Positions 1-64,000 of a stretch of DNA of 64,000 nt are shown here, one piece after another. Source of the DNA: Gammaproteobacteria bacterium (GTDB taxonomy: Bacteria; Pseudomonadota; Gammaproteobacteria; SpSt-1174); the NCBI GenBank assembly GCA_037388465.1, contig JARRKE010000005.1:5010-69009 (forward strand), written 5' to 3'. Both the position numbers and the translations under genes were made by a program. Numbering within the stretch: the first letter of the stretch is position 1; every line of letters begins with the position of its first letter. Below the pieces are notes generated by a model. That model did no database searches, was not told the DNA's origin, and was given only the letters and a program-made list of their open reading frames with translations.

Positions 1-409
1 TCTGACCTGCCGGCGTTTCATGGAGAAACTGCGCCGCCTGCAGCATTCCGCCGGTGACGTCCGTATACGCACTCGGCTTGAGGTGCTTGAAGAACGTGTT
101 CAACTTTTCGCGGAACTCACGCTTTTGCGCATTCGCGACCGAGGGACGGTCGTCGAACGTGGCCTTGGCGACCAGCGCCTTCTCGGTGAAGCTGCCGCTG
201 TCGATGCGTGCCACCACCAGCGTATCGCCGCTGTTCAGGATGCCCAGCAGGTAGTTGATGATCGCATTGGCCTTGTCCAGCTGCTTGCTGTAGGTGCCGG
301 ACGTATCCAGCAGCATGTACACGGCACGGCTGTGGCTGTGATTGACACAGCCCGCCGCACTGAGCGTAACGACAAACAGCAGGACCGTTCGAATCAGCAA
401 ACGCCTCAT
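1..409 (-). CDS. VWA (von Willebrand factor A) domain lipoprotein, N-terminal part only; gene runs past the window start
   Basis: Minus-strand ORF starts at ATG 409..407 and translates MRRLLIRTVLLFVVTLSAAGC (lipobox signal peptide), then LLDTSGTYS (MIDAS-like DxSxS motif). No stop occurs before position 1. The start overlaps the upstream stop as ATGA. Confidence 0.55.
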   Translation of the reverse strand, partial: MRRLLIRTVLLFVVTLSAAGCVNHSHSRAVYMLLDTSGTYSKQLDKANAIINYLLGILNSGDTLVVARIDSGSFTEKALVAKATFDDRPSVANAQKREFREKLNTFFKHLKPSAYTDVTGGMLQAAQFLHETPAGQ

Positions 410-1884
410 GCCGCCTTCTCCGCAGGTTTGGCCGCGGTCTTGGTCTGCGGCGACTCGCTGCCCTTAGTTTCCGAAGAGGACTTGGAGGACCGCCACTCGG
501 ACACGAGGTGCTCCACCGCCAGCGGCAGAAAGATGATCAGGTCGTACAGGTGCGTCAGGCTGTTGCCCAGCGTGCGCATCACGCCCGCCAGGAGATGCAG
601 CACATAGGCCAGTCCGCGCAGCAGGCCGGCCATGACCACCCCCATCACCGTGCGCGAGGCATGGATGAATGACTCCAGCGGGATCGCCACGAAGGTCAGT
701 GCAAACGGCAGCACGAAACCCATCACCATCTGGCCGATGGAGGGAATCCAGCGGAACTGGGCCTGCTGAACGACCGTGCCGCTGGATGCGGCCAGCGACT
801 GGGTCAGCGCCTCGTGATCAGCCGCCAGCATGTCACGCATATAGGCCAGCGCGGACTCGATGCTCGCCATGGCCAGCAGGATGAAAAAGGTCACCCAGAT
901 CATGCGCCGCCGCATGCGGTCGTCCAGAGCGCCGATCACGGGGAACAGACGGGTGATGCGCAGCGACTCCATGAGGAACAGGCCCATGGCGATCTCGACC
1001 ATGATGATGACCAGCGCCGCCACATCCGCGGTGCGTACCGAACCGATGTAACTGGCCCCGCCGACCATCTCGGACATGGGCAGGGCGATCAGCTGGAAAT
1101 TGATCATGCCGCCCATGATGGCGATGACCATCACCACACCGGAAATCAGGAACTGGGTCATCGAGGAAGAGGACAGCGTGCGCACCACCCGGTCGTTGCC
1201 GGAGAGGATCTCCTCGTAGTGCGTCATCTGTTTGTCGATTTCGGTGGCGCGCTCGCCGATGCCCTTGATGGTCTTCTGCACCTCGCGGATGCGTTCGTCG
1301 AGGCGGCGCCAATAGGGCAGCATGCGCTTGAGCAGCTTGTGGCGTTCGCCGCTCGCAATGCGGTACTCGCGCGTGATGTCCTGAGTGGACCGCTTCAGGG
1401 TGTGGTGGATGTCCTGCAGGATCCGCGCGATGGTCGGATCGCCGTCGGTCGGGATCTTCGCCACCGCCTCCACGGCATCCAGCCAGGCCGGCGGTTCGGG
1501 CGGCGTTTCGGCGGTTTCGCGGTAATCCTCGTCGATATGCGTAATCTGCTCGGAGAGCTGGCGATGCAGGGCCGGATAGCTGCTCAGGTCACGGCTCACC
1601 ACGGCGTTGATGCGGTGGAACTCGCGCTCGATGATGCGCTCCTGATTCTCGGCCGCCATGGCCAGCAGCACTTCGCGGTTGCGCCGCCCGAGCCGGGTCT
1701 CGGCCAGCCTGACCGAGTGGGCCGACTTGCGCAGCGCGTTATAGAGGACATGACTCAGGGTGCGGATGAACTCATGAGCCGGACGGCGCGCCAGATACAG
1801 GGCAACCAGCAGAATGACCACCCAGATCGACACTGAGAGCGCCATGGAATGCGACCACAGGCCGAGAATTGTCTCCCAGGTCAT
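406..1884 (-). CDS. Integral membrane protein of unknown function: N-terminal TM, ~200-aa coiled-coil region, ~6 C-terminal TM helices, low-complexity K/S/A tail
   Basis: 492-aa ORF in the track. GC-rich third positions on the minus strand. The hydrophobic segments are seen by eye. No P-loop or other catalytic motif is recognised. Confidence 0.6.
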   Translation of the reverse strand: MTWETILGLWSHSMALSVSIWVVILLVALYLARRPAHEFIRTLSHVLYNALRKSAHSVRLAETRLGRRNREVLLAMAAENQERIIEREFHRINAVVSRDLSSYPALHRQLSEQITHIDEDYRETAETPPEPPAWLDAVEAVAKIPTDGDPTIARILQDIHHTLKRSTQDITREYRIASGERHKLLKRMLPYWRRLDERIREVQKTIKGIGERATEIDKQMTHYEEILSGNDRVVRTLSSSSMTQFLISGVVMVIAIMGGMINFQLIALPMSEMVGGASYIGSVRTADVAALVIIMVEIAMGLFLMESLRITRLFPVIGALDDRMRRRMIWVTFFILLAMASIESALAYMRDMLAADHEALTQSLAASSGTVVQQAQFRWIPSIGQMVMGFVLPFALTFVAIPLESFIHASRTVMGVVMAGLLRGLAYVLHLLAGVMRTLGNSLTHLYDLIIFLPLAVEHLVSEWRSSKSSSETKGSESPQTKTAAKPAEKAA

Positions 1885-2074
1885 GTTGCCTCCTAGATAT
1901 AATAGTTTGAATTAATTGAAATTATCCTAACCCGGGCAAGCCGCCCTGGCCAAATACTGGCCTGCTTTTATAGTCCATTCGCCCTATCCGGGTAAACCCG
2001 GAGGGGCTTTTGCACTCCGTCAGTAAAGATGAAACACTTGAAACTTTGATTGCAGGCCGCCCACGGATATCGAT

Positions 2075-3409
2075 ATGGACAGCACCCTGATCACCAACGC
2101 ACGCATTGTCACCGACGGACGCCAATTCGAAGGCGACGTCCTGATCGAAGGAGATCGCATCAGCGCCATCGGCGGCGATCTTTCCGCCCGCACCGCGGAC
2201 AGGGTGATCGACGCGGCCGGGCGCCTGCTCATACCGGGCATGATCGACGATCAGGTCCACTTCCGTGAGCCGGGCATGCCCGACAAGGGTGACATCGCCA
2301 CCGACTCCGCCGCTGCGGTGGCCGGCGGCATCACCAGTTTCATGGACATGCCGAACACCCGTCCGAACACCCTCACACAGGAAATACTGGAAGACAAGTA
2401 CGCCCTCGCCGCCGGGCGCGCCCACGCCAACTATGCCTTTTACCTTGGCGCCTCCAACGACAACCTGGAGGACATCAAGCGCCTCGAACCCGGCCGCGCC
2501 TGCGGCATCAAGGTCTTCATGGGCGCCTCCACCGGCAACATGCTGGTCGACAACCCCGACACCCTGGACGGCATCTTCGCGCACGCCCCGACCATGGTCG
2601 TGACCCATTGCGAGGACACCCCCACCATCCTGGCCAACGAGCAGGCATGGCGTGAACGCTACGGCGAGGACGTCCCGTTCGCCGCGCACGGGCAGATCCG
2701 CAGCGTCGAGGCCTGCTACAAATCCTCCTCGCTGGCCGTAGAGCTCGCGCGCAAACACGGCACGCGGCTGCATATCCTGCATCTGTCCACCGGTCGCGAA
2801 CTGGAGCTGTTCTCCACCCAGCCGTTGGCGGAGAAACAGATCACGGCCGAGGCCTGCGTGCATTTCCTGTGGTTCTCGGATGAGGACTATGCGGAAAAAG
2901 GCGCGCTCATCAAATGCAATCCGGCCATCAAGACCGCCGCGGACCGCGCCGCCATTCTGCAGGGCCTAAAGGACGGCCGCCTGGACGTGATCGGTACCGA
3001 TCACGCGCCGCACACCTGGGCCGAGAAACAAAACAGCTACTTCAAGGCGCCTTCCGGCCTGCCGCTGGTGCAGCATGCCCTGCCGGTGCTGCTGGAACTG
3101 CATCGCCGCGGCGACCTGGACCTGGAACTGATCGTGGAAAAGACCAGCCACGCGGTGGCCGAACGCTTCCGGATCGAGGAGCGCGGGTACATCCGCGAGG
3201 GCTACTACGCCGACCTGGCGCTGATCGATCTGGAAAAGCCCTGGACCGTGGAACGCGACAACGTATTGTACAAGTGCGGCTGGTCACCCTTCGAGGGCAC
3301 GACCTTCCACGCGACGATCGACATGACCTGGGTCAATGGCCGGCTTGCCTGGGCCGATGGCAGACTGCAGCCCGGGACGCACGGCCAGCGGCTGAAGTTC
3401 AGCGCCTAA
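2075..3409 (+). CDS. Cyclic amidohydrolase, dihydroorotase-like (PyrC type I-like; metal motif reads DDQVHFREPG)
   Basis: 444 aa. Contains GMIDDQVHFREPG, a conserved K in ACGIKVFMG, and VIGTDHAPH, the amidohydrolase-superfamily signature. No pyr genes are adjacent. Confidence 0.7.
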   Translation: MDSTLITNARIVTDGRQFEGDVLIEGDRISAIGGDLSARTADRVIDAAGRLLIPGMIDDQVHFREPGMPDKGDIATDSAAAVAGGITSFMDMPNTRPNTLTQEILEDKYALAAGRAHANYAFYLGASNDNLEDIKRLEPGRACGIKVFMGASTGNMLVDNPDTLDGIFAHAPTMVVTHCEDTPTILANEQAWRERYGEDVPFAAHGQIRSVEACYKSSSLAVELARKHGTRLHILHLSTGRELELFSTQPLAEKQITAEACVHFLWFSDEDYAEKGALIKCNPAIKTAADRAAILQGLKDGRLDVIGTDHAPHTWAEKQNSYFKAPSGLPLVQHALPVLLELHRRGDLDLELIVEKTSHAVAERFRIEERGYIREGYYADLALIDLEKPWTVERDNVLYKCGWSPFEGTTFHATIDMTWVNGRLAWADGRLQPGTHGQRLKFSA

Positions 3410-3436
3410 GGAAAATCCCGCCGTGAAGATGCGCGC

Positions 3437-4510
3437 TCACAGGCGCGTATAGGGCACCACCCGCCCCGGCCCTTCCTGGTGGGCCAGCAGCATGGCCTGG
3501 TCGGCCCGCTGCATCAGCATTTGCCCGATCTCCACCACGTCGGGCAGCTCCTCCGGGTGTTCGCAACTGGCCACGCCCACAGACACGGTGACGTCGACCC
3601 GCTGACCGTTGTGGAGCAGGACGGGCTTGATGGAGACCTGATCGCGGATTCGCTCCGCCACCCCGGTCGCGTCCTCCAGGCCGGCCTCGGGCAGCAGCAC
3701 GACGAACTCGTCCCCGCCGTAACGTGCATACACGTCGAACTTGCGCAGCGGCAGGGCCATGCGCGAAGCGACCGCGCGGATGATATCGTCCCCTGCCCGA
3801 TGCCCATGGCTGCTGTTCAGCGGTTTGAAGTCGTCGATATCGATGAACAGGAAGGAGATGGGATTCTGCTCGCGCTGCGCGGCCAGCACCTCCTCCTGCA
3901 GACGCTGGTCGAAGTAGCGCTGATTGCGGATGCCGGTCAGCGGGTCGGTGATACCGAACTGCTCGAGGCGCATCAGATTGACCGCATTCTCGATGCTGAT
4001 GGCGGCCATGACGGCCAACCGGTCCAGGAAGTACATACCGGCATCTGCGCTGTAACGGTCCGGATCGGTACTCGCGTAGGCCAGCTGACCTACACGTTTG
4101 TCGCCGCGTTTGAGGGGCAGAATCACGACGCTGGCCAGCGCTTCCACGCCGGGGAACAGCGGGCCGTGAATGAGTTCCTCGAAATCGCCCATGTAGGGCT
4201 CGTGTTCCAGCCCAATCTCGGCCTCATCTTGGGAAACCAGGACCACTTCCGGTTGCGGTTCATCGATCTCGCGGTCGAAATGGCGACGCAGTTCGTGATC
4301 ATCGTCGAGGACCGTCAGGCTGGCCGCATCGATACCGAACTCGCGCGGCACGTCGTGGATCAGCAACTCGAACAGGGAGCGGATGTCTGCGGTGGTCAGC
4401 AGGCGGATTTCCAGCGCATGCAGGCGCTCGAGCTTGCCTTCGTTCTCGCGCACCTGCGCCAGCAGCGTATCGAGCTGGCGCTTCAGATCCTGGTCGTTCT
4501 GCTGCTCCAT
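3437..4510 (-). CDS. Diguanylate cyclase with N-terminal DUF484/GAF-like domain (GGDEF intact: RYGGDEFVVLL)
   Basis: 357-aa ORF. DPLTGIRNQRYF, DIDDFKPLNSSHGHRAGD and GGDEF motifs are present. Confidence 0.85.
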   Translation of the reverse strand: MEQQNDQDLKRQLDTLLAQVRENEGKLERLHALEIRLLTTADIRSLFELLIHDVPREFGIDAASLTVLDDDHELRRHFDREIDEPQPEVVLVSQDEAEIGLEHEPYMGDFEELIHGPLFPGVEALASVVILPLKRGDKRVGQLAYASTDPDRYSADAGMYFLDRLAVMAAISIENAVNLMRLEQFGITDPLTGIRNQRYFDQRLQEEVLAAQREQNPISFLFIDIDDFKPLNSSHGHRAGDDIIRAVASRMALPLRKFDVYARYGGDEFVVLLPEAGLEDATGVAERIRDQVSIKPVLLHNGQRVDVTVSVGVASCEHPEELPDVVEIGQMLMQRADQAMLLAHQEGPGRVVPYTRL

Positions 4511-4519
4511 CGCCCTGCC

Positions 4520-5449
4520 TTATTCCGCCAGATCCAGCTCGCGAACCAGCCGCATGCCGAGGTTCACGTCGAGTTCGTCGCGCAACCGGGTCATGCGCGC
4601 CGCACTGCGCGCCTGGGCCGCACTGTCGAAATACGACCCGCCCTTGGTCACGATACGCTGCGTGCCGTGCAGCGGCGCCGGAGCGCCGTCCCGGTTGGCG
4701 TTGATGTGCGAATTGGTCCAGGGATTAACGGTGAACTCCCAGACGTTGCCGTGCATGTCGTGCAACCCCCAGGTATTGGCGGGTTTCTCGCCGACCTCGG
4801 CCGCGCGCTGCAGGGGGAAGCAGCGCGGCAGAAACCAGCGTCGCTTCTGCCTGGCCTCCTCGTAAGGGAAGGTGCTGTTGAAATGCGCCTCCTTGCAGGT
4901 CAGCGATGCCCCGAAATGGAAAGGCGTCAGGCTGCCCGCCCGGCAGGCATACTCCCATTCCGCCTCGGTAGGCAGGCGATAGCGCTGGCCGGTCTGCTCA
5001 CTCAGCCAATCGGCATACAACTGGGCGTCCTTGAGACGGATGTTCATCACCGGTCGGCGTCCGGAAGACCAGATCAGGTCGGAACGGATCACCCAGCCGG
5101 TATCGAGGCGGAAGCGGTCGAATTCCTCCACCGTTACCGTGTAGCGTCCCAACGCAAAGGGCCGGCCCAGGCAGACCGTGTGCTGCGGATGCTCGCTGGA
5201 CTGATGGCCGAACTCGGTGCGTAACGAGCCCATCTCGAACATCCCCGGCGGGATCATCTGCATCCAGGGCCCGGCGGAACCATCCGCCAGGGTGTCCTGG
5301 AACGCCGCGTCGACGCCGGCGCGCTCCGCCGCCACGGCTTGCCACGCCAGCAGGGCCGCCTCGTCCATATCGTGGACATAGGGCAGATCCGGTTCGCAGG
5401 GAACCTTCGATTGTCGTGCTTCCATCATCGACCGCTCAAACCTCGTCAT
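4520..5449 (-). CDS. Formylglycine-generating-enzyme (FGE-sulfatase/SUMF1) family protein
   Basis: 309 aa. Contains LHDMHGNVWEF and RLPTEAEWEYA, characteristic of the FGE fold. It ends 9 nt upstream of the GGDEF gene on the same strand. Confidence 0.85.
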   Translation of the reverse strand: MTRFERSMMEARQSKVPCEPDLPYVHDMDEAALLAWQAVAAERAGVDAAFQDTLADGSAGPWMQMIPPGMFEMGSLRTEFGHQSSEHPQHTVCLGRPFALGRYTVTVEEFDRFRLDTGWVIRSDLIWSSGRRPVMNIRLKDAQLYADWLSEQTGQRYRLPTEAEWEYACRAGSLTPFHFGASLTCKEAHFNSTFPYEEARQKRRWFLPRCFPLQRAAEVGEKPANTWGLHDMHGNVWEFTVNPWTNSHINANRDGAPAPLHGTQRIVTKGGSYFDSAAQARSAARMTRLRDELDVNLGMRLVRELDLAE

Positions 5450-5593
5450 TATCGGGGGCGATCAGGCCGCCACATGTTCGAAAAAGTATACACCGGCCGG
5501 TTCAATCCCACCGGCCGGGTCATCGGGACCCCGTGCGCGAAGATTGGTCTATATTCACTGGGGACCGCAACTTTCAAGCACAGGAGGACGCCC

Positions 5594-5818
5594 ATGAAAG
5601 TGACCCAGGACGAACAGGGGCGCGTACGGATCGAAGTCGACATCGAGACCGGCTTCAAGCTGGCCGACCAGATCCGCGAACATGCAAACGACACCACCAA
5701 CGGCTGCCTCGCCCTGGCCAGCCTGCTGCACGAGGCGTACTACAACGCCAAAAACGATTTCCGCCAACCCCCGCACGCCTTTGACGAAAAAGCGCCGAAG
5801 GCACCCAGCGCCAGCTAA
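5594..5818 (+). CDS. Small acidic hypothetical protein (~74 aa), paralogue A
   Basis: The ATG is preceded by GGAGGACGCCC (Shine-Dalgarno sequence). It aligns with the following ORF (DEQGRVRIEV..LA..E vs EDGKNVVINA..LA..E). Confidence 0.5.
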   Translation: MKVTQDEQGRVRIEVDIETGFKLADQIREHANDTTNGCLALASLLHEAYYNAKNDFRQPPHAFDEKAPKAPSAS

Positions 5819-5835
5819 GTCGGAGGAGAACATCC

Positions 5836-6042
5836 ATGAACATCGAACGCGAAGACGGCAAGAATGTGGTCATCAACGCGTCGGAAGGTACCGCAAGCGA
5901 CCTGCTGGCCGGCCTGGAAGCGCACCGCGAGGAATTCGGAGAGCTTGGCGCCCAACTGGCCCGCATGCTGCGTGACGCCGGCATCCATCCGCCTGCGGAA
6001 CCCGATCACGTCCGATACGAGTACATGCCACCCGCACATTGA
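5836..6042 (+). CDS. Small acidic hypothetical protein (68 aa), paralogue B
   Basis: The ATG is preceded by GGAGGAGAACATCC. It lies 17 nt after paralogue A. Confidence 0.5.
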   Translation: MNIEREDGKNVVINASEGTASDLLAGLEAHREEFGELGAQLARMLRDAGIHPPAEPDHVRYEYMPPAH

Positions 6043-6060
6043 CCATGCGTCAACAACGAT

Positions 6061-6095
6061 AAAGGGGCCGCAAGGCCCCTTTATCGTTTTTATCG
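6061..6095 (+). terminator. Rho-independent terminator
   Basis: Hairpin AAAGGGGCC-GCAA-GGCCCCTTT, followed by ATCGTTTTTAT. Confidence 0.6.
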
Positions 6096-6171
6096 AGGGA
6101 ACGGAGAGGGATTTTCCGGTTCCGGGATTCCTGTAAAATGTCACACCTGCTTCAGCATACGTGCCGTATGA

Positions 6172-6558
6172 ATGAAACGGATTCTAAATATAACTCACCC
6201 TGCACGGATGAAACCGATGTCTGCAACGTCCATCAATACCCTGCTGGAAAACTGGCACAACCGCAGCGAACGCGAGAAATTCAGCCATGAGTACACCGTG
6301 CGGCTCACGGCCCATGAGCAGGCCAAGATCGCCGCACTGGCCGAGATGTTTCCGGGGATGGACGAAGCGCAGATCGTGCGGGACCTGATCGCCTCCGCAC
6401 TCACCGAACTGGAAGCCGGCATGCCCTACGTGGCCGGCAACCGGGTCATCAGCGAGGACGAACAGGGCGATCCGATCTACGAGGATGCCGGCCTGACGCC
6501 CCGCTTCCTCGAACTGACCCGCAAGCACCTGCAGGACATCGAGGAACGCAAGGACTGA
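6172..6558 (+). CDS. Hypothetical protein with ribbon-helix-helix-like segment (YTVRLTAHEQAKIAALAEM); start uncertain (alternative ATG 6217)
   Basis: 128-aa ORF after the terminator. There is no partner gene; SulP sits on the opposite strand downstream. Confidence 0.45.
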   Translation: MKRILNITHPARMKPMSATSINTLLENWHNRSEREKFSHEYTVRLTAHEQAKIAALAEMFPGMDEAQIVRDLIASALTELEAGMPYVAGNRVISEDEQGDPIYEDAGLTPRFLELTRKHLQDIEERKD

Positions 6559-6567
6559 GCCGAAGAC

Positions 6568-8355
6568 TCAGCCCTTCTTGCCTTCAGCCCCCGGCAGCTC
6601 GCTGCATTCGAGGAATATCCGCTTCTTGCACTGCCGGCAGATGTCCGGGTCCAGGCGGTGCAGCGTAATGTCGTGCAGGGCGTCGGTCTTGGACATGTAC
6701 ATGTTCTCCTGGCCGATCTCGTCGCGGTAGCCGCCGCGCGTCAGCGCCTCGCAGGCCCCTTCCTTGATGCGATAGAAATACAGCCCGCCACCTATCTTGC
6801 GCCGGCTGCGCGCCTCCTGGGCGAGATACTCCGCGCCCGCCACGTCCACGAAGTTGATGCCTGAGGCCACCACCAGCAGGTGCTTCTGGCCGGAATCCTT
6901 TTCCATGTACCCGCGCAGGGTTTCGCGAATGTGGTTCACCGCACCGAAGAACACCGACCCGTCGATGCGGATGATCTTGAGCTGCGGACACTCGGGCAGC
7001 TTGGGATCGCTGTTGAACTTACGGCTGGGCAGGCTCGGATCCGGCACCCGGCTCAGGATGCGCGGACGCGAGGTCCGGTTCAGATAGGCCACCAGCGAGG
7101 CGATCACCCCCACCATGATGGCGAACTCGAGATCCATCAGCAGGGTGGAGAAGAACGTCACTCCCAGCACCACGGCCTCGGCCCGACTGGTCTTGAGGAT
7201 CAGCTTGATGTGATGGAAGTCGATCAGCCCCCAGGCGACCAGCATCAGAATACCGGCCATGGCGGCATTGGGCAGGTAGCTCGCATAGGGCGCAACCAGC
7301 AGCACCACGCCCATCAGCATGACACCGGCGAAGGCGGCGGCCAGCGGCGTGCGGGCACCCGCCTCGTAGTTCACGCCGGAGCGATTGAACGAGCCGGTGG
7401 CGACGTAGGCCGAGAAGAAGCTGCCGATCATGTTGGACAGCCCCTGGCCGATGAATTCCTGGTTGCCGTCGACGTGCTGGCCCGAACGCACCCCGATGGA
7501 GCGGGCGATGGAAACGGCCTCGGTCAGCGCCAGCACGGTGACCGCGATGGAGCCCGGCAGCAGCTGCTTGATGGTCTCGAGCGAAAAGGACGGCGCGGAA
7601 AGCGGCGGCAGGCTGGCCGGCAGGGCGCCCACGGTGGCAATCCCGGTGACGTCCTTGCCGTACAGCACGTTCACCACGTAGGCGGCGACGGAACCGATCA
7701 GCATGGCCGCGATCATGTAAGGCACCTTGGGGATGTACTTCTTGAAGATCAGCCCCGAGACCAGGGTCACCATACTGATCAACACCACCCAGGGATTGAT
7801 CTCCACCACGTGCTGGCCGATGTGCATGATCACCTCGTGCGGATGCAGTCCGCGCGGGATGTCCATGCCCAGGAAGTGCTTGAGCTGGCTGGAGGCGATC
7901 AGGATGGCGGCGCCGGCCGTGAAGCCGATGATGACCGAATGGGAGATGAAGTTGACCAGGGTGCCGAGACGCGCCGCCCCCATCACCAGCTGGATGAGGC
8001 CGACCAGGAAGGTCAGCGTCAGGGCGTATTTGACGAATTCGGCGCTGCCCGGCGCCGCATGGGCCGACAGCACCGACAGCAGCACGATGGATGCCGCCGT
8101 GGTGGGACCCGAAACCAGGTGCCAGGAGGAGCCGAAAAAGGCGGCCACCAGGGCCGGCACCATGGCGGTGTAAAGCCCGTATTCCAGCGGCATACCGGCG
8201 ATGGCCGCGAAGGCGACACCCTGCGGCAGCACCACGATGGCACCGGTCAGGCCGGCGACCAGATCCGACTTGGCCGTGGCGCGATTGACGCCGGGCAACC
8301 ATTCGAGGAAGGGGAAAATCGTCTTCAGCCAGGGAGCAGTCTTCTGCACAGCCAT
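6568..8355 (-). CDS. SulP/SLC26 family anion (sulfate) permease with C-terminal STAS domain
   Basis: 595 aa. Polytopic N-terminal region with GxxxGP-type SulP helices, then a STAS-like C-terminus. Confidence 0.85.
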   Translation of the reverse strand: MAVQKTAPWLKTIFPFLEWLPGVNRATAKSDLVAGLTGAIVVLPQGVAFAAIAGMPLEYGLYTAMVPALVAAFFGSSWHLVSGPTTAASIVLLSVLSAHAAPGSAEFVKYALTLTFLVGLIQLVMGAARLGTLVNFISHSVIIGFTAGAAILIASSQLKHFLGMDIPRGLHPHEVIMHIGQHVVEINPWVVLISMVTLVSGLIFKKYIPKVPYMIAAMLIGSVAAYVVNVLYGKDVTGIATVGALPASLPPLSAPSFSLETIKQLLPGSIAVTVLALTEAVSIARSIGVRSGQHVDGNQEFIGQGLSNMIGSFFSAYVATGSFNRSGVNYEAGARTPLAAAFAGVMLMGVVLLVAPYASYLPNAAMAGILMLVAWGLIDFHHIKLILKTSRAEAVVLGVTFFSTLLMDLEFAIMVGVIASLVAYLNRTSRPRILSRVPDPSLPSRKFNSDPKLPECPQLKIIRIDGSVFFGAVNHIRETLRGYMEKDSGQKHLLVVASGINFVDVAGAEYLAQEARSRRKIGGGLYFYRIKEGACEALTRGGYRDEIGQENMYMSKTDALHDITLHRLDPDICRQCKKRIFLECSELPGAEGKKG

Positions 8356-8473
8356 CGGGTCCTGTTCTCGGGTCAGCGGTCAAAGAAAGGCGGGCATTCT
8401 AGCCGATCGCCTCTCTCGCCGCATGTATTTGCCCCTGAAAACAGGGAAAAACCGGCAGGAAACGGCTGTCGGT

Positions 8474-11128
8474 TCAGTCCGAGGAGCCCAGGCTCAGCGT
8501 TACCACTTCGTAAACGTCCTTGGACAGCCCCTCCCGGGCGGCGAGCGATTCCAGCGCCGTCCGCATATGTCCCGAACGCCCGGGTTCGAACCGTTGCCAG
8601 CGTGAGAACTGCTTGGCCAGCCGGGCGGCGACCTGGGGGTTGAGCTTGTCCAGTTCCGCCACCTGCTCGGCCAGGAAGCGGTAACCGGAGCCGTCGGGGG
8701 CATGAAAATGCAGCGGATTGGCGGCGACGAAACTGCCGATCAGGGCGCGCACCCGGTTGGGATTCCTGATCGAGAAACAGGGATGATCCATCAAGGCCCG
8801 CACGCGTTCCAGCGCGCCCGGGATGGCGGATGTCGCCTGCAGGCTGAACCACTTGTCGAGCACCAGGGAATCGTCGCGCCAGCGCGTCTCGAAATCAGTC
8901 AGGGCCTGGTCGCGCTGCTCGCAATCGATGTCGTTCACCCCCCGCAACGCCCCCAGCACATCGGTCATGTTGTCCGCGGCCCGGGCCTGTTCCACCGCCA
9001 GATCGCACAAATCGGCCTCGCGCAACTCCAGCAGATAACCCAGGCAAACGTTCTTCAGGCTGCGCCGCGCGATGGCCTCGGGCGACTTGGAGTAATGCTC
9101 GTCGACGCCGGCGTGATAGCGCTCCAGCATGACCTCGCGCAGGGATTGCGCCAGGGTGTGGCGCACGAAACGGCGCGTGGCGTGCAGGGCCTCGGGGTCG
9201 GCCGAGTCCATCTGATCGATCAGATAGGACACCGACGGCAGACGCAGGGCCTCGGCGATCAGCGCCGGATCGGCGTCCTGATCGGACAACAGCTGCGCGT
9301 AGGCATCGATGAACTCCGGTGCGAGGCCGATCGCATCCCCGCGACTGTAGTCGGCCGCCAGTTCCAGCAGGGTCCGGGTGGCCAGCTGGTGCCCGGCCTC
9401 CCAGCGATTGAACTCGTCCGTATCGTGGGCCATCAGGAAGGCCCGCTCGGCCTCCGTATAGGGATACTCGAGACAAACCGGTGCCGAAAAGCCGCGCAGC
9501 AGGGATGGCACGGGCCGTTCCGGGACGTTCACGAAGGTGAACGACTGGGATTTTTCGGTCAGGCGCAGCACGCGCGAGCCGCCGACCGGCGCCTCCTCGC
9601 CCTCGAGCTGTAACGGAATTTCGCGCCCGGCCCCGTCGAGCAGACCGACCGCCAGCGGAATCAGCTGGGGCTGCTTGCCGGTCTGTCCGGGGGTGTCAGG
9701 AATCGACTGGCTGACGTGCAGCGTGCAGGTCTGCGCCGCCGGATCCCAGGCCTGTTCCACCTTGACCCGCGGCGTGCCCGCCTGGCTGTACCACAGCTTC
9801 ATCGGCTCCAGATCGACGCCGTTGGCGGACGCCATCGCCTGGCGGAAATCGTCCGTGGTGGCCGCCTGACCGTCGTGGCTGCGCAGGTAATGCTCCAGGC
9901 CGCGCCGGAATCCGTCGCGTCCCAGCAGGGTCTGGTACAGGCGCACCACCTCGGCGCCCTTCTCGTAGACCGTAACCGTATAGAAGTTGTTGATTTCCAT
10001 ATAGGAATCCGGACGCACCGCGTGCGCCATGGGGCCGGCGTCCTCGGCGAACTGCACATCCCGCAACAGGCGCACGTCCTCGATGCGCTTGACCGCGCGC
10101 GAGTTCATGTCCGCGCTGAATTCCTGGTCGCGGAACACCGTCAGGCCTTCCTTGAGAGAGAGCTGGAACCAGTCGCGGCAGGTCACACGGTTGCCGGTCC
10201 AGTTGTGGAAGTATTCGTGTCCGATGACCCCTTCGATCGCCAGGTAGTCGGCATCGGTGGCGGTTTCCGGACTGGCGAGCACGAACTTGGAGTTGAAGAC
10301 GTTCAGCCCCTTGTTCTCCATCGCCCCCATGTTGAAGTCGTCGACCGCCACGATCATGTAGATGTCGAGGTCATACTCCAGACCGAAGGTCTGCTCGTCC
10401 CAGCGCATGGCCTTCTTGAGCGAGTCCATGGCGTGATCGCACTTGTCCAGGTTGTGATGCTGGACGTAGATGCGCAGCGCCACCTCCCGCCCCGAAGCGG
10501 TCGCATAACGGTCCTCGTGACAGCCGAGGTCGCCGGCCACCAGCGCGAACAGGTAACCCGGCTTCGGGAAAGGGTCCTGCCAGACGACGTAGTGTCGCCC
10601 GTCATCGGTCTCGCCCTGTTCGATCAGGTTGCCGTTGGACAGCAGCACCGGATAGCGGGCGCGTTCCGCCACGATGCTGGTCTTGAAGCGGGCCAGCACG
10701 TCGGGCCGGTCGAGATACCAGGTGATGTGCCGGAACCCTTCCGCCTCGCATTGGGTGCAGAAATTGCCCGAGGACTTGTACAGCCCCTCCAGCGCCGTAT
10801 TGTCCTGGGGCCGGGTGGCGGCCGTGGTCTCCAGCACGAAGGACTCCGGCGGGTCGATCAGCTCGAGACCGTGCGCATCCAGGTGATACGCGGTTTCCGG
10901 CAGGGCCTGGCCGTTCACGGCGATGGCTCGCAGCGACAGCCCTTCGCCATCCAGCCGTAATTTGTCGCCCGGTGCCGGATGGTCCGGATTGCGCCGGAGC
11001 GAAAGCCGGGCATGAACCAGCGTTTCGTCCTCCCCCAGTTCGAAGCGCAGATCGACGTCGTCGATCAGGTAAGGCGGCGGGGTGTAATCCTTGAGATAAA
11101 TTCGGCTGTGGGGACTCGTTTCTCTCAT
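8474..11128 (-). CDS. pepN: Aminopeptidase N (M1 family)
   Basis: 884 aa. GAMENKGL exopeptidase motif and HEYFHNWTGNRVT...LSLKEGLTVF zinc-binding HExxH+E. Confidence 0.95.
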   Translation of the reverse strand: MRETSPHSRIYLKDYTPPPYLIDDVDLRFELGEDETLVHARLSLRRNPDHPAPGDKLRLDGEGLSLRAIAVNGQALPETAYHLDAHGLELIDPPESFVLETTAATRPQDNTALEGLYKSSGNFCTQCEAEGFRHITWYLDRPDVLARFKTSIVAERARYPVLLSNGNLIEQGETDDGRHYVVWQDPFPKPGYLFALVAGDLGCHEDRYATASGREVALRIYVQHHNLDKCDHAMDSLKKAMRWDEQTFGLEYDLDIYMIVAVDDFNMGAMENKGLNVFNSKFVLASPETATDADYLAIEGVIGHEYFHNWTGNRVTCRDWFQLSLKEGLTVFRDQEFSADMNSRAVKRIEDVRLLRDVQFAEDAGPMAHAVRPDSYMEINNFYTVTVYEKGAEVVRLYQTLLGRDGFRRGLEHYLRSHDGQAATTDDFRQAMASANGVDLEPMKLWYSQAGTPRVKVEQAWDPAAQTCTLHVSQSIPDTPGQTGKQPQLIPLAVGLLDGAGREIPLQLEGEEAPVGGSRVLRLTEKSQSFTFVNVPERPVPSLLRGFSAPVCLEYPYTEAERAFLMAHDTDEFNRWEAGHQLATRTLLELAADYSRGDAIGLAPEFIDAYAQLLSDQDADPALIAEALRLPSVSYLIDQMDSADPEALHATRRFVRHTLAQSLREVMLERYHAGVDEHYSKSPEAIARRSLKNVCLGYLLELREADLCDLAVEQARAADNMTDVLGALRGVNDIDCEQRDQALTDFETRWRDDSLVLDKWFSLQATSAIPGALERVRALMDHPCFSIRNPNRVRALIGSFVAANPLHFHAPDGSGYRFLAEQVAELDKLNPQVAARLAKQFSRWQRFEPGRSGHMRTALESLAAREGLSKDVYEVVTLSLGSSD

Positions 11129-11317
11129 GGGGCGGACACCAGGCGTAGGGTGAGTTTAGCGACGCGGTCACATAGGTTGGCACATGTTAGCATTGCGCCT
11201 GCGCTTTATCCGGGGTATCTGATCGCCCGTGACCGGCAATCCGGACGATACCGGCGGTGTTTTCGCAGCGCCCCGGGGTTTTACCGACTATTCCATGCAG
11301 CCAGCACAGCTCACGGC

Positions 11318-12406
11318 GTGAAATTCGATCTCTTTTACGAACTGTCCAACCCGCCTTTTCATCTGCGGGAAGAGACGCGGCTGTTCGCCGAAACCCTGGA
11401 TGAGATCGCCTACGCCGAAACCCTGGGCTTCGATACCGCCTGGCTGGTGGAACACCACTTCATGCCCGGTTATTCCCATGCCAGCGCGCCGGAGCTGTTT
11501 CTGGCCGCGCTGACCCAGCGCACCCGGCGGCTGCGCCTCGGCCATGCCATCGTGCCGCTGCCCTACAACCACCCGGTGCGGGTGGCGGAACGCATCGCGA
11601 GCCTCGACGTACTGTCCGGCGGCCGGATCGAGTTCGGCTTCGGGCGCGGATTTTCCCCCAAGGAGTACGCCAGCTTCGGCGTGGCCATGGGTGACAGCCG
11701 CAGCTATACCCAGGAATCGCTGGAGATCATCCAGCGGGCCTTCGCCTCACCCACCGTTTCATATCAGGGCCGGCACTTCCAGCTCGATGAGGTCGAGATC
11801 ACGCCCTCGGTGGTACAGCAACCGCACCCGCCGATCTGGACCGCAGCGGTCAGTCCGGACTCGTTCGACATGGCGGCCCGCCTCGGCATCGGCGTATTGG
11901 TCGGCCCGTTCAAACCCTGGTTCATGGTGCGCGAGGACATCCGCCAGTACCGCGAGGCCTGGCGCAAATACCACGGCGATGCCCCACTGCGCCCCGGCCA
12001 GAACCGCCGCGTCGCGATGACGGTGGGCATGTTCTGCCACGAGGACGCCCGCGCCGCGCGCCGCATCGCCAACGAACCCTTCGTCTGGTTCTACCGCCAG
12101 CTGCTGGGGCAGACCCGTCCGATCCTGGAAAAGCTCTACGACAGCTTCGAGTACTACCGCAAAATGGGGCGCTTCCGCGGCATGCTGGACATGGCGGTCA
12201 ACCTCAAGCTGCTAGACAGCCTGGGCATGGCCATCGTCGGCGACCCCGAACATTGCATCCGCGAACTCAAGACCCTGCAGGCCGAGGGTGTGGATCATGT
12301 CCTGCTGGCCTTCGGGGCGGGCGCCATGCCGACCGAAACGATCCGCGGGTCCATGCGCCTGTTTTCCGAGCAGGTAATGCCCGCGCTGCGCGAAACCGCC
12401 GCATGA
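11318..12406 (+). CDS. LLM-class (luciferase-like) flavin-dependent oxidoreductase
   Basis: A GTG start at 11318 gives MKFDLFYELS..., the typical LLM N-terminus. The longer ORF start at 10979 would overlap pepN. Confidence 0.75.
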   Translation: MKFDLFYELSNPPFHLREETRLFAETLDEIAYAETLGFDTAWLVEHHFMPGYSHASAPELFLAALTQRTRRLRLGHAIVPLPYNHPVRVAERIASLDVLSGGRIEFGFGRGFSPKEYASFGVAMGDSRSYTQESLEIIQRAFASPTVSYQGRHFQLDEVEITPSVVQQPHPPIWTAAVSPDSFDMAARLGIGVLVGPFKPWFMVREDIRQYREAWRKYHGDAPLRPGQNRRVAMTVGMFCHEDARAARRIANEPFVWFYRQLLGQTRPILEKLYDSFEYYRKMGRFRGMLDMAVNLKLLDSLGMAIVGDPEHCIRELKTLQAEGVDHVLLAFGAGAMPTETIRGSMRLFSEQVMPALRETAA

Positions 12407-13344
12407 AGCTGGTCGTCACCGGCGCCGCCGGCCGGCTGGCTGAGGTGCTGATTCCGCATCTGCTGACCGACCCACGCATCGAACACATCACCGGCATCGA
12501 CCGGCGGCCGCAGACGTTCGATCACCCGCGCTACCGGCCGGTCATCGCCGATGTGCTGGATGCGGACCTGGAGCGCTATCTGGAGGGGGCCGACGCGCTG
12601 GTGCACATGGCCTTCGTGCTCATGGGCGGCGGCCTGGGCGCACGGCGTCTGGACCGCGAAGCCGTGCGAACGGTCAACGTCACCGGCACCCGCAAGGTGT
12701 TCGAAGCGGCGGTCCGCCAGGGCGTACGCCACGCCGTGTTCGTTTCCAGCGTGGCGGTCTATGGCGCCTGGCCCGACAACCCGCCGCTCATCGCCGAGGA
12801 CAGCCCCCTGCGTCCCAATCCCGGCTTTTCCTATGCCGAGGACAAGGCTGCGGCGGAAACCTGGCTGACGGATTTCGAAACGGCCCATCCCGGTCTGCGC
12901 CTGGCGCGCCTGCGCCCGCACGCCATTCTCGGCCCCCATGCGCACGCGCTGCTGGCGCGCATGCTGCGTCAGCCGTTTTATCCGCTGACCTTGAATCCGC
13001 GTCCGTTGACACAGTGCGTGTGGGAGGACGACGTGGCCGAGGCGGTGCGCCTGGCCCTGCACAGTGATGCCCGCGGCGCCTTCAACCTGGCCGCGCAGCC
13101 GGCGATGAGCCTGTACGATATGCTCGGCCTGGTACGCCGCACCCGTCTGCCGCTGTCGCTGCCGCTGGCGGAGCGGCTTCAACGCCTGGCCTGGCGACTC
13201 ACCCCCGCGGCGGGCGAACCCGGCTGGGTGGGCGGGCTGAGGTACAGCCTGGCCGTGGACAGTACACGCGCGGAGCAATTGCTCGGCTGGCGGCCGGCAC
13301 GCGACCTGGCGGCCTGCGTCAGGCAGGCCGCCTTCCCGACCTGA
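12403..13344 (+). CDS. NAD-dependent epimerase/dehydratase (SDR) family protein
   Basis: MKLVVTGAAGRLA Rossmann motif. The ATG overlaps the LLM stop (ATGA). Confidence 0.8.
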   Translation: MKLVVTGAAGRLAEVLIPHLLTDPRIEHITGIDRRPQTFDHPRYRPVIADVLDADLERYLEGADALVHMAFVLMGGGLGARRLDREAVRTVNVTGTRKVFEAAVRQGVRHAVFVSSVAVYGAWPDNPPLIAEDSPLRPNPGFSYAEDKAAAETWLTDFETAHPGLRLARLRPHAILGPHAHALLARMLRQPFYPLTLNPRPLTQCVWEDDVAEAVRLALHSDARGAFNLAAQPAMSLYDMLGLVRRTRLPLSLPLAERLQRLAWRLTPAAGEPGWVGGLRYSLAVDSTRAEQLLGWRPARDLAACVRQAAFPT

Positions 13345-13395
13345 GCGTTTGTTATCCGCAGACCGGCGTCGATTCGGTATCATTCACGCTTTTAG

Positions 13396-14376
13396 TTGGG
13401 GGTAAGGTCTTTGCTGCTTGCGATCACCGCTGTCATCCTCGGATTCGTGCTGCTGATCTGGGGGGCCGACCGTTTCGTGCACGGCGCAGCCGGCATTGCG
13501 GCCACCCTCGGCGTGTCTCCCATCATCATCGGCCTGACCATCGTCGGCTTCGGCACCTCCGCGCCGGAAATGCTGATCTCCGGCTTTGCGGCCTGGCAGG
13601 GCAACCCGGGGCTGGCCATCGGTAACGCCATCGGCTCCAACATCACCAATATCGCCCTGGTGATCGGCGCGACCGCGCTGGTCTCGCCGCTGGCCGTACA
13701 GTCGCAGACCCTGCGCCGGGAATTTCCCCTGCTGGTCGCGGTGCAGGTCGGCGTGCTGGTGTTCCTGCTCAACGGCACACTCACACGTCTGGACAGCTTC
13801 ATTCTGCTGGCGGCGCTGGCCGTCTTCATGGGCTGGACGGTGTACGTCGCCCACAAGGCGAGGCGCAACGATCCGCTGCGGGTGGAAATGGAACACGAAC
13901 TGGTACCGACCATGCGCCTGGGTACGGCCGTGCTCTGGTTCCTGGTCGGCCTGGGCATTCTGCTGTTCAGCTCGCGCATTCTGGTCTGGGGCGCAGTGAC
14001 CATCGCCAAAGCCTTCGGCATCAGCGACCTGATCATCGGCCTGACCATCATCGCCATCGGCACCAGCCTGCCGGAACTGGCCTCATCCATCGTCAGCGCG
14101 CGGCGCGGTGAGGCCGACCTCGCCATCGGCAACATCATCGGCTCCAACATATTCAACGTCCTGGGCGTGCTGCCGATAGCGGGGGTGATCCATCCAATCC
14201 TGCTGCCCAGCGAGGTCCTCACGCGCGACTACCCCATCATGCTCGCCCTGACCCTGGCCTTCGTCCTGATGGGCGTTGGCCTGCGCGGAGGGCGCGGCCG
14301 GATCACACGCCTGGAAGGTGCTATTCTGCTGGCCTGCTTCGTAGGCTATGAAGTCCTCATTTATCTCAGTCTCTAG
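13396..14376 (+). CDS. yrbG: CaCA-family Na+/Ca2+ antiporter (YrbG-like)
   Basis: Two alpha-repeats (GFGTSAPE / AIGTSLPE). It sits in the conserved position upstream of kdsD. TTG start. Confidence 0.85.
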   Translation: MGVRSLLLAITAVILGFVLLIWGADRFVHGAAGIAATLGVSPIIIGLTIVGFGTSAPEMLISGFAAWQGNPGLAIGNAIGSNITNIALVIGATALVSPLAVQSQTLRREFPLLVAVQVGVLVFLLNGTLTRLDSFILLAALAVFMGWTVYVAHKARRNDPLRVEMEHELVPTMRLGTAVLWFLVGLGILLFSSRILVWGAVTIAKAFGISDLIIGLTIIAIGTSLPELASSIVSARRGEADLAIGNIIGSNIFNVLGVLPIAGVIHPILLPSEVLTRDYPIMLALTLAFVLMGVGLRGGRGRITRLEGAILLACFVGYEVLIYLSL

Positions 14377-14396
14377 CAGCGAACGGCCGCCTGAAC

Positions 14397-15374
14397 ATGA
14401 CCCACTCACCGGAATCCTTCGAATCGCTCGCCCGCGCCGTCATCCGCATCGAGACCGAGGCCGTCGCCGCCCTGGAAGCCCGCATCGACGGCAACTTCGA
14501 GCGCGCCTGTGAACTCATGCTCCACTGCCAGGGGCGCGTGGTGGTGACCGGCATGGGCAAATCGGGACACATCGGCGACAAGATCGCCGCCACCCTGGCC
14601 AGCACCGGCACCCCCGCCTTTTTCGTGCATCCGGGCGAGGCCAGCCACGGCGACCTCGGCATGATCACCGCCAAGGACGTGGTGCTGGCGCTGTCCAACT
14701 CCGGCGAAACCGAGGAGCTGCTGACCATCCTGCCGATCCTCAAGCGCCTGGGTGTGCCCATGATCGCCATGACCGGCAACCCGCCCTCCACCCTGGCCCG
14801 CGAAGCGGACGTGCACCTCGATGCCAGCGTCGAGAAAGAGGCCTGCCCGCTGGGGCTGGCCCCCACCTCAAGCACCACGGCCGCACTGGTCATGGGCGAT
14901 GCCCTGGCGGTCGCCCTGCTCGAGGCGCGCGGCTTCACCGCCGACGATTTCGCCCGCTCCCATCCCGGCGGCCGCCTGGGCCGGCGGCTGCTGCTGCATG
15001 TGACAGACATCATGCACAGCGGTGAACGCATTCCGCTGGTGGCGCCCGATACGCCGCTCAGCGAGGCGCTGCTGGAAATCACCCGCAAGGGGCTGGGGAT
15101 GACCGTGGTGGCCGACACGGACGGGCGGCTGCAGGGCGTGTTCACCGACGGCGACCTGCGCCGCTGTCTGGACCGGACGGTGGACGTGCACAGCACCCCC
15201 ATCCGCGAGGTGATGACCCATCCCTGTCAAAGCGTGCCCGCAGACCTGCTGGCCGTGGAGGCGCTGACACTGATGGAGACGTGCAAGATCAACGCCCTGC
15301 CCGTCACCGATGCGGACGGACGCGTGATCGGCGCCTTCAACATGCACGATCTGCTGCGCGCCGGCGTGGTCTGA
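14397..15374 (+). CDS. kdsD: Arabinose-5-phosphate isomerase (SIS + tandem CBS)
   Basis: VTGMGKSGHIG SIS motif with C-terminal CBS pair. Confidence 0.9.
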   Translation: MTHSPESFESLARAVIRIETEAVAALEARIDGNFERACELMLHCQGRVVVTGMGKSGHIGDKIAATLASTGTPAFFVHPGEASHGDLGMITAKDVVLALSNSGETEELLTILPILKRLGVPMIAMTGNPPSTLAREADVHLDASVEKEACPLGLAPTSSTTAALVMGDALAVALLEARGFTADDFARSHPGGRLGRRLLLHVTDIMHSGERIPLVAPDTPLSEALLEITRKGLGMTVVADTDGRLQGVFTDGDLRRCLDRTVDVHSTPIREVMTHPCQSVPADLLAVEALTLMETCKINALPVTDADGRVIGAFNMHDLLRAGVV

Positions 15375-15392
15375 CCAACCGGTCCTACATTT

Positions 15393-15806
15393 TCAATGTC
15401 GGGTCGGCAGGGCCTCGACCAGGCCGGGATCGAGATGCCAGTGGTCGGCCACCGTGCGGGCCCGCGCCAGGTCGTCCGGATGGACATACACCTTGAGACG
15501 GGCCCCATGGGCCTCCGCCCATTCGGCAAAAGCCTGCCAGCGGCGCCCCGGAAGTTCCTCGCCAAGATCGGTGGCCGTCTCCACCACGGCGAGCAGGGGC
15601 TGCAGGCCCGCCACCCCATCGGCGAAAATATCCGGCGTCATGGGCACGTTGAGGACCCGGATTGTCACGCGTCCGGGCTCTTCGAATCCCGGCAACTCAT
15701 GGGCCGAAAAATGCCGGTAACCGCGCGCCTTCAACATATCGATCGCGCTTTCCATCATGGTTTCGCGCTCATGCTCGACGGCATCGGGCAACATGGTCGG
15801 ATACAT
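15393..15806 (-). CDS. Hypothetical protein (137 aa), antisense insert between kdsD and kdsC
   Basis: Minus-strand ORF with strong G/C third-position bias (..GAC CAC TGG CAT CTC GAT CCC GGC CTG..). The overlapping plus-strand ORF 15396..15827 has an R/G/H-rich composition typical of a wrong frame. Confidence 0.5.
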   Translation of the reverse strand: MYPTMLPDAVEHERETMMESAIDMLKARGYRHFSAHELPGFEEPGRVTIRVLNVPMTPDIFADGVAGLQPLLAVVETATDLGEELPGRRWQAFAEWAEAHGARLKVYVHPDDLARARTVADHWHLDPGLVEALPTRH

Positions 15807-16009
15807 GGCTCACCTCCCACCCCCTGAGGGCTTTGCTGGCCAATTTATTCAAGTATAGTCGCGCCCTGACGGTCGGTTGGAAATGCGCCCCGCGGCCTTT
15901 TTCAGCACCGTCGGGCCGCAAAAATCAAACACCCAAGTGATTGATTTACGGACCGGACACCCCTGCAACGGACTGCAAGCACCGCAAACGGGTTATCCTT
16001 GGGGTTTAC

Positions 16010-16552
16010 ATGAGCATACCGGCAGCAATGGAACACATCCTCGAGAAGGCCAAAGACATCCGCCTGGTGATCTTCGATGTGGACGGCGTCCTCACCGACG
16101 GCGGCCTGTTCTTCGGCGACGACGGCCAGGAATACAAGATGTTCAATTCACGGGACGGTCACGGCATTCGCATGCTCAAGCATGGCGGCGTGGAGATGGC
16201 CGTGCTTACCGGGCGCCAGTCCGAGGTGGTCAAACACCGCATGCGCGACTTGGGAGTCAGCCTGGTCATCCAGGGCCAGCGCGACAAGCTGCCGGCCTTC
16301 AAGATCCTGCAGGCCGAGACCGGCATCTCCGCCGAGCACATGGCCTATGTCGGCGACGACGTGGTCGACCTGCCGGTCATGCGCCGCGTCGGCTTCGCCG
16401 TGGCGGTGAACGACGCGCATCCGCTGGTGATCGAACACGCCCACTGGGTCACCCAGAAGGCCGGCGGGCGCGGCGCGGGGCGCGAGGTCTGCGAACTGAT
16501 CCTCAAGGCCCAGGGCAAACTCGACGCGATGCTCGAATCCTACCTGGCATGA
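16010..16552 (+). CDS. kdsC: KDO-8-phosphate phosphatase (HAD)
   Basis: IRLVIFDVDGVLTDG HAD motif I and DDVVDLP motif. Confidence 0.9.
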   Translation: MSIPAAMEHILEKAKDIRLVIFDVDGVLTDGGLFFGDDGQEYKMFNSRDGHGIRMLKHGGVEMAVLTGRQSEVVKHRMRDLGVSLVIQGQRDKLPAFKILQAETGISAEHMAYVGDDVVDLPVMRRVGFAVAVNDAHPLVIEHAHWVTQKAGGRGAGREVCELILKAQGKLDAMLESYLA

Positions 16553-17106
16553 AGCTGAGAATGACATTGGGGTTGCTCAGTGTCGGCAGCGTGGCGCTGC
16601 TGAGCTGGTGGCTGAACAACCTGCAGCAACAGGAAAATGCACCGCAGCCCCCACGGCTGGTCGGTCCCGACCTGACCCTGAACGAGTTCACCACCGAGGT
16701 CACAGCGGTCGACGGCGCCCTGCTCTATCGCCTCAACGCCCCGGAGCTGACCCATAAGCCCGATGACAAGGAAAGCGTGATCCAGAAGCCGCATCTGGTG
16801 TTCTACCCCACCTCGGGCGGCGACATCACCCTGCACGCCGAACAGGCTGTGCTGAACGACAACCACCGGCTGATCACCCTGCCCGGCGATATCCTGATCC
16901 AGAGCAGCGCCACCGAAAAACGCGACCCGATCAACGTGCAGACCAGCGACGTGCAGGTCTTTCCACAAAAACGCGAGGCCGTCACCCAGGCCGTCACCCA
17001 GGTGGTCAGCACCCGCTGGCATGTACGCGGCCAGGGCATGCGGCTCAATCTCCAGAACAATATGCTCGATATCGACCGCGACGCCCGGGGCTACTATGCG
17101 CCTTGA
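16549..17106 (+). CDS. lptC: LPS export protein LptC
   Basis: The ATG overlaps the kdsC stop (ATGA). N-terminal TM anchor, ~185 aa, conserved position. Confidence 0.75.
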   Translation: MKLRMTLGLLSVGSVALLSWWLNNLQQQENAPQPPRLVGPDLTLNEFTTEVTAVDGALLYRLNAPELTHKPDDKESVIQKPHLVFYPTSGGDITLHAEQAVLNDNHRLITLPGDILIQSSATEKRDPINVQTSDVQVFPQKREAVTQAVTQVVSTRWHVRGQGMRLNLQNNMLDIDRDARGYYAP

Positions 17107-17611
17107 ACGACTCCTGCTGCTCGCTCTGCTGCTCGGTCTCGCGCTGCCGGCCTACGCGCTGCGTTCCGACGCCACCAAGCCGGTCGAGATCAAGGCCGAC
17201 CGCGTGCGGGTGGACGGCCGCACCGGGCGCAGCATCTATCAGGGGCATGTACGCCTGACGCAGGGCACCCTGCATATGGAAGCGGATCGCGTCGAGGTCT
17301 ACCTGACCCCGGCCCGCAAGCTCTCGCGCATCGTCGCCCTGGGCGATCCCGCCACCCTGCAGCAGCAGGCCGACAACGGCGAACTGGTCAAGGCCAGGGC
17401 CGCCCGCATGGAATACGAGGCGAATACGCATCGCATCGTACTCACCGACGGGGTCGAACTGCAGCAGGGACGCAACCGTTTTTCCGGCGCCCGGGTGGTC
17501 TACCAGATCACCGACAGCCGGCTGGAGGCCGGCGGCAGCGACAACAAACCCGTGCGCGCCATCCTCATTCCGCCGCCCCCCAAAGCCAAAGAGACACCCG
17601 CCAAGCCATGA
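17096..17611 (+). CDS. lptA: LPS transport periplasmic protein LptA
   Basis: [21 protein letters not shown] signal peptide, OstA-like N-domain, 11-nt overlap with lptC. Confidence 0.85.
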
Positions 17612-18333
17612 GCACCCTGCAGGCCACCGACCTGAGCAAGCGTTACCGCCAACGCCCGGTGCTACGCAGCGTGTCGATCCATGTGGACAGCGGCGAGGTC
17701 GTGGGGCTGCTGGGTCCCAACGGGGCCGGCAAGACAACCTGTTTTTACATGGTGGTGGGGCTGATTCCCTGCGACGAAGGCCGCATCCTGCTCGACGGCC
17801 AGGAGATCACCGGCTTTCCCATGCACGCCCGGGCGCGCATGGGCATCGGTTATCTGCCGCAGGAGGCATCGATCTTCCGCAAGCTGACGGTGCGTCAGAA
17901 TCTGCAGGCCGTGCTGGAGGCGCGCACGGACCTGGATGCCGATGGGCGCAAGCAGAAACTCACTCAGTTGCTGGACGACCTGCAAATCGACCACATCGCG
18001 GACAGCCTTGGCCAGTCGCTGTCGGGCGGTGAACGCCGCCGTGCCGAGATCGCCCGCGCGCTGGCCATGGAGCCCGCCTTCATCCTGCTCGACGAGCCCT
18101 TCGCCGGGGTGGATCCGATCTCGGTGCTCGATATCCAGCGCATCATCAGACATTTGACGGAACGCAATATCGGCGTTCTTATCACCGACCATAATGTACG
18201 TGAGACCTTGGGTATCTGCTCACGCGCCTACATCCTCAGCGCCGGAGACATCATTGCCGAGGGATCGGCCGAGCAGATACTGCAGAATGAACAGGTGCGG
18301 GAGGTTTATCTGGGCCATGAATTCAGGCTTTAG
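17608..18333 (+). CDS. lptB: LPS export ABC ATPase LptB
   Basis: GPNGAGKTT Walker A, LSGGERRR signature, [11 protein letters not shown] Walker B. Confidence 0.95.
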
Positions 18334-18488
18334 GCAGTCTCCCTTTTGGCCCCCGCTCCTCTATAATTGGCACAGACGATGAAAAGCCGGCACATATCGT
18401 GCCAGAATATAGCCAAACGGCGACTATCCAACCGCCGCCCCCCGAAGATGTATCAACCGACAACCAGCGCAGTCCATCAAGTAGCCTT

Positions 18489-19943
18489 ATGTTAAAGACC
18501 GGCCTACATCTGCGCCTGGGTCAAAACCTCACCATGACCCCCCAGCTTCAGCAGGCTATCAAGCTGCTGCAGCTGTCCACACTCGAACTGACCACCCAGA
18601 TCCAGGAGGCCCTGGAACAGAATCCCATGCTGGAAGTCGAGGAGGAGGCCGAAACCACGGCGAGCGCCTCCGAAAACGGCAACGGTCAATCCCTCTCCGA
18701 GGAAAGCGAAAACCTGGGCACCACGGCGGAAGACACCATCCCCGAGGACCTGCCGGTGGACAGCCAGTGGGAGGACATCTACGACCTGCCCACCCCCCTG
18801 GTCGGCACCCCCGATTACGACGCCCGCGATCCGATCGATTATCAAAGCGGCGACGAGGAGACCCTCCAGGACCACCTGCAGTGGCAACTGGACATGACCT
18901 CGCTGAGTGAACAGGACCGCGCCATTGCGAGCACGCTGATCGACTCCATCGACGAAAACGGCTATCTGCAGGACTCCATCGAAAGGATCCACGCCGCGCT
19001 CGCGCACGACCTGGACGTGGACCTGGACGAAGTGCTGGCCATGCAGCACCTCATCCAGCATTTCGACCCCATCGGCTGCGGCGCCCACGACCTGCGCGAG
19101 GCACTGCTGATCCAGCTGGGGCAGTTCCCCACGGACACCCCCTGGCTCGCCCAGGCCAAGACCCTGGTCGACGCGCATCTGGACCTGCTGGCGGCACGCG
19201 ACACCCGCAAGCTCAGCCGGCTCCTGAAGGTGAACGAAGATGACCTGCAGCCGATCATCGAGCTGATCCAGGGCCTGAATCCGCGCCCCGGCAGCCTGGT
19301 CGGCAGCAGCCGCACCGAATACATCGTGCCCGACGTCTATGTGCGCAAGCTCAGCGGCCACTGGCAGGTCGAACTGAATCCCGAGATTTCCCCCCGCCTG
19401 CGGGTCAACCCGCTGTATGCCAGTTTCGTCAAGCGCGCCGACACCAGCACCGACAACCAATACCTGCGCAATCATCTGCAGGAGGCGCGCTGGTTCATCA
19501 AGAGCCTGCAAAGCCGCAACGAGACCCTGTTGCGGGTCGCCAGCGCCATCGTCCAGCACCAGCAGGCCTTCCTCGAATACGGCGAAGAGGCCATGAAGCC
19601 GCTGGTGCTGCGCGACATCGCCGAAGAGCTCGAAATGCACGAATCCACCATTTCGCGCGTCACCACCCAGAAATACATGCACACGCCCCGCGGGGTGTTC
19701 GAATTCAAGTACTTCTTCTCCAGTCATGTCGGCACCGCCGACGGCGGGGAATGCTCGGCCACGGCCATCCGCGCCATGATCCGCAAGCTGGTGGCCGAGG
19801 AGGACTCGGGCAAACCCCTGAGCGACAGCCGGATTGCGACTATCCTCAAGGAAAGGGGGATACAGGTCGCCCGCCGCACGGTAGCCAAGTACCGCGAGGG
19901 CATGAACATCGCGCCTTCCAACGAGCGCCGTCGACTGGTCTGA
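18489..19943 (+). CDS. rpoN: RNA polymerase sigma-54 factor
   Basis: Region I ([27 protein letters not shown]) and the RpoN box ([10 protein letters not shown]). Start chosen at [10 protein letters not shown] rather than the in-frame GTG at 18399. Confidence 0.95.
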
Positions 19944-20145
19944 ATGCTGACACATGAACCGTCTTAATACGCCCGCCGTCACTGACTGGCCCTGCCGCCC
20001 GGCAGTGCCCGCGGGCGTGTTGTCGTCCAACGGGAATCAGTCATGCCCTTTGCGATTCCCGTTCGGGAAGCCTGAGGCTAGACTTCCCGCCTCCAACCAC
20101 AGGGTACAACGCAGGCCACGAGGCCTATCAAGAGGAGTAACCACA

Positions 20146-20469
20146 ATGCAACTCGATCTCACAGGTCACCACATGGACATCACCCCCGCCCTGCGCGACT
20201 ACGTCACGGACAAAATGGGCAAGCTCGAACGCCATTTCGATAACGTGATCGACGTCCACGTGGTCCTTTCGGTCGAAAAACTCCGCCACAAGGCCGAGGC
20301 AAGCATCCTGGTCAGCGGCAACAAGCTGTTTGCCGACGCCGTTGACGAAGACATGTACGCCGCTATCGACGCTCTGTCGGACAAGCTGGATCGCCAGGTA
20401 CTGAAACACAAGGACAAGGTTCAGGATCATCACCGGGCTGAAGGCTCTCACCGCAACCAGGCCTCCTGA
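20146..20469 (+). CDS. hpf: Ribosome hibernation promoting factor
   Basis: MQLDLTGHHMDITPALRDYV, preceded by an AGAGGAG Shine-Dalgarno sequence. Confidence 0.9.
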   Translation: MQLDLTGHHMDITPALRDYVTDKMGKLERHFDNVIDVHVVLSVEKLRHKAEASILVSGNKLFADAVDEDMYAAIDALSDKLDRQVLKHKDKVQDHHRAEGSHRNQAS

Positions 20470-20479
20470 CACCTGCATC

Positions 20480-20941
20480 ATGAACATCGGCGATCTACTC
20501 AGCTCCGAACGGGTCTGTTACGACCTGAACGCGAACAGCAAGAAGGCGGCACTGGAGGCCCTCAGCAAGCTGCTCGCGGACGACGACTCGTCTGCCATCG
20601 AGATCTTCGACGGACTGATCGGCCGTGAACGCCTGGGCAATACCGGGCTGGGCAAAGGCATTGCCATACCCCATGCCCGGATTGCCTCGGCGAAACACCT
20701 CAAGGCCGCACTGATCAAACTGGCGCAACCCATCGATTACGACGCCGCGGACCATGTCCCGGTCGACATGCTGTTCTGTATGCTGGTGCCGGAAGAGGCC
20801 AGCCAGGAATACCTGAATGTCATCGCCGCCATCGCCTCCCTGTTTTCCGATGCGGAAGCGGTCGAACACCTGCGCTCGGCGGGTACCGCCGAGGCCATGC
20901 TTAACCAAGTTGCGAGCCGCAAGGTCAGCGACGCCGCGTGA
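20480..20941 (+). CDS. ptsN: PTS EIIA-Ntr
   Basis: 153 aa. NTGLGKGIAIPHAR active-site His region. Confidence 0.9.
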   Translation: MNIGDLLSSERVCYDLNANSKKAALEALSKLLADDDSSAIEIFDGLIGRERLGNTGLGKGIAIPHARIASAKHLKAALIKLAQPIDYDAADHVPVDMLFCMLVPEEASQEYLNVIAAIASLFSDAEAVEHLRSAGTAEAMLNQVASRKVSDAA

Positions 20942-21891
20942 GTGACGACATGAGCAAAGCCATCTCTGCACGTTATCTGTTCGATACCATGCGGGACCGG
21001 CTCAAGCTCTCCTGGGTCGCCGGTCATGAAGGTGGCGACCAGATACTCGAACAGGAAGTGGTCAAGCAGGGCGGCGCCTCCCTGCTCGGCCACCTCAACC
21101 TGATTCATCCGAATCAGATTCAGGTCATCGGCGAAGTCGAGATGGCCTACCTGACCCGTCTGCGCAAGAACTCGCTGCAGGACACCTACGAAGAGCTTTT
21201 CCACAGCAAGCCCGCCATCATCCTGATGGCCGACGGCGAAAAGCCGCCCAAGTACTTCCTGCAACTCGCCGACCGCTACCAGGTCCCGCTGTTCAATACG
21301 CCGATGCCTGGATACGAGGTCATCTCGATCCTGCGCTATTACCTGACCAACCGCATGGCGGAATCGACGACCGTGCACGGCGTCTACATGGAGGTCATGG
21401 GTATCGGCGTGCTGCTGGCGGGTGAAAGCAGCGTCGGCAAAAGCGAGCTTGCGCTCGACCTGATCAACCGCGGACACCGCCTGATCGCGGACGACTCGCC
21501 GGTGTTCGCCCGCATCGCGCCGGACATCCTGCACGGCTCCTGCCCGGAGGTGCTGCAGGACTTTCTCGAGGTGCGCGGCCTGGGCGTGCTCAACATCCGC
21601 TCCATGTACGGCGACAACGCCATCAAGAACGGCAAGTACCTGCGTCTGATCGTGCATCTCAAACACTACCGCGAGGTGCGCATGAGCGAAAACGACCGTC
21701 TGCAGGGCAGGGTCCGCTATCGCGAGATCCTGGGGCTGCAGATTCCCGAGGTCACCATCCCGGTGGCGCCGGGGCGCAACCTCGCGGTGCTGGTCGAGGC
21801 CGCCGTACGCATCCACCTGTTGCGCGAAGGCGGCTACAATGCCGGCAGCGACCTCGCGGACCGTCAGCAGACCATCATGAACAGAACATGA
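20938..21891 (+). CDS. hprK: HPr kinase/phosphorylase
   Basis: GESSVGKSELAL P-loop with C-terminal HprK signature. ATGA overlap with ptsN. Confidence 0.9.
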   Translation: MSDDMSKAISARYLFDTMRDRLKLSWVAGHEGGDQILEQEVVKQGGASLLGHLNLIHPNQIQVIGEVEMAYLTRLRKNSLQDTYEELFHSKPAIILMADGEKPPKYFLQLADRYQVPLFNTPMPGYEVISILRYYLTNRMAESTTVHGVYMEVMGIGVLLAGESSVGKSELALDLINRGHRLIADDSPVFARIAPDILHGSCPEVLQDFLEVRGLGVLNIRSMYGDNAIKNGKYLRLIVHLKHYREVRMSENDRLQGRVRYREILGLQIPEVTIPVAPGRNLAVLVEAAVRIHLLREGGYNAGSDLADRQQTIMNRT

Positions 21892-22748
21892 AGCTCGTTA
21901 TAGTCAGCGGGCTTTCGGGATCAGGAAAAACCGTCGCACTGCACGCCCTCGAAGACGAGGGCTACTACTGCGTCGACAACCTACCCCTCGGTCTGCTCAC
22001 CGCCTTCGTGGATGAACTGCTGGAACGCAAATTACGCCTGTACGATCAGGCTGCGGTGGGCATCGATGCACGCAGCGGCGTTGAGGAACTGGAACGCTTT
22101 CCCCAGATCGTCGAGGAGATCCGCTCACGCGGCGTCGACCTGGACATCATCTTCCTGCAGGCCGAGGTCGAGACGCTGCTCAAGCGTTTCAACGAAACCC
22201 GGCGCAGACATCCCCTGAGCCGCAAGGGACTCCCGCTGATCGAGGCCGTGCATCTGGAGCGCAGCCTGCTGACGCACATCTCGAACTGCGCCGATCTCAT
22301 CATCGACACCACGCGCACCAACGTACACGAACTCAACAGCATGTTGCGCCAGCGTGTCGGACTGCGCGAGACCGGCAACCTTTCCATCCAGTTCCAGTCG
22401 TTCGGCTTCAAGCACGGCACGCCGGCCGATTCGGATTTCGTATTCGACATCCGCTGCCTGCCCAACCCCCATTGGGAACCGCGCCTGCGCCAGCATACCG
22501 GCCTGGACCAGCCCGTGATGGATTTCCTGGAAGGGCACGCGCTGGTCGAAAAGATGTTCAGCATGATCACGCGCTTTCTGGAAACCTGGCTGCCGGAATT
22601 CGAGGCCGGCAACCGGCGTTACCTGAGCGTATCCATCGGCTGCACCGGCGGCCAGCACCGCTCCGTCTACATGGCGGAACGCCTCGCAGCCCATTTTCGC
22701 GGCGGCTACGGGGAACAGGTCAACGTACGCCATAGAGAACTCAACTAG
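21888..22748 (+). CDS. rapZ: RNase adaptor protein RapZ (YhbJ)
   Basis: MKLVIVSGLSGSGKTVAL P-loop. ATGA overlap with hprK. Confidence 0.9.
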   Translation: MKLVIVSGLSGSGKTVALHALEDEGYYCVDNLPLGLLTAFVDELLERKLRLYDQAAVGIDARSGVEELERFPQIVEEIRSRGVDLDIIFLQAEVETLLKRFNETRRRHPLSRKGLPLIEAVHLERSLLTHISNCADLIIDTTRTNVHELNSMLRQRVGLRETGNLSIQFQSFGFKHGTPADSDFVFDIRCLPNPHWEPRLRQHTGLDQPVMDFLEGHALVEKMFSMITRFLETWLPEFEAGNRRYLSVSIGCTGGQHRSVYMAERLAAHFRGGYGEQVNVRHRELN

Positions 22749-22783
22749 CACCCTGTCCCGGTTCAGGGCAAACTAGGCACGCC

Positions 22784-23173
22784 ATGTCGGTTGGACTGCT
22801 CATCATTACGCATAATCTGCTGGGGGAAGACCTGCTCAGCACGGCCCGCAACATGCTGGGCCGCTGTCCGCTGAAGACGCGCACCCTGGCCATTTCGCTC
22901 AATTGCGACCCCGAGCGGCAGCATCAGCGCGCCCAGGAATACTGCCAGGAAGTGGACGAGGGCGACGGCGTGCTGGTGCTCACCGACATGTTCGGATCCA
23001 CCCCGAGCAATATCGCATCGCGGCTGTGCAACGAGAACGTCCGGGTCATCGCCGGTCTCAGCCTGCCCATGCTGGTGCGTATCTTCAACTACCCGGACCT
23101 CGACCTCGACGCCCTGGCCGCCAAGGCCATCAGCGGCGGGCACGACGGGGTCGTTATCTGCAGCCAGACATAA
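22784..23173 (+). CDS. PTS EIIA, mannose/fructose family
   Basis: MSVGLLIITHNLLGEDLL and DMFGSTPSN motifs. Confidence 0.8.
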   Translation: MSVGLLIITHNLLGEDLLSTARNMLGRCPLKTRTLAISLNCDPERQHQRAQEYCQEVDEGDGVLVLTDMFGSTPSNIASRLCNENVRVIAGLSLPMLVRIFNYPDLDLDALAAKAISGGHDGVVICSQT

Positions 23174-23175
23174 CC

Positions 23176-23445
23176 ATGCCGAGCAAGGACATCGCCATCG
23201 TCAACAAACTCGGTCTGCACGCCCGCGCGGCAGCCAAGTTCGTCAACCTCGCCTCCCAGTTCGCCGCGGATATCGAGGTGGAAAAATCCGGCCAGCGCGT
23301 CAACGGCAAAAGCATCATGGGCGTCATGATGCTGGCCGCCAGCCAGGGCTCGACGCTGCGCCTGCACGTCAGCGGCAAAGATGAAGAAGAAGCCCTGCAG
23401 CAACTCGAAACGCTGATCAACGACCGATTCGGCGAATCCGAGTAA
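23176..23445 (+). CDS. ptsH: Phosphocarrier protein HPr
   Basis: IVNKLGLHARAAAKFV (His15 region) and GKSIMGVMML (Ser46 region). Confidence 0.9.
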   Translation: MPSKDIAIVNKLGLHARAAAKFVNLASQFAADIEVEKSGQRVNGKSIMGVMMLAASQGSTLRLHVSGKDEEEALQQLETLINDRFGESE

Positions 23446-23572
23446 CCATCGACAACGCTCGGCCATTCCAGTATTTTCCTAGATTGCCCAAGGATCGGGT
23501 ACTCAACAAAAACACGACAAGACCGGAGCCCGGGCATGACAGGGGCGAACGGCTGAGGATGGGAAATAGTTC

Positions 23573-25318
23573 ATGAGTCTACTGCTGGACGGCATAGGAG
23601 TTTCGCGTGGCGTTGCCATCGGCAAGGTGCGCCTGCTCGAGCGCAATCAGCCCGAGCTGTACGAATATGCCATTCCCGACAAGTTCATCGATGCGGAAGT
23701 ACGGCGCTATCGGTCGGCCTTGAAAAAGGCCGCCGCCCAGTTGAGTGATATCCGCAACCACATCCCCGACAAAGCCCCCGCGGATGTAGCCAGCTTCATC
23801 GATGCGCATCTGTTGATGCTCAACGACAGTCTGCTGGCGGAAGCGCCGGTGGAAATCATCCGCACGCAGAACTGCAACGCCGAATGGGCGCTCAAGCTGC
23901 AGCGTGACAAGCTGGTTGCCGTCTTCGATGAAATGGAAGATCCCTACCTGCGTACTCGCAAGGACGACATCGAGCACGTCATCCGCCTTATCCAGATGAT
24001 CCTGCTGAATCAGGAAACCCGCGAGGACATGCTCTCCAAGAGCCTGCGCGGACACATCGTGGTCGCGGACGAGTTGACGCCGGCCGATGCCGTCATGCTC
24101 GAACACCAGAACGTCGCGGGCTTCATCACCGAATACGGCGGACCGCTCTCACATACCGCGATCCTCGCCCGCAGCCTGGGCATTCCCGCCGTAGTCGGCA
24201 TCCACAATGCCTGCCGCCTGCTCGCCGAGGAGGAGTCCATCATCCTCGACGGCGGCGCCGGCATGATCATCGCGGGCGCGGATGCCGGCATCCTGCGCCA
24301 TTTCCGCAAACGCCAAGAGGCCTTCCGGCGCCAGCGCCGCGAACTGGACAAACTGCGTAACCTGCCGGCACGCAGCCTCGACGGGGTCGACATCACCCTG
24401 CACGCCAATATCGAATTGAAGGAGGACCTGCGCGCACTGCGCCAGGTCGGCGCGCTGGGCGTGGGCCTGTATCGCACCGAATTCCTGTACATGAACCGCG
24501 ACACGGAACCCGACGAGGACGAACAGCTGCGGGTATACCGTCAGGTGGTGCGCTCCCTGGACGGCAAACCGCTGACCATCCGCACACTCGATCTGGGCGC
24601 CGACAAGGAGTGCGGAACTGAAATCGAAGGGGCGCTGGCACCCAACCCCGCCCTCGGGCTGCGCGCCATCCGCCGTTCGCTGAAGGATGCCGGCCAGTTC
24701 ATGCCTCAGCTGCGCGCCATCCTGCGCGCGGCCGCCAACGGGCCGGTGCGACTGATGTTTCCCATGCTGACCAGCGTGCAGGAACTCGATCTCGCCCTGG
24801 AACTGGTGGAACAGGCCAAGGCGGAGCTGCGCAGTGAGCGCAAACGCTTTGACGAAAACCTGGCGCTGGGCGCGATGATCGAGGTGCCTGCGGCGGCTCT
24901 GGTCGCGGATGCCTTTGCGGAACGGCTGGATTTTCTCTCCATCGGCACCAACGACCTGATCCAGTACACCCTGGCGATCGACCGGATCGACGAAGAGGTC
25001 AACTACCTCTACGACCCGCTGCATCCTTCCGTGCTGAAGCTCATCCACATGACCCTGCAGGCAGGCAGCGATGCCGGCACTCCCGTTTCGATGTGCGGTG
25101 AAATGGCGGGCGATCCCCGCTATACCCGCCTGTTGCTGGGGCTCGGGCTGCGGGAATTCAGCATGCAGCCCGCCACCATGCTGGAGGTGAAACGGGTCAT
25201 CCAGAACACCCGCATCGACACCCTCGCCAAACCCACCAAGCGCATCCTGCGTACCCACGACTCACGCACCATCCACGCCCTGCTCGAGGAACTGAACGAA
25301 GGTCTCGTACTCACATGA
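23573..25318 (+). CDS. ptsI: PTS Enzyme I
   Basis: 581 aa. GGPLSHTAILARSLGIPAVVG phospho-His region, followed by a PEP-utilising TIM barrel. Confidence 0.9.
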   Translation: MSLLLDGIGVSRGVAIGKVRLLERNQPELYEYAIPDKFIDAEVRRYRSALKKAAAQLSDIRNHIPDKAPADVASFIDAHLLMLNDSLLAEAPVEIIRTQNCNAEWALKLQRDKLVAVFDEMEDPYLRTRKDDIEHVIRLIQMILLNQETREDMLSKSLRGHIVVADELTPADAVMLEHQNVAGFITEYGGPLSHTAILARSLGIPAVVGIHNACRLLAEEESIILDGGAGMIIAGADAGILRHFRKRQEAFRRQRRELDKLRNLPARSLDGVDITLHANIELKEDLRALRQVGALGVGLYRTEFLYMNRDTEPDEDEQLRVYRQVVRSLDGKPLTIRTLDLGADKECGTEIEGALAPNPALGLRAIRRSLKDAGQFMPQLRAILRAAANGPVRLMFPMLTSVQELDLALELVEQAKAELRSERKRFDENLALGAMIEVPAAALVADAFAERLDFLSIGTNDLIQYTLAIDRIDEEVNYLYDPLHPSVLKLIHMTLQAGSDAGTPVSMCGEMAGDPRYTRLLLGLGLREFSMQPATMLEVKRVIQNTRIDTLAKPTKRILRTHDSRTIHALLEELNEGLVLT

Positions 25319-25474
25319 GCCGTACCCGCACCGCATGCGGAGAAAGCAGTAACCGGCGCTGGTGCAGGGCAACATGATCGATTGCCGGGCTTCGGACCGG
25401 CAGTCCGTATCAATCGCGGCATCGCCCTTGTTACACTGAGCGGCTGAGTATCCACTTTTTCCCGAGGGCGCCCC

Positions 25475-26860
25475 ATGGCCGAAACCGAGATTCGGACCAA
25501 GACCGAGCATCTGCTTGAGCACCTCGCCTCCGTCTTCGAGGAGGGCGCTATCCGCAGCGGGGCCCTGGATGCGGTGCGTTCCATGCTCAATGCGCTGCAT
25601 CCGGCCGAGATCGCCCATCTGCTCGAGACGCTGCCGCCCGCCCGGCGCGAACTGGTCTGGGAACTCGTCGATTCCGAAAACGACGGTGAAGTGCTGGTCC
25701 ATCTGGGTGACGAGATCCGCGCCAGCCTGATCCGCGAGATGGACACGGAGGAGCTGCTCTCGGCCATCCGCGACCTCGACCTCGACGACCTCGCCGACTT
25801 CATCCAGGATCTGCCCGCCCAGGTCATGGCCGAGACCCTGGAGGCCATGGACAAGCAGGACCGCCACCGCCTGGAGTCCGTGCTGTCCTATCCGGAAGAC
25901 TCGGCCGGCGGCCTGATGAACACCGACACCATCACGGTGCGCGCCAACGTCACGCTGGACGTGGTGCTGCGTTACCTGCGCCGTCATGGTGAGCTGCCGG
26001 AGGCCACCGACAACCTGATCGTGGTCAACCGCTTCGACAAGTATCTGGGCATCCTGCCGCTCTCGGTGCTGGTGGCCAGCGAACTGGACAACACGGTGGC
26101 CGAGGTCATGAATCAGGGGATCGAACCGATCCCGGCAGACATGAAGGCCGGGGGAGTGGCCAAACGGTTCGAGGACCTGGACCTGATCACCGCGCCGGTG
26201 GTCGACGAAAACGGCCGCCTGCTCGGTCGTATCACCATCGACGACGTGGTGGACCTCATCCGCGAGGAGGCGGAACACGCCGCGGTCACGCCGATGACCG
26301 GCCCAACCGAAGAGGACCTGTTCGCGCCCATCTGGCCCAGCACGCGGCGGCGTGCCGTCTGGCTTGGCATCAACCTCGCCACCGCCTTCCTGGCCTCCTG
26401 GGTGATCGGCCGGTTCGAGGGCGCCCTGCAGCAGCTCGTCACGCTGGCCGTGCTCATGCCCATCGTCGCCAGCATGGGCGGGATCGCCGGCACCCAGACC
26501 ATGACCGTGGTGATCCGCGCCCAGGCGCTGGGGCAGGTGGCCTCCTCCAGCCTGCGCTGGCTGTTCCTGAAAGAGATTTCCGTCAGCCTGCTGAACGGTC
26601 TGCTATGGGCCCTGGTCGTCGCTCTGATTGCCGTATGGTGGTTCGGCAACGATCAGATCGGCGGCATCATCGCCCTGGCCATGATCATCAACCTCCTCAA
26701 CGCCGGCCTGGTGGGTATGGTCCTGCCCCTCATCATGCGCCGCATGGGCATCGACCCCGCCGTGGCGGGGGCCACCATCCTCACTACCTTCACCGACGTG
26801 GTGGGCTACGCCTCCTTCCTCGGCCTGGCCACGCTACTCATCGTCCGGCATCACACCTGA
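25475..26860 (+). CDS. mgtE: Magnesium transporter MgtE (N-domain, tandem CBS, TM domain)
   Basis: 461 aa with the characteristic MgtE architecture. Confidence 0.9.
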   Translation: MAETEIRTKTEHLLEHLASVFEEGAIRSGALDAVRSMLNALHPAEIAHLLETLPPARRELVWELVDSENDGEVLVHLGDEIRASLIREMDTEELLSAIRDLDLDDLADFIQDLPAQVMAETLEAMDKQDRHRLESVLSYPEDSAGGLMNTDTITVRANVTLDVVLRYLRRHGELPEATDNLIVVNRFDKYLGILPLSVLVASELDNTVAEVMNQGIEPIPADMKAGGVAKRFEDLDLITAPVVDENGRLLGRITIDDVVDLIREEAEHAAVTPMTGPTEEDLFAPIWPSTRRRAVWLGINLATAFLASWVIGRFEGALQQLVTLAVLMPIVASMGGIAGTQTMTVVIRAQALGQVASSSLRWLFLKEISVSLLNGLLWALVVALIAVWWFGNDQIGGIIALAMIINLLNAGLVGMVLPLIMRRMGIDPAVAGATILTTFTDVVGYASFLGLATLLIVRHHT

Positions 26861-26866
26861 GGACGA

Positions 26867-27184
26867 TTAACCGCGTTTAAGTGCCGTGCCCAGCAGGCCA
26901 TGCTGCTTGGTGGGCGCAACGGGCTGACGCTCGAAGTCTTGTACCAGCGTGTCCAGCGCCAGCAGAATACGGCGCAGCAAATCGTCGTCGGGACCCGGCA
27001 TGCCCTCCTCCTCGGCCACCGCCACCTCCGCCGCATCGTATTCCCAGGCACTCAGGATCTGGATCTTCTGATCCAGGGTCAGATCGGGATGATCGACGAC
27101 CTCCTCCGGGCCGGCAAAAACCGCGGCGGGATCGCGAAAGGCCTGTTCCAGCCTTTCTCGCGTCATGTGTACTTGGTCAGTCAT
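26867..27184 (-). CDS. Small acidic hypothetical protein (~105 aa); N-terminus uncertain
   Basis: Minus-strand ORF convergent with mgtE, ending 6 nt after the mgtE stop. The ORF's extension upstream of 27184 is low-complexity. Confidence 0.4.
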   Translation of the reverse strand: MTDQVHMTRERLEQAFRDPAAVFAGPEEVVDHPDLTLDQKIQILSAWEYDAAEVAVAEEEGMPGPDDDLLRRILLALDTLVQDFERQPVAPTKQHGLLGTALKRG

Positions 27185-27595
27185 GGACACTCTCATACGT
27201 GTTGGGCAGAAAACAGGCCGCATGCGGCCCGAATAAGCTGCCCGCTTGCGCTCAAACCTTGCCTCGTAACGCAGGTGATGGCCGAACGGCTCGATTTTCG
27301 CTGCTTCGCTCATAACGGGCTTTAGCTTTACCATGGCCAGGCAACGGCGGCGGCGATATGCTGCGGCACAGCCGTCTGCCAGACGCGGCATGGCTCCCCA
27401 GTGTTTAACCCAATACGCGGAAATTGCAACGTGAATCGGGCCGGTGGATTTGGCCGGCAAGACCCATTGCCCATAACGGACCTTAAGTGATAGCCGGAAC
27501 CTATGATCCATATTTTCACAATCAATTAGCCTTAAATATAAGCGATTACTAATATTTAAGACGTCCCAACCACATCGCATCATTCAGGAGACGTC

Positions 27596-28249
27596 ATGGA
27601 AAACGTAGAGAGCAATGCCCCGGGCATGCCCCGGATCAACGAACCGGCCCCGTACTTCGAGGCCAAGACCACGCACGGCGTGAAAAAGCTGTCGGACTAC
27701 AAGGGCCGCTGGCTGATCCTGTTCTCACATCCGGCCGACTTCACCCCGGTGTGCACCACCGAGTTCACCGCCTTCGCCAGGCACTACGACGAATTCCAGG
27801 CCAGGAACTGCGACCTGCTGGGGCTGTCCATCGACAGCATCTATTCCCACCTGGCCTGGGTGCGCAACATCAAGGAGAAGTTCGGGGTCGACATCCAGTT
27901 CCCGATCATCGAGGACCTGAGCATGGCGGTGGCCAAGGCCTACGGCATGATCCACCCCGGCGCGGGCGACACCTCCGCGGTGCGCGCGACCTTCATCATC
28001 GACCCCGAGGGCGTATTGCGCGCCATGGTGTACTACCCGATGACCAACGGCCGCTCGATCCCCGAGTTCCTGCGTCTGCTCGAAGCCCTGCAGACCTCTT
28101 CGGCCAACGCCTGTGCCACGCCCGAAGGATGGCAGCCCGGCGACAAGGTCATCGTACCGCCGCCGCAGACGGCGGAGGCTGCCGAGGCACGAGCCGGTGA
28201 AGGTTACGAGTACACCGACTGGTACTTCAGCAAAAAAGAACTCGGCTGA
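27596..28249 (+). CDS. 1-Cys peroxiredoxin (Prx6/AhpC-TSA family)
   Basis: HPADFTPVCTTE peroxidatic Cys motif. Confidence 0.9.
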   Translation: MENVESNAPGMPRINEPAPYFEAKTTHGVKKLSDYKGRWLILFSHPADFTPVCTTEFTAFARHYDEFQARNCDLLGLSIDSIYSHLAWVRNIKEKFGVDIQFPIIEDLSMAVAKAYGMIHPGAGDTSAVRATFIIDPEGVLRAMVYYPMTNGRSIPEFLRLLEALQTSSANACATPEGWQPGDKVIVPPPQTAEAAEARAGEGYEYTDWYFSKKELG

Positions 28250-28285
28250 TCCTGGCGCCAGGCCTCGAGCCGGCTGCAACCCCGT

Positions 28286-28319
28286 CCGCGGCGTGCCATG
28301 GCACGCCGCGGCTTTTTGT
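28286..28319 (+). terminator. Rho-independent terminator
   Basis: CCGCGGCGTGCC-AT-GGCACGCCGCGG perfect 12-bp stem, then CTTTTTGT. Confidence 0.7.
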
Positions 28320-28441
28320 AGGCTATGCTGTTCAGGGTCCGCACCCGGCGGCAGCGGGATGAGGTCACTGCGCCATGCGACCAAACCGCCACACCCGGGC
28401 GTTGTCAGACTAAAACCACGAACAGCAGACGGTCACCCATC

Positions 28442-29158
28442 ATGTCCGAAAAACCCATAGCAGTCGTGACCGGTGCCAACCGCGGCATCGGCCTGGAAAC
28501 CTCCCGTCAGCTTGCCGGCAAGGGTTATCACGTCATCCTGACGGCACGGGCCACCCTCAAGGGCGAGCTGGCTGCGCAGAAACTGCGCGACGAGGGACTC
28601 GACGTCGAGTTCCAGACTCTGGACGTCACCGCACTCGACAGCATCAAGCGGCTGGCGCAGTACATTCAAAAAGAACACGGTCGGCTCGATGTGCTGGTGA
28701 ACAATGCAGGTATTTTCCCCGACCCTTCGCCCGGCGAGCCTGAAAGCAGCGCACTCAAGGCGGATATCGAAATCCTGCGCCAGGCCATGGAAACCAACAC
28801 TTTCGGGGCGCTGCGGGTATGCCAGTCCCTGGTTCCGTTGATGCAGGGGCGGCGCGGACGCGTCGTGAACATGTCGTCCGGCATGGGACAGTTGTCGGAG
28901 ATGAACGGCTGCTGCCCCGCCTATCGCCTCTCCAAGACGGCGCTCAATGCCGTGACGCGCATTCTCGCCGACGAACTCCAGGACACGGGGGTCAAGGTCA
29001 ACTCGGTGTGCCCCGGCTGGGTGCAGACCGATATGGGCGGACCCAACGCCACGCGGACGGTGGCCGAAGGGGCCGATACGGTGGTGTGGCTGGCGACCCT
29101 GCCCGAGGACGGCCCCAGCGGCGGATTCTTCCGCGACCGCGAACCGATCCCCTGGTGA
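28442..29158 (+). CDS. Short-chain dehydrogenase/reductase (carbonyl-reductase-like)
   Basis: VTGANRGIGLE (TGxxxGIG), NNAG, and YxxxK in CPAYRLSK. Confidence 0.85.
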   Translation: MSEKPIAVVTGANRGIGLETSRQLAGKGYHVILTARATLKGELAAQKLRDEGLDVEFQTLDVTALDSIKRLAQYIQKEHGRLDVLVNNAGIFPDPSPGEPESSALKADIEILRQAMETNTFGALRVCQSLVPLMQGRRGRVVNMSSGMGQLSEMNGCCPAYRLSKTALNAVTRILADELQDTGVKVNSVCPGWVQTDMGGPNATRTVAEGADTVVWLATLPEDGPSGGFFRDREPIPW

Positions 29159-29193
29159 GGGTTTCGTTAGGAGTTAGGCGAAGTGTAGTACCC

Positions 29194-29228
29194 ACGCCTT
29201 ACGCCTTACGCCTTACGCCTTACCCTTA
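29194..29228. repeat. Heptanucleotide tandem repeat (ACGCCTT)x4 plus a degenerate copy
   Basis: acgccttacgccttacgccttacgccttaccctta. The last unit overlaps the corA stop codon. Confidence 0.6.
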
Positions 29229-30185
29229 ATACCACTTGCGGGACCGGAACAGCCACAGCATGACGAACATGATCACGATCATCAGCCCGAGGATGAACCA
29301 GAAGCCGTGCGACGAATGCAGCAGGGGCTGGTCCTCGAAGTTCATGCCGAAGATGCCTGCAATCAGATTCAGCGGCAGGAAAATGGCCGAAATCACCGTC
29401 AGGACCTGCATGGTTTCGTTGGTGCGCTGACTGGACACGGAAAAATAGATCTGCACCAGCGACTCGATGTCCTGCTCCAGTGAGCGCACGTGCCCCAGCA
29501 CGCGCTGCAGATGCTCTTCGACGTTGCTGAAGCGCACCGCCAGGTGATCGGATATCAGGAAATCGGTGTCCAGACGCCAGCTGGACAGGACGTTCAACTG
29601 CCCTTCCATCTGCAATTCGAAGCGCCGCAGCTGACCGCGCATGTCCATCAGACGCCGCCATTCGGTGAAGTCGTTGCGCTCGTCCAGCAGGCGCGACTGC
29701 CAGTTTTCCAATTGCAGGGACAACGGCTCGCGCAGCGCAAGGAATTCGTCCGCGAGAAAGGTCAGGATCAGCGAAAGCAGATTGACCGGACCGTCCGGCG
29801 CCCGCATGAGGCCAGCGGTCAGCCGTTTCTTCAACCGGTCCAGCACCGGCTCCGGACCGGTCCGGATCGTGATGAGCACCTTCTCGGACAGATAAATGGA
29901 AATGGAGCGGGTCGCGGTCAGCGACTCCTTGGCGCCGGGAATCAGGCTGCGCAGCACCAGCAGCTCGTATTCCGCCGTGTAGTCATAAATGGGCGGATGC
30001 TGGCGGTTGGTACTGTCCCACAGGTGTTCCTCGTGTATGTGCAATCCGGTGAGCTGGCCGACCCGCTCCGGCCAATTGGTCTCCCCCGGGAAAAAATCGA
30101 GCCATACCAGATCACAGTCGGCAACCTCCTCGCGCGACCTCAGATCCGCAATGACCTTGCCGTGTTGGAAACCTGTCAGTTCCAT
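29226..30185 (-). CDS. CorA/ZntB-family divalent cation transporter
   Basis: GIFGMNFE (GMN motif) before the final TM helix. Confidence 0.85.
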   Translation of the reverse strand: MELTGFQHGKVIADLRSREEVADCDLVWLDFFPGETNWPERVGQLTGLHIHEEHLWDSTNRQHPPIYDYTAEYELLVLRSLIPGAKESLTATRSISIYLSEKVLITIRTGPEPVLDRLKKRLTAGLMRAPDGPVNLLSLILTFLADEFLALREPLSLQLENWQSRLLDERNDFTEWRRLMDMRGQLRRFELQMEGQLNVLSSWRLDTDFLISDHLAVRFSNVEEHLQRVLGHVRSLEQDIESLVQIYFSVSSQRTNETMQVLTVISAIFLPLNLIAGIFGMNFEDQPLLHSSHGFWFILGLMIVIMFVMLWLFRSRKWY

Positions 30186-30321
30186 ATCATGCTAGCCTAT
30201 TTGTCAGCTGCATCCGTTACCAGCAGAATCGAAAACGATACAACAAACCGCCGACGACACCGCCGGCTTCCACGGGATTGTACGCGAACAGCCGATGCTA
30301 TACTGAGCCGGCAGGCGGTTA

Positions 30322-33309
30322 TTGGACAACCTCAGGATGAACTTCCAGCCCGAAACAATGGACGACGTCAGTCAGGTCATCGAGGATCGCGCCTACTTAA
30401 AGAGCATCGTTGACACTGTTGGTGTCGGAGTTCTGATCCTCGATGAATCGAAAGAGTTCATCTACGCCAACCTAACCCTGCGCAGCTGGCTGAGCCGCTC
30501 CCTGGAAGAGCTGCGCACGCTGCCTACGAGTGCCTACCATCGGCAAAGCCCGGCAGCGAATACCACGCAGATTCACAACACCATCATCGACTCAGGACGC
30601 TGGGAAGGCGATGTCTGTCTGATTTCCGCCGACCAGGAAGAAATCCCCTGCCGCCTTGTGGCCCATAAGGTACAAACCCAGCTCGACGGACGCCGGACCC
30701 TGGTCGGGGTCTATACCGACCTGCGCGAACTCAAGCGCTCCCGGGAACGCGAAAACCTGTTGGTGGACATCATCCAGGAGCTGTCCACCCGCACCGACCT
30801 GGAAGGGGTCGCCCGGCGCGCCCTGTTTCGCGCCGCGGAACTGACCGGCGGCAACGGCGGCGGTATTGCGCTCAAGGATGACGAACAACCCACCCTGAGC
30901 TACCGCTGGACGACTCACGAACACGCGGAGGGCCATCCGGAACATCGCTTCGACAAACCCTTTCCTGCCGACCAGGGGTTGGCCGGCATCGCCTTCCGCA
31001 CCGGCCGCGCCCAGATCGCCAACCATTATCCCGACAGCCCGTTCGCCAATCCGTATTTCGTCGCCACCGGCATACGCAGCCTGATCGTGGTGCCGATCCT
31101 GGACAAGACCCAGCCGCTGGGCGCACTGAGCATCGTCAGCTTCACCAACGACGAAGCCTTTGGCGAAGATCAGATTCCGCTGCTCGAATCCATTGCCCGC
31201 CAGCTCAGCGAGGCGTTGCAGTTCCAGCGCCTGCTGGACAGCGCACGCAGTTCCGAAGCCCGCCTGCGCGGCGTCATCGAGGCCGTCCCCGGCGTCATCT
31301 ACACCACCCCGCTGCCCGACCTCAACCCGCACTATTACAGCTCGCGCGCCTACGACCTGTACGGCATCGACGTGCAGGAAATGAATACCGATTCGCAAAG
31401 CTGGATCGAACGGGTTCATCCCGACGACCGGGACAAATACCTGGACCGGATCCGCAAGGCGATTGACGGCGCCACCAATGAGTTCCTGATGGAATACCGT
31501 ATCTGGAACAAAACCCGTCGCGAATGGGTGTGGCTGCGCAACCATGCCTACATCGAACACGACGCAGATGGACGCGCGGTTTTCGCCACCGGGTTCATCC
31601 AGGACGTCACCGACCGCGCTCTGGCCGAACAGGCCCTGCGCGAGGCGGAACATTTCACCCGCCTCGCCCTCGACAGCATGTACGACCTGTTCTACGTCAT
31701 CGGCCTGGACGGACGCTTGCTGCGCTGGAACCGCACCTTCAGCACCCGTACCGGCTATACGGACCAGGAAATCTCCCGCATGCTGCCGACCGATTTCTTC
31801 AACGAAACGCACAAGACCTCCATCGAGACCGCGATCAAGGAAACCATCGTCACCGGCAGCGCATCCATCGTCCTCCCGCTTTATACCCGCGACGGCCAGG
31901 AAATCATGCACGAATTCCACGCCGTGGTGCTGCGCGACACCAACGGCAACGCCATCGGCCTGGTCGGCACCGGCCGCGACATCACGCGTCAGCTCGAAGA
32001 CGAGGCCCAGCTGCAGTACATCGCCCAGCACGATCCGCTGACCGGCCTGCCCAACCGCCTGCTGCTCAGCGACCGCGTCGCCCACGCCATCAAGCGTGCG
32101 CGCCGCGACGACACCATGCTCGCCCTGCTGTTCCTGGACCTGGATCGCTTCAAGGAGATCAACGACACGCTGGGACACGCCTGTGGCGACCAGCTGCTCA
32201 AGAGCGTGACCGAGCGCATCTGCGACACCCTGCGCGAGGACGATTCCGTCGCCCGACTCGGCGGGGACGAATTCATCATTCTGCTCGAGGGTCTGCACGC
32301 GATCGACGATGCCGAGGACATGGCAGAACGCCTCCTCACCTCGATCGAACAGCCCCTGCAACTCGATGATACGCAGCTGGTCGTCACCGCCAGCATCGGC
32401 ATCAGCTTCTTTCCGAAGCACGGCACGGATTTCGACGACCTGCTCAAACACGCCGACACCGCCATGTACGCCGCCAAGGAATCAGGCCGCAACAGCGTGC
32501 ACACCTACACCAAGGAGCTCAGCCTCAAAGCGCGTCACCGTTTCGACCTGGAGCACGCGCTGCGCGCCGCGATCGAAAACGAGGATTTCCATCTCCACTT
32601 CCAGCCCAAGATCGATGCCGCGAGCGGGCGCTGCGTAGGCGCCGAAGCGCTGCTGCGCTGGCTGCACCCCGAGGAAGGCAATATTCCGCCGGACCGTTTC
32701 ATTCCGGTCGCGGAAACCACCGGGCTGATCATTCCGCTGGGCGAATGGGTGATACGCACCGCCTGCCGTTCCGTTTTCGAATTCAACCAGGCGGGCTTTC
32801 CGGATCTGACGCTGTCGCTCAATCTGTCCGGGCGGCAATTCGTCCAGCGCGATCTGCAGCAACGCATTCTCGACCAGATCGTCACGGCAGACATCTGCGC
32901 CGCCAGCATCGAGCTGGAATTGACCGAGAGCTTTCTGATGACCCATCCCCAGGCGCGCGCCATGCTGTTGTCACTGCACGAGGCAGGCATCCGGCTCGCC
33001 ATCGACGACTTCGGCACCGGCTACTCCTCCCTGAGCCAGCTGAAGCTCTTCCCGGTTTCCACCCTCAAGATCGACCAGTCGTTCGTACACGACGTGGTCA
33101 CGGACCCCAACGACGCCGCCATCACCAGCGCCATCATCGCCATGGGCCACAGCCTCGACATGACGGTCTGCGCCGAAGGCGTGGAAACGCAATCGCAATT
33201 GGAATTCGTGCGCGAACAGGGCTGCGACACCGTCCAGGGATACCTGTTCGCCCCGGCCATGCCCAAGGACGAGTTCCTCGCCTGGGCCAGGGGCCATCAA
33301 AGGGATTAA
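30322..33309 (+). CDS. PAS-GAF-PAS-PAS-GGDEF-EAL signalling protein
   Basis: 995 aa. Contains RLGGDEFIILL, EALLRW, DDFGTGYSSL and KIDQSFV. Confidence 0.9.
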   Translation: MDNLRMNFQPETMDDVSQVIEDRAYLKSIVDTVGVGVLILDESKEFIYANLTLRSWLSRSLEELRTLPTSAYHRQSPAANTTQIHNTIIDSGRWEGDVCLISADQEEIPCRLVAHKVQTQLDGRRTLVGVYTDLRELKRSRERENLLVDIIQELSTRTDLEGVARRALFRAAELTGGNGGGIALKDDEQPTLSYRWTTHEHAEGHPEHRFDKPFPADQGLAGIAFRTGRAQIANHYPDSPFANPYFVATGIRSLIVVPILDKTQPLGALSIVSFTNDEAFGEDQIPLLESIARQLSEALQFQRLLDSARSSEARLRGVIEAVPGVIYTTPLPDLNPHYYSSRAYDLYGIDVQEMNTDSQSWIERVHPDDRDKYLDRIRKAIDGATNEFLMEYRIWNKTRREWVWLRNHAYIEHDADGRAVFATGFIQDVTDRALAEQALREAEHFTRLALDSMYDLFYVIGLDGRLLRWNRTFSTRTGYTDQEISRMLPTDFFNETHKTSIETAIKETIVTGSASIVLPLYTRDGQEIMHEFHAVVLRDTNGNAIGLVGTGRDITRQLEDEAQLQYIAQHDPLTGLPNRLLLSDRVAHAIKRARRDDTMLALLFLDLDRFKEINDTLGHACGDQLLKSVTERICDTLREDDSVARLGGDEFIILLEGLHAIDDAEDMAERLLTSIEQPLQLDDTQLVVTASIGISFFPKHGTDFDDLLKHADTAMYAAKESGRNSVHTYTKELSLKARHRFDLEHALRAAIENEDFHLHFQPKIDAASGRCVGAEALLRWLHPEEGNIPPDRFIPVAETTGLIIPLGEWVIRTACRSVFEFNQAGFPDLTLSLNLSGRQFVQRDLQQRILDQIVTADICAASIELELTESFLMTHPQARAMLLSLHEAGIRLAIDDFGTGYSSLSQLKLFPVSTLKIDQSFVHDVVTDPNDAAITSAIIAMGHSLDMTVCAEGVETQSQLEFVREQGCDTVQGYLFAPAMPKDEFLAWARGHQRD

Positions 33310-33319
33310 GGCGAATACC

Positions 33320-33976
33320 TCAGGCGCTGTCCGGTGCGTTATACCGCACCGCATCCAGGAACAAATCCACCAGCCGGTCAGTCAACGCATCCAATGAAAT
33401 CTCGTTGAAGCGGTCGTGCGGGTCGAGGCACTTGGTCAACAAGGCCTCGCGAATCATGCCCTGATACATCAATCCCGCCGCCCGCTTGTCCAGGGCGGGG
33501 ATCTTCCCGCTCTGCTCCAGCTCCCCCAGATTGAACTCGATGTAATCGGTAAACGTCTTCCAACGGTTGTTGAAAAACGCCCGCGCCGCCTCATTGCCTT
33601 CCAGCATGCTGTGCAACTCCATGCGCAGCAGCTCCGGCCGCCAGGCGATACTGCCCACGAACACCCGGGTCAGGGCACGCAGCACGGCGGCAAAATCCGA
33701 TTCGGTTTCCACCACCGCTTCCACGTAGTCCTCGCGGGTACCGGAGAGCTCTTCCAGCACCGCCTCGTAGAGCTGCTCCTTGGAGCTGAAGTGGCGATAC
33801 AGCACCGCCGGACTGACGCCGACCTCGCTGACGATCTGGTCGACCGAGACGCCATGAAACCCCTTATCGGCGAACAGGCGGCCCGCCACCTCGACGATCG
33901 AGGCGCGCCGTTCGGGTGCACTGAGTCGTTTGCGCATATCAGACATCGAGCGGGTGCGGTGGGAATAGCCTACCAC
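33320..33976 (-). CDS. TetR-family transcriptional regulator
   Basis: The HTH VSVDQIVSEVGVSPAVLYRHF is the TetR-N signature. Confidence 0.85.
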   Translation of the reverse strand: MVGYSHRTRSMSDMRKRLSAPERRASIVEVAGRLFADKGFHGVSVDQIVSEVGVSPAVLYRHFSSKEQLYEAVLEELSGTREDYVEAVVETESDFAAVLRALTRVFVGSIAWRPELLRMELHSMLEGNEAARAFFNNRWKTFTDYIEFNLGELEQSGKIPALDKRAAGLMYQGMIREALLTKCLDPHDRFNEISLDALTDRLVDLFLDAVRYNAPDSA

Positions 33977-34002
33977 CCCACCGCACGCCTTTCGTCGTGT
34001 CT

Positions 34003-34233
34003 TCAGTGCTTGCGGATATAAAAAACGAATTCGCCGCCGCCCTGCTCCTGTTCAACCAGTTCGTGCCCGGTCTGTTTGCAGAAGGCCTCGAAATCCTTCA
34101 CCGCACCGGGATCGGTGGCGACCACCTTGATGACCTGGCCGGCCTGCAGCTCGGTAATGGCCTTCTTGGTCTTGAGGATGGGGAGCGGGCAATTGAGACC
34201 CGCGGCATTCAATTCTGAGTCAAAGCCTGTCAT
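34003..34233 (-). CDS. TusA-like sulfurtransferase
   Basis: LNCPLPIL (CPxP motif). Confidence 0.8.
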   Translation of the reverse strand: MTGFDSELNAAGLNCPLPILKTKKAITELQAGQVIKVVATDPGAVKDFEAFCKQTGHELVEQEQGGGEFVFYIRKH

Positions 34234-34426
34234 GGCACACCTCCTGAAAAGGTATCGGATCGATGACAACAACCAGCCACAAGTTAGTGACCGTTTACTT
34301 ATATACGACTAAGACATACATCTGTCAACCTGTGCCATAATCACCCAGGCAAACGCCCGGACGACGACTGCCGTCTTATCCATGTCTTTTCACATCGATA
34401 CGAACATCTACAACAGGAGAACCACC

Positions 34427-34960
34427 ATGGCCTTGATCGCAACCGTACCCCTCGAATCCGCCCAGGACGATGTAGCCGAAATCTACCGCCAGGCGGAAAA
34501 AATACTGGGCGGCGTTCCCAACGCCCTGTCGATCATGAGTGTCAGCCCGCTGCTGCTCAAACAACAATGGGAATACATTGCCTATAACGCCAGCCAGCGG
34601 AGTTTCACCCAGCCCTTGCTGGCGATGATTCGCCTGCTGGTTTCCCAGGAAAACAATTGCGAGTACTGCATCGGTCTGAACACCGGCCTGCTGATCAACC
34701 GCTTCGGACTCTCGCAGGAGCAGGTGGACGCACTCAGGAAAGACCCCTCGAGCGCCCCGCTGGACGAACGCGAAAAAGCCATGCTGCAGTTCGTCCTCAA
34801 AGCCGTGGGGCGGCCTTCAGAGGTGAATGCCGACGACATCGGGGCCATGCACGATCTGGGTTGGGGTGACGGCGACATCCTGGATGCGGTAACCCATGGC
34901 GCCCGGATGCTGGCCTCGGATGTGGTCTTCAATGCCTTCAAGCTCGAAGCGGACTACTGA
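34427..34960 (+). CDS. Carboxymuconolactone-decarboxylase/AhpD-like protein
   Basis: ENNCEYCIGLN (AhpD-type CxxC). AGGAGA Shine-Dalgarno sequence 7 nt before the ATG. Confidence 0.7.
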   Translation: MALIATVPLESAQDDVAEIYRQAEKILGGVPNALSIMSVSPLLLKQQWEYIAYNASQRSFTQPLLAMIRLLVSQENNCEYCIGLNTGLLINRFGLSQEQVDALRKDPSSAPLDEREKAMLQFVLKAVGRPSEVNADDIGAMHDLGWGDGDILDAVTHGARMLASDVVFNAFKLEADY

Positions 34961-35139
34961 TACCGGCCTGTCCTGAATCCAAAGCCCCCCGGCTGCCCGC
35001 CGGGGCAGCGCGTAAAGCGAGGCCTAAATAGAACGCCGCGGGCGTTAGATGGTATTCATTGGCTCCCGGCACGCGGGCCATTGCGCCCCCATGCCCCGTT
35101 CGCCAATATGGGAGGCCAGTGAACCATGACGCCAAGACC

Positions 35140-35715
35140 ATGCACATCACGCGCTGCGGCTGGGCACCGGCCAACAACCCGCTTTATCTGGACTACCACG
35201 ACCACGAATGGGGGGTGCCCAACCATGACGACCGCCACCTGTTCGAGATGCTGATCCTGGAGGGCGCCCAGGCGGGTCTGTCCTGGGCGACCATACTCAA
35301 CAAGCGGGAGAACTACCGCCGCGCCTTCGAAGGATTCGACCCCGCCAAGGTGGCACGCTATACGAACGCCGACAGGCGGCGGCTGCTGGATGACGCCGGC
35401 ATCGTGCGCAACCGGCTCAAGATCGACGCGACCATCAACAACGCGCAGCGTTATCTGGACGTCCTGGAAGAATACGACTGCTTCGCGGATTTCATCTGGC
35501 AGTTCGTGGACGGCAAACCGGTCCAGAATGCCTGGCGCACGCTCAAGCAGGTGCCGGCCTCGACGCCGATATCGGATGCCATGAGCCGGGAACTCAAACG
35601 GCGCGGCTTCAAGTTCGTCGGCTCGACCATCTGCTACGCTTACATGCAGGCCGTCGGCATGGTGAACGACCACACCACGGACTGTTTTCGGCACGGGCAG
35701 CTAGGCGGGAAGTAG
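35140..35715 (+). CDS. tag: DNA-3-methyladenine glycosylase I
   Basis: RCGWAPANNPLYLDYHDHEWG and LILEGAQAGLSW motifs. Confidence 0.9.
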   Translation: MHITRCGWAPANNPLYLDYHDHEWGVPNHDDRHLFEMLILEGAQAGLSWATILNKRENYRRAFEGFDPAKVARYTNADRRRLLDDAGIVRNRLKIDATINNAQRYLDVLEEYDCFADFIWQFVDGKPVQNAWRTLKQVPASTPISDAMSRELKRRGFKFVGSTICYAYMQAVGMVNDHTTDCFRHGQLGGK

Positions 35716-35730
35716 CGTAAACGCGCCGGT

Positions 35731-37374
35731 TCAGGCCGCCTCGTTGCCGGCCTCGGGGACCTGATACCGTGCCAGCGCATCGAGATGCCTCATCGCCTTG
35801 CGCATCTGCTTGCCCATGCGGCGCGACAGGCTCAAAAACCGCAGGGCCGTGCTCAGGGTTTCGGCGCTGATCTGCGCACCCGCCGCCAGCGCCAGCAGAC
35901 GGTCCTTGACCTCGTCATGCGTCTGTTCCTCGGTGGAATAGAGATTTTCGTATGCGGTTGCATCGTACTTTTCCGGTTCGCCATTCAGCTCCAACAGACG
36001 CGACAATGCGGTCAGCCAGACATCCATCGGTTCCTTGAGCCCGGTCTCGTGCGCCGTGCGCAGTTCCACGCGCAGCTCCGCCAGTTCGACACACAAATCC
36101 GTCACGTTCAGGTAGTACTGAACGATACGCATGGATTCTTCCAGGCTGACCGCAATCTCCTTCGGCAAGGTTTCGCGCGACGCCGAGGAGCTGAAACGGC
36201 TGATGGCGGCAAGCCGTTGATCCAGTGCCAGGCGGCGCCGGTTCAGGGGATGGACGTCCCGCGTGGCGGCATGAATGGACTGCATGCCCAGCCCGGTAAT
36301 CATCGGCGCGACGAGGCCGAGCTCCTTGATCAGGGCGGTGCGGGCAAGATCCGGCATGGACGCGATGTTGCCGTCCAGATAATGCGGGCGTGCCTCATCC
36401 TCCTCGGCGGTCCGGAACCGGCGTAACAGAAAACGCTGCAGCGGATCGCTGAGCGGCACCATGAGCACCACCCCCAGCAGATTAAACAGGGTATGAAACA
36501 GCGCCAGGGTCGTGGTCGCATCCAGGCCTTCATGGGTCAGCCGCTGCAGGGCGGGCACGACATAGATGAACAACGGCAATATGGCCAGTGCGACAATCCC
36601 CGTGATGAGATTGAAGGCCACGTGCGCCGAAGCCACCCGTTTGGCGGCCGGTGTCGCACCCAGCGATGCGATGAGCGCGGTGGACGTGGTACCGATGTTG
36701 GCGCCGATCACCGCCGCGGCCGCCGCCTCGAGCGGCAGCAGACCGCCCTGCACGGCCGTCAGCAGCACGGCCATGGACGCGCTGGACGACTGCATGACCA
36801 TGGTCATCAGCATGCCGATGGCGACCATCAGCACCAGATCGGGCAGTCCCGCCGACGCCGGCACCAGCAGGGTCTCGCCGGGACCGTGCGCGGCAAAAGC
36901 CGTGCGCAGCACCTCGATGCCCATGAACAGCAGACCGAAACCGGCCAGCGCCCCACCCAGCGAACGGGTGCGCTCCCCGCGCGCGAAGATTCGCAACAAG
37001 GCACCTATGCCGATCACCGGCAGGGCATAGGCGTCGATCTCGAGCTTGAAGCCCAGCAGCACGACCAGCCAGCCGGTCATGGTGGTGCCCACGTTGCTGC
37101 CGAACATCACCCACAGGGACTGGGCCAGGGTCAGCAGACCCGCGTTCACGAAGCCGATGGTGGCCATGGTCACCGCGCTGGAGGACTGCACCAGCGCGGT
37201 GAGGGCCAGCCCGGAGACGAAGCCCCGCTTTTTGTTCCGCGTCCAGGTGCCGAGCACATGCTCCAGCGTATGGCCGGCCGCGAGCTTGAGCCCCTCGGTC
37301 AACAGCCACATGCCAAGCAGGAACAGTCCCAGGCCGCCGACGGCCTGCAGTCCCAGATGCAACCAGACACTCAT
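35731..37374 (-). CDS. Na+/phosphate cotransporter (NptA/YjbB-like) with C-terminal PhoU-like domain
   Basis: Tandem QSSSA-type repeats (LVQSSSAVTMAT / VMQSSSASMAV). Confidence 0.85.
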   Translation of the reverse strand: MSVWLHLGLQAVGGLGLFLLGMWLLTEGLKLAAGHTLEHVLGTWTRNKKRGFVSGLALTALVQSSSAVTMATIGFVNAGLLTLAQSLWVMFGSNVGTTMTGWLVVLLGFKLEIDAYALPVIGIGALLRIFARGERTRSLGGALAGFGLLFMGIEVLRTAFAAHGPGETLLVPASAGLPDLVLMVAIGMLMTMVMQSSSASMAVLLTAVQGGLLPLEAAAAAVIGANIGTTSTALIASLGATPAAKRVASAHVAFNLITGIVALAILPLFIYVVPALQRLTHEGLDATTTLALFHTLFNLLGVVLMVPLSDPLQRFLLRRFRTAEEDEARPHYLDGNIASMPDLARTALIKELGLVAPMITGLGMQSIHAATRDVHPLNRRRLALDQRLAAISRFSSSASRETLPKEIAVSLEESMRIVQYYLNVTDLCVELAELRVELRTAHETGLKEPMDVWLTALSRLLELNGEPEKYDATAYENLYSTEEQTHDEVKDRLLALAAGAQISAETLSTALRFLSLSRRMGKQMRKAMRHLDALARYQVPEAGNEAA

Positions 37375-37560
37375 GCGCCGTCCCCGCCGGTGCCGGAGGC
37401 GATGTGATTGGCAGTGGGTTCAGGGAAGCGCGGCGGGCCGCCCCTTACCGTGTTCGACCCACCCTGCGCTCTCGCCATGCATGCTCCTTTGTGCGTGGCA
37501 TGAGATGCCTCTGCCGCGCCCTATGATCTTAACAAAACGGACGCGGCAGATAGACGGCGG

Positions 37561-38757
37561 CTAGCGGTCGTATTCGGGGCTCGCCAGGATATGGTGGATG
37601 CTCAGATCGGCGCCCTGATATTCCTCCTCCTCGGTCAGGCGGATACCCACCGTCGCTTTGAGTACGCCGTAAACCACCAGCCCGCCGATCAACGCGATCG
37701 CACACCCCAGAGCAGTACCGATCACCTGCGAACCGAAAGACACGCCGCCCAGCCCGCCGAGCGCCTTGAGCCCGAAGATACCGGCGGCAATCCCGCCCCA
37801 GGCGCCGCACAGTCCGTGCAGAGGCCAGACGCCCAGCACGTCGTCGATCTTCCAGCGGTTCTGGGTCAGCGTGAACAGCCACACGAACAGGCCGCCGGCC
37901 ACCGCGCCGGTGATCAGCGCACCCACCGGATGCATGATGTCCGACCCCGCGCACACCGCGACCAGACCGGCCAGCGGCCCGTTATGCACGAAACCCGGAT
38001 CGTTGCGGCCGATGACCAAAGCCGCGAGCGTGCCGCCCACCATGGCCATCAGCGAATTCACCGCCACCAGGCCGCTGATGTTCTGAATCTCCTGAGCGGA
38101 CATCACGTTGAACCCGAACCAGCCGACGCACAGGATCCAGGCGCCCAGGGCTAGAAAGGGAATGCTCGACGGCGGATGCGAGTAGATCTCGCCGTTCTTG
38201 CCATAACGGCCATGCCGCGGGCCGAGCACGAGCACCGCGCCGAGCGCGATCCAGCCGCCCATCGCGTGTACCACGACAGAACCGGCGAAGTCGTGGAACG
38301 GGTAACCGAAGGCACCCGTCAGCCAGTGCTGAAACCCGAGGTTGCCGTTCCACACCAGCCCCTCGAAAAACGGATACACCAGCGCCACCAAGATCAGGGT
38401 CGCCAGCAGTTGAGGTACAAACCGGGCGCGCTCGGCGATGCCCCCGGAGATGATGGCCGGGATGGCTGCCGCGAAGGTAAGCAGGAAAAAGAACTTCACC
38501 AGATCGTGGCCGTTCCCGGCCGCCAGCGTCCCTGCATCGTGCATAAAGTTGGTGTGATAGGCGATGTAATAGCCGATAAAGAAGTAAGCAATGGTGGAAA
38601 CAGAAAAGTCGGTGAGGATCTTTACCAGAGCATTGACCTGATTCTTGGCACGCACCGTACCCACCTCGAGAAAGGCGAAACCGGCATGCATGGCCAGTAC
38701 CAGGATGGCACCCATGAGAACGAAAAAGGTATCGACCGCGGTGTTCAGATTTGACAT
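37561..38757 (-). CDS. amtB: Ammonium transporter
   Basis: Amt signature helices. Start chosen at MSNLNTAVDTFFVLMGA. Confidence 0.9.
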   Translation of the reverse strand: MSNLNTAVDTFFVLMGAILVLAMHAGFAFLEVGTVRAKNQVNALVKILTDFSVSTIAYFFIGYYIAYHTNFMHDAGTLAAGNGHDLVKFFFLLTFAAAIPAIISGGIAERARFVPQLLATLILVALVYPFFEGLVWNGNLGFQHWLTGAFGYPFHDFAGSVVVHAMGGWIALGAVLVLGPRHGRYGKNGEIYSHPPSSIPFLALGAWILCVGWFGFNVMSAQEIQNISGLVAVNSLMAMVGGTLAALVIGRNDPGFVHNGPLAGLVAVCAGSDIMHPVGALITGAVAGGLFVWLFTLTQNRWKIDDVLGVWPLHGLCGAWGGIAAGIFGLKALGGLGGVSFGSQVIGTALGCAIALIGGLVVYGVLKATVGIRLTEEEEYQGADLSIHHILASPEYDR

Positions 38758-38903
38758 TGGCGTTGACCTGAAATGGAGCACAAAGATGGCGAGTCTAGGG
38801 CAACGCAGCGAATAAGGCACCATTCTAGGGCGTATCGAACAGAAAATCAGTGGCTTATAGAGGCATCACCGGACGCGTAAATGCACCGGAAGCGCGCGAA
38901 GCG

Positions 38904-39140
38904 CTATTTGAAATGATGGCGGTTACGCCAGTTGTTGACGAGAAAGGCGGCGCTGCGATGTCCGCCGCGGGCCGCACGGTTGTACCAGTAACGGGCCTGG
39001 CGCTCATCGACAGTCTGCCCCAGCAGGCCACGGCGCAACACCTCGCCCAAGCGGTACTGGGCCTCGGCATCGCCGCGAAAAGCGGCCATCGAAATGGACT
39101 CGTATCGCTCGCCCGGGAGCGGATGGTAGGGACCGGACAT
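38904..39140 (-). CDS. Sel1-like repeat mini-protein (78 aa)
   Basis: AEAQYRLGEVL..G.G...D..QARYWYNRAARGGH has the Sel1/TPR-like pattern. Confidence 0.45.
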   Translation of the reverse strand: MSGPYHPLPGERYESISMAAFRGDAEAQYRLGEVLRRGLLGQTVDERQARYWYNRAARGGHRSAAFLVNNWRNRHHFK

Positions 39141-39174
39141 GGTAATTAACGGATTGGGATAGCGGCGGCCGTAT

Positions 39175-39195
39175 CCTTACGCCTTACGCCTCACC
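39175..39195. repeat. Second copy of the heptamer tandem repeat (CCTTACG)x2 plus a degenerate copy
   Basis: ccttacgccttacgcctcacc, 5 nt after the dcd stop on the minus strand. Confidence 0.5.
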
Positions 39196-39199
39196 AACT

Positions 39200-39766
39200 T
39201 CACGTCTTCGGCAAGGTCACGCCCTGTTGCCCCTGGTACTTCCCGCCGCGGTCCTTGTAGGAGGTCTCGCAAACCTCGTCGGATTCCAGGAACAGCATCT
39301 GCGCCACACCCTCGTTGGCGTAGATCTTGGCCGGCAGCGGCGTGGTGTTGGAGAACTCCAGCGTCACGTGCCCTTCCCACTCCGGTTCGAGCGGGGTCAC
39401 GTTCACGATGATGCCGCAACGGGCGTAGGTCGACTTGCCCAGGCAGATGGTCAGCACCTTGCGCGGAATGCGGAAGTACTCGACCGTGCGGGCCAGGGCG
39501 AAGGAATTGGGCGGGATGATGCACACGTCCGACTTCACGTCGACGAAGCTCTTTTCGTCGAAGGCCTTGGGATCGACGATGGCGGTGTTGATGTTGGTGA
39601 AGATCTTGAACTCATCGGCGCAGCGTACGTCGTAGCCGTAGCTGGAGGTACCGTAGGACACGATGCGGTGGTCGCCGTGATGCCGGATCTGACCCGGCTC
39701 GAAGGGCTCGATCATGCCCTCGTTTTCCGCCATGCGTTGAATCCACTTATCGGACTTGATTGACAT
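39200..39766 (-). CDS. dcd: dCTP deaminase
   Basis: [23 protein letters not shown]... with the trimeric dUTPase-like fold signature. Confidence 0.9.
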
Positions 39767-39816
39767 AAACGCCCCGCGCGCCGACGGGGCGGTCGCCCGC
39801 CCCGGTTTGAATGGGA

Positions 39817-40932
39817 TCAGTTGTTCTGGATGACGATATTCGGGAATTTCGAGCTGTAGTCCTTCGACTGCGCCGCCAGCTTGGCCGCCATGTGGCGCGC
39901 GATCTCGCGGTAAATCTCGGTCACCCGGCTTTCGGGCGCCGCTGCGACCGTCGGTCGGCCGTTGTCCACCTGCTCGCGGATGTTGATGTCCAGCGGCAGT
40001 GCACCGAGGAAATCCACGCCGTAATCCTGGGCCATGCGCTCGCCGCCGCCCGTGCCGAAGATGTGCTCTTCGTGGCCGCACTGGGAGCAGATGTGGATGC
40101 TCATGTTCTCGACGATGCCGAGCACCGGCACCTCGACCTTCTCGAACATCTTCAGCCCCTTGCGCGCGTCCAGCAGGGCGATGTCCTGCGGGGTGGTGAC
40201 GATCACCGCGCCGGAAACGGGGATGCGCTGCGACAGGGTCAGCTGGATGTCGCCGGTGCCGGGCGGCAGATCGATGATCAGGTAATCGAGGTCACCCCAA
40301 CGGGTGTCGTTCAGCAGTTGCTCCAGCGCCTGGGTGACCATCGGCCCGCGCCAGATCATGGGGGTGTCCTCCTCGATCAGGAAACCGATGGACATGGCCT
40401 TCACACCGTAGTTTTCCATCGGTTCCAGCGAGCGACCGTCCTTGGACTCCGGCTTGCCGTGGATACCCAGCATGCGCGGCTGGCTGGGGCCGTAGATGTC
40501 GGCGTCGAGTATGCCCACCTGGGCGCCCTCGGCGGCCAGCGCCAGGGCCAGATTGACCGCGGTGGTGGATTTACCGACCCCGCCCTTGCCGGACGCGACG
40601 GCGATGATGTTCTTGATGCCGGCCTGGGGCTTGAGATTTTTCTGCACGGCATGCGGGGTGATGTTCCAGCCGATCCGGACATCGATATCGTTCGCCCCCT
40701 CGATCCCGGAAAGCGCCTGCCTGACCTCTTCCGTCAGGCGATCGACCAGTCCCTTGGCGGGATAGCCCAAGCCGATCTGCACGACCACCCGGCCGCCCTC
40801 GACGTTGATATCGCGGATCTCGCCGGCCTCGACCAGATTCTTGCCCAGGTACGGGTCCTGGACATTCTTGAGTGCTGTCTCAACCTGCAGGCGTGAAACT
40901 TCGGCCATGGTTTTGCTACCTCGGGTGTTCAC
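39817..40932 (-). CDS. apbC: Fe-S cluster carrier ATPase ApbC/Mrp (alternative start 40908)
   Basis: [13 protein letters not shown] deviant Walker A, and [11 protein letters not shown] (CxxC). Confidence 0.9.
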
Positions 40933-41118
40933 TTAACTTTCATCAGGGGCGGGCATTCTACACCAACACCCCACCGTTCTTCGAAACCCCGCACCCCCGT
41001 GCGCGGAATACCCGACCGCTCCCGGCGCGCTGGAATAACCCCGCCTTTCGTCTGGCAAGACAAGGCGCATACTGTTAACTTATCCGACTTTTCCCGCACG
41101 CACGATTCGATCCTCGCA

Positions 41119-43155
41119 ATGAGCGACGCCCAACGCAAAATCCTGGTCACCTCCGCCCTGCCCTACGCCAACGGGCCGATTCACCTCGGCCACCTGGTGG
41201 AGTACATCCAGACCGACATCTGGGTGCGCTTTCAGAAGCTGCGCGGACACCAGTGCCTGTATGTCTGCGCCGACGACAGCCACGGCACGCCCATCATGCT
41301 CAAGGCGCGCCAGGAAGGCATCGAACCCGAGGCGCTCATCGAGCGCATCGGCCAGGAGCACCGCGAGGATTTCGCCGACTTCCTGATCCACTTCGACAAC
41401 TTTTACACCACCCACTCCGAAGAGAACCGCGAGTTCGCCACGCTGATCTACCAGCGCCTCAAGGAGAAAGGCCACATCGTCACCCGCACCATCAGCCAGG
41501 CCTATGACCCCGTCGCCGGCATGTTCCTGCCCGACCGGTTCATCAAGGGCGAATGCCCGCGCTGCGGGGCCAAGGACCAGTACGGCGACTCCTGCGAGGT
41601 CTGCGGCGCGACCTATACCCCCGCCGATCTCAAAAACCCGGTCTCCGCCATCTCGGGCGCCACGCCGGAATACCGCGATTCGGAGCATTACTTCTTTCGC
41701 CTCAGCGACTTCGAGGACGGCCTGCACGAGTGGGCCGCCCGCGGCCACGTGCAGCCGGAAATCGCCAACAAGCTCAACGAATGGTTCGAAGCCGGTCTGT
41801 CCGACTGGGACATCTCGCGCGACGCCCCCTACTGGGGCTTCGAGATCCCCGACGCCCCCGGCAAGTACTTCTATGTCTGGCTCGACGCCCCCATCGGCTA
41901 CATGGCCAGCTTCGAGAATCTGTGCCGCCGCGAAGGCCTGGACTTCCACGCCTGGTGGGACAAGGATTCCGACCGCGAGCTATACCACTTCATCGGCAAG
42001 GACATCGCCTACTTCCACACCCTGTTCTGGCCGGCCATGCTGAGCGGGGCCGGCTACCGCCGCCCGACCGCGGTGTGGTGCCACGGCTTCCTCACCGTCG
42101 ACGGCACCAAGATGTCCAAGTCGCGCGGCACCTTCATCAAGGCGCGCACCTACCTGGAACATCTGCATCCGGAATACCTGCGCTATTACTTCGCCGCCAA
42201 GCTGGGCGCGGGGGTGGACGACATCGACCTCAACCTGGAGGACTTCGTCGCCCGCGTGAACAGCGACCTGGTCGGCAAGGTGGTCAACATCGCCTCGCGC
42301 TGCGCGGGTTTCATCAGCAAGCTTTCCGGCGGCCGTCTGGCCGACGAACTGCCGGAGCCCGATCTTTATAAACGCTTCGTCACCGCAGGCGAGGAGATCG
42401 CCGCGCTGTACGAAAAACGCGAATTCGGCCAGGCCATGCGCGAGATCATGGCCCTGGCGGACGTCGCCAACCAGTACATCGACGCCCAGAAGCCCTGGGT
42501 GCTGGCCAAGGAGGACGGCCGCGAGGCCGTGGTGCAGGCCATCTGCACCCAGGGGCTCAATCTCTACCGGGTGCTGATCACCTACCTCAAGCCCGTGCTG
42601 CCGCGCATCGCGCGCGAGTCCGAGGCCTTCCTCGCCGCCGGCGAGCTGACCTGGTCCAGCCCGGCGGAACCCTTGCTCGGCCAGACCATCAATCCCTTCA
42701 AGCCCCTGCTCACGCGGGTGGACCCAAAAGCCATAGACGCCATGACCGAAGACAGCAAAGCCACTCTGGAAGCCACCGATACCGCCAAACCAACCGTCAG
42801 CGGCCCGCTGGCCGACGACCCCATCGCCGCCGAGATCAACTACGACGATTTCGCCAAACTCGACCTGCGTGTGGCGCGCATCGCCAAGGCCCAGCACGTG
42901 GAAGGGGCCGACAAGCTGCTGCAGCTCACCCTCGACCTGGGCGGCGAGACCCGCAATGTGTTCGCCGGCATCAAATCCGCCTACGCCCCGGAAGACCTGG
43001 AGGGCAAACTTACGGTGATGGTCGCCAACCTGGCGCCGCGCAAGATGCGTTTCGGCGTGTCGGAAGGCATGGTGCTGGCCGCCGGGCCGGGCGGCAAGGA
43101 TCTGTTCATCCTCAACCCGGACGAAGGCGCCCAGCCCGGCATGCGGGTGAAATAG
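41119..43155 (+). CDS. metG: Methionyl-tRNA synthetase
   Basis: [11 protein letters not shown] (HIGH), KMSKS, Zn knuckle CPRCG...CEVCG, and a C-terminal tRNA-binding domain. Confidence 0.95.
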
Positions 43156-43412
43156 ACCGGCGCGCCGGCATATCGCGGGGCACGGCACTGCAACCATACC
43201 CCATTCCCGCTGGTCCAAAAGCTGCTAAAGAATTCGGACAGGATGCCGACAAACCCTGCCAGCGGCCACTTGCGTGACAGGAGGCACCTGCCGGTCTGAC
43301 GCATCCGCAAACTGTGACGCATTGCCTTGACTGGTTGTGCCTGATCGGCCAACCTCCCGCCGACACTTGGGACCGATGCGTTTGGCCAGCACCTTATACG
43401 TGACGAAACAAC

Positions 43413-44585
43413 ATGCCTGACACCAGGACCGAGACGGTCAACGCACGCCTGCCGGACGATCTGAACAACCTGGCCGGCAGCGTCGCCCCGCAGGTCACGG
43501 ATGCTTTCAGGCTGCGCGTTCTGCGCCTGCTGCTGGCCATTTCCAGCATTGCGATTGCGACCATCTGGTATCTGGAAACGCAAAGCGGATTGATCGGCGC
43601 GATCGACCGCGTGGCTTACCCCGTCCTGCTGGTGACCGACGGCCTGGGCACCCTGCTGCTCTTTCTGCGCCCGCAGCTGCTGCAACGCATCGTCGCAACG
43701 ATCTTTACCACTTTTATCCTGTATCTGCTGGCCAACTACTATTACCTCTTCATCTACCAGACGGTCACCGGCCACACCTCCAACTATCAACTGGCGACAC
43801 TGGCCCTGTGGCTGCCGCTCGGCTATCTCGCCGCCTTTATCTTCTTTTCCCCACGCACCGCGGGACTGACCTCTCTCGGCATCTTCGCCGCCTTCTGCCT
43901 GCCGCAACTGGCCATCCTGAGCCGTATCGAACCGCTGATTGCCCACGACATGATCATCAACATGCTGCTGTCGCATGTGGTGTACATCACAGCCTTATGG
44001 GGCGTGGCGCAGATCAAGTCCCACGCCGCGGGCGTGCACAATATCGCTCAGACCATGCGTCTGGCGGCAACCCAGGATTCCCTGACCGGCGTTCCCAACC
44101 GGCGCGTCATGCGCCAGGCACTCGAGGCCGTAATCGCCGACCCGCTCAACCATGTTCAGCCCGTTTCCCTCTTGCTGTTCGACGTGGACCGGTTCAAGAA
44201 CATCAACGACACCCATGGTCATGATGTCGGCGACGAGGTCCTGGTCCGCATCGCCCACTTCGTCCAGCGACAATTGCGCACCACGGACCTGCTGGCCCGC
44301 TGGGGCGGCGAGGAGTTCATTATTCTCGTGCCGGGACAGTCGGAGGAGCAGGCCAGGCAGACGGCCGAACGCCTGCGCGCCGGTCTGGCGGACATAGAAC
44401 ACCCTCACGTCGGCACCGTCACCGCCAGCGTCGGCTTCACGCGTTTCGTCCCGGGCGAAAGCGTTTCCGCCTTCGTGAAACGCGCCGACGGCGCCCTGTA
44501 CCAGGCCAAGCGTCTGGGCCGGAACCGTGTCGAAGGGCAGCTGCCCTCGCAGCCGGCGACCGACACCTCCACTTCGGGGAAATAG
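43413..44585 (+). CDS. Membrane-anchored diguanylate cyclase (5-6 TM + GGDEF; motif GGEEF)
   Basis: RWGGEEFIILVPG and DRFKNINDTHGHDVGD. Confidence 0.85.
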   Translation: MPDTRTETVNARLPDDLNNLAGSVAPQVTDAFRLRVLRLLLAISSIAIATIWYLETQSGLIGAIDRVAYPVLLVTDGLGTLLLFLRPQLLQRIVATIFTTFILYLLANYYYLFIYQTVTGHTSNYQLATLALWLPLGYLAAFIFFSPRTAGLTSLGIFAAFCLPQLAILSRIEPLIAHDMIINMLLSHVVYITALWGVAQIKSHAAGVHNIAQTMRLAATQDSLTGVPNRRVMRQALEAVIADPLNHVQPVSLLLFDVDRFKNINDTHGHDVGDEVLVRIAHFVQRQLRTTDLLARWGGEEFIILVPGQSEEQARQTAERLRAGLADIEHPHVGTVTASVGFTRFVPGESVSAFVKRADGALYQAKRLGRNRVEGQLPSQPATDTSTSGK

Positions 44586-44932
44586 CCGGACGGATTCCGA
44601 TAGCGCCGGCTGCACTGCATTGGGTGCGGGACGGCAAGTCACGCACCGCTTTCGGGCATTGCTGCCGCCCCGCCGCCCCCCGAAGCCGCCACGGCCGAGC
44701 CCGCCATCCGCCGCCCGGCGTAACTGGCGCATTCATTGCTTCATATGCGCGGGGTATTTCCAATCCCCTGTTTGTGGGTTACAACTTCACACGTTGCAGC
44801 CTGCTATAACAAACTGCGGACTTCTGAAAACATCAGCCCGCCGCAGATAATGGGGGACGTTGAGGCATGACATCAGGACGATGGTCTGAAGACCGCCCAT
44901 GTGATGAAGCCATACCAACGAGGAGAGCAATC

Positions 44933-46036
44933 ATGATCCGCAAGTCACTGACAACCATCGCCCTCGCGGCCGTGACCGCGTTCGGGGCGAGCTTGCCGGC
45001 TCAGGCCGAAAAACCAACGCTCAGGGTATACAACTGGTCCGACTACATTGCCGAAGATACCGTGCCGAACTTCACCAAGCAGACCGGTGTCCCCGTCACC
45101 TACGACGTGTTCGACAGCAACGAGGTGCTGGAAGGCAAGCTGCTCGCAGGCCATACCGGATATGACGTCGTCGTGCCTTCGGCCTACTTCCTGGAGCGCC
45201 AGATCAAGGCCGGCGTGTTCCAGAAGCTCGACAAGGCCATGATCCCGAATTTCAAGGGCCTGGATCCCAAGCTGATGAAACAGCTCGCCAAGGTGGATCC
45301 CGGCAATCAGTACGGCGTGCCCTATATGTGGGGCACCACCGGCATCGGCTACAACGTGAAGGAGGTCGAGAAGCGCTTGGGCAAGAACGCGCCGACCGAC
45401 AGCTGGAAACTGATCTTCGATCCCAAGTACGTCTCCAAACTCAAGGACTGCGGCGTCAGCATGCTGGACGCCCCGACCGACGTCGTCCCGGCCGCGCTGC
45501 ACTACCTGGGCCTGGACCCCAACAGCACGAATCCGGCGGACTACGAGAAGGCCTTCGCCCTGCTGGAAAAGGTGCGCCCCTACATCCGTTACTTCCATTC
45601 CTCGCAGTACATCAACGACCTGGCCAACGGCAACATCTGCGTGGCCATCGGCTGGTCGGGTGACGTCTTCCAGGCGCGCGACCGCGCCGACGAGGCCAAG
45701 CACGGCGTGGAGATCGCCTACGTGATCCCGAAGGAAGGCGCGCAGGTGTGGTTCGACATGCTCGCGGTGCCGGCCGACGCGCCGCACCCCAAGGAGGCGT
45801 TCCAGTTCATCAACTACCTGCTCTCCCCCAAGGTGGAGGCGGCCAACACCAACTACATCAGCTACGCCAACCCGGTGCCGGGTTCGCTGAAGTATGTTGA
45901 AAAAGACATCAAGGACGATCCGGCCATTTATCCGCCGCCGGCCGTCATGGACAAGCTGTACACCTACCTGACGCCGCAGCCCAAGATCAACCGCATCATG
46001 ACGCGGCTCTGGACCAAGCTCAAAACAGGAACCTGA
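44933..46036 (+). CDS. potF: Putrescine/spermidine periplasmic binding protein
   Basis: Signal peptide MIRKSLTTIALAAVTAFGASLPAQA, PotD/F fold, AGGAGAG Shine-Dalgarno sequence. Confidence 0.85.
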   Translation: MIRKSLTTIALAAVTAFGASLPAQAEKPTLRVYNWSDYIAEDTVPNFTKQTGVPVTYDVFDSNEVLEGKLLAGHTGYDVVVPSAYFLERQIKAGVFQKLDKAMIPNFKGLDPKLMKQLAKVDPGNQYGVPYMWGTTGIGYNVKEVEKRLGKNAPTDSWKLIFDPKYVSKLKDCGVSMLDAPTDVVPAALHYLGLDPNSTNPADYEKAFALLEKVRPYIRYFHSSQYINDLANGNICVAIGWSGDVFQARDRADEAKHGVEIAYVIPKEGAQVWFDMLAVPADAPHPKEAFQFINYLLSPKVEAANTNYISYANPVPGSLKYVEKDIKDDPAIYPPPAVMDKLYTYLTPQPKINRIMTRLWTKLKTGT

Positions 46037-46098
46037 TCCTGCAATCAAACGCCCCATCCGGCAGCGGATGGGGCGTTTTCATCTGCGTGCCCTGAACC

Positions 46099-47232
46099 AT
46101 GCCACAGCAATCAGCAAGTAACACCGTCCCCGCAATGGATGCGGACGCCGCCTACATCCGCCTGCAGGGACTGCGCAAGGAATTCGACGGCACCGTCGCC
46201 GTCCACGACACCGACCTCGACATCCGCAAGGGCGAGATCTTCGCGCTGCTCGGCAGTACGGGCTGCGGCAAGACCACCCTGCTGCGCATGCTGTCGGGTT
46301 TCGAAATACCCACCAGCGGGCAGATCCTGATCGACGGCGAGGACATGACCAACGTCGCGCCGTATCACCGCCCGACCAACATGATGTTCCAGTCCTACGC
46401 CATCTTCCCGCACATGACCGTGGAGCAGAACATCGCCTTCGGCCTGAAGCAGGAAGGACAGCCCAAGGACAAGATCAAGAAAACGATCAAGGAAATGCTG
46501 GAACTGGTGCGCATGACGCCGTACGCCAAGCGTAAACCGCACCAGCTTTCCGGCGGCCAGCGCCAGCGCGTCGCGCTCGCCCGCAGCCTGGCCAAACGCC
46601 CCAAGCTGCTGCTGCTCGACGAACCCATGAGCGCGCTGGACAAGAAACTGCGCAACCAGGTGCAGTTCGAGATCGTCAACATCCTGGAGCAGCTGGGCAT
46701 GACCTGCGTCATCGTCACCCATGACCAGGAAGAGGCCATGACCATGGCGCACCGCATGGCCGTCATGGACCAGGGAGAGATCCTGCAAGTCGGCACGCCC
46801 AGCGAAATCTACGAACATCCGAACTGCCGCTTCACCGCGGAGTTCATCGGCAGCGTCAACCTGTTCGAAGGCAGGCTCGTCGAGGACGAACCGGATCACG
46901 TGGTCATCGATTCGTCGGAGGCCTGCTGCCCGATCCGCGTCGGCCACGGCATCAGCGGCACGCTGGACATGCAGGTGTGGGCCGCCATCCGCCCCGAGAA
47001 GATCACCATCCAGCGCGAAAAAAGTCCGCTCGACCATAACTGCGCGCAGGGCACGGTGGTCGAGATCGGTTACCAGGGCAGCCACTCCATCTATCACGTG
47101 CGTCTGGACAGCGGAAAACGCGTGGTGGTGACCCAGCCCAACCAGAGCCGCAACATCGACCTGCGCCCCACCTGGGACGACCGCGTCTATCTGAGCTGGG
47201 ACGAAGAGGCCCCGGTGGTGCTGACCCGATGA
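46099..47232 (+). CDS. potG: Polyamine ABC transporter ATPase
   Basis: GSTGCGKTT Walker A, LSGGQRQRVALAR, and a TOBE-like C-domain. Confidence 0.9.
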   Translation: MPQQSASNTVPAMDADAAYIRLQGLRKEFDGTVAVHDTDLDIRKGEIFALLGSTGCGKTTLLRMLSGFEIPTSGQILIDGEDMTNVAPYHRPTNMMFQSYAIFPHMTVEQNIAFGLKQEGQPKDKIKKTIKEMLELVRMTPYAKRKPHQLSGGQRQRVALARSLAKRPKLLLLDEPMSALDKKLRNQVQFEIVNILEQLGMTCVIVTHDQEEAMTMAHRMAVMDQGEILQVGTPSEIYEHPNCRFTAEFIGSVNLFEGRLVEDEPDHVVIDSSEACCPIRVGHGISGTLDMQVWAAIRPEKITIQREKSPLDHNCAQGTVVEIGYQGSHSIYHVRLDSGKRVVVTQPNQSRNIDLRPTWDDRVYLSWDEEAPVVLTR

Positions 47233-48134
47233 AACTCCGACGCTTCAAACCGCTGTTCCCGCGCGGGCGCGGCCTGATCATCGGGGTCCCCTATCTCTGG
47301 CTGCTGCTGTTCTTCCTGATCCCGTTCATCATCGTTCTCAAGATCAGCTTCGCCGTCTCGGTCATCGACGTCCCGCCCTATACCGCGCTGCTCCAGTTCA
47401 AGGACGACGCGCTGCGCATCACGCTGGACCTGGGCAACTACCTGTTCCTGCTCAGCGACGATCTGTACGCCCTCGCCTACCTGAGCTCGATTCAGATCGC
47501 CGCCCTTTCCACGCTGCTGTGCCTGCTGATCGGCTACCCAATGGCGTACGCGATCTCGCGCGCCACGCCGACGCTGCGCAGCATCTTTCTGATGCTCATC
47601 ATCATCCCGTACTGGACCTCGTTCCTGATCCGGGTCTACGCCTGGATGGGCATTCTCAGCACCAACGGCCTGCTCAACGACTTCCTGATCCACCTGGGAA
47701 TCGTCAGCCAGCCGCTGCACATCATGTACACCAACTTCGCCGTCTATCTCGGCATGGTCTACGCCTATCTGCCGTTCATGGTGCTGCCCTTGTACGCCAA
47801 CCTGGTGCGCCACGATCCCAGCCTGCTGGAAGCGGCACACGACCTCGGCGCCAAACCCTGGAAGGCGTTCTTCACCATCACGGTGCCGCTTTCCAAGGGC
47901 GGCATCATCGCCGGCTCGCTGCTGGTGTTCATCCCCGCAGTGGGAGAGTTCGTCATCCCCGAGCTGCTGGGCGGACCCAACACCCTGATGATCGGGCGCG
48001 TGGTGTGGAACGAATTCTTCGCCAATCACGACTGGCCCACGGCCGCCGCGGTGGCCATCGTCATGCTGCTCATCCTGCTGGTGCCGATCATCCTGTTCCA
48101 CCGCTATCAGGCGCGTGAGCTGGAGAGATTCTGA
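47229..48134 (+). CDS. potH: Polyamine ABC permease
   Basis: 6 TM helices and the EAA loop. Confidence 0.85.
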   Translation: MKLRRFKPLFPRGRGLIIGVPYLWLLLFFLIPFIIVLKISFAVSVIDVPPYTALLQFKDDALRITLDLGNYLFLLSDDLYALAYLSSIQIAALSTLLCLLIGYPMAYAISRATPTLRSIFLMLIIIPYWTSFLIRVYAWMGILSTNGLLNDFLIHLGIVSQPLHIMYTNFAVYLGMVYAYLPFMVLPLYANLVRHDPSLLEAAHDLGAKPWKAFFTITVPLSKGGIIAGSLLVFIPAVGEFVIPELLGGPNTLMIGRVVWNEFFANHDWPTAAAVAIVMLLILLVPIILFHRYQARELERF

Positions 48135-49039
48135 TGCAGCTGCGCATGCCGAAACCGACCTCGTTCATGCTCGGCCTCGGGATCGTCTTCCTGTACATCC
48201 CGATCGTCAGCCTGATCATCTATTCCTTCAACGCCTCGCGGCTGGTCACCGTCTGGGCCGGCTTCTCGCCCAAGTGGTACGCCGCGCTGTTGCATGACCA
48301 GCAGATCCTCGATGCCGCCTGGATGAGTCTGCGCATCGCCTTCTCCAGCGCCAGCACCGCGGTCGTGCTCGGCACCCTCGCAGCCCTGTCCATGGTTCGC
48401 TACGGACGCTTCCGCGGCCACACCCTGTTCGCCGGCATGATCACCGCGCCGCTGGTCATGCCCGACGTCATCCTCGGTCTGTCGCTGCTGCTGTTGTTCG
48501 TGGCCATGCAGACCGGCCTGGGCTGGCCGGAGAACCGCGGCATGCTCACCATCTGGATCGCGCACGCCACCTTCTGCACCGCCTACGTCACGGTGGTGAT
48601 CGCATCCAGGCTGCGCGACCTGGACCGCTCGCTCGAAGAGGCCGCCCTGGACCTGGGCGCCGCGCCGTGGAAGGTGTTCTTCGTCATCATGCTGCCCGGC
48701 ATTGCCCCCTCGCTGGTCGCCGGCTGGCTGCTGTCCTTCACCCTGTCGCTGGACGACCTGGTGGTCGCGAGCTTCGTCGCCGGCCCCGGCTCCACCACCC
48801 TGCCCATGGTGATCTTCTCGCGCGTGCGACTCGGCGTCAGCCCGACCATCAACGCGCTGGCCACCCTGCTGGTGCTGGCCGTCACCGTCAGCGTGCTGCT
48901 CGCCGCCTGGGCCACCTCGCGCATGGAGCGCAAACGCCGCATCGAGGCCCAGATGGCGTTGACGACCACCGTCGACGAGGACATGGAACAGCAGGAAGAA
49001 GGAGAACCGGAATACGCGCCGCACGGCGTCCGGGAGTGA
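48134..49039 (+). CDS. potI: Polyamine ABC permease
   Basis: 6 TM helices. 1-nt overlap (TGATG) with potH. Confidence 0.85.
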   Translation: MQLRMPKPTSFMLGLGIVFLYIPIVSLIIYSFNASRLVTVWAGFSPKWYAALLHDQQILDAAWMSLRIAFSSASTAVVLGTLAALSMVRYGRFRGHTLFAGMITAPLVMPDVILGLSLLLLFVAMQTGLGWPENRGMLTIWIAHATFCTAYVTVVIASRLRDLDRSLEEAALDLGAAPWKVFFVIMLPGIAPSLVAGWLLSFTLSLDDLVVASFVAGPGSTTLPMVIFSRVRLGVSPTINALATLLVLAVTVSVLLAAWATSRMERKRRIEAQMALTTTVDEDMEQQEEGEPEYAPHGVRE

Positions 49040-49055
49040 TGTATCGCAGTGACCG

Positions 49056-50177
49056 TTACGGCCGCTGCGCGTAACCCGTCATTTCCAGATAGCCCTGCCC
49101 CGTCACGGCCCTGCCCGCATGACGTCCGGTCGCATCGACGGCCCCTTCCCAGTACTTCACCGTCAGATCGAGCTCCTGGTTCGGAACCATCGCCCGCACC
49201 TCGAGCCGCAGATGCTGCGTCGGAATACGGATTTCCCAGGCGACGGGATACGCGGCCCCGTCCGGGCTTTTCCATACATGCTGTGGCTTGAGCGAGAAGT
49301 CCGCGGCTTTCAGATGTACCGTCTCGCCATTCCTGGTGATGAGCGTGCCCTGACTGTAGGGGTCGGGGGCACCGTCCTTTTGCCGCAGCTGGTACAGCAT
49401 CAGGTCGCTGCCGTCGGAAAGGTGCAGCCCGAACCAGTCCCAACCCACCTGATCGGGCGACAAGGCGCTGGTGGACCACTCCCGGTCCAGCCACACCAGT
49501 CCGGTTACCGGGTACGAAGTACCGCCGACCTCGATACGGCCCTGCGCAGCCAGGCGCGGCATGCTGTAGTAGTACGACGCCTGCGCGGGCCCCTTGCGGC
49601 TCAGGCCGCGATCCCCTTCCAGAACGGGCGGCTTGTCGGGCGTGAGGTCCAAGCGCACGGCTGTGTCTCCATCTTTGGCGTCGAGTCGCCAGGGAAACTC
49701 AGGATTCCCGCTGACCTGCCAGTCGCCCAGCCACACCCGGAACGGTTTCGCCCGCGCGCCGGCAAGTCCCTGTGCGCCCCGTGCGAAACGCTGCCAGGCA
49801 TGAAAGCGGCCCGTCTTTACGTCCGTCACGGCGAAGTGCGCCATGTAAATCTGGTTGGTCAGCCAGCGGTCGTTGCCGACGGGTGCCCGGGGCGTCAGCG
49901 CGATACGGAAAAACGTAAGCTCGAAACCGAAGCGCCGGCCCGCCTCGGTATGCAGCACCCCGGTGTAGTACCACCATTCGTTGCGAAACCCGGGATGAGG
50001 ACCGTGGTCGGCCGGAAAATGAAACGCCCGCGGCGTCCCGATCTGCGCGAAGCCCGTGGTGGGCTCGCCACCCAACGCCTTGCCCAGACTCACGCCTTCG
50101 TCCCGGCCGCTGGCCGGCTGCTGATGACAGCCTGCCAACGACAGTCCCAGCAACAGCAGTGCAACAACCCGCATCAT
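49056..50177 (-). CDS. AttH/CrtC-like (hydroxyneurosporene-synthase fold + lipocalin-like) lipoprotein
   Basis: Start [17 protein letters not shown] (lipobox). Contains GFELTFFR and YWEGAVDATG motifs. The start overlaps the ybbP stop (ATGA). Confidence 0.7.
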   Translation of the reverse strand: MMRVVALLLLGLSLAGCHQQPASGRDEGVSLGKALGGEPTTGFAQIGTPRAFHFPADHGPHPGFRNEWWYYTGVLHTEAGRRFGFELTFFRIALTPRAPVGNDRWLTNQIYMAHFAVTDVKTGRFHAWQRFARGAQGLAGARAKPFRVWLGDWQVSGNPEFPWRLDAKDGDTAVRLDLTPDKPPVLEGDRGLSRKGPAQASYYYSMPRLAAQGRIEVGGTSYPVTGLVWLDREWSTSALSPDQVGWDWFGLHLSDGSDLMLYQLRQKDGAPDPYSQGTLITRNGETVHLKAADFSLKPQHVWKSPDGAAYPVAWEIRIPTQHLRLEVRAMVPNQELDLTVKYWEGAVDATGRHAGRAVTGQGYLEMTGYAQRP

Positions 50178-52642
50178 GCCGACCTCAAGGCCCGGGCCGG
50201 CGGGGTGCGGGCCAGGCGCAGCGCGGGATAGAGGCTCGCCAGCAGGGCGCCGCCCAGTGCCAGCAGCAACGTCTGCCCGAACAGTGGCGCCTGGAAGTGC
50301 AGCAGCAGGCTCCAGCCGAAGGCGCGCGGATTGACCAGTTCGACCAGCGCCCAGGCCAGCGCCGCGCCCAGCGGCAGGGCGATCAGCCCGGCGCACAGCC
50401 CGATCAGCGCAGCCTCCCCGATCAGCAGACCGAACACGCCCGCCGGCGTCAGCCCCAGCGCACGCAGCGTGGCATGCACGCGGCTGCGCTCCAGCAGCAG
50501 AGCCATCAGGCCGCTGAACACGCCGGCGAAGGCAACCAGCAGCACCAGCAGACGCAGGGCGCGGGTCACCGCGAAGGTCTGGTCGAAGGTATGCAGGGCA
50601 TTGGCCAGGATGGCGCGGTTGGAGCGCACGTCCAGTGCCAGGCCGTCCCGCGCGGCCAGGGTACGCAAGCGTTCCTGCATGGCCTGCAGGGTCACACCGT
50701 GGCGCAGGTACAACCCCAGTGTCAGGACCCGGTCGTCCCGCCAGTACCTGGCATAGGCGGCGCGCGCCATCAGCACCCGGCCGGGACCCGGGTTGTAGTC
50801 GTAATACACCCCGACGATGGGAAACGCTCGCCAACCCTGTGCGGTCCGCAGCCGGAGGGTATCACCCGGCGCCAGATGCCGCCGCCGCGACAGGGGTTCC
50901 GAGATCAGTACCGCCCCCGCCTGCCAGCGCGACCAGGCATCGGGCTGCCCCGACTTGAGACGCGCCGCCGGATGGGCGCCGGACGGTGTGCCGATGGCCA
51001 GCACGTCGACCGGTCCGCCGGCGGCATCCACCCGGGTGCGGATACCGGTGTGCAGCGCATCGAGTCCGGGCAGCGCACCCACCTGCCGGACGAAGGCGGG
51101 CGGCAACGCCCGCCCGCCGTCCGCCGAGACATATAAATCGCCGTTCAGGGTCTGGCCCAGCCAGTCGGCCACGGTGCTGCGAAAGCTGTTCACCATCAGC
51201 CCGACGCCCAGACCGGCGGCGACGGCGACCGCCAGTGCGGCGGCGGCCACACCCATGCGGTCCAGCCCGCCGCGCGCCTCGGCCAGCGCCAGGCGTCCCG
51301 CCAGACCGCCGACCCGTCCGCGCTGCAGCAGATCGAGCACCCGCCCGACCAGCCAGGGCGTCGCCAATGCCGCACCCAGAATGAACAGAAAAATCCCGGC
51401 GAACACCGGCACCAGTCCTGCCATCAGGGTCAACAGGCCGGCCGCCAGCATGCAGGCCACACCCAGCAGGGCGAACTGCGGGGCGCGGCGCACAGCCTGC
51501 CGCGCCAGACCGGCTTCCTCGCCGGCCCCGCGTGGAGGCCAGCCCGCCGCTTCCCAGGCCGGCGGCAGCGCCGCAAGCACGGCCGCCGCCACGGCCAGCC
51601 CCACGCCGCCCAGCCACAATGCCGGACCGGGATACAGGCGGCGCACGGTCAACCCGAAATACAGGTCGTTGATGGTGCGCGCGATGAGATCGAGCAGCCC
51701 CTGGGCCAGTCCCAGGCCCAGAGCGCTGCCGGCCAGGCCACCGACGATGCCGAGCAGTCCGGCTTCGGCCAGCAGGGCGGCCAGCACCATACGCCGCGAC
51801 ACGCCCACCGCCCGCAGGCGGGTGACCGTGCCCTGGCGCTGCAGCACCGCGAAACGCAGGGTGTTGAAGATCAGGAACCCGCCCACCAGCAACGCCAGCA
51901 GGCTCAGCGCGAACAGGTTGAGACGAAACGCGCCGGTCAGCGCCCGCGCGGCGGCCAGCAGCTCGTTGGGGGTGGATAGGCGCGCCTCGGGCGGCAGCAT
52001 CGCACGCAAGGCGGACAGGCGATCCGCCGGCAGCGCGAACAGGATTGCGCTCAACCGGCCCCGCATGTCGAGCAGCCGCTGGGCGGTACCGATATCGCAC
52101 AGCACCACACCGGACAGGGCCGCGTCCGCCGGCAGCTCGCCGACCAGTCGCAGCCTGTACTGCGTGCCGCGCGCCTGCGCCGCAAAGCGTCTGCCCGGCT
52201 CGATGCCCAGCTGCGCCGCGGTGGCCGGTGTCATCAGCACCGTGTCCGGCTCGGTAAGCAGGGCCCGCAGCTGCCCGCCGCCGGCCGGGCGGCCCGGCCC
52301 GCCCAGCGTAGCCTCGGCCAGCGGGGCCACCCCCACCAGCTTCAGGGTGTGTTCGCCGGCCTGAATCCAGCCTTCCACCCGTGGCGCACTGGGCACCAGG
52401 CCGTGGCGAAACAGGCGCACCCACAGCCGTTGGTCCAGACCGCGCGGGCCGCCGGTGACACGCTGCTTGGCGCCCCGGTCCAGGGCATGCACCGAAAGCT
52501 CGAAGCCGCGCAGCGCGCTTTGCGAGGCCAGCTGCACACCCACGACCACCGCCACGCCGAGCGCGACCCCGAGCAGGCACAGGGCCAGCTGCAGGCGATG
52601 GAACCGCCAGTAGCGCAGCAGCGAACGCAGCACCAGGCTCAT
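50174..52642 (-). CDS. ABC transporter permease with two FtsX domains (YbbP-like, MacB-type)
   Basis: ~822 aa with two 4-TM FtsX modules. The start overlaps the ATPase stop (ATGA). Confidence 0.85.
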
Positions 52643-53334
52643 GCGTCCCGGATGCACCCGTCGACCAGCCGCAGGGTACGCGACACCTGCGCCGCGGCAC
52701 GCTGGCTATGCGTCACCATCAGCAGCGCGCAGCCGGCCTCGGCCGCGGCCTCGTTGAGCAGCTCGAGCACCGCATCGCCGTTGCCACGATCCAGGCTGCC
52801 GGTAGGTTCGTCGGCCAGGATCAGCGCGGGACGATGGGCGATGGCGCGCGCGATGGCCACACGCTGCTGCTCGCCGCCCGACAGCTGCGCGGGATAATCG
52901 TCGCCGCGCTCGACCAGTCCGACCCGGGCCAGCAGGGTCCGGCTGCGTTCCAGCGCCTCGTCGCGCGCCCAGCCGTTCAGGTCCAGCGGCAGACGCACGT
53001 TCTCGAGGACGGTGAGGTGCGGCACGAGGTTGAAGAACTGATAGACCAGACCGACATGTTCGCGGCGCAGCCGGGTGCGGCCGGTTTCATTCAGCGACTG
53101 CAGGGAGCGGCCCAGGATTTCCACCCCGCCGGCATCCGGCGGCTCGATGCCGGCGGCCACGTTGAGCAGCGTGGATTTGCCCGAACCGCTTTCCCCCACC
53201 AGCGCCACCCGCTCTCCCGGCATGAGCTGCAGCGAGGCACCGATCAGCACCGGGTGCTCACGTCTGCCGTCGCGGTAGTGCAGATGGACGTCGGCGAAGC
53301 GCAGCGCCGGGACAGCGGCGTTGTCTGCCGTCAT
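52639..53334 (-). CDS. ABC transporter ATP-binding protein (YbbA/LolD-like)
   Basis: [25 protein letters not shown] and [12 protein letters not shown] motifs. Confidence 0.9.
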
Positions 53335-54428
53335 CAGTCGAACAGCGACAACTGCGGGCGGGCGGATGCAGGGACGCGGAAATCCGCGCGGTTGAGCGGC
53401 GCCAGACCGCGGTCCAGGCCGAGCCGGCGGCAGGCGACTCGGCAGCGTCTGGCGTACAGGTCCGCCATCACGCCCATGCCGCGCATGCGGGCGCCGAACC
53501 GGGCGTCGTAATCCTTGCCGCCGCGCATCTGGCGCACCAGGCTCATGACGTGCTCGGCCTTGAGCGGTTCGTGATGCCGCAGCCACTCCTGGAACAGCGG
53601 CGCCACCTCGTGCGGCAGACGCAGCAGCACGTAACCGCCCGCCCGGGCACCGTGCTCCGCCGCCGCTTCCAGCACGCTTTCCATCTCGGCGTCGTTCAGC
53701 GCCGGAATCAGCGGCGCGAACAACACCCCCACGGGCACGCCGGCCTCGTGCAGACGGCGCATGGCCTCCAGCCGCCGGGCCGGGGTGGCGGCACGCGGTT
53801 CCAGGCGGCGCGCCAGGCCGGGATCGAGGGTGGTGATGGAGAACATGACGTGGATCAGCCCGGCCTGCGCCATCGGCGCGATAATGTCCAGATCGCGCTC
53901 GATCAGGGCGGATTTGGTCACGATCGAGACCGGATGACGGAATTCCCACAGCACTTCCAGCAGCGAGCGGGTCAGGCGCGTGCGCCGCTCCACCGGCTGA
54001 TAGGCGTCGGTGTTGATGCCCAGCGCGATGGGGTCGCAAACGTAACCGGGCTTGGCCAGCTCCTCGCGCAGACGCGCCGCGGCGTCCGGCTTGTAGAACA
54101 GGCGGGTTTCGAAATCCAGCCCGGCCGAGAGCCCCAGGTAGGCATGGCTGGGACGCGCGAAGCAGTAGCTGCAGCCATGTTCGCAGCCCCGATAGGGATT
54201 CACCGACTGACTAAACGGCACGTCCGGGGAATCGTTGCGGGTGATGACTCGGCGCGCGGTATCCACGTCCAGGGTGGTGCGCAGCCGCTCCTCCTCAGGT
54301 TCAGGCACGGTCCAGCCGTCGTCCTCGCGCTGGTGCTGGCGGCTCTCGAAGCGCCCGTCGGGGTTGCTGACCGCCCCGCGCCCCTTGCGTGGCTGTGCCG
54401 GGATTCGGGTATCCGGTTCGGTGTCCAT
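53334..54428 (-). CDS. Radical SAM protein, SplB-like/PA0069 family (N-terminus may extend to 54491)
   Basis: KGRGAVSNPDGRFE N-terminal signature and CEHGCSYCF (CxxxCxxC). The stop overlaps the ATPase start (TGATG). Confidence 0.8.
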   Translation of the reverse strand: MDTEPDTRIPAQPRKGRGAVSNPDGRFESRQHQREDDGWTVPEPEEERLRTTLDVDTARRVITRNDSPDVPFSQSVNPYRGCEHGCSYCFARPSHAYLGLSAGLDFETRLFYKPDAAARLREELAKPGYVCDPIALGINTDAYQPVERRTRLTRSLLEVLWEFRHPVSIVTKSALIERDLDIIAPMAQAGLIHVMFSITTLDPGLARRLEPRAATPARRLEAMRRLHEAGVPVGVLFAPLIPALNDAEMESVLEAAAEHGARAGGYVLLRLPHEVAPLFQEWLRHHEPLKAEHVMSLVRQMRGGKDYDARFGARMRGMGVMADLYARRCRVACRRLGLDRGLAPLNRADFRVPASARPQLSLFD

Positions 54429-54509
54429 CTCGAACCTCAGTATACGCGCCGTGAGCGATAGTGGCGGGACGCATTCAAGCGAAACTGCCACGCACCAGCA
54501 TGCGCGGGA

Positions 54510-56861
54510 TTAAGCCTCGAGGCGGATGCGGTCGATGAGCAGATTGACCAGTTTGTTGCGGGCACGTACGAACTCGCGCCGTTCCAGCCCCCGGCGCGCC
54601 AGCGCCGTCAGGTTCCGGTGCGCCCGTTCCAACGGCTGGCCCGCGAGCCCGACCGCCTCGATGTAGTGCATCGCCGGACAGGGCATCTCGAGCAGGCGTT
54701 CCAGGGCATCCGGGTCACGTATGCTGGCGGTGATCTGCTCGTTGAAGAGCATGTATGAGGCCAGTGTTCCCAGGGCCGTGGCCGGCTGCATCGGCTCCAG
54801 GCTGAGCTGGAACCCGCCGACCCAGCCCGGCACCTCCTGCGGCGGCATGGGCGGCGAAATGGCATGACCCTGCCCGTGCCCTGCGCCCAGCATGGCGGCG
54901 GCCTCGACCAGGCCCTGGTTCTCCAGGCCTTCCACCACCACGACCTTGCCCATGTCCTCGGCCAGCCGCGTCAGGTGGCGGATAAAGACAAGGGTGCGCA
55001 AGGCGTCATCGGGACCGCGGCGCACCAAGGCCTGGTCGATCTTGACCCAGTCGAAGGGAAGCTGGTCCAGACGCAGCAGGCTGCTGTGGCCGGAACCCAG
55101 GTCGTCTTCCGCAAGCTGCACGCCCAGCGCCTTGAAGCCGGCAATCGCGCGGTCGCGCGCCTGCTCGTCCTCGATCTCGCCCGACTCCAGCACCTCCAGC
55201 AACAGCCGGTCCGGGGCCAGGCTGGTGCGTGCCAGCGCATGTTCGACCAATCCGATGTAACGCGAATCCATCAAGCCCTGCGACGGCAGATTAAGGGACA
55301 CCTTGAGCTCCAGCCCCTCCCGGTCCCATTCCAGGAGATGCCGAAGCGCCTGGTTCAAGCCCAGATCGAACAGGCGGCGCATGTCCTCGTTGGTAAAGGT
55401 CGGCAGAAACCGGTCGGGCAGAATCAGCTCGCCCGTTCCGTCGCGCAGCCTCGCCAGCGACTCCATACTCACCGGCCGGCCGGTACGCAGATCGATGACC
55501 GGCTGGTAGTACATGATCAGCCCGCCGTCTTCCAGAAGGCTGCGCCACTGGCGGCGAATCTGGTAAGGCAGCGGCGCGGCTGCCTCCGCTTTCGGATCGA
55601 GACGCAGCAGGGCCAGGCCGAGCACATGGCGCAGATGGCGCAGCATGGCTTTGTGCGCACGCGAGGAAAATCCGCCGGCATAGGACGAATACAGCGTCAG
55701 CACCACATGGGCGACGCCCTCGGGCGGAGCGAGCGGAATGGCGACGTTCGATCGCACGCCGAGCCTGGCGGCGGTGCTCCGCCAGGGCTCCATACGGGGA
55801 TCGCTGGCATAGTTGACCGTACGTTCGATCTGTCCGCTGCGCCAGGCACGCCCGGTCGGTCCCTGCCCCTGGGGATGGGAGGGATCGGTCACGATGGTCC
55901 GGGCCTTGCCCGCACTCACCTCATCGAGGTAGGCCTTGAAGGTGTCCCCGGCGACGAACTCGAACTGGAATTGAGGTCCCTCACCGGGGCGGCCGATGGT
56001 AGCGGCCACCACCTCGTCCAGCCCGGCAAGGGCATCGACCACGCCCTGTGCCAGGTCGGCGAAGCTTTGTGCCCGCCAGGCCAAGGCGTCGAGACGCCGC
56101 AGCACGTCCTGGCGGCCTTCTTCGATCGTTTCGAAACCGGACAGCTGAGCCTGCAGATCCATCCCCACCCGATGGCTCAGCACCGCATGGGCCAGACCGG
56201 CGTGCACCAGTCTCGACTGCACCATGTTGGTCCACTGACTGTAGGCGTCGATCAGCCAGGTCGGCTCGATACCGGCCATGGCGTGAACCCGCCCGACGCG
56301 GGCGGCGGTCGCATGATGGGTTGCCGCATCGAGATGGGGGTCGATCAATAAGCGGAAATGATTGGCCAGTGCCTGCTGCAAACCTTCCCGATTGTCGGGG
56401 GTCAGGCTCGCGAGCACCTGACCGGCGCCTGAACTGCCGGCAAGCTGCTCGTCGAAAAACCGTTCGACGAAACTGCTGACCAGGGATTCGAGCGACGCAT
56501 GCAAGGGCTCCAGCAACCGGCATGCATCAGGGCCGTAACCGGGCTGCCCGTCTGTGTCGCCGAGCAGCTGTTCCGAACCGTCGGTGCCGGGATCGAAAGG
56601 ACGCCGCGCGTCGAACATGCCCCACCAGCGATCGCGCAGGCCCTTGGACGACTTGACCCGGTACAGTGCCTGGTCGGCCGCGCGCAGCAGGATGCCCGAC
56701 GCCTGCTCGGTGCAATCAATGCACAGCGGATAGATCACCACCCCGAGGCTCGCGCCGACCTGCACCTCGCCGACCTCATCCAGGGCGATCGGAACGGTGA
56801 TTGATTGACGAATGCGTTCCAGCGTCATCTCGAAGTCGTCGAGATCCTCGATATCCTCCAT
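54510..56861 (-). CDS. 3' fragment of an interrupted c-di-GMP gene: tail of GGDEF (GDEFVILMEDIEDLDDF...ADQALYRVK), sensor-globin-like domain, GAF-like domain, EAL domain and C-terminal extension
   Basis: Globin-sensor motif RVGRVHAMAGIEPTWLIDAY. EAL motifs YYQPVIDLRTG, DDLGSGHSSL and KIDQALV. Confidence 0.7.
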   Translation of the reverse strand: MEDIEDLDDFEMTLERIRQSITVPIALDEVGEVQVGASLGVVIYPLCIDCTEQASGILLRAADQALYRVKSSKGLRDRWWGMFDARRPFDPGTDGSEQLLGDTDGQPGYGPDACRLLEPLHASLESLVSSFVERFFDEQLAGSSGAGQVLASLTPDNREGLQQALANHFRLLIDPHLDAATHHATAARVGRVHAMAGIEPTWLIDAYSQWTNMVQSRLVHAGLAHAVLSHRVGMDLQAQLSGFETIEEGRQDVLRRLDALAWRAQSFADLAQGVVDALAGLDEVVAATIGRPGEGPQFQFEFVAGDTFKAYLDEVSAGKARTIVTDPSHPQGQGPTGRAWRSGQIERTVNYASDPRMEPWRSTAARLGVRSNVAIPLAPPEGVAHVVLTLYSSYAGGFSSRAHKAMLRHLRHVLGLALLRLDPKAEAAAPLPYQIRRQWRSLLEDGGLIMYYQPVIDLRTGRPVSMESLARLRDGTGELILPDRFLPTFTNEDMRRLFDLGLNQALRHLLEWDREGLELKVSLNLPSQGLMDSRYIGLVEHALARTSLAPDRLLLEVLESGEIEDEQARDRAIAGFKALGVQLAEDDLGSGHSSLLRLDQLPFDWVKIDQALVRRGPDDALRTLVFIRHLTRLAEDMGKVVVVEGLENQGLVEAAAMLGAGHGQGHAISPPMPPQEVPGWVGGFQLSLEPMQPATALGTLASYMLFNEQITASIRDPDALERLLEMPCPAMHYIEAVGLAGQPLERAHRNLTALARRGLERREFVRARNKLVNLLIDRIRLEA

Positions 56862-56874
56862 CAGGATGACGAAC

Positions 56875-57708
56875 TCATCCCCTTTCCCTCACGGCGGCCT
56901 TGAGTCGCTGGGCAACCGCACTGAGCACCTGATCGCCGACGGCGTGTCCGAAGCGATCATTGACCGGCTTGAAATCATCCAGGTCCAGCAGACCCACCGC
57001 GAGCAAACGCTCGTTACGATTGGCGCGTGCCAGCGCTTCCTCGATGTGCTGATCCAACGCCGTGCGATTGGGCAACCCGGTCAGGGGATCGCGCAGCGCC
57101 TGCCTGGCCAGATGGCGGCGCTCCGCCGCCACGGCGGCCTCGCGCGACAGGGCGGTGGCCAGCAGATTGGCGAATTCCTCCAGCTGGGCCTGGGTATGCT
57201 GCCGGCCGAACATTCCCGGAACACGGCTGTAGAGGGAGAGGAGCTGGGTCCGGTCGCCGACCCGCAGCGGCAACGCCGCACTGGAACGCCAGCCGAACTG
57301 CTCGATCCAAGGCGACCAGGGACCGGGCGCCGACCCGTCCTTCCAGTCGGCGACGTACTGCGGCGTGCCGGTCTGCACGGCGCGTCCACCAGGGCCGCGG
57401 GCCCAGGGACTGTCGTCCCAGCGCAGCGGCACATTGGCCACGTAGGCGGCCATATCCTCATCGCTGGCGTGTTCGAACAGGATGCTGCCGTCCGTCCGGG
57501 CGGCGCCCAGCCAGAATCCCTCCACCCCCCAGTCCTGCAGCAGCGGCTCCAGGCCCACCAGCAAATCGCGCGTCGACAGCGCCTGGGCGAGCAGGAAACT
57601 GAGGCGATAAAAGAAGTCGCGTTTTTCCGGACTATCGCTATCTGAAGATTCGGTAATCAAGACAGCACCCTCTGAACGGCCCCATACTACAGGCCGACCA
57701 TGACGCAA
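56875..57708 (-). CDS. 5' fragment of the same gene: GAF-like domain + first half of GGDEF (DPLTGLPNR...DDFKPVNDRFGHAVGD), ending RERG*
   Basis: The stop TGA at 56877..56875 falls exactly where GGDEF should follow. The motif continues in another frame. Confidence 0.7.
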   Translation of the reverse strand: MRHGRPVVWGRSEGAVLITESSDSDSPEKRDFFYRLSFLLAQALSTRDLLVGLEPLLQDWGVEGFWLGAARTDGSILFEHASDEDMAAYVANVPLRWDDSPWARGPGGRAVQTGTPQYVADWKDGSAPGPWSPWIEQFGWRSSAALPLRVGDRTQLLSLYSRVPGMFGRQHTQAQLEEFANLLATALSREAAVAAERRHLARQALRDPLTGLPNRTALDQHIEEALARANRNERLLAVGLLDLDDFKPVNDRFGHAVGDQVLSAVAQRLKAAVRERG

Positions 57709-57818
57709 CCAACCTCCCGCATGTGCCCGGCTTCACACTTTCCGGATTCCCGTGCATGGACGTCGCGTGACAGCTTGCGTAAATTAACCATTTCGTACCT
57801 CAGACGAATCACAAGCCC

Positions 57819-58439
57819 ATGAACGACAGCCGCGATGCGGTGCAGCTTGCCCAGACCCTGATCGACGTGGGGCGGGAATTCCACATGCGCGGCTGGGTGC
57901 CCGCCACGGCGGGCAATTTCTCGGTCCGCCTGGACGAGGAACGCTGCCTGATCACCGTTTCCGGCAGGCACAAGGGGCGGCTGAACGCCGACGACTTCAT
58001 GGAAATGCGTCTGGACGGCGAACCCCTGAGCCCGGGCAAGCGGGCCTCCGCGGAGACCGGGCTGCACCTGGCCCTGTATCGTTCCGACGCGCAAACCGGC
58101 TGCGTGCTGCACACCCACTCCGTGGCCAGCACGGTGCTGTCGCGCATCAGCATGGAATCCTCGGTGGAGCTGTCCGATATGGAGGTGCTCAAGGCCTTCC
58201 CCGGCATCGACACCCACGAGACCTCGCTCAAACTGCCCGTCTTCCCCAACGACCAGGACATCCCACGCCTGGCGCACACCGTCGACGACTGGTTCGAAAA
58301 GAATCCGCCCGTGCCCGGCTACCTGATCAAGGGCCACGGCCTGTATGCCTGGGGGGCGGACGTGAACGAGGCCATGACCCATGCCGAGGCGCTGGAATTC
58401 CTGCTGGACTGCGAACTGCGCCTGAGACAGGTGGATTGA
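57819..58439 (+). CDS. mtnB: Methylthioribulose-1-phosphate dehydratase (class II aldolase)
   Basis: TAGNFSVRL and LHTHS motifs. Confidence 0.9.
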   Translation: MNDSRDAVQLAQTLIDVGREFHMRGWVPATAGNFSVRLDEERCLITVSGRHKGRLNADDFMEMRLDGEPLSPGKRASAETGLHLALYRSDAQTGCVLHTHSVASTVLSRISMESSVELSDMEVLKAFPGIDTHETSLKLPVFPNDQDIPRLAHTVDDWFEKNPPVPGYLIKGHGLYAWGADVNEAMTHAEALEFLLDCELRLRQVD

Positions 58440-58478
58440 CCCCGCCCCGTTGATGAACAAGCGCCCGAGGAACGCCCC

Positions 58479-59024
58479 ATGAGCCACCTGACCATCTTCC
58501 CCGACGACGACCCCGCCAGCCGGACCGACTACGCCGCCTTCGAGGACATCGCGCGCGAGCTGAACGCCGCCGGTATCCGCTTCGAGCGCTGGACGGCCAA
58601 CGCCCCGCTGGCGGCGGGCACCAGCCAGGAGGAAACCATCGCGGCCTACCGCGCGGACGTCGACCGCCTGATGGCGGATTGCGGCTTCCAGAGCGTGGAC
58701 GTGGTGAGCATGCATCCCGAGCACCCGGACCGCGAAGCGCTGCGCGCCAAGTTCCTGGACGAGCACACCCACGGCGAGGACGAGGTGCGCTTTTTCGTGG
58801 CCGGCGCCGGCCTGTTCGACATCCATATGGACGGCAAGGTGTACGCGGTGCTGTGCGAGCGGGGCGATCTGATCAGCGTGCCGGCCGGTACCCCGCACTG
58901 GTTCGACATGGGCGCCGCCCCCCACTTCATCGCCATCCGCCTGTTCGGCAACCCGGACGGCTGGAAGGCGAGCTTCACCGGTTCGGACATCGCCGCCCGC
59001 TTCCCGCGCTACGGTGAAGCATGA
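58479..59024 (+). CDS. mtnD: Acireductone dioxygenase (cupin)
   Basis: HTHGEDEVRFFVAGAG and PAGTPHWFD motifs. Confidence 0.9.
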   Translation: MSHLTIFPDDDPASRTDYAAFEDIARELNAAGIRFERWTANAPLAAGTSQEETIAAYRADVDRLMADCGFQSVDVVSMHPEHPDREALRAKFLDEHTHGEDEVRFFVAGAGLFDIHMDGKVYAVLCERGDLISVPAGTPHWFDMGAAPHFIAIRLFGNPDGWKASFTGSDIAARFPRYGEA

Positions 59025-59698
59025 CGGTACGCGCCATCGTCACCGACATCGAGGGCACCACATCGAGCATCGCCTTCGTGCACGAAGTCCTGTTTCCCTA
59101 TGCGGCCGAGCATCTGCCCGGCTTCGTCCGGACGCACGCCGACGACCCCCAGGTCGCCGAACAGCTCGACGCCGTGCGGCGCGAGATCGACCAGGACCTC
59201 GACCTGGACGGCATCATCGACACCCTGCAGGAATGGATGGACACCGACCGCAAGGTCACGCCGCTCAAGGCCTTGCAGGGCATGGTCTGGACAGACGGCT
59301 ACCGGCGCGGCGCCTTTCAGGGCCACATCTATGAAGATGCGGTAAGCGGCCTGCAGCGCTGGCACGCGCAGGGCATCGCCCTGTACATCTATTCCTCCGG
59401 ATCGGTCCAGGCCCAGAAGCTGTTGTTCGCGCATACCGACGCGGGCGACATGACCCCGCTGTTCTCGGGCTACTTCGACACCCGCATCGGCGGCAAGCGC
59501 GAACCCGCCTCCTACCAGCACATCCTGAACGAAATCGGCCTGCCGCCGGACGATGTCCTGTTCCTCTCCGACACCACCGAGGAACTCGACGCCGCCGCGG
59601 AGGTCGGAATGCGCACCCGTCAGCTGGTACGTGACGACAGCGTGCAGATAAGCGGCCGACACACCACGGCCACCAGCTTCGACGAGATTTCCATTTAA
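59021..59698 (+). CDS. mtnC: Enolase-phosphatase E1 (HAD)
   Basis: AIVTDIEGTTS HAD motif I. ATGA overlap with mtnD. Confidence 0.9.
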   Translation: MTVRAIVTDIEGTTSSIAFVHEVLFPYAAEHLPGFVRTHADDPQVAEQLDAVRREIDQDLDLDGIIDTLQEWMDTDRKVTPLKALQGMVWTDGYRRGAFQGHIYEDAVSGLQRWHAQGIALYIYSSGSVQAQKLLFAHTDAGDMTPLFSGYFDTRIGGKREPASYQHILNEIGLPPDDVLFLSDTTEELDAAAEVGMRTRQLVRDDSVQISGRHTTATSFDEISI

Positions 59699-59870
59699 CA
59701 GACGCGGTTGAAAGCCGCTCGTCAGGCGCGGATACTGATTGGTTGCGCGCTGCGCGGATGCGTGGGCGCGATGAAATTCTTCATCCCCGCGGCGTTCGCG
59801 GCCCGGTCAATGCGCCTGACTTGATCCAGAGCAAGGCGAGCGACGCGGAAGCAGGGCATTTAACGAAACC

Positions 59871-60452
59871 ATGAAAGAATACATCCTCATCCTGGTCAGT
59901 ACGATTCTGGTCAACAACTTCGTACTGGTGAAATTTCTCGGCCTGTGCCCGTTCATGGGCGTGTCCCGCAAACTGGAGACCGCCACCGGCATGGGGCTCG
60001 CGACCACCTTCGTGCTGACCCTGTCCTCGATCTGCGCCTACCTGGTCAACCAGTACATTCTCCAGCCGCTGGGCCTTGAATACCTGCAGACCATCGCCTT
60101 CATCCTGGTGATCGCGGCGGTGGTGCAGTTCACCGAAATGGTGGTGCACAAGACCAGCCCGCTGCTTTACAACGTGCTGGGCATCTTTTTGCCGCTGATC
60201 ACCACCAACTGCGCCGTGCTCGGCGTGGCCCTGCTCAACGTGCAGGAATCGCACGGCTTCCTCGCTTCGGGGCTGTACGGCTTCGGCGCGGCGCTGGGCT
60301 TCTCGCTGGTGCTGGTCCTGTTCGCCGCCGTGCGCGAACGCGTGCAGGCCGCCGACGTGCCGGTGATCTTCCAGGGCAACGCGATCGCGCTCATCACGGC
60401 CGGCCTGATGTCGCTGGCCTTCATGGGCTTCTCCGGCCTGGTCAAACCCTGA
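59871..60452 (+). CDS. rnfA: Rnf/Rsx complex subunit A
   Basis: 193 aa, 6 TM helices, [20 protein letters not shown] motif. Confidence 0.9.
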
Positions 60453-60455
60453 ATC

Positions 60456-61019
60456 ATGCTGGCTGCCATTCTTGCCATCGGCGGGCTCGCCACCTTCTTC
60501 GGTATCGTGCTCGGTTATTCGGCCATCCGCTTCAAGGTGGAGGGCGACCCGATCGCGAACCAGGTCGACGCCATCCTGCCCCAGACCCAGTGCGGCCAGT
60601 GCGGATTCGCCGGCTGCCGCCCCTATGCCGAGGCCATCGCCGCCGGCGAGGCTGACATCAACCGCTGCCCGCCCGGCGGCGAACAGGTGATCGCCCAGCT
60701 CGCCGACCTGCTCGGCGTGGACGCCAAGCCGCTGGACGAGGAACGCGGCGAGCACAAGGAAAAACACGTCGCCATCATCGACGAGAACACCTGCATCGGC
60801 TGCACGCTGTGCATCCAGGCCTGCCCGGTCGACGCCATCCTCGGTGCGGCCAAGCACATGCACACCATCATCGCGGCCGAATGCACGGGCTGCGAGCTGT
60901 GCATCGAGCCCTGCCCGGTGGACTGCATCTCCATGGTGCCGGTGCCCAAGACCATCGATGAATGGAAATGGCCCTATCCCGGCGAGACCGAAGCCGCCCT
61001 GCTGAGTACCGAACATTGA
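60456..61019 (+). CDS. rnfB: Rnf/Rsx complex subunit B (Fe-S)
   Basis: [21 protein letters not shown] and [12 protein letters not shown] motifs. Confidence 0.9.
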
Positions 61020-61101
61020 AGGCCTGCACCGCGCGCAACCCCGGCCGGAAGAACGGCGTCCGGGACGATTTTTCCGCTCCGGCTGAGTAGAATCCCGCCC
61101 C

Positions 61102-62769
61102 ATGACCGCGCAGGCGCACAAACTCTGGCACTTCAACGGGGGCGTACACCCCGAACAGCACAAGGACGTTTCCACGCGCGAGCCCATCGAGTTCATGCGC
61201 CTGCCGCGCCTGGTCGTGCTGCCGCTGTCCCAGCACATCGGCGAACACTGCGAACCCCTGGTCAAAGCGGGCGACAACGTCAACAAGGGCCAGGTGATCG
61301 CCCGCGCGCCGGGTTACGTCAGCGCCGCGGTGCACGCTTCGACCTCCGGCCGAGTCGTCACCGTCGAGGAACGGCCGGTGCCGCATCCCTCCGGCATGTC
61401 CGCACCCTGCATCGTCATCGAACCGGACGGACGCGAATACTGGGGCGAGTCGCGGCTGCCGCCGATCGAGGACTACCTCAACGCCGATCCGGTCACGCTG
61501 CGCAACCGCGTGCGCGAGGCCGGCATCGTCGGCCTCGGCGGCGCCGCCTTCCCCTCCGCGGTGAAACTCAACCCGCGCACCGAGCAGCCCATCGACACGG
61601 TGATCCTCAACGGCGCGGAATGCGAACCCTACATCACCTGCGACGACATGCTGATGCGCGAACGCGCGGCGCAGGTGCTGGACGGGCTGCGCATCATCAT
61701 GCATGTGGTCAAGGCCGGCGAGGCCGTCATCGGCATCGAGGACAACAAGCCCGAGGCCTACCAGGACTTCTGCGCGGCACTGGGCGGCAGCGATGTCGAC
61801 GGCATCCGCGTGGTGCAGGTGCCGACCCTCTACCCCACCGGCGGCGAAAAACAGCTCATCAAGGTGCTGACCGGGCGCGAGGTGCCCAGCCAGGGCCTGC
61901 CCATCGACGTCGGCATGGTATGCCACAACGTCGGCACCGCCTACGCCATCTACCGGGCGGTGGCCGAAGGCGAACCGCTAATCTCGCGCATCGTCACCGT
62001 CACCGGCGGCGGCACCCAAAACCCGCGTAACTTCGAGGTGCTGCTCGGCACGCCGGTCGGCGACCTGATCGACGCCGCCGGCGGCTACACCCCGGAGGCG
62101 CACCGCCTGGTCATGGGCGGGCCGATGATGGGCTTCGCCCTGTCCGACGACGAGGTACCGGTCATCAAGGGCACCAACTGCCTGCTGGCGGCCACGCGCG
62201 AGGAGACCCCCGCCACGCCGCCGGCCCTGCCCTGCATCCGCTGCGGCGCCTGCATGCGCGCCTGCCCGGCCAACCTGCTGCCCCAGCAGCTCTACTGGTT
62301 TGCACGTGCGCGCGACTTCGACAAGGTGCAGGACTACAACCTGTTCGACTGCATCGAGTGCGGCTGCTGCTCCTACGTCTGCCCCAGCCACATCCCCCTG
62401 GTGCAGTACTACCGCTTCGCCAAGACCGAGATCTGGGAGCTGGAGCGCGAACGTCGCAAGGCCGACCAGGCGCGCATCCGCCACGAATTCCGCCAGGAAC
62501 GCCTGGAGCGCGAAAAACGCGAAAAGGCCGAAAAGCTGGCCAGGAAAAAGGCGGCACTGGCCAAGAAGCCGGAAAAGGCGGACGCGGAGGACCCCAAAAA
62601 GGCCGCCATCCAGGCCGCGCTGGAACGCGTCAAGGCCAAAAAGGCGACCGCCGGCGTGGAGCCAAAAAACACCAGCGACCTGACGCCCGAGCAGGCGGCG
62701 CAGATCGAGGCCGCCGAGGCCCGCCGGGCACACGCCAGGGAAAAGGCCGACTCCGAGGGAAACGACTGA
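61102..62769 (+). CDS. rnfC: Rnf/Rsx complex subunit C with K/A/E-rich C-terminal tail
   Basis: GLGGAAFP NADH-binding motif; CIRCGACMRACP and CIECGCCSYVCP ferredoxin motifs. Confidence 0.9.
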   Translation: MTAQAHKLWHFNGGVHPEQHKDVSTREPIEFMRLPRLVVLPLSQHIGEHCEPLVKAGDNVNKGQVIARAPGYVSAAVHASTSGRVVTVEERPVPHPSGMSAPCIVIEPDGREYWGESRLPPIEDYLNADPVTLRNRVREAGIVGLGGAAFPSAVKLNPRTEQPIDTVILNGAECEPYITCDDMLMRERAAQVLDGLRIIMHVVKAGEAVIGIEDNKPEAYQDFCAALGGSDVDGIRVVQVPTLYPTGGEKQLIKVLTGREVPSQGLPIDVGMVCHNVGTAYAIYRAVAEGEPLISRIVTVTGGGTQNPRNFEVLLGTPVGDLIDAAGGYTPEAHRLVMGGPMMGFALSDDEVPVIKGTNCLLAATREETPATPPALPCIRCGACMRACPANLLPQQLYWFARARDFDKVQDYNLFDCIECGCCSYVCPSHIPLVQYYRFAKTEIWELERERRKADQARIRHEFRQERLEREKREKAEKLARKKAALAKKPEKADAEDPKKAAIQAALERVKAKKATAGVEPKNTSDLTPEQAAQIEAAEARRAHAREKADSEGND

Positions 62770-62877
62770 CCGATTTACGCCGGACCAAACACGCGTGCAA
62801 CGGCCCCGTAGGGGTTCGTTCCGCACCCATGACGACATAACGATCAACAACAACGCACTCGACTGCCGACACTCTTC

Positions 62878-63915
62878 ATGCGCTTCAGGACCGTCAGTTC
62901 ACCCCACGTCACCCGGACCCCCGGCGTCGGCGCCATCATGCGCCAGGTGCTCTACGCCCTGGTTCCGGGCACCGCCGCGCTGGTGTGGTACTTCGGCTGG
63001 GGCACCCTGATCAACCTGGGTATCGCCGTGGCCGCCGCCGTCGGCTTCGAGGCCCTGATGCTGGTCATCCGCCGCCGCCCGGTACAGCCTGCCCTGTCCG
63101 ATTACAGCGCCGTGGTCACCGCCTGGCTGCTGGCCATCGCCATTCCGCCGCTGTCGCCATGGTGGCTGACCGTACTGGGTGTGTTTTTCGCCATCGTGGT
63201 GGCCAAGCAGCTCTACGGCGGACTGGGCTACAACCCCTTCAATCCGGCCATGGTTGGTTACGTGGTGCTGCTGATCTCCTTCCCGCGTGAGATGACGACC
63301 TGGCTGCCGGTGCAATCGCTGGCCGCACATCACTTCGACCTGCTGCAGACCGCGCAGATCATCTTCACGGGCACGCCCCTCCACGGGCTCGGCTGGGATG
63401 CGGTCTCGGGCGCCACGCCGCTGGACCAGGTCAAGACCCAGCTCGGCCTGGGCCATACCATCAGCGAGATCCGCAAGAATTCCCTGTTCGGCGATTTCGG
63501 CGGCAAGGGCTGGGAATGGATCGCCAACTGGTACTTCCTCGGCGGCGTCTGGCTGCTGTACAAACGCATCATCACCTGGCAGATCCCCACCGCCATGCTG
63601 CTGTCGCTGGGACTGCTGGCGGGCGTGTTCTTTTTATATGACCCGGACGCCTTCGCCTCGCCGGCATTCCATATCTTCAGCGGCGGGGCGATGCTGGGCG
63701 CCTTTTTCATCGCCACCGACCCGGTGACCGCCAGCACCACGCCGCGCGGCCAGCTGATCTACGGCGCCGGCATCGGCATCCTGACCTTCGTCATCCGCAC
63801 CTGGGGCGGCTACCCCGATGCCATCGCCTTCGCCGTGCTGCTGATGAACATGGCGGCACCGACCATCGACTACTACACCCAGCCGCGGGTCTTCGGCCAC
63901 GGAGGCAGGGAATGA
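62878..63915 (+). CDS. rnfD: Rnf/Rsx complex subunit D
   Basis: NQO2/RnfD fold with the FMN-binding Thr region GGAMLGAFFIATD. Confidence 0.9.
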   Translation: MRFRTVSSPHVTRTPGVGAIMRQVLYALVPGTAALVWYFGWGTLINLGIAVAAAVGFEALMLVIRRRPVQPALSDYSAVVTAWLLAIAIPPLSPWWLTVLGVFFAIVVAKQLYGGLGYNPFNPAMVGYVVLLISFPREMTTWLPVQSLAAHHFDLLQTAQIIFTGTPLHGLGWDAVSGATPLDQVKTQLGLGHTISEIRKNSLFGDFGGKGWEWIANWYFLGGVWLLYKRIITWQIPTAMLLSLGLLAGVFFLYDPDAFASPAFHIFSGGAMLGAFFIATDPVTASTTPRGQLIYGAGIGILTFVIRTWGGYPDAIAFAVLLMNMAAPTIDYYTQPRVFGHGGRE

Positions 63916-64000
63916 AGGCCACCGCGCGCAACGTGCTGCTTTCCACGCTGGTGCTGGCCGGATTCGGTCTGGTGGGCACCGGCATGGTCGCCTGGATCGA
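63912..64000 (+). CDS. rnfG: Rnf/Rsx complex subunit G, N-terminal 29 aa only (truncated by window end)
   Basis: MKATARNVLLSTLVLAGFGLVGTGMVAWI signal/anchor. ATGA overlap with rnfD. Confidence 0.7.
   Translation, partial: MKATARNVLLSTLVLAGFGLVGTGMVAWI

What the first reader, a model, noticed from the sequence alone, without database searches (positions are those of the whole stretch)
3437..5449. FGE-sulfatase-family protein in an operon with a DUF484-GGDEF diguanylate cyclase
The FGE-fold protein (LHDMHGNVWEF motif) ends 9 nt before a GAF/DUF484-GGDEF cyclase on the same strand. No sulfatase, EgtD-like methyltransferase or Ser/Thr kinase, the usual partners, is present. An FGE-like domain tied to c-di-GMP synthesis suggests a sensory, ligand- or metal-binding role for the FGE fold rather than Cys-to-fGly maturation.
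Basis: partly seen in the sequence, partly recalled or inferred. Interest (0 to 1): 0.5.

Follow-up and report, generated by a model that had tools for sequence, protein, structure and literature searches.

The report
Cysteine-less FGE-like gene beside a cyclase
A cytoplasmic protein with the fold of the sulfatase-maturing enzyme FGE, but lacking its catalytic cysteines, is co-transcribed with a c-di-GMP cyclase gene; the pairing recurs in some related bacteria but is missing from most, so it is a modest lead, not a new signalling system.

Summary
Two minus-strand genes sit 9 nt apart: a 309-aa FGE-sulfatase-fold protein (4520-5449) and a 357-aa DUF484/GAF-GGDEF protein (3437-4510).

The FGE-like protein is not a formylglycine-generating enzyme. 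Both copper-binding cysteines are replaced (Cys336 by an invariant Asp, Cys341 by Ala). It has no DinB domain, so it is not EgtB. It has no export signal and scores far below the PvdO cut-off, although PvdO is its closest solved relative.

It belongs to a large, well conserved family of ~300-aa proteins (52-65% identity). The most constant neighbour of that family is a divergently transcribed ~60-70-aa protein, seen in 9 of 13 sampled loci. A cyclase is less constant.

- A DUF484-GGDEF gene lies directly downstream in 4 of 13 orthologous loci, one of them with different flanking genes.
- A 46%-identical Thiobacillus relative is coupled to a different cyclase (CZB-GGDEF).
- Eight loci have no cyclase, and two more distant DUF484-GGDEF homologs have no FGE-like neighbour.
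- The window is rich in c-di-GMP genes, so some adjacency is expected by chance.
- The window's own cyclase has lost a conserved Lys and Arg.

A functional link is plausible but unproven. Interest is modest.

The parts
4520..5449 (-). Gene for a cytoplasmic, cysteine-less FGE-fold protein, PvdO-like (309 aa; NCBI starts it at Met8, coordinate 5428, giving 302 aa)
   Evidence: PF03781 E=1e-43. Best NCBIfam match is PvdO at 141 bits against a cut-off of 500. Best solved structure is PvdO 5hha by sequence and by fold. Human FGE Cys336 aligns with invariant Asp275, Cys341 with Ala and Cys346 with Ser. No hydrophobic N-terminus.
4511..4519 (-). 9-nt spacer (GGCAGGGCG) between the two genes; the second gene is in the same reading frame as the first
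   Evidence: Read directly. No terminator-like site lies between the genes. Spacers in relatives are 12, 10, at most 9, and 3 nt.
3437..4510 (-). Gene for a DUF484/GAF-GGDEF protein (357 aa), a predicted diguanylate cyclase whose activity is uncertain
   Evidence: Pfam GGDEF and DUF484; TIGR00254 153 bits. RYGGDEF and the RxxD I-site (RKFD) are intact. Positions conserved in at least 90% of the family are changed: D233S, K344H, R348P.
3989..4501 (-). DUF484 (GAF-like) putative sensor domain, residues 4-174
   Evidence: PF04340 35.3 bits; GAF_2 and GAF_3 matches below their cut-offs over the same residues.
3470..3949 (-). GGDEF domain, residues 188-347
   Evidence: PF00990 E=1.6e-39; alignment A2.
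5450..5593 (.). Divergent intergenic region. It contains a GC-rich hairpin with a T-tract at 5518-5493 on the minus strand, in the leader of the FGE-like gene
   Evidence: Terminator-like hit. No Rfam match. The leader is not conserved in relatives.
5594..5818 (+). Small protein A (74 aa), a paralog of B, found only in the window's closest clade
   Evidence: 67-70% identical copies at the same position in L088 and L172. Aligns with B. No Pfam, NCBIfam or PADLOC match.
5836..6042 (+). Small protein B (68 aa; motif LLxGL...LGxLG...LLxxAGIRP), the most constant neighbour of the FGE-like family. That it is a functional partner is an inference
   Evidence: Divergent and upstream of the FGE-like gene in 9 of 13 orthologous loci. 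The A4 profile (A and B together) found 76 homologs, all unnamed or hypothetical, including B homolog Tgr7_0716 of Thioalkalivibrio sulfidiphilus.
6172..6558 (+). Protein C (128 aa), conserved next to B in the window, L088, L172 and L090. It may be a small DNA-binding protein, judged from the sequence pattern only and not tested
   Evidence: tblastn 49-59% identity. Only a CUE-domain match that I consider spurious.

Best explanation
This is a two-gene operon. The first gene encodes a soluble cytoplasmic protein with the FGE (C-type-lectin-like) fold. It cannot make formylglycine, because it lacks the copper-binding cysteine pair. It is neither EgtB nor a true PvdO. It belongs to a large, strongly conserved family of unknown function whose usual neighbour is a small, divergently transcribed protein (B). 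In one gammaproteobacterial lineage, related to Thioalkalivibrio, a DUF484(GAF-like)-GGDEF gene lies directly downstream with a spacer of 12 nt or less. The two proteins are therefore made from one transcript, probably in coupled amounts. My preferred mechanism, which is inferred and not shown, is that the FGE-like protein acts as an accessory input to the cyclase. It could bind the DUF484 domain directly, or it could bind or convert a small molecule that this domain senses, so that c-di-GMP output follows the state of the FGE-like protein. The fold, the missing catalytic residues, the tight spacing and the partial conservation of the pair are shown. Co-transcription is inferred. Physical or metabolic coupling is inferred. 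The window's own cyclase may be weak or inactive.
For: Domain identities. Missing cysteines and absent DinB domain. Fold closest to PvdO and then FGE. Cytoplasmic location. Spacer of 9 nt with no terminator between the genes. The same pair occurs in L088 and L172 (syntenic with the window: PepN, SulP, C, B, A) and in L175, which has different flanks (UbiH-like genes upstream, FHA genes downstream). The four FGE-linked cyclases group together in a tree, with weak support. An independent coupling to a CZB-GGDEF cyclase 3 nt downstream occurs in a 46%-identical Thiobacillus relative. In L090 a kinase, response regulator, GAF-GGDEF-EAL and MshEN-ATPase cluster follows the FGE-like gene. Among about 155 loci of distant FGE-domain paralogs none has an adjacent GGDEF gene. 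Published precedent exists for non-catalytic, protein-binding FGE-fold proteins.
Against: Eight of 13 orthologous loci have no cyclase. In Thiothrix the FGE-like gene lies directly against the ortholog (65% identity) of the dihydroorotase-like gene that follows the cyclase in the window, so the cyclase is dispensable to the family. The two DUF484-GGDEF homologs looked up (39% and 33% identity) are not next to an FGE-like gene. The window carries 4-5 c-di-GMP genes among about 49 genes. By my rough estimate about one chance adjacency would be expected in 13 loci. The four DUF484-GGDEF cases may trace to one ancestral event, since both trees are unresolved. The cyclase already has its own sensor-type domain. 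The window's cyclase has lost conserved Lys344 and Arg348. No interaction or ligand has been tested.
Confidence: 0.4

Rival explanations
1. Neighbours without a shared function. A cyclase gene, one of many in these genomes, landed downstream of a conserved, probably steadily expressed gene and stayed there in one lineage. The two proteins share a promoter but do not act on each other.
For: Most family members lack the cyclase, and two cyclase homologs lack the FGE-like gene. c-di-GMP genes are dense in the window. In Thiothrix the FGE-like gene and the dihydroorotase-like gene are direct neighbours. The cyclase evolves much faster than the FGE-like protein (38-43% against 55-63% identity in the same genome pairs), and the window's copy has lost conserved residues.
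Against: The pair keeps a spacer of 12 nt or less in lineages whose flanking genes differ. A second cyclase architecture is coupled in Thiobacillus, and another c-di-GMP cluster follows the gene in L090. Distant FGE paralogs show no such neighbours.
Confidence: 0.35
2. The working unit is the FGE-like protein plus the small proteins B and A. The FGE-like protein could be an enzyme that modifies them or a binder that sequesters them. The cyclase would be a lineage-specific add-on that reads out or is co-regulated with that unit.
For: B is divergently upstream in 9 of 13 orthologous loci, more often than any other gene. A is a paralog of B. True FGE acts on peptide substrates and Tsi3 acts by binding a protein. 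The family has its own invariant residues (C185, C210, H233, H248, D275) and high overall conservation, which suits an enzyme or a specific binder.
Against: B has no conserved Cys or Ser-x-Pro-x-Arg-like motif and only two invariant residues. Divergent orientation is more typical of a regulator and its target than of an enzyme and its substrate. B was not detected in L083, L086, L092 or L002. The family-specific segments of the model have low confidence.
Confidence: 0.2
3. It is a canonical member of a characterised family: a true formylglycine-generating enzyme, an EgtB/OvoA sulfoxide synthase, or PvdO.
For: PF03781 match. PvdO is the best hit in NCBIfam, by PDB sequence and by PDB fold. The public annotation reads 'formylglycine-generating enzyme family protein'.
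Against: The Cu-binding cysteines are replaced across the whole family. No sulfatase signature was found in 64 kb. There is no DinB domain, and EgtB, OvoA and SenA score 41-53 bits against cut-offs of 360-420. PvdO scores 141 bits against a cut-off of 500. There is no export signal, whereas PvdO is periplasmic and always occurs with PvdP. No pyoverdine genes were found in the window.
Confidence: 0.03

Closest known systems
PvdO (Pseudomonas; PDB 5HHA), putative dihydropyoverdine oxidoreductase
   Same: Same fold and a single-domain protein of about 290 aa. It is the best match by sequence (profile E=5e-49) and by structure (Foldseek E=1.5e-17, TM 0.61/0.71). It also lacks the FGE cysteine pair.
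   Different: PvdO is periplasmic, sits in the pvdMNO operon and always co-occurs with PvdP (PMC6206403). The window protein has no signal peptide, no pyoverdine context, scores 141 against 500 on the PvdO equivalog model, and carries a family-specific insertion with invariant C185 and C210 where PvdO has a gap.
Formylglycine-generating enzyme (SUMF1; bacterial FGEs such as PDB 6MUJ and 6S07)
   Same: PF03781 fold. The GN(V/A)WE(W/F) region is conserved, including the Trp and Glu that align with human Trp299 and Glu300, and so is the GGS motif before the active site.
   Different: Both copper-binding cysteines are absent (replaced by Asp275 and Ala), the Cys346 disulphide partner is Ser, and no sulfatase is nearby.
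Non-catalytic FGE-fold binders: Tsi3 T6SS immunity proteins, FGS domains of conflict systems and DGR variable proteins, FGE-type sensors of STAND NTPases
   Same: An FGE fold without catalytic cysteines, proposed or shown to work by binding a partner (bioRxiv 10.1101/2021.05.21.445229; PMC7159879; PMC13581612). This is the precedent for a binding or sensing role.
   Different: No T6SS, vWA/MoxR, STAND or reverse-transcriptase genes were seen nearby and there are no PADLOC hits. The C-terminal region is nearly invariant across the family, whereas DGR variable regions are hypervariable. The protein stands alone and is not fused to another domain.
Two-gene operons of an accessory sensor protein and a diguanylate cyclase, such as H-NOX with its partner cyclase (from my own knowledge; not tested here)
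   Same: A small soluble non-cyclase protein encoded immediately upstream of, and probably co-translated with, a GGDEF protein.
   Different: Here the accessory protein has an FGE fold, no ligand is known, the pairing is present in only a minority of family members, and no interaction has been shown.
DgcZ-type CZB-GGDEF cyclases and DUF484 (YigA-family) proteins
   Same: The Thiobacillus partner has CZB and GGDEF domains. The window's partner has the DUF484 domain found in YigA-like proteins.
   Different: DUF484 has no established ligand or function. I found no paper that mentions DUF484 together with GGDEF.

Membership tests
Formylglycine-generating enzyme (SUMF1/FGE) | FGE-sulfatase fold (PF03781) | tested here: met
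   150 bits against a cut-off of 23.3; fold search hits FGE structures at E around 1e-11.
Formylglycine-generating enzyme (SUMF1/FGE) | Pair of active-site cysteines that bind Cu(I) (human Cys336 and Cys341) | tested here: not met
   Profile and pairwise alignments place invariant Asp275 and an Ala at these positions. All 25 aligned family members lack the cysteines.
Formylglycine-generating enzyme (SUMF1/FGE) | A sulfatase substrate gene with a C/S-x-P-x-R motif nearby | tested here: not met
   No PROSITE-type sulfatase signature in any ORF of at least 100 aa in the 64 kb. No sulfatase among the 36 genes scanned with Pfam. The rest of the genome was not available.
EgtB / OvoA / SenA sulfoxide synthases | N-terminal DinB_2 domain that contributes to the active site | tested here: not met
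   Only about 60 residues precede the FGE domain and no DinB match was found. EgtB scores 53 bits against 360, OvoA 41 against 400 and SenA 42 against 420, all matching only the C-terminal part of the models.
PvdO | Score above the NCBIfam equivalog cut-off (NF051459, 500 bits) | tested here: not met
   140.9 bits; 153 bits for L175 and 111 bits for L002.
PvdO | Periplasmic location, and co-occurrence with PvdP and pyoverdine genes | tested here: not met
   No hydrophobic N-terminus in the window protein, and none reaching membrane-protein hydropathy values in the other 24 family members. No pyoverdine genes in the window. The requirement is taken from PMC6206403.
DGR variable protein / FGS effector | Hypervariable C-terminal region; reverse transcriptase and template repeat nearby | tested here: not met
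   The C-terminal 40 residues are the most conserved part of the family. No reverse transcriptase among the scanned genes. No explicit search for a template repeat was run.
Tsi3-type T6SS immunity protein | Encoded beside a vgrG/tse3 effector module | tested here: not met
   No T6SS genes in the window or in the orthologous neighbourhoods.
GGDEF-domain protein | GGDEF domain with a GG(D/E)EF motif | tested here: met
   PF00990 135.7 bits and TIGR00254 153 bits; the motif is RYGGDEF.
GGDEF-domain protein | Allosteric I-site (RxxD five residues before the GGDEF motif) | tested here: met
   RKFD; R256 and D259 are invariant in alignment A2.
Catalytically competent diguanylate cyclase | Conserved Lys and Arg of the C-terminal A-K-x-x-G-R-N motif. 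By my recollection these are the phosphate-binding PleD Lys442 and Arg446 | tested here: not met
   The window has AHQEGPGR where 13 homologs have AKxxGRN(R/K/Q/C); the near-invariant D233 is Ser. The relatives L088, L172 and L175 keep Lys and Arg. The functional consequence was not tested.
DUF484 (PF04340) | Pfam gathering score | tested here: met
   35.3 bits against a cut-off of 24.2, residues 4-174.
Accessory-sensor plus cyclase operon | Adjacency conserved across lineages | tested here: inconclusive
   Present in 4 of 13 orthologous loci, plus a CZB-GGDEF case at 46% identity and one nearby c-di-GMP cluster. Eight loci are without one. Both trees are unresolved.
Accessory-sensor plus cyclase operon | Physical interaction with, or control of, the cyclase by the accessory protein | not testable with these tools
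   No complex prediction or experiment was available.

The most novel reading that the evidence does not exclude
The conserved, cytoplasmic, cysteine-less FGE-fold family, with its small partner protein B, is a previously unrecognised sensing or small-molecule-processing module. Its invariant Cys185/Cys210/His/Asp275 set might form a metal or redox site. In several lineages this module would feed directly into c-di-GMP signalling by docking onto cyclases with different sensor domains (DUF484 or CZB). That would make the FGE fold a new class of input device for second-messenger signalling.
Probability: 0.15. Interest if true: 0.6.

Novelty: new variant of a known kind. Interest (0 to 1): 0.35.

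Why it matters
If the link is real, it would assign a first function to a large uncharacterised branch of the FGE/PvdO superfamily found in sulfur-oxidising and related Gammaproteobacteria. It would also add a new kind of accessory input to c-di-GMP cyclases, whose natural signals are mostly unknown. The family is present in a cultured organism, Thioalkalivibrio sulfidiphilus HL-EbGr7, where the protein B homolog is Tgr7_0716, so the question can be tested experimentally. If the link is not real, the finding reduces to a mis-named 'formylglycine-generating enzyme' next to one of many cyclase genes. That would matter mainly as a caution for annotation.

Tried and rejected
They served only as a negative control and yielded L002, L092 and L093.

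2. I checked for a c-di-GMP or other riboswitch in the leader. There was no Rfam match at E of 1 or less, and the leader, including the hairpin at 5493-5518, is not conserved in relatives.

3. The annotated plasmid collection holds only paralogs below 40% identity.

4. A known defence system was ruled out by the absence of PADLOC hits. NCBIfam and Pfam give nothing for proteins A and B, and only a CUE-domain match that I consider spurious for C.

5. The canonical FGE, EgtB and PvdO readings were rejected on defining features.

6. Trees of the FGE-like proteins and of the cyclases were meant to count independent gains, but the deep nodes have bootstrap values below 50, so they cannot decide.

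7. I could not map PvdO's reported essential glutamate onto the family, because the primary paper is not held.

8. Literature searches for FGE-sulfatase with diguanylate cyclase, DUF484 with GGDEF, and the Tgr7_0713-0717 locus tags found nothing relevant.

9. I did not attempt a complex prediction. The tool takes single chains and reports no interface measure.

10. Composition gives no sign that the cyclase gene is foreign, since GC3 is the same for both genes.
Full report
**1. What is in the sequence.**
Two minus-strand ORFs occupy exactly the stated coordinates.
- ORF 4520-5449 (309 aa) matches PF03781 FGE-sulfatase over residues 63-303 (E=1e-43) and contains LHDMHGNVWEF.
- ORF 3437-4510 (357 aa) has a GGDEF domain at residues 188-347 (E=1.6e-39). 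Residues 4-174 match DUF484 above its Pfam cut-off and GAF_2/GAF_3 below theirs.
- The stop codon TAA is followed by GGCAGGGCG and then ATG, a 9-nt spacer. No terminator-like site lies between the genes.
- Both genes have GC3 of 0.82-0.83, like their neighbours.
- The operon is bounded downstream by a convergent dihydroorotase-like gene (2075-3409, +). Upstream lies a 144-nt divergent region followed by three small plus-strand genes, then SulP and PepN on the minus strand.
- The exact proteins are in public databases as MEJ2059182.1 ('formylglycine-generating enzyme family protein') and MEJ2059181.1 ('DUF484 family protein'), from a Gammaproteobacteria metagenome-assembled genome.

**2. The FGE-like protein is not a known enzyme of the superfamily.**
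- In pairwise and profile alignments to human FGE, Cys336 aligns with Asp275, Cys341 with an alanine, and the disulphide Cys346 with Ser282.
- In an alignment of 25 family members this stretch reads GGS(W/Y)FD..A..(A/S)R(S/A)AAR, with Asp275 invariant and no cysteine anywhere in it. Two active-site cysteines coordinating copper are required for FGE activity (as summarised in bioRxiv 10.1101/2021.05.21.445229). A Cys-to-formylglycine function is therefore excluded.
- No sulfatase signature occurs in the 64 kb.
- EgtB-type enzymes need an N-terminal DinB_2 domain. Here only about 60 residues precede the FGE domain, and the EgtB, OvoA and SenA models score 41-53 bits against cut-offs of 360-420.
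- PvdO is the nearest characterised relative: NCBIfam 141 bits, PDB profile E=5e-49, Foldseek E=1.5e-17 on a model with pTM 0.80. The score is far below the 500-bit equivalog cut-off.
- PvdO is periplasmic and always accompanies PvdP (PMC6206403). This protein has no hydrophobic N-terminus, and none of the 24 aligned relatives reaches the hydropathy of the neighbouring membrane proteins. No pyoverdine genes are present.
- The family has its own invariant residues (C185, C210, H233, H248, D275 and a run of arginines), partly in an insertion that PvdO lacks. These segments are the low-confidence parts of the model, so I cannot say whether they form a site.

**3. The family and its real constant neighbour.**
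The search returned thousands of relatives. The best 120 are all about 280-330 aa and 52-65% identical, from Gammaproteobacteria such as Thiothrix and Leucothrix and from many unnamed metagenome bins. That degree of conservation points to a constrained function of its own.

In 13 distinct orthologous neighbourhoods of at least 50% identity, counting the window, the flanking genes are otherwise variable. Examples are Dus, AMP-binding, minor pilins, dGTPase and TfoX.

One element recurs. A gene for a 58-72-aa protein (B; motif LLxGL...LGxLG...LLxxAGIRP) is transcribed divergently just upstream in 9 of the 13.
- The window's closest clade has a paralogous second copy, A.
- A third small protein (C) is shared by the window, L088, L172 and L090.
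- A and B have no match in Pfam, NCBIfam or PADLOC.
- The A4 profile (A and B together) found 76 homologs, all unnamed or 'hypothetical'. One B homolog is Tgr7_0716 of Thioalkalivibrio sulfidiphilus HL-EbGr7, and the A-type homologs include other Thioalkalivibrio proteins.

**4. Is the pairing with a cyclase conserved?**
Only partly.

*For a link:*
- A DUF484-GGDEF gene lies directly downstream in the window, L088, L172 and L175, with spacers of 9, 12, 10 and at most 9 nt.
- L088 and L172 share the window's synteny (PepN, SulP, C, B, A). L175 has different genes on both sides, so the pair has survived rearrangement of its surroundings.
- A 46%-identical Thiobacillus relative (L002) is followed after 3 nt by a cyclase with a different sensor, CZB-GGDEF.
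- In L090 the gene is followed by a histidine kinase, a response regulator, a GAF-GGDEF-EAL protein and an MshEN-type ATPase.
- Among about 155 loci of distant FGE-domain paralogs (30-43% identity), none has an adjacent GGDEF gene.

*Against a link:*
- Eight of the 13 orthologous loci have no cyclase.
- In Thiothrix the FGE-like gene abuts the ortholog (65% identity) of the very dihydroorotase-like gene that follows the cyclase in the window. The cyclase was either inserted in one lineage or cleanly lost in the other.
- From the cyclase side, the two DUF484-GGDEF homologs I could look up (39% and 33% identity) sit in unrelated contexts.
- The window has 4-5 c-di-GMP turnover genes among about 49 genes. 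By my rough estimate about one chance adjacency would be expected in 13 loci.
- The four DUF484-GGDEF cases may go back to one event. They cluster in the cyclase tree with only 30% bootstrap support, and the FGE tree is star-like.
- My loci were picked for contig length and clade spread and were not a random sample.

The fair reading is two, perhaps three, independent associations plus retention of one tight pair. That is suggestive but not significant.

**5. The cyclase itself.**
The GGDEF motif (RYGGDEF) and the RxxD inhibitory site are intact, and both I-site residues are invariant in the family.

The window's copy differs from 13 homologs at positions that are at least 90% conserved. D233 is Ser, and the C-terminal A-K-x-x-G-R-N motif reads A-H-Q-E-G-P-G. 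By my recollection of the PleD structures these Lys and Arg residues contact the GTP phosphates, so this copy may be a poor enzyme or mainly a c-di-GMP binder. L088, L172 and L175 keep both residues.

The cyclase evolves faster than its partner: 38-43% identity against 55-63% for the FGE-like protein in the same genome pairs.

**6. Mechanism.**
- *Shown:* the fold, the loss of the FGE and EgtB catalytic features, cytoplasmic location, tight spacing, and partial conservation of the pair.
- *Inferred:* co-transcription and coupled translation.
- *Further inferred, my preferred reading (confidence about 0.4):* the FGE-like protein acts as an accessory input to the cyclase. It would do so either by binding the DUF484 domain or by binding or converting a molecule which that domain senses.

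Published work already shows FGE-fold proteins acting by binding and not by catalysis. Examples are Tsi3 immunity proteins, FGS domains of conflict systems and diversity-generating retroelements, and FGE-type sensors of STAND NTPases.

The main rival (about 0.35) is mere co-location in genomes crowded with cyclase genes. A third reading (about 0.2) puts the functional unit in the FGE-like protein plus small proteins B and A, with the cyclase as an add-on.

**7. Comparison, novelty and verdict.**
Each gene belongs to a known superfamily. The FGE-like protein is an uncharacterised, cysteine-less, cytoplasmic branch nearest PvdO. I found no paper linking FGE-sulfatase domains or DUF484 with diguanylate cyclases.

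The sensory role is unproven, the adjacency is facultative, and the general idea of a non-catalytic FGE fold is not new.

I rate it a new variant of a known kind, with interest 0.35. It is a reasonable lead that a neighbourhood census and a few binding assays could settle.

Noticed in passing
window 5594-5818 (+), 5836-6042 (+), 6172-6558 (+); also L088 4917-5831, L172 3864-4827, L090 4880-5519, L081 5678-5869, L084 5685-5867, L091 3146-3322, L173 4617-4793, L175 4693-4893: Three small unannotated proteins are transcribed divergently from the FGE-like gene. B (58-72 aa) accompanies the FGE-like family in 9 of 13 loci, more constantly than the cyclase does. A is a paralog of B limited to the window's clade. 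C (103-128 aa) is shared by four loci. All homologs are labelled hypothetical, including Tgr7_0716 of Thioalkalivibrio sulfidiphilus.
   Followed up: partly
window 3437-4510 (-), residues 233, 344, 348-349: The window's cyclase has Ser, His, Pro and Gly where its own family has near-invariant Asp, Lys, Arg and Asn (AHQEGPGR against AKxxGRNR). The GGDEF motif and I-site are intact. It may be weakly active or degenerate. The closest relatives keep the conserved residues.
   Followed up: partly
window 5493-5518 (- strand): A 9-bp GC-rich hairpin followed by a T-rich tract lies about 45 nt upstream of the FGE-like start codon, in the divergent intergenic region. It has no Rfam match and is not conserved in relatives.
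   Followed up: partly
window 54510-57708 (-): A 277-aa GAF protein ends inside its GGDEF domain (model positions 1-73 of 161). The next ORF on the same strand (783 aa) has protoglobin-like, GAF and EAL matches. This looks like one globin/GAF-coupled GGDEF-EAL gene that has been split by a frameshift, an assembly error or decay.
   Followed up: no
window 30322-33309 (+), 43413-44585 (+), 54510-57708 (-): c-di-GMP genes are unusually dense. Besides the finding there is a GAF-PAS-PAS-GGDEF-EAL protein (995 aa), a 390-aa GGDEF protein whose N-terminus has no Pfam match, and the split GGDEF/EAL pair. That makes 4-5 among about 49 genes, which raises the chance of accidental adjacency.
   Followed up: partly
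L084 1-5424 and L086 150-1495; L090 6719-12572: In the Thiothrix locus L084, and in L086 (labelled Aquificaceae by NCBI), the FGE-like gene is divergent from a type IV pilus minor-pilin operon (PilW, Tt1218-like, ComP-like). In L090 it precedes a kinase, response regulator, GGDEF-EAL and STAS-MshEN-ATPase cluster. This is a possible pilus and c-di-GMP theme around the family.
   Followed up: no
window 2075-3409 (+) and L084 6907-8244 (-): The dihydroorotase-like gene downstream of the cyclase is 65% identical to the gene that lies directly convergent with the FGE-like gene in Thiothrix. The cyclase gene therefore occupies a position between two genes that are adjacent in L084.
   Followed up: yes
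window 4508-4522 (-); L088 6898-6915: The cyclase ORF is in the same reading frame as the FGE-like ORF (a stop codon plus 9 nt in the window, plus 12 nt in L088), so stop-codon readthrough would give a fusion protein. In L172 the spacer is 10 nt, so this is probably coincidence.
   Followed up: partly
window 406-1884 (-): A 492-aa predicted membrane protein (strongly hydrophobic segments) with no significant Pfam, NCBIfam or PADLOC match lies just beyond the dihydroorotase-like gene.
   Followed up: no

Follow-up and report, generated by a model that had tools for sequence, protein, structure and literature searches.

A rare-family gene with a predicted PD-(D/E)xK fold lies antisense between kdsD and kdsC in a gammaproteobacterial Kdo/LPS gene cluster

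The window analyzed here, a stretch of 64,000 nucleotides from a gammaproteobacterial contig (JARRKE010000005.1), carries genes in the order yrbG-kdsD-gap-kdsC-lptC-lptA-lptB-rpoN-hpf-ptsN-hprK-rapZ, and the same order is found in public gene calls and Pfam families on the identical contig. The gap is flanked by KdsD and KdsC, and lptC, lptA, lptB and rpoN lie downstream, which places it inside the yrbG-kdsD-kdsC-lptCAB-rpoN cluster. KdsC scores 222 bits in NCBIfam against a cut-off of 208 and has a Pfam HAD match. KdsD has Pfam SIS and CBS matches and scores 474 bits for NCBIfam KdsD, below the equivalog cut-off of 505, and 372 bits for the KpsF/GutQ subfamily, above the cut-off. The gene order of E. 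coli, yrbG-kdsD-kdsC-lptC-lptA-lptB, is as here on both sides of the insertion and onward to rpoN-hpf-ptsN-hprK-rapZ, but in the window kdsD is parted from kdsC by an antisense gene, which we call orf137, in a spacer of 635 bp (15375-16009). An initial annotation of this DNA had put the spacer at 636 bp; the gaps of 18 and 203 bp that it gave on the two sides of the antisense gene are correct. The features of the region are as follows.

14397-15374, plus strand: kdsD, arabinose-5-phosphate isomerase, 325 aa, the upstream flank; its TGA stop codon ends at 15374
15375-15392, no strand: 18-bp spacer separating the stop codons of the convergent kdsD and orf137, read from the sequence
15393-15806, minus strand: orf137, 137 aa, ATG start, filling most of the kdsD-kdsC gap
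15817-15813, minus strand: Shine-Dalgarno sequence GGAGG of orf137, 6 nt upstream of the ATG, read from the sequence
15807-16009, no strand: divergent spacer between orf137 and kdsC, 203 bp (221 bp with the kdsC start at 16028)
15857-15852, minus strand: TATACT, a -10-like hexamer 45 nt ahead of the orf137 start codon, a candidate promoter of its own
15922-15947, no strand: AT-rich palindrome with 11-nt arms and 1 mismatch, AAATCAAACAC-ccaa-GTGATTGATTT, inside the divergent spacer
16010-16552, plus strand: kdsC, Kdo-8-phosphate phosphatase, 180 aa, the downstream flank, followed by lptC-lptA-lptB-rpoN

Two start codons in the cluster are ambiguous. kdsC may begin at ATG 16010 (180 aa, with a weak GGGG upstream) or at ATG 16028 (174 aa, the choice of public callers), and for rpoN the longest ORF, from GTG 18399, encodes 514 aa while the public call has 484 aa.

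The 635-bp layout recurs base for base on five further contigs (L007-L011) from five samples, and it is therefore not an assembly artefact. The DNA of these five contigs is base-identical, and we count them as one population.

orf137 is a genuine stand-alone protein-coding gene on the minus strand, as had been proposed from the sequence at the outset. In addition to the GGAGG motif ahead of its start codon, its protein aligns over the full length with homologues at 47-59% identity, 33 columns of the alignment being invariant, and the sense frame is open in all seven homologous loci. Substitutions between homologues fall mostly at third codon positions, and at first positions more than at second (12/6/31 at positions 1, 2 and 3 for L001 and L002; 18/13/46 for L004 and L006). 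Its codon usage is mildly atypical, with an LLR rank of 6 among 50 genes and the third lowest GC3 of the 50; a place in the low tail would fit either later acquisition or low expression.

Public records name the product a "hypothetical protein," and the initial annotation called the gene an orphan. The latter does not hold: the family forms 10 clusters in a set of 5.8 billion proteins, and 35 representatives at E ≤ 1e-3, of which 18 at E ≤ 1e-10, were found in a representative set of 1.84 billion. Among genomes, Thioalkalivibrio sulfidiphilus, T. denitrificans, a Thioalkalivibrio MAG and one other gammaproteobacterial MAG carry a copy, and more distant relatives of about 126-136 aa with the same conservation pattern occur in Fibrobacterota and other groups. 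Two alignments were used below, one of the 10-sequence core family and one of 33 family members. Conserved in orf137 are E13, D59, E76, G87-R88-R89-W90-Q91, H109 and D112. The orf137 protein had no match in Pfam, NCBIfam, PADLOC (0) or PHROGs (0). Searching Pfam with all 33 family members returned scattered sub-threshold noise only, including a weak match of one member to TnsA-like_N, and the family profile had only chance matches, to quinone reductase, among PDB sequences. With respect to a defense or toxin-antitoxin role, no known defense model was matched in PADLOC or PHROGs, and the 635-bp spacer contains no partner gene. orf137 thus belongs to a rare, unannotated sequence family, a new one inside the well-known PD-(D/E)xK superfamily to which its predicted structure assigns it.

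An AlphaFold2 model built from the 10-sequence alignment (pLDDT 85.3, pTM 0.81) is a single 137-aa domain with the topology H8-27, E31-35, E47-49, E54-56, E60-63, E71-76, H84-99, E103-108, H110-122, E130-132. Foldseek searches of this model against PDB and viral structures gave weak E-values (best 7e-3 and 3e-3) and identities of 8-16%, and the matches fall in one class: the R2 endonuclease domain, Can2, XisH 2inb (TM 0.54/0.57), Hjc, VRR-NUC and a head-completion nuclease. These matches are at the level of fold only, and none of the 33 members is recognized by a sequence model. The predicted fold is accordingly restriction-endonuclease-like, of the PD-(D/E)xK type, with the alpha/beta core of that fold present in the model, and the "unknown fold" of the initial annotation can be replaced by this prediction. 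Compared with the superfamily at large, orf137 lacks a profile match to any curated family and lacks the signature lysine; features peculiar to its own family are a helix motif, GRRWQ, that is invariant, and a beta-hairpin inserted at residues of about 47-56. Archaeal Hjc and the C-terminal nuclease domain of NucS/EndoMS share no sequence similarity with orf137, which has no Pfam or NCBIfam match to them; the N-terminal DNA-binding domain of NucS is absent from the single-domain orf137. Hjc and NucS carry the canonical E-x-K.

Two conserved acidic residues are candidates for those of the superfamily signature. P58-D59, just ahead of strand 60-63, is at least 90% conserved across the 33 sequences, and E76, at the end of strand 71-76, is invariant in the 10-sequence core alignment; D59 and E76 are the putative equivalents of the "PD" and the "(D/E)." The canonical lysine of (D/E)xK would be at position 78, which is A, S or T and never K, and the acidic register also differs within the family, V74-x-E76 in the core against E74-x-E76 in the distant relatives. 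The missing lysine and the shifted register make catalysis by orf137 uncertain. Lysine is replaced by another residue in some restriction enzymes. The core family has an invariant G87-R88-R89-W90-Q91 opening the next helix, a D80-L-G-E-E loop and an H109-x-E-D motif, and by analogy Arg88/89 or His109 may replace the lysine in orf137, the GRRWQ motif being the part of the protein that would take over its role. The protein would then bind nucleic acid, and probably cleave it, through a metal site formed by D59, ahead of strand 2, and E76, where strand 3 ends. We infer both the activity, whether nuclease or nucleic-acid binding, and the catalytic residues from this pattern, and rate the chance that orf137 is a real nuclease at close to even.

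The strongest competitor, which we regard as unlikely but worth serious consideration, is that orf137 has the PD-(D/E)xK fold and is no nuclease, acting instead as a regulatory or binding module, a role suggested for XisH of cyanobacteria and for other superfamily members that are inactivated. Against this, the core family shows no or almost no variation in D59, E76, the DLGEE loop, GRRWQ and H109-x-E-D, a pattern that resembles a preserved active site. orf137 also differs from XisH, the fdxN element excision controlling factor (PDB 2okf, 2inb). Identity is 10-13%, none of the 33 family members has a Pfam match to XisH (PF08814) at E ≤ 10, and the family profile does not match the sequences of 2okf or 2inb. 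No XisI-like partner gene adjoins orf137, whose neighbors are kdsD and kdsC, and the family is found in sulfur-oxidizing Gammaproteobacteria and not, as XisH is, in cyanobacteria.

How unusual the position of the gene is can be judged from 80 metagenomic loci with a KdsD 63-73% identical to that of the window, of which 4 are cut by contig ends and 76 are informative. kdsC directly follows kdsD in 68 of the 76, with gaps (extrapolated) of -19 to +238 bp, a median of 21.5 bp and none of 300 bp or more. The other eight (L074, L078, L089, L090, L091, L026, L043 and L019; KdsD 64-70%) have no kdsC after kdsD; five of them run from kdsD into lptC/lptA/lptB, and three have no lpt genes within the fetched flank. 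Adjacency of kdsD and kdsC is thus usual and not invariant, and of the "very conserved" junction described initially, what stands is that a tight junction has been interrupted. A six-frame profile search with a reach of about 4 kb found no member of the orf137 family in any of the 80 related kdsD loci, and a search of the same kind turned up neither a second copy nor a remnant in the window or the fetched loci. By blastn, relatives share DNA with the window up to the stop codon of kdsD, at about 15374, and the 203-bp divergent spacer matches only the same-organism contigs L007-L011. Judged from these loci, the placement of orf137 between kdsD and kdsC is unique to this lineage. Even the closest relatives reach only about 73% identity in KdsD, and the timing and direction of the rearrangement are beyond their resolution.

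Elsewhere, the family occupies quite different neighborhoods. Among about a dozen core-family loci, five contexts were counted.

Context A, in L004, L005, L006 and L098/L099: sigma-54 response regulator, then the orf137 homologue, then a DUF294 nucleotidyltransferase, all in one direction
Context B, in L003: gluQ, the homologue, a histidine kinase, the same sigma-54 regulator and DUF294, all in one direction
Context C, in L001, L002 and L100: methyltransferase, then the homologue, with YdjM convergent on it
Context D, in L101: the homologue between a DegP-like and a TrxC-like gene
Context E, in this window only: kdsD, with orf137 convergent on it, then kdsC

The closest homologues of orf137, at 57-59% identity, are those of contexts A and B. 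A neighborhood of gluQ, a PAS histidine kinase of about 990 aa, a sigma-54 response regulator and DUF294 (a cNMP and CBS nucleotidyltransferase) is kept in Thioalkalivibrio-like genomes. The homologue occupies two slots in it, between gluQ and the kinase in L003 (4975-12399) and between the regulator and DUF294 in L004 (1-8564), L005, L006 and L098/L099. None of these Thioalkalivibrio neighbors (histidine kinase, sigma-54 response regulator, DUF294 or gluQ) is present in the window, and there is no gene partner common to the homologous loci, or to the distant relatives in Fibrobacterota and other groups. No homologue at the examined family loci adjoins kdsD, kdsC or lpt genes, and the kdsD-kdsC position is therefore uninformative about the function of orf137. 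As far as its neighborhoods tell, orf137 behaves as an independent unit. Given that the family sits in unrelated intergenic positions elsewhere, its placement between kdsD and kdsC would be a lineage-specific relocation and not a functional part of Kdo/LPS synthesis.

We therefore favor, and consider reasonably probable, the reading that orf137 is a gene of a rare family with a PD-(D/E)xK fold, relocated in this lineage into the kdsD-kdsC junction, encoding a nucleic-acid-binding protein and probable nuclease with no role in Kdo or LPS synthesis. On this reading orf137, together with about 220 bp of unique flanking DNA, would lie reversed between kdsD and kdsC and so divide the yrbG-kdsD-kdsC-lptCAB-rpoN cluster, in this lineage alone. 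If so, the PD-(D/E)xK superfamily, already very large, gains a rare sequence family that has no name so far, and the tight kdsD-kdsC junction of the LPS/Kdo operon tolerates an antisense gene. This would be useful for the annotation of a "hypothetical protein" and as a small case of operon disruption, and it opens or settles no major question. Its importance would grow if the family were a mobile nuclease or had an unusual, lysine-less catalytic site.

The first of these would be a selfish nuclease gene, free-standing and able to pass from one intergenic site to another in the manner of a homing endonuclease, with the kdsD-kdsC junction as one landing site; it seems to us improbable. Five contexts, including two slots in the same gluQ-kinase-regulator-DUF294 neighborhood (L003 against L004-L006), a single unit with a promoter-like element of its own, a predicted nuclease fold and slightly atypical codon usage are all features that a mobile gene might have. 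However, a single local rearrangement could account for the difference between L003 and L004, and the gene is single-copy, with no remnants elsewhere. Its homologues are at 47-59% identity, and no other taxon has a near-identical copy. None of the 80 related kdsD loci contains the gene (with the limit that KdsD in these is only 63-73% identical), and it has no match among phage or plasmid families. Conservation extends neither to the flanks nor to terminal repeats or target duplications: around orf137 there are only short repeats at chance level, with no target duplication and no terminal inverted repeats, and the upstream flanks of homologues are not conserved either. The broader proposal, an unrecognized family of minimal, free-standing, homing-like PD-(D/E)xK nucleases that relocate as single genes into the spacers of conserved operons and have a lysine-less site made of D, E and a helix rich in Arg, is in our estimate just as poor a prospect. 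Were a mobile nuclease the right explanation, the LPS-export genes would have had to evolve a new promoter after its antisense landing in the kdsD-kdsC-lptCAB operon, which is essential. Repeats of other kinds are seen beside two homologues. Downstream of the T. sulfidiphilus gene (L004, 6400-6490) there are repeated ATTCAAA and inverted TTTGAAT motifs, and upstream of the L006 gene (5592-5715) there are long REP-like palindromes of the GCCGGATGCGCTGCGCTTATCCGGCCTAC type.

The preferred reading, a relocated gene without a part in LPS synthesis, also bears on the transcription of the essential lptCAB genes, through a new promoter or through read-through with convergent transcription. By eye, both the window and L003-L006 have TAnACT hexamers (TATACT, TACACT, TAGACT) about 35-47 nt ahead of the start codon, which suggests that orf137 has its own promoter. 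The TATACT at 15852-15857 has no good -35 element and was missed by a consensus scan of 15200-16200, which found neither a sigma-70 consensus promoter nor an intrinsic terminator. A hairpin at the convergent junction of kdsD and orf137 is no more stable than in shuffled sequences (z -0.27 and -0.55), and Rfam had no match in the region (E ≤ 1) or in the whole window (gathering thresholds). The 203-bp divergent spacer must hold the promoter of orf137 and may hold that of kdsC, and a separate promoter for kdsC-lptCAB, which the initial annotation took to be implied, is plausible; since the scan found neither consensus promoter nor terminator, read-through from kdsD across the antisense gene is possible as well. 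orf137 would be transcribed from its own promoter in the spacer, with kdsC-lptCAB expressed either from a new promoter there or by read-through from kdsD across antisense orf137. In E. coli the six cistrons from yrbG to lptB form one operon, transcribed mainly from yrbGp, a strong promoter, while lptC contains two minor ones for lptA (PMC4986956), and internal promoters in this locus would therefore be no novelty.

The spacer also contains the AT-rich palindrome at 15922-15947, which is unique in the window (0 matches expected in shuffles; genome 64% GC) and could be an operator. With the divergent arrangement and a layout that is stable across five samples, this palindrome in the shared spacer might make orf137 a functional partner of kdsC-lptCAB-rpoN that regulates, or is co-regulated with, Kdo/LPS export through the 203-bp spacer. 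We think this very improbable: homologues elsewhere never adjoin kdsD, kdsC or lpt genes, none of the examined relatives of the host cluster has the gene, the palindrome does not travel with the gene, being absent upstream of orf137 homologues, and the five samples are base-identical and thus one population.

Finally, a plus-strand ORF of 143 aa (15396-15827) mirrors orf137, and it has almost no chance of being a real gene, or the region of being non-coding with two GC-rich chance frames; although this ORF is open, also in L003-L005, and its positional GC (0.757/0.472/0.736) is similar to that of orf137, it is interrupted by stops in three of the seven homologous loci (L001, L002 and L006), substitutions cluster at what would be its first codon position, it has no Pfam match, and it is the minus-strand protein that has full-length homologues and 33 invariant residues. 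A "convincing GC3 bias" had been claimed for the minus strand. With a GC3 of 0.761 for orf137 and 0.736 for the mirror ORF (neighbors 0.79-0.89), that measure alone cannot choose the strand, and the strand assignment stands on the other evidence. This includes the codon statistics, which the initial annotation had named as what might favor the plus-strand ORF and which do the opposite, with log-odds per codon, trained on the flanking genes, of 0.33 for orf137 against 0.08-0.11. The plus-strand ORF is a mirror artefact of a GC-rich gene. Two further minus-strand ORFs in the window, at 20128-20487, overlapping the hpf region, and at 26867-27583, have coding scores of 0.12 and 0.04 per codon and GC3 values of 0.68 and 0.62, and are probably spurious antisense frames and not genes.

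Follow-up and report, generated by a model that had tools for sequence, protein, structure and literature searches.

Organisation of the locus

Four genes lie head to tail on the minus strand of the window (the whole 64,000-nucleotide stretch of gammaproteobacterial DNA analysed): a PA0069-family radical SAM (rSAM) gene, an ABC ATPase gene, a gene for a fused double-FtsX permease and a gene for an AttH-type lipoprotein. Direct reading of that strand bore out the preliminary description of an overlapping string at all three junctions, the start/stop overlaps being 1, 4 and 4 nt, respectively. At the rSAM/ATPase junction (TGATG, 53332..53336), which is also the species-specific breakpoint considered below, the A of the rSAM stop TGA (53336..53334) is common to the ATPase ATG (53334..53332). 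The ATPase/permease junction (ATGA, 52639..52642) brings together the ATPase stop at 52641..52639 and the permease ATG at 52642..52640, and the permease/AttH junction (ATGA, 50174..50177) the permease stop at 50176..50174 and the AttH ATG at 50177..50175, all on the minus strand. The gene identities first read at the locus were likewise upheld by profile matches to NF033668, ABC_tran, FtsX (twice) plus MacB_PCD, and PF07143 plus PF17186.

Such overlaps are commonplace rather than exceptional. A survey of AttH loci recorded a 4-nt ATPase-permease overlap in 27 of 37 loci, and a permease-AttH overlap or gap of no more than 20 nt in 64 of 69. The pot-like operon adjoining the four genes likewise has a 4-nt (47229/47232) and a 1-nt (48134) overlap. 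The earlier claim that the overlaps imply obligate co-translation was overstated, while co-transcription of the four genes in this species appears likely. Ahead of the four genes, the sole non-coding stretch able to hold a promoter is an 81-nt spacer (54429..54509, minus strand) that separates the start of the rSAM gene from the GGDEF/EAL gene lying upstream, and in which neither a sigma-70-like promoter site nor a canonical LexA box was found.

The radical SAM gene

The rSAM gene (53334..54428, minus strand; 364 aa; NF033668, PF04055) is of the COG1533 'splB' type, and matched the NCBIfam PA0069-family model NF033668 with 508.4 bits against a cutoff of 360, residues 16-364 aligning with positions 1-348 of the 348 in the model. 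The CxxxCxxC motif for the [4Fe-4S] cluster was read from the sequence as CEHGCSYC (54162..54185, minus strand), and its cysteines are invariant in the rSAM family alignment (A1). PF04055 was the sole Pfam domain detected, no B12-binding domain being found, and the protein is without a signal peptide. A GTG at 54491 opens the longest reading frame and had been taken as the upper limit of the four-gene span (49056-54491). The rSAM start has been moved to the ATG at 54428, which is preceded by GAGG 7-10 nt upstream and is the likely start codon; it agrees with the deposited protein P0001, to which the 364-aa product is 100% identical, and with the genes called on two further contigs from this species.

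Membership of the Pfam spore-photoproduct-lyase (SPL) family was considered and rejected, the match to PF20903 yielding 12.5 bits (E 0.067, residues 188-242 only) against a gathering threshold of 27; a pairwise comparison with one SPL-family protein gave E 1e-5 over 115 residues. The AF2 model of the rSAM protein was poor (mean pLDDT 59.5; residues 1-110 below 50), and Foldseek returned generic rSAM matches only, at E 1e-3 or weaker.

The ATPase, permease and AttH lipoprotein

The second gene codes for a MacB/LolD/YbbA-type ABC ATPase (52639..53334, minus strand; 231 aa; PF00005 ABC_tran) that shares 47% identity with E. coli YbbA, and whose best NCBIfam matches, YbbA and LolD, both fell below their cutoffs. 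The third codes for a fused permease (50174..52642, minus strand; 822 aa) with two Pfam FtsX domains, MacB_PCD and two periplasmic domains, the hydropathy profile of which follows that of E. coli YbbP. Its AF2 model (pLDDT 81) has a predicted YbbP-like fold: the best Foldseek match in the PDB was YbbP (9GE6_A; E 8e-23; TM 0.64/0.66 over ~800 residues), and the next-best family gave a TM of 0.35. Structural alignment with YbbP returned 16% identity, and at the sequence level BLASTP gave E 0.001 over one FtsX segment and hhalign a probability of 15.6%. The names YbbA and YbbP given to these proteins in the preliminary description are thus apt for architecture and fold, and not for orthology, the ATPase scoring 218.7 bits against a YbbA cutoff of 336 and the permease showing so low an identity.

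The fourth gene codes for an AttH-type lipoprotein with two lipocalin domains (49056..50177, minus strand; 373 aa; PF07143, 5e-63; PF17186, 4e-47), which aligned over its full length with NE1406, the 'putative AttH' of PDB entry 2ICH (E 3e-60). A lipobox, L-A-G-C, occupies residues 14-17 (50127..50138, minus strand); among 20 homologues, nine have a lipobox and the rest an N-terminal hydrophobic anchor. The motif W-L-D-R-E-W...G-W-D-W (49434..49493, minus strand), a candidate acid/cation-pi site containing D231, W246 and W248, recurred in 19 of the 20. Members of the AttH family are isoprenoid hydratases (PMC6013536, PMC12402844, 10.1101/2025.10.20.683597), and in RgCrtC the catalytic Asp and flanking Trp residues are D268, W283 and W285, accompanied by H239, W241 and Y266 (PMC12402844). 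The spacings of D231, W246 and W248 (15 and 17 residues) equal those of the RgCrtC triplet when residue numbers, as opposed to an alignment, are compared. The window protein would appear to carry YYY where H239/W241 are expected and W where Y266 is expected (PMC4717167). The immediate neighbours of the AttH gene are the ABC genes, the pot-like importer and the GGDEF/EAL gene; no crt genes adjoin it, nor were any present in the related loci for which gene calls were listed.

Regulation of the radical SAM family

The COG1533 'splB' family is known as an SOS/LexA-regulated, putative DNA-repair gene, with LexA regulation recorded in five clades and supported by EMSA (PMC4951493). PA0069 is cited as one of 15 SOS genes of P. 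aeruginosa (in 10.1101/2022.03.14.484287), and a LexA ChIP peak lies at Rv2578c (PMC3381160), such that regulation of the family by LexA spans Proteobacteria, Actinobacteria and Verrucomicrobia (PMC4951493, PMC3381160). Our own scan detected class-appropriate LexA boxes upstream in 47 of 91 rSAM family loci, including GTTC-N7-GTTC in 35 (1.6 expected) and CTGT-N8-ACAG in 11 (0.4 expected). Damaged DNA is the presumed target of the family, whose regulation and putative repair function render lipid chemistry the less favoured role for the rSAM enzyme. The window protein resembles the 'splB', PA0069 and Rv2578c proteins in its 508-bit match to NF033668, far over the cutoff; it and its closest relatives differ from them in having no recognisable LexA box, no CTGT-N8-ACAG-like site being present in the 200 nt that precede the rSAM gene either in this window or at the Acidihalobacter-clade loci.

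Conservation of the gene order

The preliminary description proposed the rSAM enzyme as part of a unit making a modified lipid for the exporter, a claim open to examination by surveying gene neighbourhoods. Eighty PA0069-family loci from alpha-, beta- and gammaproteobacteria (54-66% identity) were compared, 73 of them with 1 kb or more of downstream sequence and 68 with 3.5 kb or more: none had a permease or AttH gene within 10 kb of the rSAM gene, and no conserved partner gene of any kind emerged across the 80. Viewed from the other side, no rSAM gene preceded any of the 26 ATPase-permease-AttH triads whose sequence reached 1.2 kb or more upstream of the ATPase. By way of contrast, the permease lay directly upstream of AttH in 66 of 71 AttH loci, and the full triad was present in 32 of 35; stand-alone triads with their own upstream spacers occur at L174, L175 and pAtC58. 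As judged from these comparisons of gene order, the conserved unit is the ATPase-permease-AttH triad, of which the rSAM gene is no part. That AttH-type proteins accompany MacB-type ABC genes, as first noted at this locus, is thereby corroborated, as it is by the published att locus table (PMC4051167) and the NE1406 paper (PMC2954199).

The closest relatives (Acidihalobacter clade, 68-70% identity) have the rSAM gene as a separate unit. In all five of these loci (L081, L082, L163, L164 and L169) the rSAM gene is followed by a convergent FUSC gene, and farther downstream in L081, L082, L163 and L169 by a GT4 gene and then yjbQ-ABC-FtsX2-AttH, with the qualification that the AttH gene of L081 lies beyond the fetched end; the sequence of L164 ends before that region. 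The rSAM gene and the triad are 4-6 kb apart on the same strand in this sister clade, with the convergent FUSC and GT4 (glycosyltransferase) genes and yjbQ between them, and it is the yjbQ stop, not the rSAM stop, that overlaps the ATPase start (GGTGACTGA). At L170 and L171 the triad was absent within 8 kb. No FUSC, GT4 or yjbQ gene is present in the window.

Abutment of the rSAM and ATPase genes was encountered in this species only, where it is found in three assemblies, the same junction recurring in a Logan contig (L167, 100% identical) and a JGI contig (L166, 99.3% identical). Relative to the sister clade the break lies at the start codon of the ATPase gene, although in fine detail the junction is ambiguous. 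The adjacency is thus lineage-specific, the very outcome that the preliminary description had named as contrary to its proposal, and with the pairing seen in 0 of 80 rSAM loci and 0 of 26 triads, and rSAM gene and triad separated in five out of five closest-relative loci, membership of the rSAM enzyme in such a unit was not sustained.

Comparison with characterised systems

The triad shares its order of ABC ATPase, FtsX-type permease and AttH with the AttEFGH-type modules of the Agrobacterium pAtC58 att locus and Nitrosomonas NE1404-NE1406, and the association of AttH with ABC/LolD-like genes has been pointed out before (PMC2954199). The window AttH is homologous to NE1406 (2ICH), with both PF07143 and PF17186 present, and 38% identical to a pAtC58 copy, whose gene itself comes after that of a fused permease of 802 aa, the junctions there overlapping as well. 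The original att locus has two separate permease genes, attF and attG (PMC4051167), whereas the window permease is fused, and only at the window locus does an rSAM gene abut a module of this type.

E. coli YbbAP-TesA (9GE6/9GE7), which removes hydrophobic compounds from the inner membrane and so supplies an enzyme in the periplasm (PMC12646458), offers a second comparison. Both permeases are single-chain double-FtsX proteins with two periplasmic domains and a like hydropathy layout, and each system would have a genetically linked extracytoplasmic lipid-active partner, AttH being the candidate for that role in the window. The partner in E. coli is, however, a divergently encoded SGNH esterase, whereas that in the window is an AttH/CrtC-fold protein coded for downstream in the operon, and no SGNH (TesA-like) gene adjoins the window triad. 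An SGNH hydrolase gene does adjoin the pAtC58 triad.

A third comparison is with archaea, in which the genes for Ted, a B12-rSAM desaturase, and Hgs, an AttH-like hydratase, overlap (10.1101/2025.10.20.683597). Here too an rSAM gene and an AttH-family gene occur in one tight string; however, the window rSAM is of another class, having no B12-binding domain, two ABC genes separate it from AttH, and the window AttH is exported. Nor is the adjacency of rSAM gene and triad conserved, as the survey counts indicate.

Interpretation

The data are best accounted for, with a good measure of confidence, by the joining in this one species of two unrelated units: a solitary PA0069/COG1533 rSAM gene, of a family SOS (LexA)-regulated in many phyla, and a widespread envelope module consisting of an ABC ATPase, a fused double-FtsX permease and an extracytoplasmic AttH. 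The adjacency most likely arose by local deletion, in that loss of the FUSC-GT4-yjbQ interval (~4 kb) would have set the rSAM stop onto the ATPase start; parsimony with outgroups suggests deletion here rather than insertion in the sister clade. On that view the triad is now most likely transcribed from whichever promoter serves the rSAM gene. No biochemical link between the rSAM enzyme and the triad is needed to explain the adjacency. By analogy with YbbAP-TesA, the ATPase would drive a YbbP-like type VII (mechanotransmission) permease that raises a hydrophobic, possibly isoprenoid, molecule from the inner membrane and hands it to the membrane-tethered periplasmic AttH, which may bind it or hydrate a double bond; on that analogy the triad probably extracts membrane lipids, its periplasmic partner being a lipid-binding protein or a hydratase.

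It is conceivable, if rather unlikely, that the fusion was itself selected, with no shared chemistry, as a means of placing the envelope module under the stress-responsive rSAM promoter or that of the GGDEF/EAL gene. The triad would indeed have lost the yjbQ-proximal promoter region of its relatives, and no spacer of its own precedes it; the arrangement has been retained in a strain differing at 0.7% of positions; and in the relatives, too, the ATPase start is coupled in translation to a preceding reading frame, yjbQ. Against such operon capture, neither a LexA box nor a sigma-70-like promoter is recognisable upstream, and the restriction of the arrangement to one species means that a deletion fixed neutrally would account for it just as well.

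Far less probable is the proposal of one functional unit, in which a lipid or isoprenoid modified by the rSAM enzyme would pass to the ABC/AttH pair for export or binding. The close packing of the four genes by start/stop overlaps, the archaeal precedent of an rSAM enzyme and an AttH-like hydratase acting on lipids, and the proximity of rSAM gene and triad, within 6 kb, in the sister clade all speak for it; but the adjacency was missing from every rSAM locus and every triad surveyed, convergent genes split the two in the sister clade and so indicate separate transcripts, the enzyme belongs to the SOS-regulated COG1533 family rather than to the B12-rSAM class, and it lacks a signal peptide, AttH being located outside the cytoplasm.

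A chimeric join creating the rSAM/ATPase junction can be practically dismissed. In its favour, the sequence comes from a MAG ('MAG: Gammaproteobacteria bacterium'), and the window differs by a 23-nt indel from another contig of this species; but the junction is identical in L167 and L166, assembled from other samples, and GC content shows no discontinuity across it.

Two unrelated units brought together, most likely by deletion, remain the preferred reading. The 4-6 kb proximity of rSAM gene and triad throughout the sister clade could nevertheless reflect weak linkage rather than plain synteny. There is a slim chance that this proximity and the fusion seen here are non-accidental, in which case a COG1533 rSAM enzyme would have been recruited in this gammaproteobacterial lineage to work on an isoprenoid or lipid of the membrane, passed on by the YbbAP-like transporter to a periplasmic AttH hydratase; such a recruitment, if true, would give bacteria an equivalent of the archaeal Ted-Hgs pair.

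Identity and arrangement of the four genes

Direct reading of window positions 48800..54800 resolved four successive minus-strand genes: a PA0069-family radical SAM gene (rSAM; start ATG 54428 (-), GAGG upstream, 364 aa) followed by three genes for an ABC ATPase (53334..52639 (-)), a fused double-FtsX permease (52642..50174 (-)) and an AttH-type lipoprotein (50177..49056 (-)), here termed the triad. The junctions recorded in the preliminary description, TGATG (1-nt overlap), ATGA (4 nt) and ATGA (4 nt), agreed exactly with this reading, as did its coordinates with the exception of an rSAM start at 54491, a GTG that opens the longest ORF. The preferred ATG 54428 yields the 364-aa protein called both in the public annotation and in two other same-species contigs.

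The initial gene annotation was also found to be largely right. The rSAM scored 508 bits (cutoff 360) against NCBIfam NF033668, 'PA0069 family radical SAM', with Rv2578c as the second-best family and PF04055 as the only Pfam match. The ATPase, an NBD of the generic MacB/LolD/YbbA type, shares 47% identity with E. coli YbbA and stays under every NCBIfam equivalog cutoff. The permease contains two FtsX domains plus a MacB periplasmic core domain (Pfam). The product of the last gene carries PF07143 (CrtC/AttH) and PF17186 together with a LAGC lipobox, and proved homologous over its full length (E 3e-60) to PDB 2ICH, the 'putative AttH' NE1406 of Nitrosomonas europaea. The rSAM and the triad each belong to a known kind.

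A pot-like polyamine ABC importer operon (44867..49039 (+)) that encodes a binding protein, an ATPase and two permeases faces the AttH gene convergently, 16 nt from its stop; the Agrobacterium att locus likewise has putrescine/mannopine-type ABC genes (attA1A2BC) beside attEFGH (PMC4051167). Upstream of the rSAM lies a gene with a GAF-GGDEF-protoglobin-GAF-EAL layout, in which the window is 23 nt shorter inside the GGDEF motif (..ARLGGDEF..) than a 99.3%-identical JGI contig of the same species (window 56861..56890, deletion point 56881/56882; JGI contig L166, 1139..1161). The 1057-aa gene thereby falls apart into two out-of-frame ORFs (56875..57708 and 54510..56861), whether by genuine inactivation in this strain or by an error in the assembly.

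Start/stop overlaps were not exceptional either for this genome or for the triad module: the adjacent pot-like operon contains one 4-nt and one 1-nt overlap, and, by a nearest-start rule biased toward short gaps, the ATPase-permease junction was a 4-nt overlap in 27/37 related loci and the permease-AttH junction an overlap or a gap within 20 nt in 64/69. Such an overlap is by itself no proof of shared function. Scans of 48500..55200 returned no sigma-70-like promoter and no terminator-like sites above shuffled sequence, both being uninformative in a genome of ~68% GC, and an Rfam scan of the window gave no matches.

Genomic neighbourhoods of the rSAM and the triad

An alignment of 16 PA0069-family proteins was used to fetch 80 rSAM loci from a species-representative genome collection (alpha-, beta- and gammaproteobacteria, 54-66% identity, up to 10 kb per side), downstream sequence reaching 1 kb or more past the rSAM in 73 of them and 3.5 kb or more in 68. 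Searches by tblastn with the four window proteins detected the rSAM in 80/80 of these loci and a permease or AttH in 0/80, up to 10 kb on each side; ATPase matches were confined to scattered, unrelated ABC genes, and clustering of all ORFs within 4 kb revealed no universal rSAM neighbour. The reverse survey, in which 20 aligned AttH proteins served to fetch 80 metagenome AttH loci, placed the permease directly upstream of AttH in 66 of the 71 loci with room for it, and recovered the complete ATPase-permease-AttH triad in 32 of the 35 with at least 3.4 kb upstream. Among the 26 triads for which sequence ahead of the ATPase reached 1.2 kb or more, none had an rSAM homologue anywhere in the locus, and no conserved fourth gene was detected around the triad.

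In alphaproteobacteria the rSAM lies in conserved synteny with repair and replication genes (loci L010, L026, L032, L066, L067, L070 and others); the families within 4 kb, each present in 9-19 loci and identified solely by reading translated sequences, were MoaB-like, RNase HII, CcrM-like methyltransferase, MutY-like and uracil-DNA-glycosylase-like. At one stand-alone AttH triad (L174), a gene of the Pfam SPL family (PF20903; 13041..14168 (-)) lies 3 kb downstream on the opposite strand, with genes for a peptidase and a HAD hydrolase in between; its product shows only weak similarity to the rSAM of the window (E 1e-5 across 115 residues), and its position is probably coincidental.

Origin of the rSAM-ATPase abutment

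The five closest rSAM loci (68-70% identical), from Acidihalobacter yilgarnensis and four metagenome contigs, were uniform in that the rSAM stood in 5/5 between an MBL-fold gene (divergent) and a FUSC gene (convergent). Beyond FUSC came a GT4 gene, followed 4-6 kb from the rSAM and on its strand by yjbQ-ABC-FtsX2-AttH, an order seen in L081, L082, L163 and L169 (L164 being too short, and L081 ending before AttH). The MBL-fold (Lactamase_B) gene adjoins the rSAM at L081 7201..7908 and L082 7260..7955, and also in L163, L164 and L169; in another gammaproteobacterial MAG (L171, 9503..10201) it is convergent with the rSAM, as opposed to divergent in the Acidihalobacter clade. No triad occurred within 8 kb of the rSAM in the next-closest relatives (L170, L171), and triads 56-59% identical to that of the window stand alone behind their own spacers (L174, L175), as does the Agrobacterium pAtC58 copy. 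Neither FUSC nor GT4 nor yjbQ was found in the window.

A yjbQ gene (PF01894) precedes the triad at L081 14648..15067, L082 12982..13401, L163 12650..13069, L169 12751..13170 and, outside the Acidihalobacter clade, L084 2106..2504, these being the only loci where yjbQ was found around the triad. In all of them yjbQ and the ATPase gene share 8 nt, the stop of the former lying over the GTG start of the latter (GGTGACTGA), which couples the ATPase start to the ORF ahead of it, whichever that is. At the same junction in the window, the rSAM stop replaces the yjbQ stop; ATPase homology starts within about two codons of the ATPase start codon. The rSAM end, ...LFD* with GACTGA, resembles the yjbQ end in relatives and is possibly a deletion scar, but MAFFT aligned the ATPase N-terminus differently, two codons further in. 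Parsimony makes the abutment a probable derived loss of roughly 4 kb at the level of this species, and the packing of rSAM and triad is most likely a local, species-specific accident of rearrangement.

Adaptive co-regulation of the rSAM and the triad without shared chemistry is a possible alternative to such an accident. Much less room is left for the new functional unit proposed in the preliminary description, to which only a small probability is now assigned: archaea have a lipid-active pair of an rSAM and an AttH protein, and the rSAM and triad are neighbours across the Acidihalobacter clade, but the archaeal rSAM is of a different class, convergent genes separate rSAM from triad in that clade, and adjacency was absent everywhere else surveyed. 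The reading is not supported: in the loci surveyed the adjacency is lineage-specific, the outcome that the preliminary description had itself named as refuting, with the abutment proper limited to this species. An assembly artefact is excluded because the rSAM-ATPase junction, at which the GC profile shows no discontinuity, is real and present in three assemblies, having been found again in a Logan contig (100% identical) and in the JGI contig (differing at 20 positions plus one indel).

The rSAM family and the SOS response

Several members of this wider family have been linked to the SOS response. PA0069 is one of 15 P. aeruginosa SOS genes according to a statement cited in 10.1101/2022.03.14.484287; for Rv2578c, a LexA peak by ChIP and an induction that depends on RecA are on record (PMC3381160); SplB-like rSAM genes occur in SOS neighbourhoods (PMC3765255); and COG1533 'splB', LexA-regulated in Actinobacteria, Verrucomicrobia and three proteobacterial classes (Alpha-, Beta- and Gammaproteobacteria) and backed by EMSA, has been named a probable core SOS component (PMC4951493). 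When the region from -300 to +60 of the rSAM start was scanned in 91 family members (the 80 survey loci and others), the alphaproteobacterial box GTTC-N7-GTTC was present in 35/91 loci (1.6 expected from locus background), CTGT-N8-ACAG in 11/91 (0.4 expected) and a Xanthomonad-type LexA box in 1/91, chance expectation being <2 of 91 loci for each pattern. No LexA box was detected upstream of the rSAM in the window or in its Acidihalobacter-clade relatives.

These predicted boxes, each appropriate to its class, confirm that PA0069-family rSAM genes of alpha-, beta- and gammaproteobacteria form part of the SOS core. At family level this points to a function directed at DNA damage, SOS control being at most putative for the window copy, which lacks the box. 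The scan provides independent support for SOS membership and exposes a box-less clade that includes this organism.

As judged by its score against Pfam SPL (12.5 bits, cutoff 27), the rSAM and spore photoproduct lyase are only distantly related. A shallow alignment of 16 sequences (61-69% identity) gave an AF2 model of low quality (pLDDT 59.5), which returned only generic rSAM matches in Foldseek; a PDB sequence search gave only spurious PPR-repeat matches.

The triad as a YbbAP-like system

The AF2 model of the permease (pLDDT 81, pTM 0.75, 30-sequence alignment) matched E. coli YbbP best (9GE6_A; E 8e-23, TM 0.64/0.66, whole chain), the next family being BceB (7e-13, TM 0.35), and the hydropathy layouts of permease and YbbP coincide. 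A PDB sequence search missed YbbP, which the fold search alone recovered; since sequence similarity is only marginal, the permease is classed as YbbP-like in fold and not as an orthologue. YbbAP-TesA, shown in 2025 to belong to the type VII ABC systems, pulls hydrophobic compounds out of the inner membrane and supplies them to a lipid hydrolase in the periplasm (PMC12646458). A convergent SGNH/GDSL hydrolase gene lies 24 nt past the AttH of the Agrobacterium pAtC58 triad (L173, 8035..8682), an arrangement that recalls TesA beside ybbAP in E. coli.

That AttH travels with ABC genes, as the preliminary description stated, has been known since the att locus and NE1406 papers (PMC4051167, PMC2954199). 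AttH-family proteins of known activity, such as CrtC, kievitone hydratase and archaeal hydroxy-GDGT synthase, hydrate isoprenoid double bonds. The window AttH contains the motif WLDREW...GWDW, common to 19/20 homologues, in which an Asp and two Trp show the 15- and 17-residue spacing of CrtC D268, W283 and W285 (PMC12402844); these putative CrtC-like catalytic residues, matched by spacing alone, offer a lead. Lipoproteins make up about half of the AttH homologues, and the remainder have an N-terminal hydrophobic anchor.

By analogy with YbbAP-TesA, the triad may extract membrane lipids for a periplasmic partner that hydrates or binds them: the ATP-driven YbbP-like permease would lift a hydrophobic, perhaps isoprenoid, molecule out of the inner membrane and hand it to the membrane-tethered AttH, which would bind or hydrate it. 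The triad is widespread in Proteobacteria, Myxococcota, Acidobacteriota and others, and strongly conserved as a unit. For this so far uncharacterised module the 2025 YbbAP-TesA structures and the AttH-family hydratases now supply a concrete hypothesis. The rSAM-triad adjacency itself carries little weight; what stays of value is the AttH triad, read as a YbbAP-like system, together with the survey of SOS boxes in the rSAM family.
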